From Thermoplasmatota archaeon (GTDB lineage: Archaea > Thermoplasmatota > Penumbrarchaeia > Penumbrarchaeales > Penumbrarchaeaceae), in NCBI GenBank assembly GCA_965234725.1, contig CBDDUX010000106.1:1-14176 (forward strand): 14,176 nt of DNA, given 5' to 3'. The notes beneath the pieces were generated by a model that worked only from the letters and a program-made list of their open reading frames with translations, searched no databases and had not been told where the DNA came from. How positions within the stretch are numbered: the stretch's first letter is position 1; every line of letters begins with the position of its first letter. This document shows positions 1 through 14,176 of this stretch, piece by piece. The translations under genes were made by a program, and so were the position numbers.

Positions 1-36
1 GCTTCAATGGGGCCACGGCCAGTAGGCCATGGAGAG
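1..36 (-). CRISPR. Leader-proximal CRISPR repeat (type I-G); the array probably continues beyond the left window edge
   Basis: Minus strand reads CTCTCCATGGCCTACTGGCCGTGGCCCCATTGAAGC: 36 nt with a 3' ATTGAAGC handle and an 8-bp stem CCATGGCC/GGCCGTGG (one G-U) closing a TACT loop. It lies 214 nt downstream of cas2. Only one copy is visible. Confidence 0.88.
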
Positions 37-250
37 AGCTTTATATATTAGCCCGGTTCGAAAAGCGAGAGGTGCCATTCATTTAAAAACCTTATCATTC
101 CCATTTTCCCATTTTTCATATTTGCGGATGTTGATAATTCTTGATTTATATCAAAATAATGACTTTTCGAGAGGTCCTTACATAGAGACCCCCTAACGGA
201 CCTCTCGCAGAAAAAAATACCTCCTTTCATGATGTTTATTCAAATATAAT
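37..250 (-). promoter_or_regulatory. CRISPR leader
   Basis: AT-rich stretch between the cas2 stop and the repeat. Candidate TATA box TTTTAAAT (minus, 81-88). Three CGAGAGGT motifs (66-73 +, 168-175 +, 200-207 -). Confidence 0.8.
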
Positions 251-550
251 TCAAAATACTAAAGGTTGTTCATGAACTCTCAAGTCCTTCTTCTCCCCTA
301 TCATCGTAACACGGTTCTTCCATAACCCGTCTTCAGGACCGAGATCGATTATCATCACACTGTCCTCCTCCAGGTCCATCTCCTTCTGGACCTTGGTTAT
401 CATTCTCTGAAGGTTCGTGGATGAAAGAGTGCATTTGAAAATCGAATACTGAACGGCAATACCGAACCCTTTCATCGTCTTGTGAACATATCTCAACCTC
501 TTAGGATCGCAGATGTCATAACAAACAATGAAAGTGTTTATCAATATCAC
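251..550 (-). CDS. cas2: CRISPR-associated endoribonuclease Cas2
   Basis: 99 aa with VCYDI...KRLR...GFG..VQYSIF motifs. Start overlaps the cas1 stop; the true start may be TTG at 544. Confidence 0.95.
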   Translation of the reverse strand: MILINTFIVCYDICDPKRLRYVHKTMKGFGIAVQYSIFKCTLSSTNLQRMITKVQKEMDLEEDSVMIIDLGPEDGLWKNRVTMIGEKKDLRVHEQPLVF

Positions 551-2211
551 CTCGTGACGAAAGGAATGTATTCCTTCAATTCTCCGGCAAGATACCTTGA
601 CATCAATCTGACCTGTGTCTCGAATATCCTTCTGTAGGAAACCTGATATCCGAAGATCGGATGCTTGACTATCTGGCTTACTCTTCTCTCATATGCTCCG
701 TAGAATTTTTTTCTCCCGTCGGTTGTAAGATTGCATGCCTTCCCCTTGATGATAAAATCATTCTTGTCCAGCACATCATTGTTAATGAGCGAGATGACAA
801 CGGAATCAGCAATTATCGGTCTGAACTCCTCCATCAAGTCCAGTGCTAAAGCAGGTCTTCCGTATCTGGGTCTATGATAGAAACCAAGCATCGGATCCAA
901 TCCCATCGTCAATGATGAAACCGTGAGATCCTTGCAGAGAGTTGAATAAGAGAGGGATAGAAGTGAATTTATTGGATCTGTCGGAGGTCTCCTGTTCCTG
1001 GATTCGAAGTTGAAATCCTTCCTGAATCCATTCTTGATCATCTTGTTGAATGAACCGAAATATATTCTACCGGCATTTCCCTCAACTCCGAGAAGTGAAG
1101 GGATATCCTTGACCTTACTTAGCTTATTCAACGTCTTTTTCAATTCATCCAATGCTTTTTTACAGTCTTCCTCGCAGTTCCTCCTGAGCAAAGTTCTGCA
1201 GTTCTTGACCTTGCCTTCAACGATCTTCCTTGAAATCATAAGTCTTTTCGTTTTATCCATTGCATGTTCGTATTGCTTCATTCGAAGGTCCACATTTTTG
1301 TTGATCAGGGAAAATGAATATCCCTTGAACCAACCACCGTATGAAAAATAAAGGACTGGAATATTCCGATCCAATAGTTCTGAAAGAGCCTGTGTGGAGA
1401 CCTGGGCATTACCATATAAACAAACATGTGATATCTCGAAGGTTCTAACCTCTCCAACTTTCTCCCCCCTCTTCTTAATTACAAGGATATCTCCTTTCTT
1501 ACTGAGATAGGATCCCTGCTCCTGTAATATCAGAGGTCTGGTATCATCCCTCGATGGAAACATTCTCCTTATTTTTATATCCTCATTATCCTCGGAGAGT
1601 GCATTGATCTCATCCGGGAGACATATTGGAGCAAGAGAACATCCGTCGCATTTACTACTGTTCCTCAGGGGGGGTGGCATTACCCTCGTTTCCATGCTGG
1701 ATTGCATTCCGTTGATTGCTGTTACAAGCTCCAACAAAACATCATCATTGTATTCGATCAGAACCTTCTTGTTTGACTTTGCATAGTAAATGAATCCTTC
1801 ATTGCAGTCGTATCCATTGTCTTTCAGGATCTGAATATGTGCTCCAATCTGAACGATGTCAGCAGGCCATGCTCCGTCATCAGGACCCTTTCCTTTCTTG
1901 ATCTCAACGGGTGATACCTTGTCATTCTTTGATTCGATAATATCCAATCTGGATATGATCCCGAATTCCTCAGAAGATAATGTTACTCCCTTTGCCTTGA
2001 AATCACCAAAGACCTCATCCGGTCCTGGAAGTCTACCTTTCTCATCATCAACGGATTCATGCCGTCTAGATCCTTCAATCGTATGTTCGTTATCAACGAA
2101 ATCACCATCAACGAATTCGATATAGGCCAATCGTGGACAGTATCTGTATTCGTTGAGCATTCTAACAGGTATGAATTGTTCATCGAATAATCTCAATATT
2201 CCTTCTTCCAT
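547..2211 (-). CDS. cas1: Cas4-Cas1 fusion
   Basis: N-terminal Cas4: YCPR, RLDIIE, PVEIKKG, QIGA and the Fe-S cysteines KCDGCSLAPIC. C-terminal Cas1: GVEGNAG, RNRRPPTDPINSLLS, GFYH, LDLMEEFRP. The fusion is typical of type I-G. Confidence 0.96.
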   Translation of the reverse strand: MEEGILRLFDEQFIPVRMLNEYRYCPRLAYIEFVDGDFVDNEHTIEGSRRHESVDDEKGRLPGPDEVFGDFKAKGVTLSSEEFGIISRLDIIESKNDKVSPVEIKKGKGPDDGAWPADIVQIGAHIQILKDNGYDCNEGFIYYAKSNKKVLIEYNDDVLLELVTAINGMQSSMETRVMPPPLRNSSKCDGCSLAPICLPDEINALSEDNEDIKIRRMFPSRDDTRPLILQEQGSYLSKKGDILVIKKRGEKVGEVRTFEISHVCLYGNAQVSTQALSELLDRNIPVLYFSYGGWFKGYSFSLINKNVDLRMKQYEHAMDKTKRLMISRKIVEGKVKNCRTLLRRNCEEDCKKALDELKKTLNKLSKVKDIPSLLGVEGNAGRIYFGSFNKMIKNGFRKDFNFESRNRRPPTDPINSLLSLSYSTLCKDLTVSSLTMGLDPMLGFYHRPRYGRPALALDLMEEFRPIIADSVVISLINNDVLDKNDFIIKGKACNLTTDGRKKFYGAYERRVSQIVKHPIFGYQVSYRRIFETQVRLMSRYLAGELKEYIPFVTR

Positions 2212-2250
2212 AAATATCCAATATATTTTGACATTATAAATTATTTAAAA
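2212..2250 (-). promoter_or_regulatory. Putative archaeal TATA promoter for a leaderless cas4/1-cas2 transcript
   Basis: TTTATAAT (minus, 2233-2240) is centred ~25 nt upstream of the ATG at 2211, and there is no SD motif before the ATG. Confidence 0.55.
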
Positions 2251-2381
2251 TAGTCCTCACTATTCTCGGTTTTAGGAAAGGACTACTTCCACATTCCGTA
2301 TCATCTATTCCTTTCCCTGCTTTCCTCCCGGACAGGAAAGCTCCCGAACCGAAACAGGTTCGAATGAACCGGTGAATGTTT

Positions 2382-2867
2382 TCAGGAAAAATTACTATTC
2401 CACTCTTCCTCAGTAATTATCTTCTCGCAGATCGCACAGGTAAACGTTATCTTACCATTTTTCTCATGAGGAATCGCTTCTCTGTGCTTGCAGACCTTCT
2501 TCCTCTCTTCCTCATCGAGTCCAAGGACCTCGAAGATGGCTTCCTGGGCAAAGACATTCACCATCTCGGGGACCCTATCTTCCACCACATATTTTTCAAG
2601 TATCGAAATGGCAGGTTCTCCGATTCTCTTTACGGCTTCGAAACATGCTTTGTTGAAGATCAGGTATTCTTCATCAGTCTCATCATCATGCATCGCATCC
2701 AATTCAACCACATGCAGTATCGGACCAACTGCTTTCACACCGATCTTCGCAAGCTGATCTATACATCGATCCCTTCCCATTGCCTGTTTGCCTGAAAGAC
2801 CTTGAGCAATGCGGATGTACCTGATGAAATCTTTTTCAGATATCTCATCCCGGTAGAGCAAAGTCAT
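2382..2867 (-). CDS. Hypothetical HEAT-like helical repeat protein with C-terminal Cys/His (putative Zn-binding) tail
   Basis: Likely ATG at 2867 (MTLLYRDE), after GGAGAAGTGA and just past the upstream stop. Repeats LAKIGVKAVGPIL and VKRIGEPAISIL resemble PBS-lyase HEAT units. Tail is VCKH...TCAIC. Confidence 0.6.
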   Translation of the reverse strand: MTLLYRDEISEKDFIRYIRIAQGLSGKQAMGRDRCIDQLAKIGVKAVGPILHVVELDAMHDDETDEEYLIFNKACFEAVKRIGEPAISILEKYVVEDRVPEMVNVFAQEAIFEVLGLDEEERKKVCKHREAIPHEKNGKITFTCAICEKIITEEEWNSNFS

Positions 2868-2869
2868 GA

Positions 2870-3442
2870 TCACTTCTCCAGTTTTTCCATAAGGTCTTCT
2901 CTGAATGCATCCAGGGTCTCCTCGAAACCCCAACCTATGTTTCTTGTTTCTTCTATTTGCTTATCGATCCTGTCCAAAGCTCTGTCCATATCGATCTCCG
3001 ATTGATGGGCAACGATGAACTTGCAGGTCCTCTCGAACTGGTTCTCGATGCTTGTGTAATAACTTTCCCACATATCTCCGTATTCCATGGTGAATCCCAC
3101 TCCGTGCTCAAGGTGATCCAATATGATATCAACAAGGATCGCGGGATTGGTTGTAGAATTCTTTGCCAGGGTGATTATCTTTCCAGCTTCCCTGAGGTTC
3201 GGAGTTTTGGGACATCCATTCTTGGAAGTGGTCCAGAATATTGCATTAAGCCTTTCTTTTAGATCGGAGATGATGATCTTGTTTTCATTTCTCCCTTCTG
3301 AAACAGACATGGATAGTACAATTCGAACATCAGGGCTCGCTCTGTAGCATTTTCCAATCATGGTTAAAAGTTCCTTTTGATTTTTTCCGCTGATGCGTTT
3401 CTTGATTTCTCTCCATGGAAGGGGTCCTGTCTTATTCTCCAT
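2870..3442 (-). CDS. DUF6155-like protein
   Basis: Likely ATG at 3442 (MENKTG) with a GAGGAGG SD. Motifs KELL.MI..CY...P.V and GVGFTMEYGDMWESYYTS match my recollection of DUF6155. Confidence 0.65.
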   Translation of the reverse strand: MENKTGPLPWREIKKRISGKNQKELLTMIGKCYRASPDVRIVLSMSVSEGRNENKIIISDLKERLNAIFWTTSKNGCPKTPNLREAGKIITLAKNSTTNPAILVDIILDHLEHGVGFTMEYGDMWESYYTSIENQFERTCKFIVAHQSEIDMDRALDRIDKQIEETRNIGWGFEETLDAFREDLMEKLEK

Positions 3443-4325
3443 TTGAAACCTCCTCCTCAATTCCTGCCGGAATATTTTGTTTTAACCATTCAATGGCCTC
3501 GAGGGTCCAGAGATCACCCTGACTCTCCCAGTAGTAATATGCCTCATCCCAGTCTCCCGGTTTGAAGTAACCCTGCATCAAACTTTCAGGTTTCGGATGC
3601 CTTTTTTTCATAAGTTCCAATGCCACCTTGGGTTTGAAACTTACCGCATCTTTCAATTCCTTTTCCGCTTCAACTTTTAATCCGTTCAGAAAAAGCGCAA
3701 TGACCTTTCCGTAAATGATCTCGGGACTCGGATCATCCTTAAACCTGTTGGCAAGTTCCACCGCATCGGAGTATCTATCCTCTTCAAGGCACATTTCCAT
3801 CAGAATATCCCTGACATCCTGGTCGTCATCCGGATTATAATCGATGATCTCCTGAAATACTTCAAATGCTTCCTCGATCCTTCCATCATCGTGAAGAGCA
3901 AAAGCATGTCCATGGAGACATCTTAGAAAGGGCCTGTTATCGAGATTTGACCAAGGAATCCTGCTGCTTCCCCTTTTAAACCTTTTCGGGATCGCGGAGC
4001 GTCCGATCTCCACCCCCCTTTCCCAGAGCTTCCTGGAAAGGTCCTTGTTTTTCTTTCGATTTTCAATTATTGCAAGGTGATGAATTGCATCAATATGATC
4101 CGGGTTTAGTTTGAGCATTTTTTTCAATTTGGCCTTTGCAGATCCGAATTTCAACTCCTCTATGAGATCCAGTGCCGCTTCGAACAATTCGTAGATTTCG
4201 TCGGATGTATCCTGGTCCGGGAAGATCCACTCCCTGTCACCTATATTAGTAATTTCCAGAGGTTGATTATCTTGAATGATCTCATTCATACCGTTCCGAT
4301 TATTCCTTCTCCTCATTCCTTCCAC
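3432..4325 (-). CDS. Tetratricopeptide repeat protein (ST7-like W..LDNRPFLR family)
   Basis: TPR-like helices LKLNPDHIDAIHHLA and GRIEEAFEVFQEIIDYNPDD, plus WSNLDNRPFLRCL. Start uncertain; ATG at 4289 (MNEIIQ) is plausible. Confidence 0.75.
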   Translation of the reverse strand: MEGMRRRNNRNGMNEIIQDNQPLEITNIGDREWIFPDQDTSDEIYELFEAALDLIEELKFGSAKAKLKKMLKLNPDHIDAIHHLAIIENRKKNKDLSRKLWERGVEIGRSAIPKRFKRGSSRIPWSNLDNRPFLRCLHGHAFALHDDGRIEEAFEVFQEIIDYNPDDDQDVRDILMEMCLEEDRYSDAVELANRFKDDPSPEIIYGKVIALFLNGLKVEAEKELKDAVSFKPKVALELMKKRHPKPESLMQGYFKPGDWDEAYYYWESQGDLWTLEAIEWLKQNIPAGIEEEVSNGE

Positions 4326-4354
4326 ATCTCCCTGTCCGAATTCTCAAATCTCCT

Positions 4355-4915
4355 TTATTCTTCTGGTGTTATACCGAATCTAACATTCGATATCCTTGCC
4401 GTCAGAATCGAATACTCATTCTCTCTATATACCCCTCTTCTTTCCCATTCATCGGTCAATTCATTTCTAATTGCTACTCCCCTGGACCGCTTTTCTATAC
4501 GCCCCTCAGAGTATCCCTTTGATCTGTAGAAAGCTTTCATTCGTTTTATAGCCAGTTCCGGATCATCAATTTCCTGAATCCTCTCATATCCTACTTTTGC
4601 CAACCATCTCTTGAATGGCTCGGCCTTTCTGGATGGCATGGATTGTATAAGCCTGAAGATTGTCTCTGTATTTCCACAATCCGTTTTGTAAAATTTTCCA
4701 TCAGAGGATGGAAGTTTCAGTTGGTTACAATTTGTAACCACCTCACTCCCTTCCTTTTTCAATCTATGTTTTAGAACCTTCCAATAACTTCTTGGATTTT
4801 CACTTTCAGAAAGGATGGCAATAATATCAATAACAGAAAAAAACCATTGTTCCTCAAACCATATTCTTCGAACTGTCTTCCCCTGAAACACCACCATTGC
4901 TTTTTCTTTCCTCAT
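4355..4915 (-). pseudogene. Bro-N domain (phage antirepressor-like) protein, probably C-terminally truncated
   Basis: VRRIW...WFFSVIDII, YWKVLKHRL, RLIQSMPSRKAEPFKRWLAKVG and RNELTDEW motifs. ATG at 4915 follows GAGGTG. It stops at TPEE*, where homologues as I recall continue with YK..KGL..ENLRDHM. Confidence 0.7.
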
Positions 4916-4926
4916 TTCAAGCACCT

Positions 4927-5070
4927 CTAATTATCAATTCCGATTACGATAGTTCCTCCTCCGGCATTTGCAAAACCCACCATTTCTCTTGCCAGAGTTT
5001 AGTTTATCGACTGCTTGAACTCAACGAACTGACCTTCAGGTCTTCTGAGAATGAGTTCTCGATCCTTCAT
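4927..5070 (-). pseudogene. Schlafen AlbA_2 domain N-terminal relic (not in the ORF track)
   Basis: Hand translation gives MKDRELILRRPEGQFVEFKQSIN*TLAREMVGFANAGGGTIVIGIDN*, containing the E...VEFK and FAN..GG.I.IG..D signatures. In-frame TAA at 4999-5001; GAGGAG SD upstream. Confidence 0.8.
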
Positions 5071-5076
5071 GTATCC

Positions 5077-6501
5077 TTACTCCTCGGAGGGGACGAATAG
5101 GCCGAGGCCGCGATGTCTCCCCGCACCAACTGTTAATGGCCCATGAACTGGTGATTTCCATTTTATCATCACATGCATAGGCGTGAATCCCTTTAGATGT
5201 GCTGTCAACCTGTAGTCCCTGGGATGATACCCTCCATTGAAAAATGGTGCTTTCTGCAGGACAAAGAAATCGATATCATTCACATTGAACCCTGCCTGTT
5301 CAATGGCCTTAAGAAACAGTTTCTCGGCTTTGGGATATTTCCGACTGTCGTGGCCGGGTAAGATTACTGGTGTTACTGTTTTGAAGGCCCTTCCATATGA
5401 ACAATATCTCTCGAATATGTCATCTTTCCTAATCCTCTCTACCCGAGTAACCTTGTTACCAGATTCATTATAAAGAATGGCCGTGTCGATCTTCTCTCCA
5501 GCCCAACTTGCCTTGAAACCATCGTCTTCGTATGGTTCGGCTATTATGACCCGTCTAATGAGTCCATCTGCATTTGGATGGCCGATGGTTGGTAGAGGCA
5601 AAAACGAGAATCGTGGAGGTGTTCGTTCATTTCTTGGATCATGATGTCCAGCAACGTATAATTCACTGGATTCTTTGAAGCGCCATTCAGTCTTAGCAAT
5701 TTTACATAGATAACCACGAATCCATGAAGATACACGTACAGTGTATCTTGGATCAAAACTCGCCCATCGATCGGCTTCATCCGAGGGTTGTAATAACTTC
5801 AAACAGACTACTTCACGATAAGGCATTCCTTTAAGGATATATCCAGATTCCTTGTATACCGTTGGACGTTTAGGTGGAATGTATATCAGACCGTCGAACC
5901 TTTTCTGCTTGGATTCATGAACCATTACTAAATTTTCATATGATCCTTTATTGGGACAACGGAGTGATCTTCCTATCATTCTGGACGGAAGTATCTGATT
6001 CCCACGATAGGTTTCTATAAAAAATGAAACCTCATCATCGTTCAAGAATTGGCCATTTCCTGCTACGAGATCGATTCCCCATCCAAGAGTTGTCAGTTCC
6101 CTTGCATATTCCGCGATCTTTCCTGCATTTTCGATGTCCTCTGATTTGATTGGCCAGATGTAATGTAATGGTGTTTCCGGATCTTTGATTTTTATCGAAT
6201 TAATCATTTTTTCTGATAGCCTATCCTGTCGATTCGGTATAAAATCTGATGCATTATCTGGTACATATGTCTTAATCCTCATACTTCCATTTCCTATTGG
6301 GGGGTACAATATCTTTGGTGGATCAAGTGTCTCGAACCAGTGAAAAGCCCTATGGTCCAAACTATTGTTCCTTGCAGCGGTAGCAAGGATGGCCTGAAAA
6401 AGCCTCCATGGTGACGGTGGCCATTCGGGACCGTGATCACCCTGTCCATGGAAATATGGATCGAGATAGGTAATAGAGATACATAGGTTATCCATGTCCA
6501 A
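5077..6501 (-). CDS. csb2: Type I-G Cas5/Cas6 fusion Csb2
   Basis: PEWPPSPWRLFQA, LGWGID, LPTIGH, and the C-terminal G-loop GPLTVGAGRHRGLGLF. Confidence 0.93.
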   Translation of the reverse strand: MDMDNLCISITYLDPYFHGQGDHGPEWPPSPWRLFQAILATAARNNSLDHRAFHWFETLDPPKILYPPIGNGSMRIKTYVPDNASDFIPNRQDRLSEKMINSIKIKDPETPLHYIWPIKSEDIENAGKIAEYARELTTLGWGIDLVAGNGQFLNDDEVSFFIETYRGNQILPSRMIGRSLRCPNKGSYENLVMVHESKQKRFDGLIYIPPKRPTVYKESGYILKGMPYREVVCLKLLQPSDEADRWASFDPRYTVRVSSWIRGYLCKIAKTEWRFKESSELYVAGHHDPRNERTPPRFSFLPLPTIGHPNADGLIRRVIIAEPYEDDGFKASWAGEKIDTAILYNESGNKVTRVERIRKDDIFERYCSYGRAFKTVTPVILPGHDSRKYPKAEKLFLKAIEQAGFNVNDIDFFVLQKAPFFNGGYHPRDYRLTAHLKGFTPMHVMIKWKSPVHGPLTVGAGRHRGLGLFVPSEE

Positions 6502-6513
6502 TCACCCAATCAT

Positions 6514-7578
6514 TCAATCCTTTTTCGCTTTAGCTAATGCCTCTTTTGCCGATTTGGGATCGAATGTGGCAGTCCTTGAGTTTTCAATCCCGAATACTTT
6601 TGCTTTCTCCTGAGCGAATTCGAGAATCTTTTTACTATCAAGATCGACGTCCACTCTCGTACCGTCATTCTTGACAAGATTCCATGTGGATTTATTCTCA
6701 GGATCCTTTGTCAATTCACATCCCATCCTGAGTAAATTCTCTTGAGGTGCCGTGATTGCAACCAATGAGAGACCCAGTAAGTATTCCTGGAGTTCCCTCG
6801 TTCTATTTCTGTCCTCTTTCACAGTGTTCTGTCTCAAGGCGCTCAGGGAAAGTACTGATTCCTTTATAAGACAACTCTTCTCGGATAGGAGAACGCCCCC
6901 ATGACTTTTATTTGCAAGGGCATTCGCAAGTCCGACTGTAGATGCTTTTGCTGGTTTTGTAGCAGAGGCTTTTTCTGCTTCCTGTGCATCCTTCTCAGAT
7001 ATTGCCCCGGTTTCAGTGTAATCCGTTGGAACGAAATAGGTGGCTGAGCGAGTCAATGAATCCACGTTGTGAGCCCGGATCGTTGAACGGACGATTCTCG
7101 GAACCTTAGACCCTGTTCCACGTGAGTCCCAGCATCCAAAGACCAATGACGTTGGAGCCAGTTCTGCAAGCGCGGACCTGTCACCTTTTTCCGCCTTTTC
7201 GAACGCTGATTCAATATCAGATGATAGGTCTGAAAAACGAACCACCGCATCCGCGATCCTATGCCCTGCATCAAGAATATCGACCTCATCAATCGTCCCG
7301 TCCTTTTTCTCTACCTTTACCTTTATATGCGGAATCAAATCCAGGTAAGGTTCGTTCTTGAATATAGGCTCCATTCGATTAGCCTGTGAACCAACACTAT
7401 CCACCGTACAAATGTTTCCGACGACTTTGTCGTCTATTTTTATCGGATCGATATTGTAACCGATATCAGCATATGTGGGAGGGTAGATTATAGACTCCTT
7501 TCCCTCCACGGGTTTCAAGTTCTCTCTTATAACCAGCGCAACATTTTCCTTTTCTAATAAGGACTCCAATTCTGTCAT
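6514..7578 (-). CDS. csb1: Type I-G Cas7 backbone protein Csb1
   Basis: IYPPTYA, DSVGSQANRME, GHRIADA, LAPTSLVFGCWDSRG. Confidence 0.95.
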   Translation of the reverse strand: MTELESLLEKENVALVIRENLKPVEGKESIIYPPTYADIGYNIDPIKIDDKVVGNICTVDSVGSQANRMEPIFKNEPYLDLIPHIKVKVEKKDGTIDEVDILDAGHRIADAVVRFSDLSSDIESAFEKAEKGDRSALAELAPTSLVFGCWDSRGTGSKVPRIVRSTIRAHNVDSLTRSATYFVPTDYTETGAISEKDAQEAEKASATKPAKASTVGLANALANKSHGGVLLSEKSCLIKESVLSLSALRQNTVKEDRNRTRELQEYLLGLSLVAITAPQENLLRMGCELTKDPENKSTWNLVKNDGTRVDVDLDSKKILEFAQEKAKVFGIENSRTATFDPKSAKEALAKAKKD

Positions 7579-8372
7579 TTTTCAACCTCCAATGATACTT
7601 TTTTTGCTAAAGCAAAAGATTTATAACGACCACCCGAATCTCGACGATAAAGAGTGAATGAGTATCGACTGATTTCTTCCGGTAAAATAATAGTGTTTAC
7701 AATAGTGGAAGCAATATTAATATCTAATTTTACTTTCCAAACATTAAAGAAACGTTTATATCTTTCAACTTTTGACTCTATGGGATTAAATCGTTGCAAT
7801 CCGATCAAGGATAATAATTCTGTCAATGTATAAGTTGAAATTGAGTATAATTGCAAACTGTCATGCGAGAAACCTACATCTAGTTTATTTTCTGATTTTG
7901 ATACGTCAAATGATGTTACACTAACTGATGTCAATGCCCTATAATCAAGTATATTTTGATCAATCAATAAAGAATCTGGAATTAATAGAATTAAATCTTT
8001 AAGTATTATCCCAATATCCTGCCTCCCTGCCCATGTTTTGACACTTCCATTTTGAGGATATGGATTTCGCCAGTCAATGATTAAATTAAAAGGTTTGCCG
8101 ATAAAGACAGGGCCTTCCTTATCATTGTATTCAAGTTCCGTAAGTTCACATTCCTTTAGCTTAATAAGGATATCATTCAGCTTTACTGGATTATCATTTT
8201 GATCGTAGGCCTCTATCAGAAATTTCGTATGAACTTCATCGATATCCTCAAACCATCCCAATGCTCTTCTTTCACCAGTGGTCATTCGGTGTGCGAGTTC
8301 GAAGATACCGCAACAGGCGAAGACTTGCCCAGGATTACTGATATCAACAGCGACCTCGATGGTTGGATTCAT
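7575..8372 (-). CDS. cas8u2: Type I-G large subunit Cas8u2 (Csb3/GSU0052-like)
   Basis: N-terminal VDISNPGQVFACCGIFELA, then IDW...KTWAG and ELLSLIGLQRF. Lies between cas3 and csb1 with 4-nt overlaps on both sides. Confidence 0.8.
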   Translation of the reverse strand: MNPTIEVAVDISNPGQVFACCGIFELAHRMTTGERRALGWFEDIDEVHTKFLIEAYDQNDNPVKLNDILIKLKECELTELEYNDKEGPVFIGKPFNLIIDWRNPYPQNGSVKTWAGRQDIGIILKDLILLIPDSLLIDQNILDYRALTSVSVTSFDVSKSENKLDVGFSHDSLQLYSISTYTLTELLSLIGLQRFNPIESKVERYKRFFNVWKVKLDINIASTIVNTIILPEEISRYSFTLYRRDSGGRYKSFALAKKVSLEVEK

Positions 8373-11300
8373 ACCTCTTCCTCCATGTCAGAATCTTCAG
8401 AAGATGCGATTGCATCGGCCTGCCTTAGTAGAGATTCAAGATATGCTAGTTTCCACCACCCGAAACGTTCCTGCAATCTGGAATATCTCATCATGGTCTG
8501 GTAAACCGTATCCTTCATAACGGAATGGTCTGTTCCAGGCGGAAATGCTTGCTCCTCAAAATGTGGTCTTCCCCATCCGTGGTGAACAGATATCAGATGT
8601 AATATCAGATCTTTTTCATCACTATCAGATATCTCTTGGATACCATATGAATCGATCAAACTGCCGACCTCATGACGATAACCGCCAAGTTTTCTCCAGT
8701 CAACATTACCCTTTGCCAATGCTTCTTTCCCTTTTGAAGGATCGTGACCTGCAGCTGTTTGCCAGATATCATTTCTCTTACCATTGTCATGATATCTTGC
8801 AGCGATTGAAAGTGCCTCTCGAACCTTTGAATCAATCTCTAATGAGATACAAAACTGATTTATGATCTGATTTACATCTTTATTGTGTCTATCTACGGTT
8901 GGATATTCAGAGATGCTCTTATTTTTCTTTTGATTGGATTTCAATAAAACAAACCATTCCTCATCGATCTCATCATCCTCTGAAAACTCATTCATCCTTT
9001 TCGTCTGTAATTTGAAAACGGATCTCTTCGAATATCTTTTCTCAAGTTCTGATAATGAATCTTTAAGACTTTTCCATTCCATATCTTTCATTGATCCGTC
9101 ATCATCAAATGAGGTGAAACTCCATAGATCATTATATCGATTAATAGATATTCTTATGAGATCTTCACTTGATACATCGATGTTCTTATCCTTTTTTTTG
9201 GGATCGAAAAAACCAGAATCGTCCAATCCCCCTAATGTTGATGGGAAGATAATGGTTGCATACTCTAATGGATAATCCCCTGGACGATCTACAATCTCTT
9301 TGAGGATGCTTGTTTTGAAACTTCCGTTTACTGTGGCGATGATAACTGGAAGTTCAAGTCTTTGTTCATCGAATTGTTTTAAAAGTTTACTTCTGTTATC
9401 AGTACCGGTGTTTGTGATTTCATATGTAGGAATATGTAATCGTTCTTTGGTTATAATTGGATGATGCTTAAACCAATTGCTGATATCCATTTCCGGAAGA
9501 GGTGCTATCTTTTCTACTTCGTCCCTCCAGGCAATATATGTGTTAGGATATTCATCCTTAATACCATGGAGCCAGCTTTCCGGTTGTGGTCTTGCAGGAA
9601 GCTCTCTCAAAGATGTTTGAGACCATAGGTCTAGGAGGACATCGGTAAGTTCCATTTTTTCAACATCTGATGAGAATGCCTCTTTAGAATCTGCATCAGT
9701 TAGTATCTTTTTTACACTCTCGAGACTCATATCATCCTTGTTCTTTGATAAGATTTCAAACGTTCTGTATCTTGACCATTGAATTGGATCCTTCTTAATG
9801 AATTTCCCTTTCACTTCGACAATATTTTCAATCATATCTTTCTCTTTCATCCTATTCTTCTTGTCCATCGCATTATATCTCTCAGTTTTGTTATTCTCAA
9901 GCTGTTTTATTTTTTCTAAAATTCTTTCCTTCTTTTTTTGACTTGGAGTTGATTCAGCTTTTTTGGTCTCTATTGATATTTTCCCATTGACTTTCATGAT
10001 ATATTTTTCCAACCTTCCGATTTCCTTTTGAAATGATTCGTTAAAATTTTCGTTCTCTTCTTCTTCTACTTTCTTCCACTTCCTTCTCATCTCTTGTATA
10101 TTTTTGTCATAAACAAGATCAATTATCGAACCTTCACACTCCCCGAATCTGTTTACTCGACCTAAACGTTGTATCATCGAATCAAGAGTTGATAGGTCAC
10201 ATATAGAATGATCCGAATGCAAATCCATGCCAACCTCTGCTGCCGATGTGGCAACGAAATAGTGGGTTCTCTCGATCATTTCCGTTCCAAGAAATGGCTG
10301 CATTCCACCCTTTTCAAGTAAACGATCACGTTCAAAACCTCTGATCTGTCCGGTAAGCGTGGATATACGGTCATCGATGCCTTCCTTGATCTTTTTGCGC
10401 TCATTGGTAGGAATCGATCCATTTGGGTTTTCGTCCTTGTATTTTTGGATCTCTACTTCTATAAGTTCTTTTCTTATACCCTCAGATATCCTATGGGCAT
10501 CTTTCGGATCCCTGACGAATATCAGGACCCTATCCCTACCTGAATTCTTTTCCAGAGCCAGGTCTACTATCTTTTCCTGTAAGGGGTTACCTTCCTTTTC
10601 GATCTCATGAAATATTAGTCTCTTGGAAGCTTTCAAACGCTTCTCCGCAATGGGATGGTTCTGATCTTCTTCCGATAATGAAATTGATTTGTCAGAGGAA
10701 ACATCAGGCGTTGCAGATAGCTCAATTACCCGAATATTTGACATTGTAGACAATTCATCGTGAATCTTGGAATGATCCGCTTGGAATCTTTCTATGGAAC
10801 GAAGCAGCTTTCCGAAAGCTGGTGTCAGATGGGCCTCATCATGAATGAATATAGTATCACAGCCCAGTATCCCAGCATGTAGAGGTCTTGTTCTGCGGGA
10901 ATCACCATATCCTGAGAAGAGGAGCTTGCTTCCGATCATATCTACAGTACCAATGATAATACAAGGTTTGGTTGGATTCTTTTTCCATTCTTTATTATCT
11001 GCCAGTTCACCACGTAAAGTACTGACCGCAATGATATTCTCATCATCCTCAAGACAATTCATCTTTCTAAGTGCTTTAGCAACATCATACAGTGCGTGAT
11101 TATTATCATTGGAAGCTTCGTGGATTTTACTATTAATTAAGTTTACAAGTTCTGTTGCCTGATCTACAATTGTTCTCCTGTTGACAACATAAACGAGCTT
11201 TCTTGGTATTATTGAGCCTTTTGCCAATGCCAGAAGCCAAATTGGTATAACCATTGTTTTTCCAAGACCTGTAGGGATATTACAAGATGGAGGTATATTT

Positions 11301-11404
11301 CCTTCCTTCATTAATTCAAACAATCTAACCTGCCAGGGAAACGCATTTTCTTCTTCTTTCAATCCGGTTAGTCTTTTTAGACAACTTTCAAAATCAATTT
11401 GCAT
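8369..11404 (-). CDS. cas3: Type I-G Cas3 helicase with C-terminal HD nuclease
   Basis: FPWQ, PTGLGKT, YVVNRRTIVDQ, GTVDMIGS, DEAH, SAT and QRLGRVNR motifs. C-terminal HD domain: HN...YHDNGK...RHE...HHG...LAYLESLLRQAD. Confidence 0.96.
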   Translation of the reverse strand: MQIDFESCLKRLTGLKEEENAFPWQVRLFELMKEGNIPPSCNIPTGLGKTMVIPIWLLALAKGSIIPRKLVYVVNRRTIVDQATELVNLINSKIHEASNDNNHALYDVAKALRKMNCLEDDENIIAVSTLRGELADNKEWKKNPTKPCIIIGTVDMIGSKLLFSGYGDSRRTRPLHAGILGCDTIFIHDEAHLTPAFGKLLRSIERFQADHSKIHDELSTMSNIRVIELSATPDVSSDKSISLSEEDQNHPIAEKRLKASKRLIFHEIEKEGNPLQEKIVDLALEKNSGRDRVLIFVRDPKDAHRISEGIRKELIEVEIQKYKDENPNGSIPTNERKKIKEGIDDRISTLTGQIRGFERDRLLEKGGMQPFLGTEMIERTHYFVATSAAEVGMDLHSDHSICDLSTLDSMIQRLGRVNRFGECEGSIIDLVYDKNIQEMRRKWKKVEEEENENFNESFQKEIGRLEKYIMKVNGKISIETKKAESTPSQKKKERILEKIKQLENNKTERYNAMDKKNRMKEKDMIENIVEVKGKFIKKDPIQWSRYRTFEILSKNKDDMSLESVKKILTDADSKEAFSSDVEKMELTDVLLDLWSQTSLRELPARPQPESWLHGIKDEYPNTYIAWRDEVEKIAPLPEMDISNWFKHHPIITKERLHIPTYEITNTGTDNRSKLLKQFDEQRLELPVIIATVNGSFKTSILKEIVDRPGDYPLEYATIIFPSTLGGLDDSGFFDPKKKDKNIDVSSEDLIRISINRYNDLWSFTSFDDDGSMKDMEWKSLKDSLSELEKRYSKRSVFKLQTKRMNEFSEDDEIDEEWFVLLKSNQKKNKSISEYPTVDRHNKDVNQIINQFCISLEIDSKVREALSIAARYHDNGKRNDIWQTAAGHDPSKGKEALAKGNVDWRKLGGYRHEVGSLIDSYGIQEISDSDEKDLILHLISVHHGWGRPHFEEQAFPPGTDHSVMKDTVYQTMMRYSRLQERFGWWKLAYLESLLRQADAIASSEDSDMEEEV

Positions 11405-11405
11405 A

Positions 11406-11940
<535 letters not shown>

Positions 11941-12166
11941 TCTATACCTCTCGACTGGTACTCTATCCCCTCAAAGGACAGAGTATTTCCTAAAGGCTAT
12001 CAAGATATTAGGCCGTTTCCAATAATATTCCGATTCTGACCTTATTAAAACCTAGTGAAGTACTGTAATATGTCTTTAGAACCATTTGGACTCAAATCTA
12101 TATAGGTTTAGATATCAATCATTGTAAGTAGGACTCCGAAGAAGCCCTTTTCCTTTGCTCCTTTTC

Positions 12167-12266
12167 ATCTCTCTTGAAGGCATCCAGAAGAGATTCTTTC
12201 ATTTTGGGTATCGTTTTTGACAGTTTTGAGTCTGTTTTCAAACCCCGTCCCCGACACCATACCCTT
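12167..12266 (+). repeat. 100-bp direct repeat, copy 1, containing a tRNA 3' end at 12237-12259 (att-like)
   Basis: Matches 14052-14151 apart from three substitutions and compensating 2-nt indels. Contains TTCAAAC-CCCGT-CCCCGAC-A-CCA. Confidence 0.92.
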
Positions 12267-12340
12267 GATTACGGTACCCAGAGGTTAGACCCCGTCAGCT
12301 CAACAGTTTGTATCCGACACCCAACCATCCTGGAGAAGGG

Positions 12341-13264
12341 CTACCCGAGATCGATATCTTTCTGAATTTCCATGATCTCGTATTGAATTCTCTCTACCTC
12401 ATCCATCATCTCCCTTGAAGGATCAAATGTTAATAGAGCTAACTCAGAATCTGTTATTTTTAATTCCTTTGACAGGTCCTTGATCCTGATCGTTTCTTGG
12501 TACTTCTTGTATAGGTCTATCATGAATTCGGTTTTTTCAATGATCTTATCTTTAAAATCCATAAGTTCATAACCAAACCGCTTTTCAATCAGGTATATGT
12601 CGATCACATCTCTGAATTTGTATTTGATCCTTGTCAAAACCGCTCTTATTTTTTCAACAAATATCTCTCTGATATCATAACATGGCAAGCTAATAAGAGT
12701 TGAGTATGTTTTCCATTGGCTTTCATACAGAAATCTTATCTCTTCTGAATCAAGGTCCTTCACCAAACTATGAAGCTCACGATCATTCACTGGATACAGT
12801 ATCCTGTCCATGAAGTTTACCTCGATCTTTATTGTCGCAGGTACTTTGAGGATCTCCGAATCATATCCAAGATAGAATCGAGGCATCCTTCCTCCAGCTC
12901 CTATTATCACTTCATCCATGTCAGATTTGTCACCATTGAATTTGAAATCCAATTCATTAGCTATCTTCACTAGTTCCTCAAGGATATTGTCTATTTCCTT
13001 AGAACAATCCTTTTTCACCTGAGTATGATTTCTATTTTCCCATAGGTCCGGATTTTTCCATGTGAAATCTATATCCTCACTGAATCGATTATAACCGGTA
13101 TATGTCTTCACCAGGCATGTTCCACCCTTGAATACAAGGCTGTTTGAAAGATACTCATTCCCAGATATCTCATTGAGCAATCTATGGATCTGATAATCTT
13201 TTTCGATGATATCCTCTCTTCTGGGTCTTATTCGAGCGTTTAGATCCTGAAAGAATTTTTTCAT
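12341..13264 (-). CDS. abiEii: AbiEii/AbiGii-family nucleotidyltransferase toxin (type IV TA)
   Basis: IIEKDY, LVFKGGTCL.K.Y.GYNRFSEDIDF, KIEVN, EKIRAVLTR...RDVIDIY. Confidence 0.92.
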   Translation of the reverse strand: MKKFFQDLNARIRPRREDIIEKDYQIHRLLNEISGNEYLSNSLVFKGGTCLVKTYTGYNRFSEDIDFTWKNPDLWENRNHTQVKKDCSKEIDNILEELVKIANELDFKFNGDKSDMDEVIIGAGGRMPRFYLGYDSEILKVPATIKIEVNFMDRILYPVNDRELHSLVKDLDSEEIRFLYESQWKTYSTLISLPCYDIREIFVEKIRAVLTRIKYKFRDVIDIYLIEKRFGYELMDFKDKIIEKTEFMIDLYKKYQETIRIKDLSKELKITDSELALLTFDPSREMMDEVERIQYEIMEIQKDIDLG

Positions 13265-13893
13265 AAGATTTTCTCCACGGTTTCTTCGAATCTTCTTGGA
13301 AAATCTTTAAGATAACTTTTCACTTGATCTTTTTGAATGAATCTTTGATATTCCTGAAATATCTCTTTGATCTCATTGAGCTCTCCATTTTTAAGGTAAC
13401 TCCTGTAAGCAAGGTCAAGAATGGTTTTTATCCTATCAGAATACCAGATCCCATCTTTGTTAACAAGACCATGATCAAACTGTTTCTCACCTCTTTTTAT
13501 GAAAAGAAAATCCTGACCCAACACTTGGATGACCTTTGTCGTTCTGTATGAATCAGTGACCACATAATTCCTTAGGAAGTACTCATGCGTCATCAGGTTG
13601 AGTTTCAAAGCGGTTTCAAGGGCGAAATACCAATTTTTAACTCCTTTTCTCTCAAGCGCTCTTGCGACTAGTTGATAGGTGGAAAGGTCCTGTGTTTTTC
13701 TATACCTTTCTTCCATACTACGGATATAGAAGAAACCGCGAAGTATCCTTACGATATAACCTTCTTCCAGTAAATAATTAAGACTTCTCTTTTCATCCTT
13801 CCTAATCTTTCGGGCGATCTCGAATATCTCGTCCCTTGTTGCGATATTCTTGCCTTCAAGCAATAATTTCTTTGAGATCATTGAAGCTTCCAT
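13261..13893 (-). CDS. abiEi: AbiEi-like antitoxin / transcriptional regulator
   Basis: wHTH-like LLEEGYIVRILRGFFY, WYFALETALKLN...HE, and YSDRIKTILD. ATGA overlap with the toxin. Likely start ATG at 13893. Confidence 0.8.
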   Translation of the reverse strand: MEASMISKKLLLEGKNIATRDEIFEIARKIRKDEKRSLNYLLEEGYIVRILRGFFYIRSMEERYRKTQDLSTYQLVARALERKGVKNWYFALETALKLNLMTHEYFLRNYVVTDSYRTTKVIQVLGQDFLFIKRGEKQFDHGLVNKDGIWYSDRIKTILDLAYRSYLKNGELNEIKEIFQEYQRFIQKDQVKSYLKDFPRRFEETVEKIL

Positions 13894-13896
13894 GCA

Positions 13897-13946
13897 TGTC
13901 ACAAATACCGATTATGTCGGTGCTTATGACACTAACTATTATTAAA
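13897..13946 (-). promoter_or_regulatory. Putative operator palindrome and TATA box of the AbiE operon
   Basis: TGTCA-N5-ACCGA-N5-TCGGT-N5-TGACA (13897-13931), with TTTAATAA on the minus strand at 13939-13946. Confidence 0.6.
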
Positions 13947-13992
13947 TGATTACTGTAAATAGTAAGATGGCCCTTTTGATGAATGAGTGAAA

Positions 13993-14017
13993 GGTTCGAA
14001 TCCCTCCCCCCACACAA
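13993..14017 (+). other. Degenerate tRNA 3' end (old att-like site)
   Basis: GG-TTCGAAT-CCCTC-CCCCCAC-A-CAA has the spacing of T-loop, T-stem, acceptor strand, discriminator and CCA. No 5' half is present. Confidence 0.55.
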
Positions 14018-14051
14018 GAGGGGAAGGATCTCATTTCTTCAATCCAGATAA

Positions 14052-14151
14052 ATCTCTCTTGAAGGCATCCAGAAGAGATTCTTTCATTTTGGGGGTCGTT
14101 TTTGACAGTCTTGACTGTTTATTCAAACCCCGTCCCCGACACCATACCCTT
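14052..14151 (+). repeat. 100-bp direct repeat, copy 2, containing a tRNA 3' end at 14122-14144 (att-like)
   Basis: Copy of 12167-12266 offset by 1885 nt, with an identical 23-nt tRNA 3' core. Confidence 0.92.
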
Positions 14152-14176
14152 AGTTATACGACACCATATGGTTTGA

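Follow-up and report, generated by a model that had tools for sequence, protein, structure and literature searches.

How does a two-gene toxin-antitoxin unit come to lie between direct repeats that each carry the same fragment of a tRNA? The question is raised by the right-hand end of the 14,176-nt stretch of archaeal DNA analysed here (the window), contig C106 of the genome designated G000. A repeat search of the window revealed one direct-repeat family, the two copies of which are 105 nt long (12167–12271 and 14052–14156), 91% identical and spaced 1885 nt start to start. On reading the sequence, an identical 23 nt, TTCAAACCCCGTCCCCGACACCA, was found on the plus strand of both (12237–12259 and 14122–14144). 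The preliminary description of this DNA had proposed just such a 1885-bp unit between direct repeats with an identical tRNA 3' end, and the repeat search bears it out. The first tail copy agrees with the 3' end of a tRNA-Met(CAT) over 22 nt; its 16-nt core, AACCCCGTCCCCGACA, occupies 12241–12256 and marks the left boundary of the unit. The second copy, found by both the repeat and the core searches, has its core at 14126–14141 and forms the right boundary as well as the start of a further cassette. No tRNA gene was detected in the window by ARAGORN, and Rfam at E≤1 returned a single sub-threshold match, to IMES-5 (24 bits against a gathering score of 96); there is therefore no 5' tRNA half before either copy, as had been described.

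Between the repeats lie just two overlapping ORFs, both on the minus strand. The first in the direction of transcription (13261–13902; 213 AA) encodes an AbiEi antitoxin/regulator (PADLOC AbiEi, 149 bits, 4.5e-44; Pfam AbiEi_4, 20.8 bits, below the 25-bit cut-off), and the second (12341–13264; 307 AA) an AbiEii nucleotidyltransferase toxin (Pfam PF08843, 102 bits, 6.1e-29; PADLOC AbiEii, 176.9 bits, 1.8e-52). AbiE is a type IV toxin-antitoxin and abortive-infection system, and the order of the two genes in one putative operon, with an overlap of 4 nt, is that of an AbiE pair: a regulator followed by an overlapping nucleotidyltransferase, so that the genes themselves are ordinary. The ORF list, Pfam and PADLOC revealed no recombinase or integrase inside the cassette, in agreement with the earlier claim that the toxin-antitoxin pair alone lies there. 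A search for AbiEii relatives in metagenome contigs gave 214, of which 80 loci were kept (best at most 55% identical). Neither the core (at ≤2 mismatches) nor the arm described below was present at any of the 80, a set from which records close to G000 were possibly left out, and thus no second context for the cassette was found in these contigs.

The sequences flanking the two genes are shared more widely. The proximal (P'-type) cassette end, at 12260–12340 on the plus strand, aligns with C75 from 16047 onward, with C85 from 6276 downward and with the sister species G004; in G000 it is thus common to two other cassette left ends, that of an AbiE pair on C75 and one on C85. It holds partial core-like words, tagaccccgtca at 12286–12297 and ccgacaccc at 12314–12322, which emerged from a post-hoc word count. 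In the 120 nt after the cores CGACAC and CCCGTCA occur four times each over 16 sites, compared with 0.1–0.2 expected; since the words were picked post hoc and the sites are paralogous, this enrichment is a hint only. Inside the cassette, towards its other end (13993–14014, plus strand), lies a second, unrelated tRNA-like 3' fragment, GGTTCGAATCCCTCCCCCCACA, unique in G000 at ≤2 mismatches and found in the G004 copy of the cassette with one additional C. Among 37 genomes of the class its only match besides the window was one with a single mismatch in genome G026, and it may be left over from an earlier attachment site in a different host.

Upstream of each tail copy is a conserved segment, arm A, defined by BLAST copies, alignment, folding and profile search. 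The first copy (12131–12236, plus strand) consists of a decayed GC hairpin and T-run (12131–12153), which a terminator scan did not flag, followed by a conserved block up to the tail copy that includes a small hairpin, ATCTCTCTTGAAGGCATCCAGAAGAGAT (12167–12194). Arm A copies were located by BLAST in G000, G001 and G004, and the first one in the window is taken to close the element on the left, as its distal (P-type) arm. The second copy (14052–14121, plus strand), the distal arm of the AbiE cassette, is without the GC hairpin and falls, up to 14112, within the block that is near-identical in G004. Beyond the second tail copy the first 32 nt of the next cassette (14145–14176, plus strand) run to the end of the contig; the same terminal stretch closes contig C53 too, so that the assembly graph branches at this point.

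The source of the tails is an intron-bearing tRNA-Met(CAT) gene at G000:C75:14887-15003 (54.1 bits against the Rfam tRNA model), with an intron of ~45 nt at the anticodon loop. Both window copies match its 3' end, GGGTTCAAACCCCGTCCCCGACACC, without a difference over 22 nt, which supplies the host tRNA that the preliminary description had asked for. The gene encodes ...GACACCT, and of the "CCA" read in the repeats just "CC" is common to gene and tail copies, so the proposed match to a tRNA 3' end holds for the tail and fails for a complete CCA.

A search of G000 with the core at ≤2 mismatches gave 20 matches, comprising the tRNA itself, 17 displaced tail copies on nine contigs (C22, C44, C53, C72, C75, C85, C90, C92 and C106), and two others, on C6 and C38, which have no arms and were set aside as chance. 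At ≤1 mismatch there were 14 matches, as against none for the reversed pattern used as a control, a number far above chance. The further copies of the repeat that had been called for are thus abundant, and in every contig holding more than one they share one orientation. On C75 three units follow the tRNA-Met gene directly: a ParE-type pair, a module without genes and a further AbiE pair, with a tail copy at the end of each. Among the cassettes that the tail copies separate are ones with surface proteins and possibly one with a CRISPR-Cas operon, alongside ParE and AbiE pairs and other contents. The AbiE genes are oriented against the core, the ParE pair on C75 with it. No inverted, T-stem-like half-site accompanies the tail copies on their left side. 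The array or element starts at an intact tRNA-Met gene on C75, in G004 (where the edge of C14 is joined to the end of C13) and in G009, a genome from another genus (g6) of the same family. Contig C106 is not joined to C75, and its membership in one continuous array is for that reason presumed. Separately, one small non-coding module family of the island is also present behind tRNA-Gly(TCC) and tRNA-Gly(CCC), in each case ending in the tail of that tRNA, and these modules are not simply explained by an att site borne on the element.

The left neighbour of the AbiE cassette is a type I-G-like CRISPR-Cas operon (cas2, cas4-cas1, GSU0054, GSU0053 and cas3 by Pfam; 251–11404, minus strand), which abuts the first copy of arm A and probably belongs to the same island. 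Among 23 family relatives the operon was detected in one (G003, 72–76% identical), and the 6.4-kb locus there, including ~1.5 kb beyond cas3, contains no core-like word. Exact 17-mers of the tail were also encountered at two loci in viral contigs; these were judged to be chance, because there is no tRNA at either and no similarity to G000.

The comparison with G004, a sister species of the same genus, shows that the cassette is shared precisely between species. Window positions 12240–14112 correspond to G004:C13:48429-46556 with 99.3% identity over 1875 nt. The backbones of the two genomes are 91% identical over a 4769-nt housekeeping stretch, and in the G004 region concerned the 16 other segments of 250 nt or more that both genomes have are 68–92% identical. 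Leftward of the core the sequences are unrelated: identity starts at 12240, at the tail copy, and the left junction shares just the ~18-nt core. On the right, the G004 core matching the second tail copy has two differing positions, and another cassette comes after it. The tRNA-Met gene of G004 lies at the edge of C14, and its array, in which nine core copies were counted at ≤3 mismatches, begins where C13 terminates in a core; no recombinase was found in G004:C13:20001-56171. A simple local duplication in relatives, which would have told against mobility, is therefore not the picture: the sister species has the same cassette between different neighbours.

Both genomes are metagenome bins and the cassette is flanked by repeats, where assemblies break, so the identity across species might be an artefact of a chimeric contig or of mis-binned, co-occurring strains, and the cassette just a fixed local part of an island long since decayed. 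The depth of the cassette unitig in the likely source run, 1.2 times that of its left flank (3003 against 2534), fits such an artefact, though the ratio is in itself uninformative. The exact sharing at the left junction, ~18 nt, is judged to be below usual assembly word sizes, which exceed this length, and the G004 copy has differences of its own: 13 mismatches or gaps, a 50-nt module in arm A and the extra C in the relic tail. Near-identical pieces are also present in sequencing runs of two other studies, namely four pieces of 151–153 nt with 0–1 differences in run X2 and a 269-nt piece of a 284-nt record with one difference in X3. An artefact is accordingly regarded as very improbable. Of 22 public runs four were compared with the window as contigs; no joint across 12257/14125, such as a circle or an empty site would leave, was among those listed, and contigs are not able to show that such forms are absent.

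The same junctions bear on whether a dedicated recombinase is needed at all. Arm A and tail could together be a conserved terminator or intergenic repeat, with the cassettes swapped and reordered by homologous recombination after DNA uptake. Such a view can draw on the terminator-like GC hairpin and T-run with which arm A opens, on the occurrence of its first half without a tail copy on C110, C33, C37 and C40, and on the failure to find an integrase on the G000 island contigs that could be tied to the array. An 18-nt core is, however, very short for homologous recombination, yet the similarity at the left junction begins exactly there; moreover, all copies are direct, and the tail is the end of the tRNA at which the array starts in two genomes. 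We consider this account improbable.

Site-specific integration at the tRNA-Met gene fits these observations better, and an element of that kind exists in the family. In G009 a 4.75-kb element lies between the tRNA-Met gene (C69:4891-4774) and an exact tail copy (38–23). After the tRNA-Met gene it carries a 388-amino-acid Xer-like tyrosine integrase (PF00589, 125 bits), which scores 186 bits on the NCBIfam XerA/integron-integrase model, below its cut-off of 220. Ahead of the tail copy lie a GC hairpin, a T-run and an arm, and the copy contains the same 17–18-nt block as in G000. With an arm-A profile built without the core, nhmmer found the distal end of the G009 element as the sole match in 9 kb (E=2.2e-4), the homology to the ~120-nt arm of the window being modest (13.5 bits, 64 of 113 aligned positions). 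G021 contains a fragment 55% identical to the C-terminus of this integrase, 69 nt from a tail copy. The AbiE unit has two att copies and no recombination genes, and through the modest arm homology it is related to an autonomous element using the same att; the integrase lies inside the G009 element and not inside the AbiE cassette.

The integrase for which the preliminary description had looked nearby was thus recovered in another genus, on an element that shares the tail block and has a homologous arm, and no cognate was detected in G000 itself. The best tblastn matches of the G009 integrase there are 20–23% identical and lie on C102 and C44 beside tRNA-Thr genes, and none of the seven PF00589 matches in G000 is on a contig with an exact core copy. 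C44 is the sole island contig with a PF00589 match; its 310-amino-acid Xer-like integrase lies ~560 nt behind tRNA-Thr(GGT) and 3.9 kb from a 2-mismatch core copy. This candidate was not linked to the tRNA-Met system, since the core copy there is oppositely oriented and no tRNA-Thr tail copy was found. No recombinase was present in the 14.8 kb upstream of the tRNA-Met gene on C75. At E≤1e-40 the G009 integrase was found in one of 401 genomes of the phylum (G009 itself, and none of the 400 others), and it was not found in viral contigs.

We consider it probable, on balance, that the AbiE unit is an integrase-less, att-flanked cassette in a tRNA-seeded island that was built by serial integration, and that it is moved in trans. 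The hypervariable island would have started from the 3' end of tRNA-Met(CAT), a gene of elongator type with an intron, and would have grown through repeated site-specific integration at that end. Every event would leave behind a copy of the final 16–22 nt of the tRNA, a stretch that begins within the T-loop and extends one or two bases beyond the discriminator. Because each integration would leave a tail copy, the 105-nt repeats can be read as junctions, in which the distal arm A of the left element (a terminator-like GC hairpin, a T-run and ~100 conserved nt) is followed by the tail copy that opens the next. The AbiE unit would accordingly be composed of tail copy, proximal arm, abiEi-abiEii and arm A. 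Having no recombinase, it must be moved either by an integrase acting in trans, possibly of the Xer-like tyrosine type seen in g6, or by carriage alongside an integrase-bearing neighbour; since no cognate integrase was found in G000, we infer mobilisation in trans, for which the near-identity between species, bounded at the core, speaks indirectly. By the same reasoning the class of integrase carried by G009 would make the G000 junctions, the crossover would take place at the T-loop edge of the core, and transfer between species would proceed core to core as a unit. Weighing against this reading are the rarity of the G009 integrase and the failure to find a homologue in G000, the modest arm homology, the missing half-site, the modules behind the tRNA-Gly genes, the lack of a join between C106 and C75 and the origin of both genomes as metagenome bins.

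Alternatively, an enzyme of the transposition type might have produced the tail copies as target-site duplications; the candidate is a solo, casposase-like Cas1 that would insert non-autonomous DNA at tRNA 3' ends and duplicate ~14–18 nt each time. G000 does encode a 407-amino-acid Cas1 without an adjacent cas2 on C59, adjoining the 3' end of tRNA-Leu(CAG), which passes the generic cas1 NCBIfam model only; the occurrence of one module family behind three different tRNAs, each copy ending in the local tail, is what target duplication predicts. According to the published account (PMC4779613), family 2 casposons of Methanosarcina are arranged in tandem at tRNA-Leu and share a copy of the tRNA 3' end between elements, so that tandem units split by a tRNA tail and a solo Cas1 beside tRNA-Leu are points of likeness. 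The core of 16–18 nt is also near the 14-nt duplications given there for these casposons (PMC4779613). The window copies, however, share 22 nt with the tRNA and not 14. Unlike those casposons as described there, the cassettes have no Cas1, PolB or terminal inverted repeats, the last being absent from all four units scored (three gene cassettes and one gene-less module; scores of 12–15 against shuffle means of 13.5–15.6). No casposon gene lies in or near the AbiE cassette, and a bona fide integrase element uses the same block in G009. Target duplication by Cas1 is therefore improbable, to about the same degree as recombination without a dedicated enzyme.

Serial integration with loss or lack of the integrase has its closest parallels in bacteria, where the principle of a tRNA-seeded additive island with integrase-less relics is known; here it appears at an unusually fine, cassette-sized scale. 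CIMEs, cis-mobilizable elements of the streptococcal ICE families, are att-flanked DNA without integration genes that forms and moves by accretion, at a tRNA or gene 3' end, with an element carrying an integrase. The AbiE cassette is alike in being att-flanked and integrase-less, its mobilisation being presumed, and differs in that many units are stacked, not one or two, and no conjugative partner is known. The ssrA-specific islands of Dehalococcoides are reportedly stacked in tandem with repeated copies of the gene 3' end, and each is said to keep its own integrase. In contrast, no cassette here keeps one. The Dehalococcoides islands serve as a comparison case (PMC3146451).

The tycheposons of Prochlorococcus come nearest. 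The report on them describes tRNA-adjacent islands in which repeated integration at one tRNA pushes older elements inward, scattered partial tRNAs and integrase-less remnants persist, the cargo is adaptive or defensive, and integrase-bearing elements are much rarer than islands (bioRxiv 10.1101/2020.12.28.424599). On the reading preferred here all these features recur. The present system differs in its host, an uncultured archaeon, in units of down to 0.8–2 kb with one operon each, many of which share one ~120-nt distal arm, and in the integrase, none having been found in the G000 island and the sole linked one, Xer-like, being in another genus.

The suggestion that the array is possibly integron-like did not fare well. 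A chromosomal stack of small, mostly one-operon, toxin-antitoxin-rich cassettes ending in a conserved site-like unit does recall an integron, and the linked G009 integrase gives a score, below cut-off, on the XerA/integron-integrase model. Unlike in integrons, no integrase lies at the start of the array in the stretches of G000 and G004 given above, genes occur in both orientations and the repeated site is a tRNA tail. Unlike attC, the arm is without a long imperfect palindrome: five single-strand arm folds (z = +0.72 to -2.89) contained two short local hairpins only, with the core largely or wholly unpaired in the stronger ones. A bolder extension of serial integration at tRNA-Met, which we hold to be rather unlikely, would make the tRNA-Met locus of this archaeal family a true integron-like cassette platform, the tail corresponding to attI and arm A plus tail to attC. 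Small single-operon cassettes (toxin-antitoxin pairs, other defence genes, even a whole CRISPR-Cas system) would then be the normal mobile unit, excised as circles, reinserted in trans by a rarely carried Xer-like integrase and moved between species core to core.

The locus affords a base-pair view of how uncultured sediment archaea package and swap defence genes, among them AbiE, ParE and possibly a whole CRISPR-Cas operon, and small units bounded by tRNA tails can be near-identical between species that differ by 9% in their backbones. Since the tail copies delimit cassettes, they point to unknown genes in which new defence functions can be sought, and they can help long reads to close the island. 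They further match a candidate integrase to its att site, a possible genetic tool for a phylum that is without any.

Repeat searching of the window, which comprises all of contig C106, revealed a single two-copy family, a direct repeat pair at 12167–12271 and 14052–14156 (105 nt, 91% identity, spacing 1885 nt), both copies of which contain TTCAAACCCCGTCCCCGACACCA (12237–12259 and 14122–14144). The content between the repeats consists of two overlapping minus-strand genes, AbiEii (12341–13264; Pfam 102 bits, PADLOC 176.9 bits) and AbiEi (13261–13902; Pfam below cut-off, PADLOC 149 bits). ARAGORN detected no tRNA gene in the window, and Rfam at E≤1 gave only a chance-level IMES-5 match. The preliminary description, which had reported the repeats, their common tRNA-like tail, the AbiE pair between them and the lack of a 5' tRNA half before either copy, was correct on these points. 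A second tRNA-like 3' fragment, GGTTCGAATCCCTCCCCCCACA, is present inside this cassette (13993–14014) and in its copy in the sister species, G004. Its tail is like that of the tRNA-Leu type, yet it has no matching tRNA in the genome of this archaeon (G000), and the sole other match in the 37 class genomes searched, with one mismatch, is in the relative G026; the fragment may mark a former attachment site, left from a different host.

Without introns, ARAGORN predicted 40 tRNAs in G000, none bearing the window tail. With introns allowed, a gene was found on contig C75 (14887–15005; Rfam tRNA model 54.1 bits, E 5e-10, span 14887–15003), possessing an insertion of ~45 nt which adjoins the anticodon CAT. 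Its 3' end is GGGTTCAAACCCCGTCCCCGACACC, then T, so that the gene and the window copies have 22 nt in common, beginning in the T-loop and extending two bases beyond the discriminator. The host tRNA on which the preliminary description depended therefore exists, as an intron-bearing tRNA-Met(CAT). The other two CAT tRNAs of G000, judged by their acceptor ends, look like the initiator and tRNA-Ile2, and the C75 gene is thus most likely the elongator tRNA-Met.

Directly behind this tRNA lie a DUF7557/ParE pair (C75:15136–15602), a tail copy with two mismatches (15778–15793), a module of 237 nt that contains no genes and ends with an exact tail copy (16031–16046), a second AbiEi/AbiEii pair (16149–17931) and a further exact copy (18188–18203), after which the contig ends. 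The 16-nt core of the tail has 20 matches genome-wide at ≤2 mismatches. Since those on C6 and C38 are without arms they were set aside as chance, and with the tRNA itself also subtracted 17 displaced copies remain, on C22, C44, C53, C72, C75, C85, C90, C92 and the window contig, C106; this bears out the expectation of additional copies. At ≤1 mismatch there were 14 matches, against 0 for a reversed-pattern control. Tail copies share one orientation within every contig carrying more than one, and the cargo between them includes large surface proteins, HTH regulators, MarR/FMN-reductase/DUF4386 sets and an ATPase/DUF234 protein. Several of the contigs begin or terminate at a tail copy, indicating that the repeats break the assembly (C106 is one of 114 contigs in this bin), and we infer that the tail-bearing contigs are pieces of one island. 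C106 and C53 share at least 50 nt of terminal sequence after a core copy (window 14142–14176; C53:1–35), of which no continuation was found in any contig of the bin; the explanation is either two contexts leading into a single next cassette or a mixed population. C22 carries a gene for a single-chain eukaryote-type acetyl-CoA carboxylase (2145 aa; 7553–13990), with an 81% identical homolog at the far end of the G004 array. It has arm A (the ~120-nt sequence preceding the core at the window junctions) and the core on one side, and arm A, a hairpin module and a decayed tail on the other (flanks at 6548–6656 and 14088–14260), and therefore lies in the same kind of cassette frame.

At least four different kinds of sequence precede the core. 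Arm A of the window type occurs also on C53, C22, C72, C75 and C85, in the relative G001 and in G004. Most copies start with a GC hairpin and T-run, the stems of which, judged by eye, vary between copies yet stay paired; between this start and the tail lies a conserved block, which includes a short hairpin around GGCATCC. The GC hairpin is decayed in window copy 1 and absent from copy 2. Single-strand folds of the arms gave local hairpins only (z +0.72 to −2.89); in the stronger folds the core is largely or wholly unpaired. Some copies contain a 50-nt two-hairpin module (G004:C13 about 46500–46560; C75:18128–18177 and 15718–15767) bracketed by the near-repeat ATCTTTGAG / AGTCTTGAG, and its presence or absence suggests that it is a very small unit inserted or deleted on its own. 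A short minus-strand ORF (MKESLLDAFKRD...) begins in arm A (window 12127–12207) and is intact or broken depending on the copy. The first half of arm A, with a G-run before an ATG, is found without any tail at C110:1896–1970, C33:5163–5219 and C37:14706–14759; arm A may be derived from a small gene.

To the left, arm A copy 1 is abutted by a minus-strand type I-G-like CRISPR-Cas operon (window 251–11404) comprising cas2, a cas4-cas1 fusion, GSU0054, GSU0053 and cas3, interrupted by a Bro-N-domain ORF (4355–4924) and a TPR ORF (3432–4325). Only one of 23 family relatives (G003, 72–76% identity) possesses this operon, which may thus itself be island cargo. A second, short DEAD-box ORF (11406–11777) abuts cas3. 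The contig opens with a GC-rich 37-mer (window 1–37), possibly a CRISPR repeat where the assembly broke; allowing ≤3 mismatches over the first 30 nt, the bin contains no second copy.

G004 belongs to the same genus (20 contigs; like G000, a metagenome-type genome bin). Its C14 has the tRNA at one edge, and its C13 terminates in the core and carries nine core copies (≤3 mismatches) over ~17 kb. Window 12240–14112 is 99.3% identical across 1875 nt to G004:C13:48429–46556, whereas the two genomes are 91% identical over a housekeeping stretch of 4769 nt and the other 16 common segments (≥250 nt) of that region show 68–92% identity. To the left of the core the genomes are unrelated, with cas3 and arm A in G000 versus another AbiE pair and a different arm in G004. 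Identity begins at AAACCCC and, apart from 3–4 differing bases right after the core, continues through arm A on the right, where the 50-nt module is an addition in G004; two positions of the next core are changed in G004, and the cassette after it is a different one. Homologous recombination alone is unlikely on the left side because only 18 nt are common there. For the same reason, and since the G004 copy has private differences, an assembly chimera is an unlikely source of the cross-species identity. Near-identical pieces of the cassette were also present, at low depth, in sequencing runs of two other studies. By sequence comparison, the AbiE cassette appears to behave as a unit. The ParE cassette, which adjoins the tRNA as the first of the array in G000, occupies the sixth interval in G004. 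G003 and G001 have different DNA again directly behind the tRNA, whereas upstream of the tRNA G003 and G004 are syntenic.

Above cut-off, a six-frame search of G000 gave seven tyrosine-recombinase matches and one resolvase; exact cores are absent from all of their contigs. Pfam revealed no recombinase in ORFs of C75, C85, C53, C90, C92, C72, C106 and C22 (first 20 kb), or of G004:C13:20001–56171. Among five relatives, one, G009 of another genus in the family, has an integrase between two exact tail copies (C69:3543–4709). Here tRNA-Met (C69:4891–4774) is followed by a convergent 388-aa integrase and five small ORFs. The integrase possesses PF00589 (125 bits) and a SAM-like N-domain, and among NCBIfam models the archaeal XerA/integron-integrase one scores highest (186 bits, below the 220 cut-off). 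The far end of the element has a GC hairpin, a T-run, ~100 nt and a tail copy at 38–23, and the identity block is 17–18 nt, as in the G000 arrays. An arm A profile built from seven copies, with the core and tRNA-identical bases excluded, had its sole match in 9 kb of G009 at this far end (13.5 bits, E 2.2e-4); in a multiple alignment 64 of 113 positions match. The relative G021 has a C-terminal integrase fragment, 55% identical to that of G009, 69 nt from a tail copy. A search of 400 other phylum genomes at E≤1e-40 found no close relative of the G009 integrase, and G000 and viral contigs had none either. A tyrosine integrase appears, from gene order and homology, to be linked to the tail system; the link draws on a single intact element plus one fragment, in a different genus.

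The best reading is repeated conservative site-specific integration at the 3' end of tRNA-Met. The identity block runs from within the T-loop to just beyond the discriminator, which places it in the T-loop class of tRNA integration sites (Williams 2002). The mobile unit would comprise the core and proximal arm, then the genes and the distal arm, and crossover would probably occur at the left edge of the core, a scheme fitted by the G004 identity, which begins at the core and stops before the next. In this scheme the AbiE unit would be a member flanked by att sites but devoid of integrase, mobilised in trans or along with a neighbour. The preliminary description had called the array possibly integron-like; strict integron features were not found.

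Alternatively, a casposase-type insertion by a solo Cas1 could create the tail copies as target duplications. Casposons stack at tRNA-Leu with 14-nt duplications (PMC4779613), and a candidate casposase, a solo Cas1 (407 aa, without adjoining cas2), is encoded at a contig edge in G000 (C59:6–1226), ~1.1 kb from the 3' end of tRNA-Leu(CAG) (2370–2456). One small non-coding module family, with hairpins ggttgagca...tgctcaacc and gcaaaatc...gattttgc and the end ggaatcaaat, lies behind tRNA-Met, tRNA-Gly(TCC) and tRNA-Gly(CCC) (for the tRNA-Gly genes, downstream of C63:68169–68244 and C109:21115–21188), always ending in the local tail as a target duplication would; behind tRNA-Gly(CCC) there are three copies of its own tail. 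These modules behind other tRNAs are the main observation poorly explained by integrase action. Against a casposase, terminal inverted repeats were absent in all four units tested (three gene cassettes and one gene-less module), and in the G009 element this block is used together with a tyrosine integrase.

The principle of tRNA-seeded additive islands is already known. Streptococcal CIMEs and Dehalococcoides ssrA islands follow the same tRNA- or gene-seeded principle. Tycheposon islands of Prochlorococcus are likewise tRNA-seeded, arrivals pushing older elements inward and leaving partial tRNAs and integrase-less remnants (bioRxiv 10.1101/2020.12.28.424599). The present island, in which no integrase was found, differs in being fine-grained, with units of 0.8–2 kb each carrying its own tail copy; one arm is common to unrelated cargo, and one unit appears to have been transferred near-identical between species.
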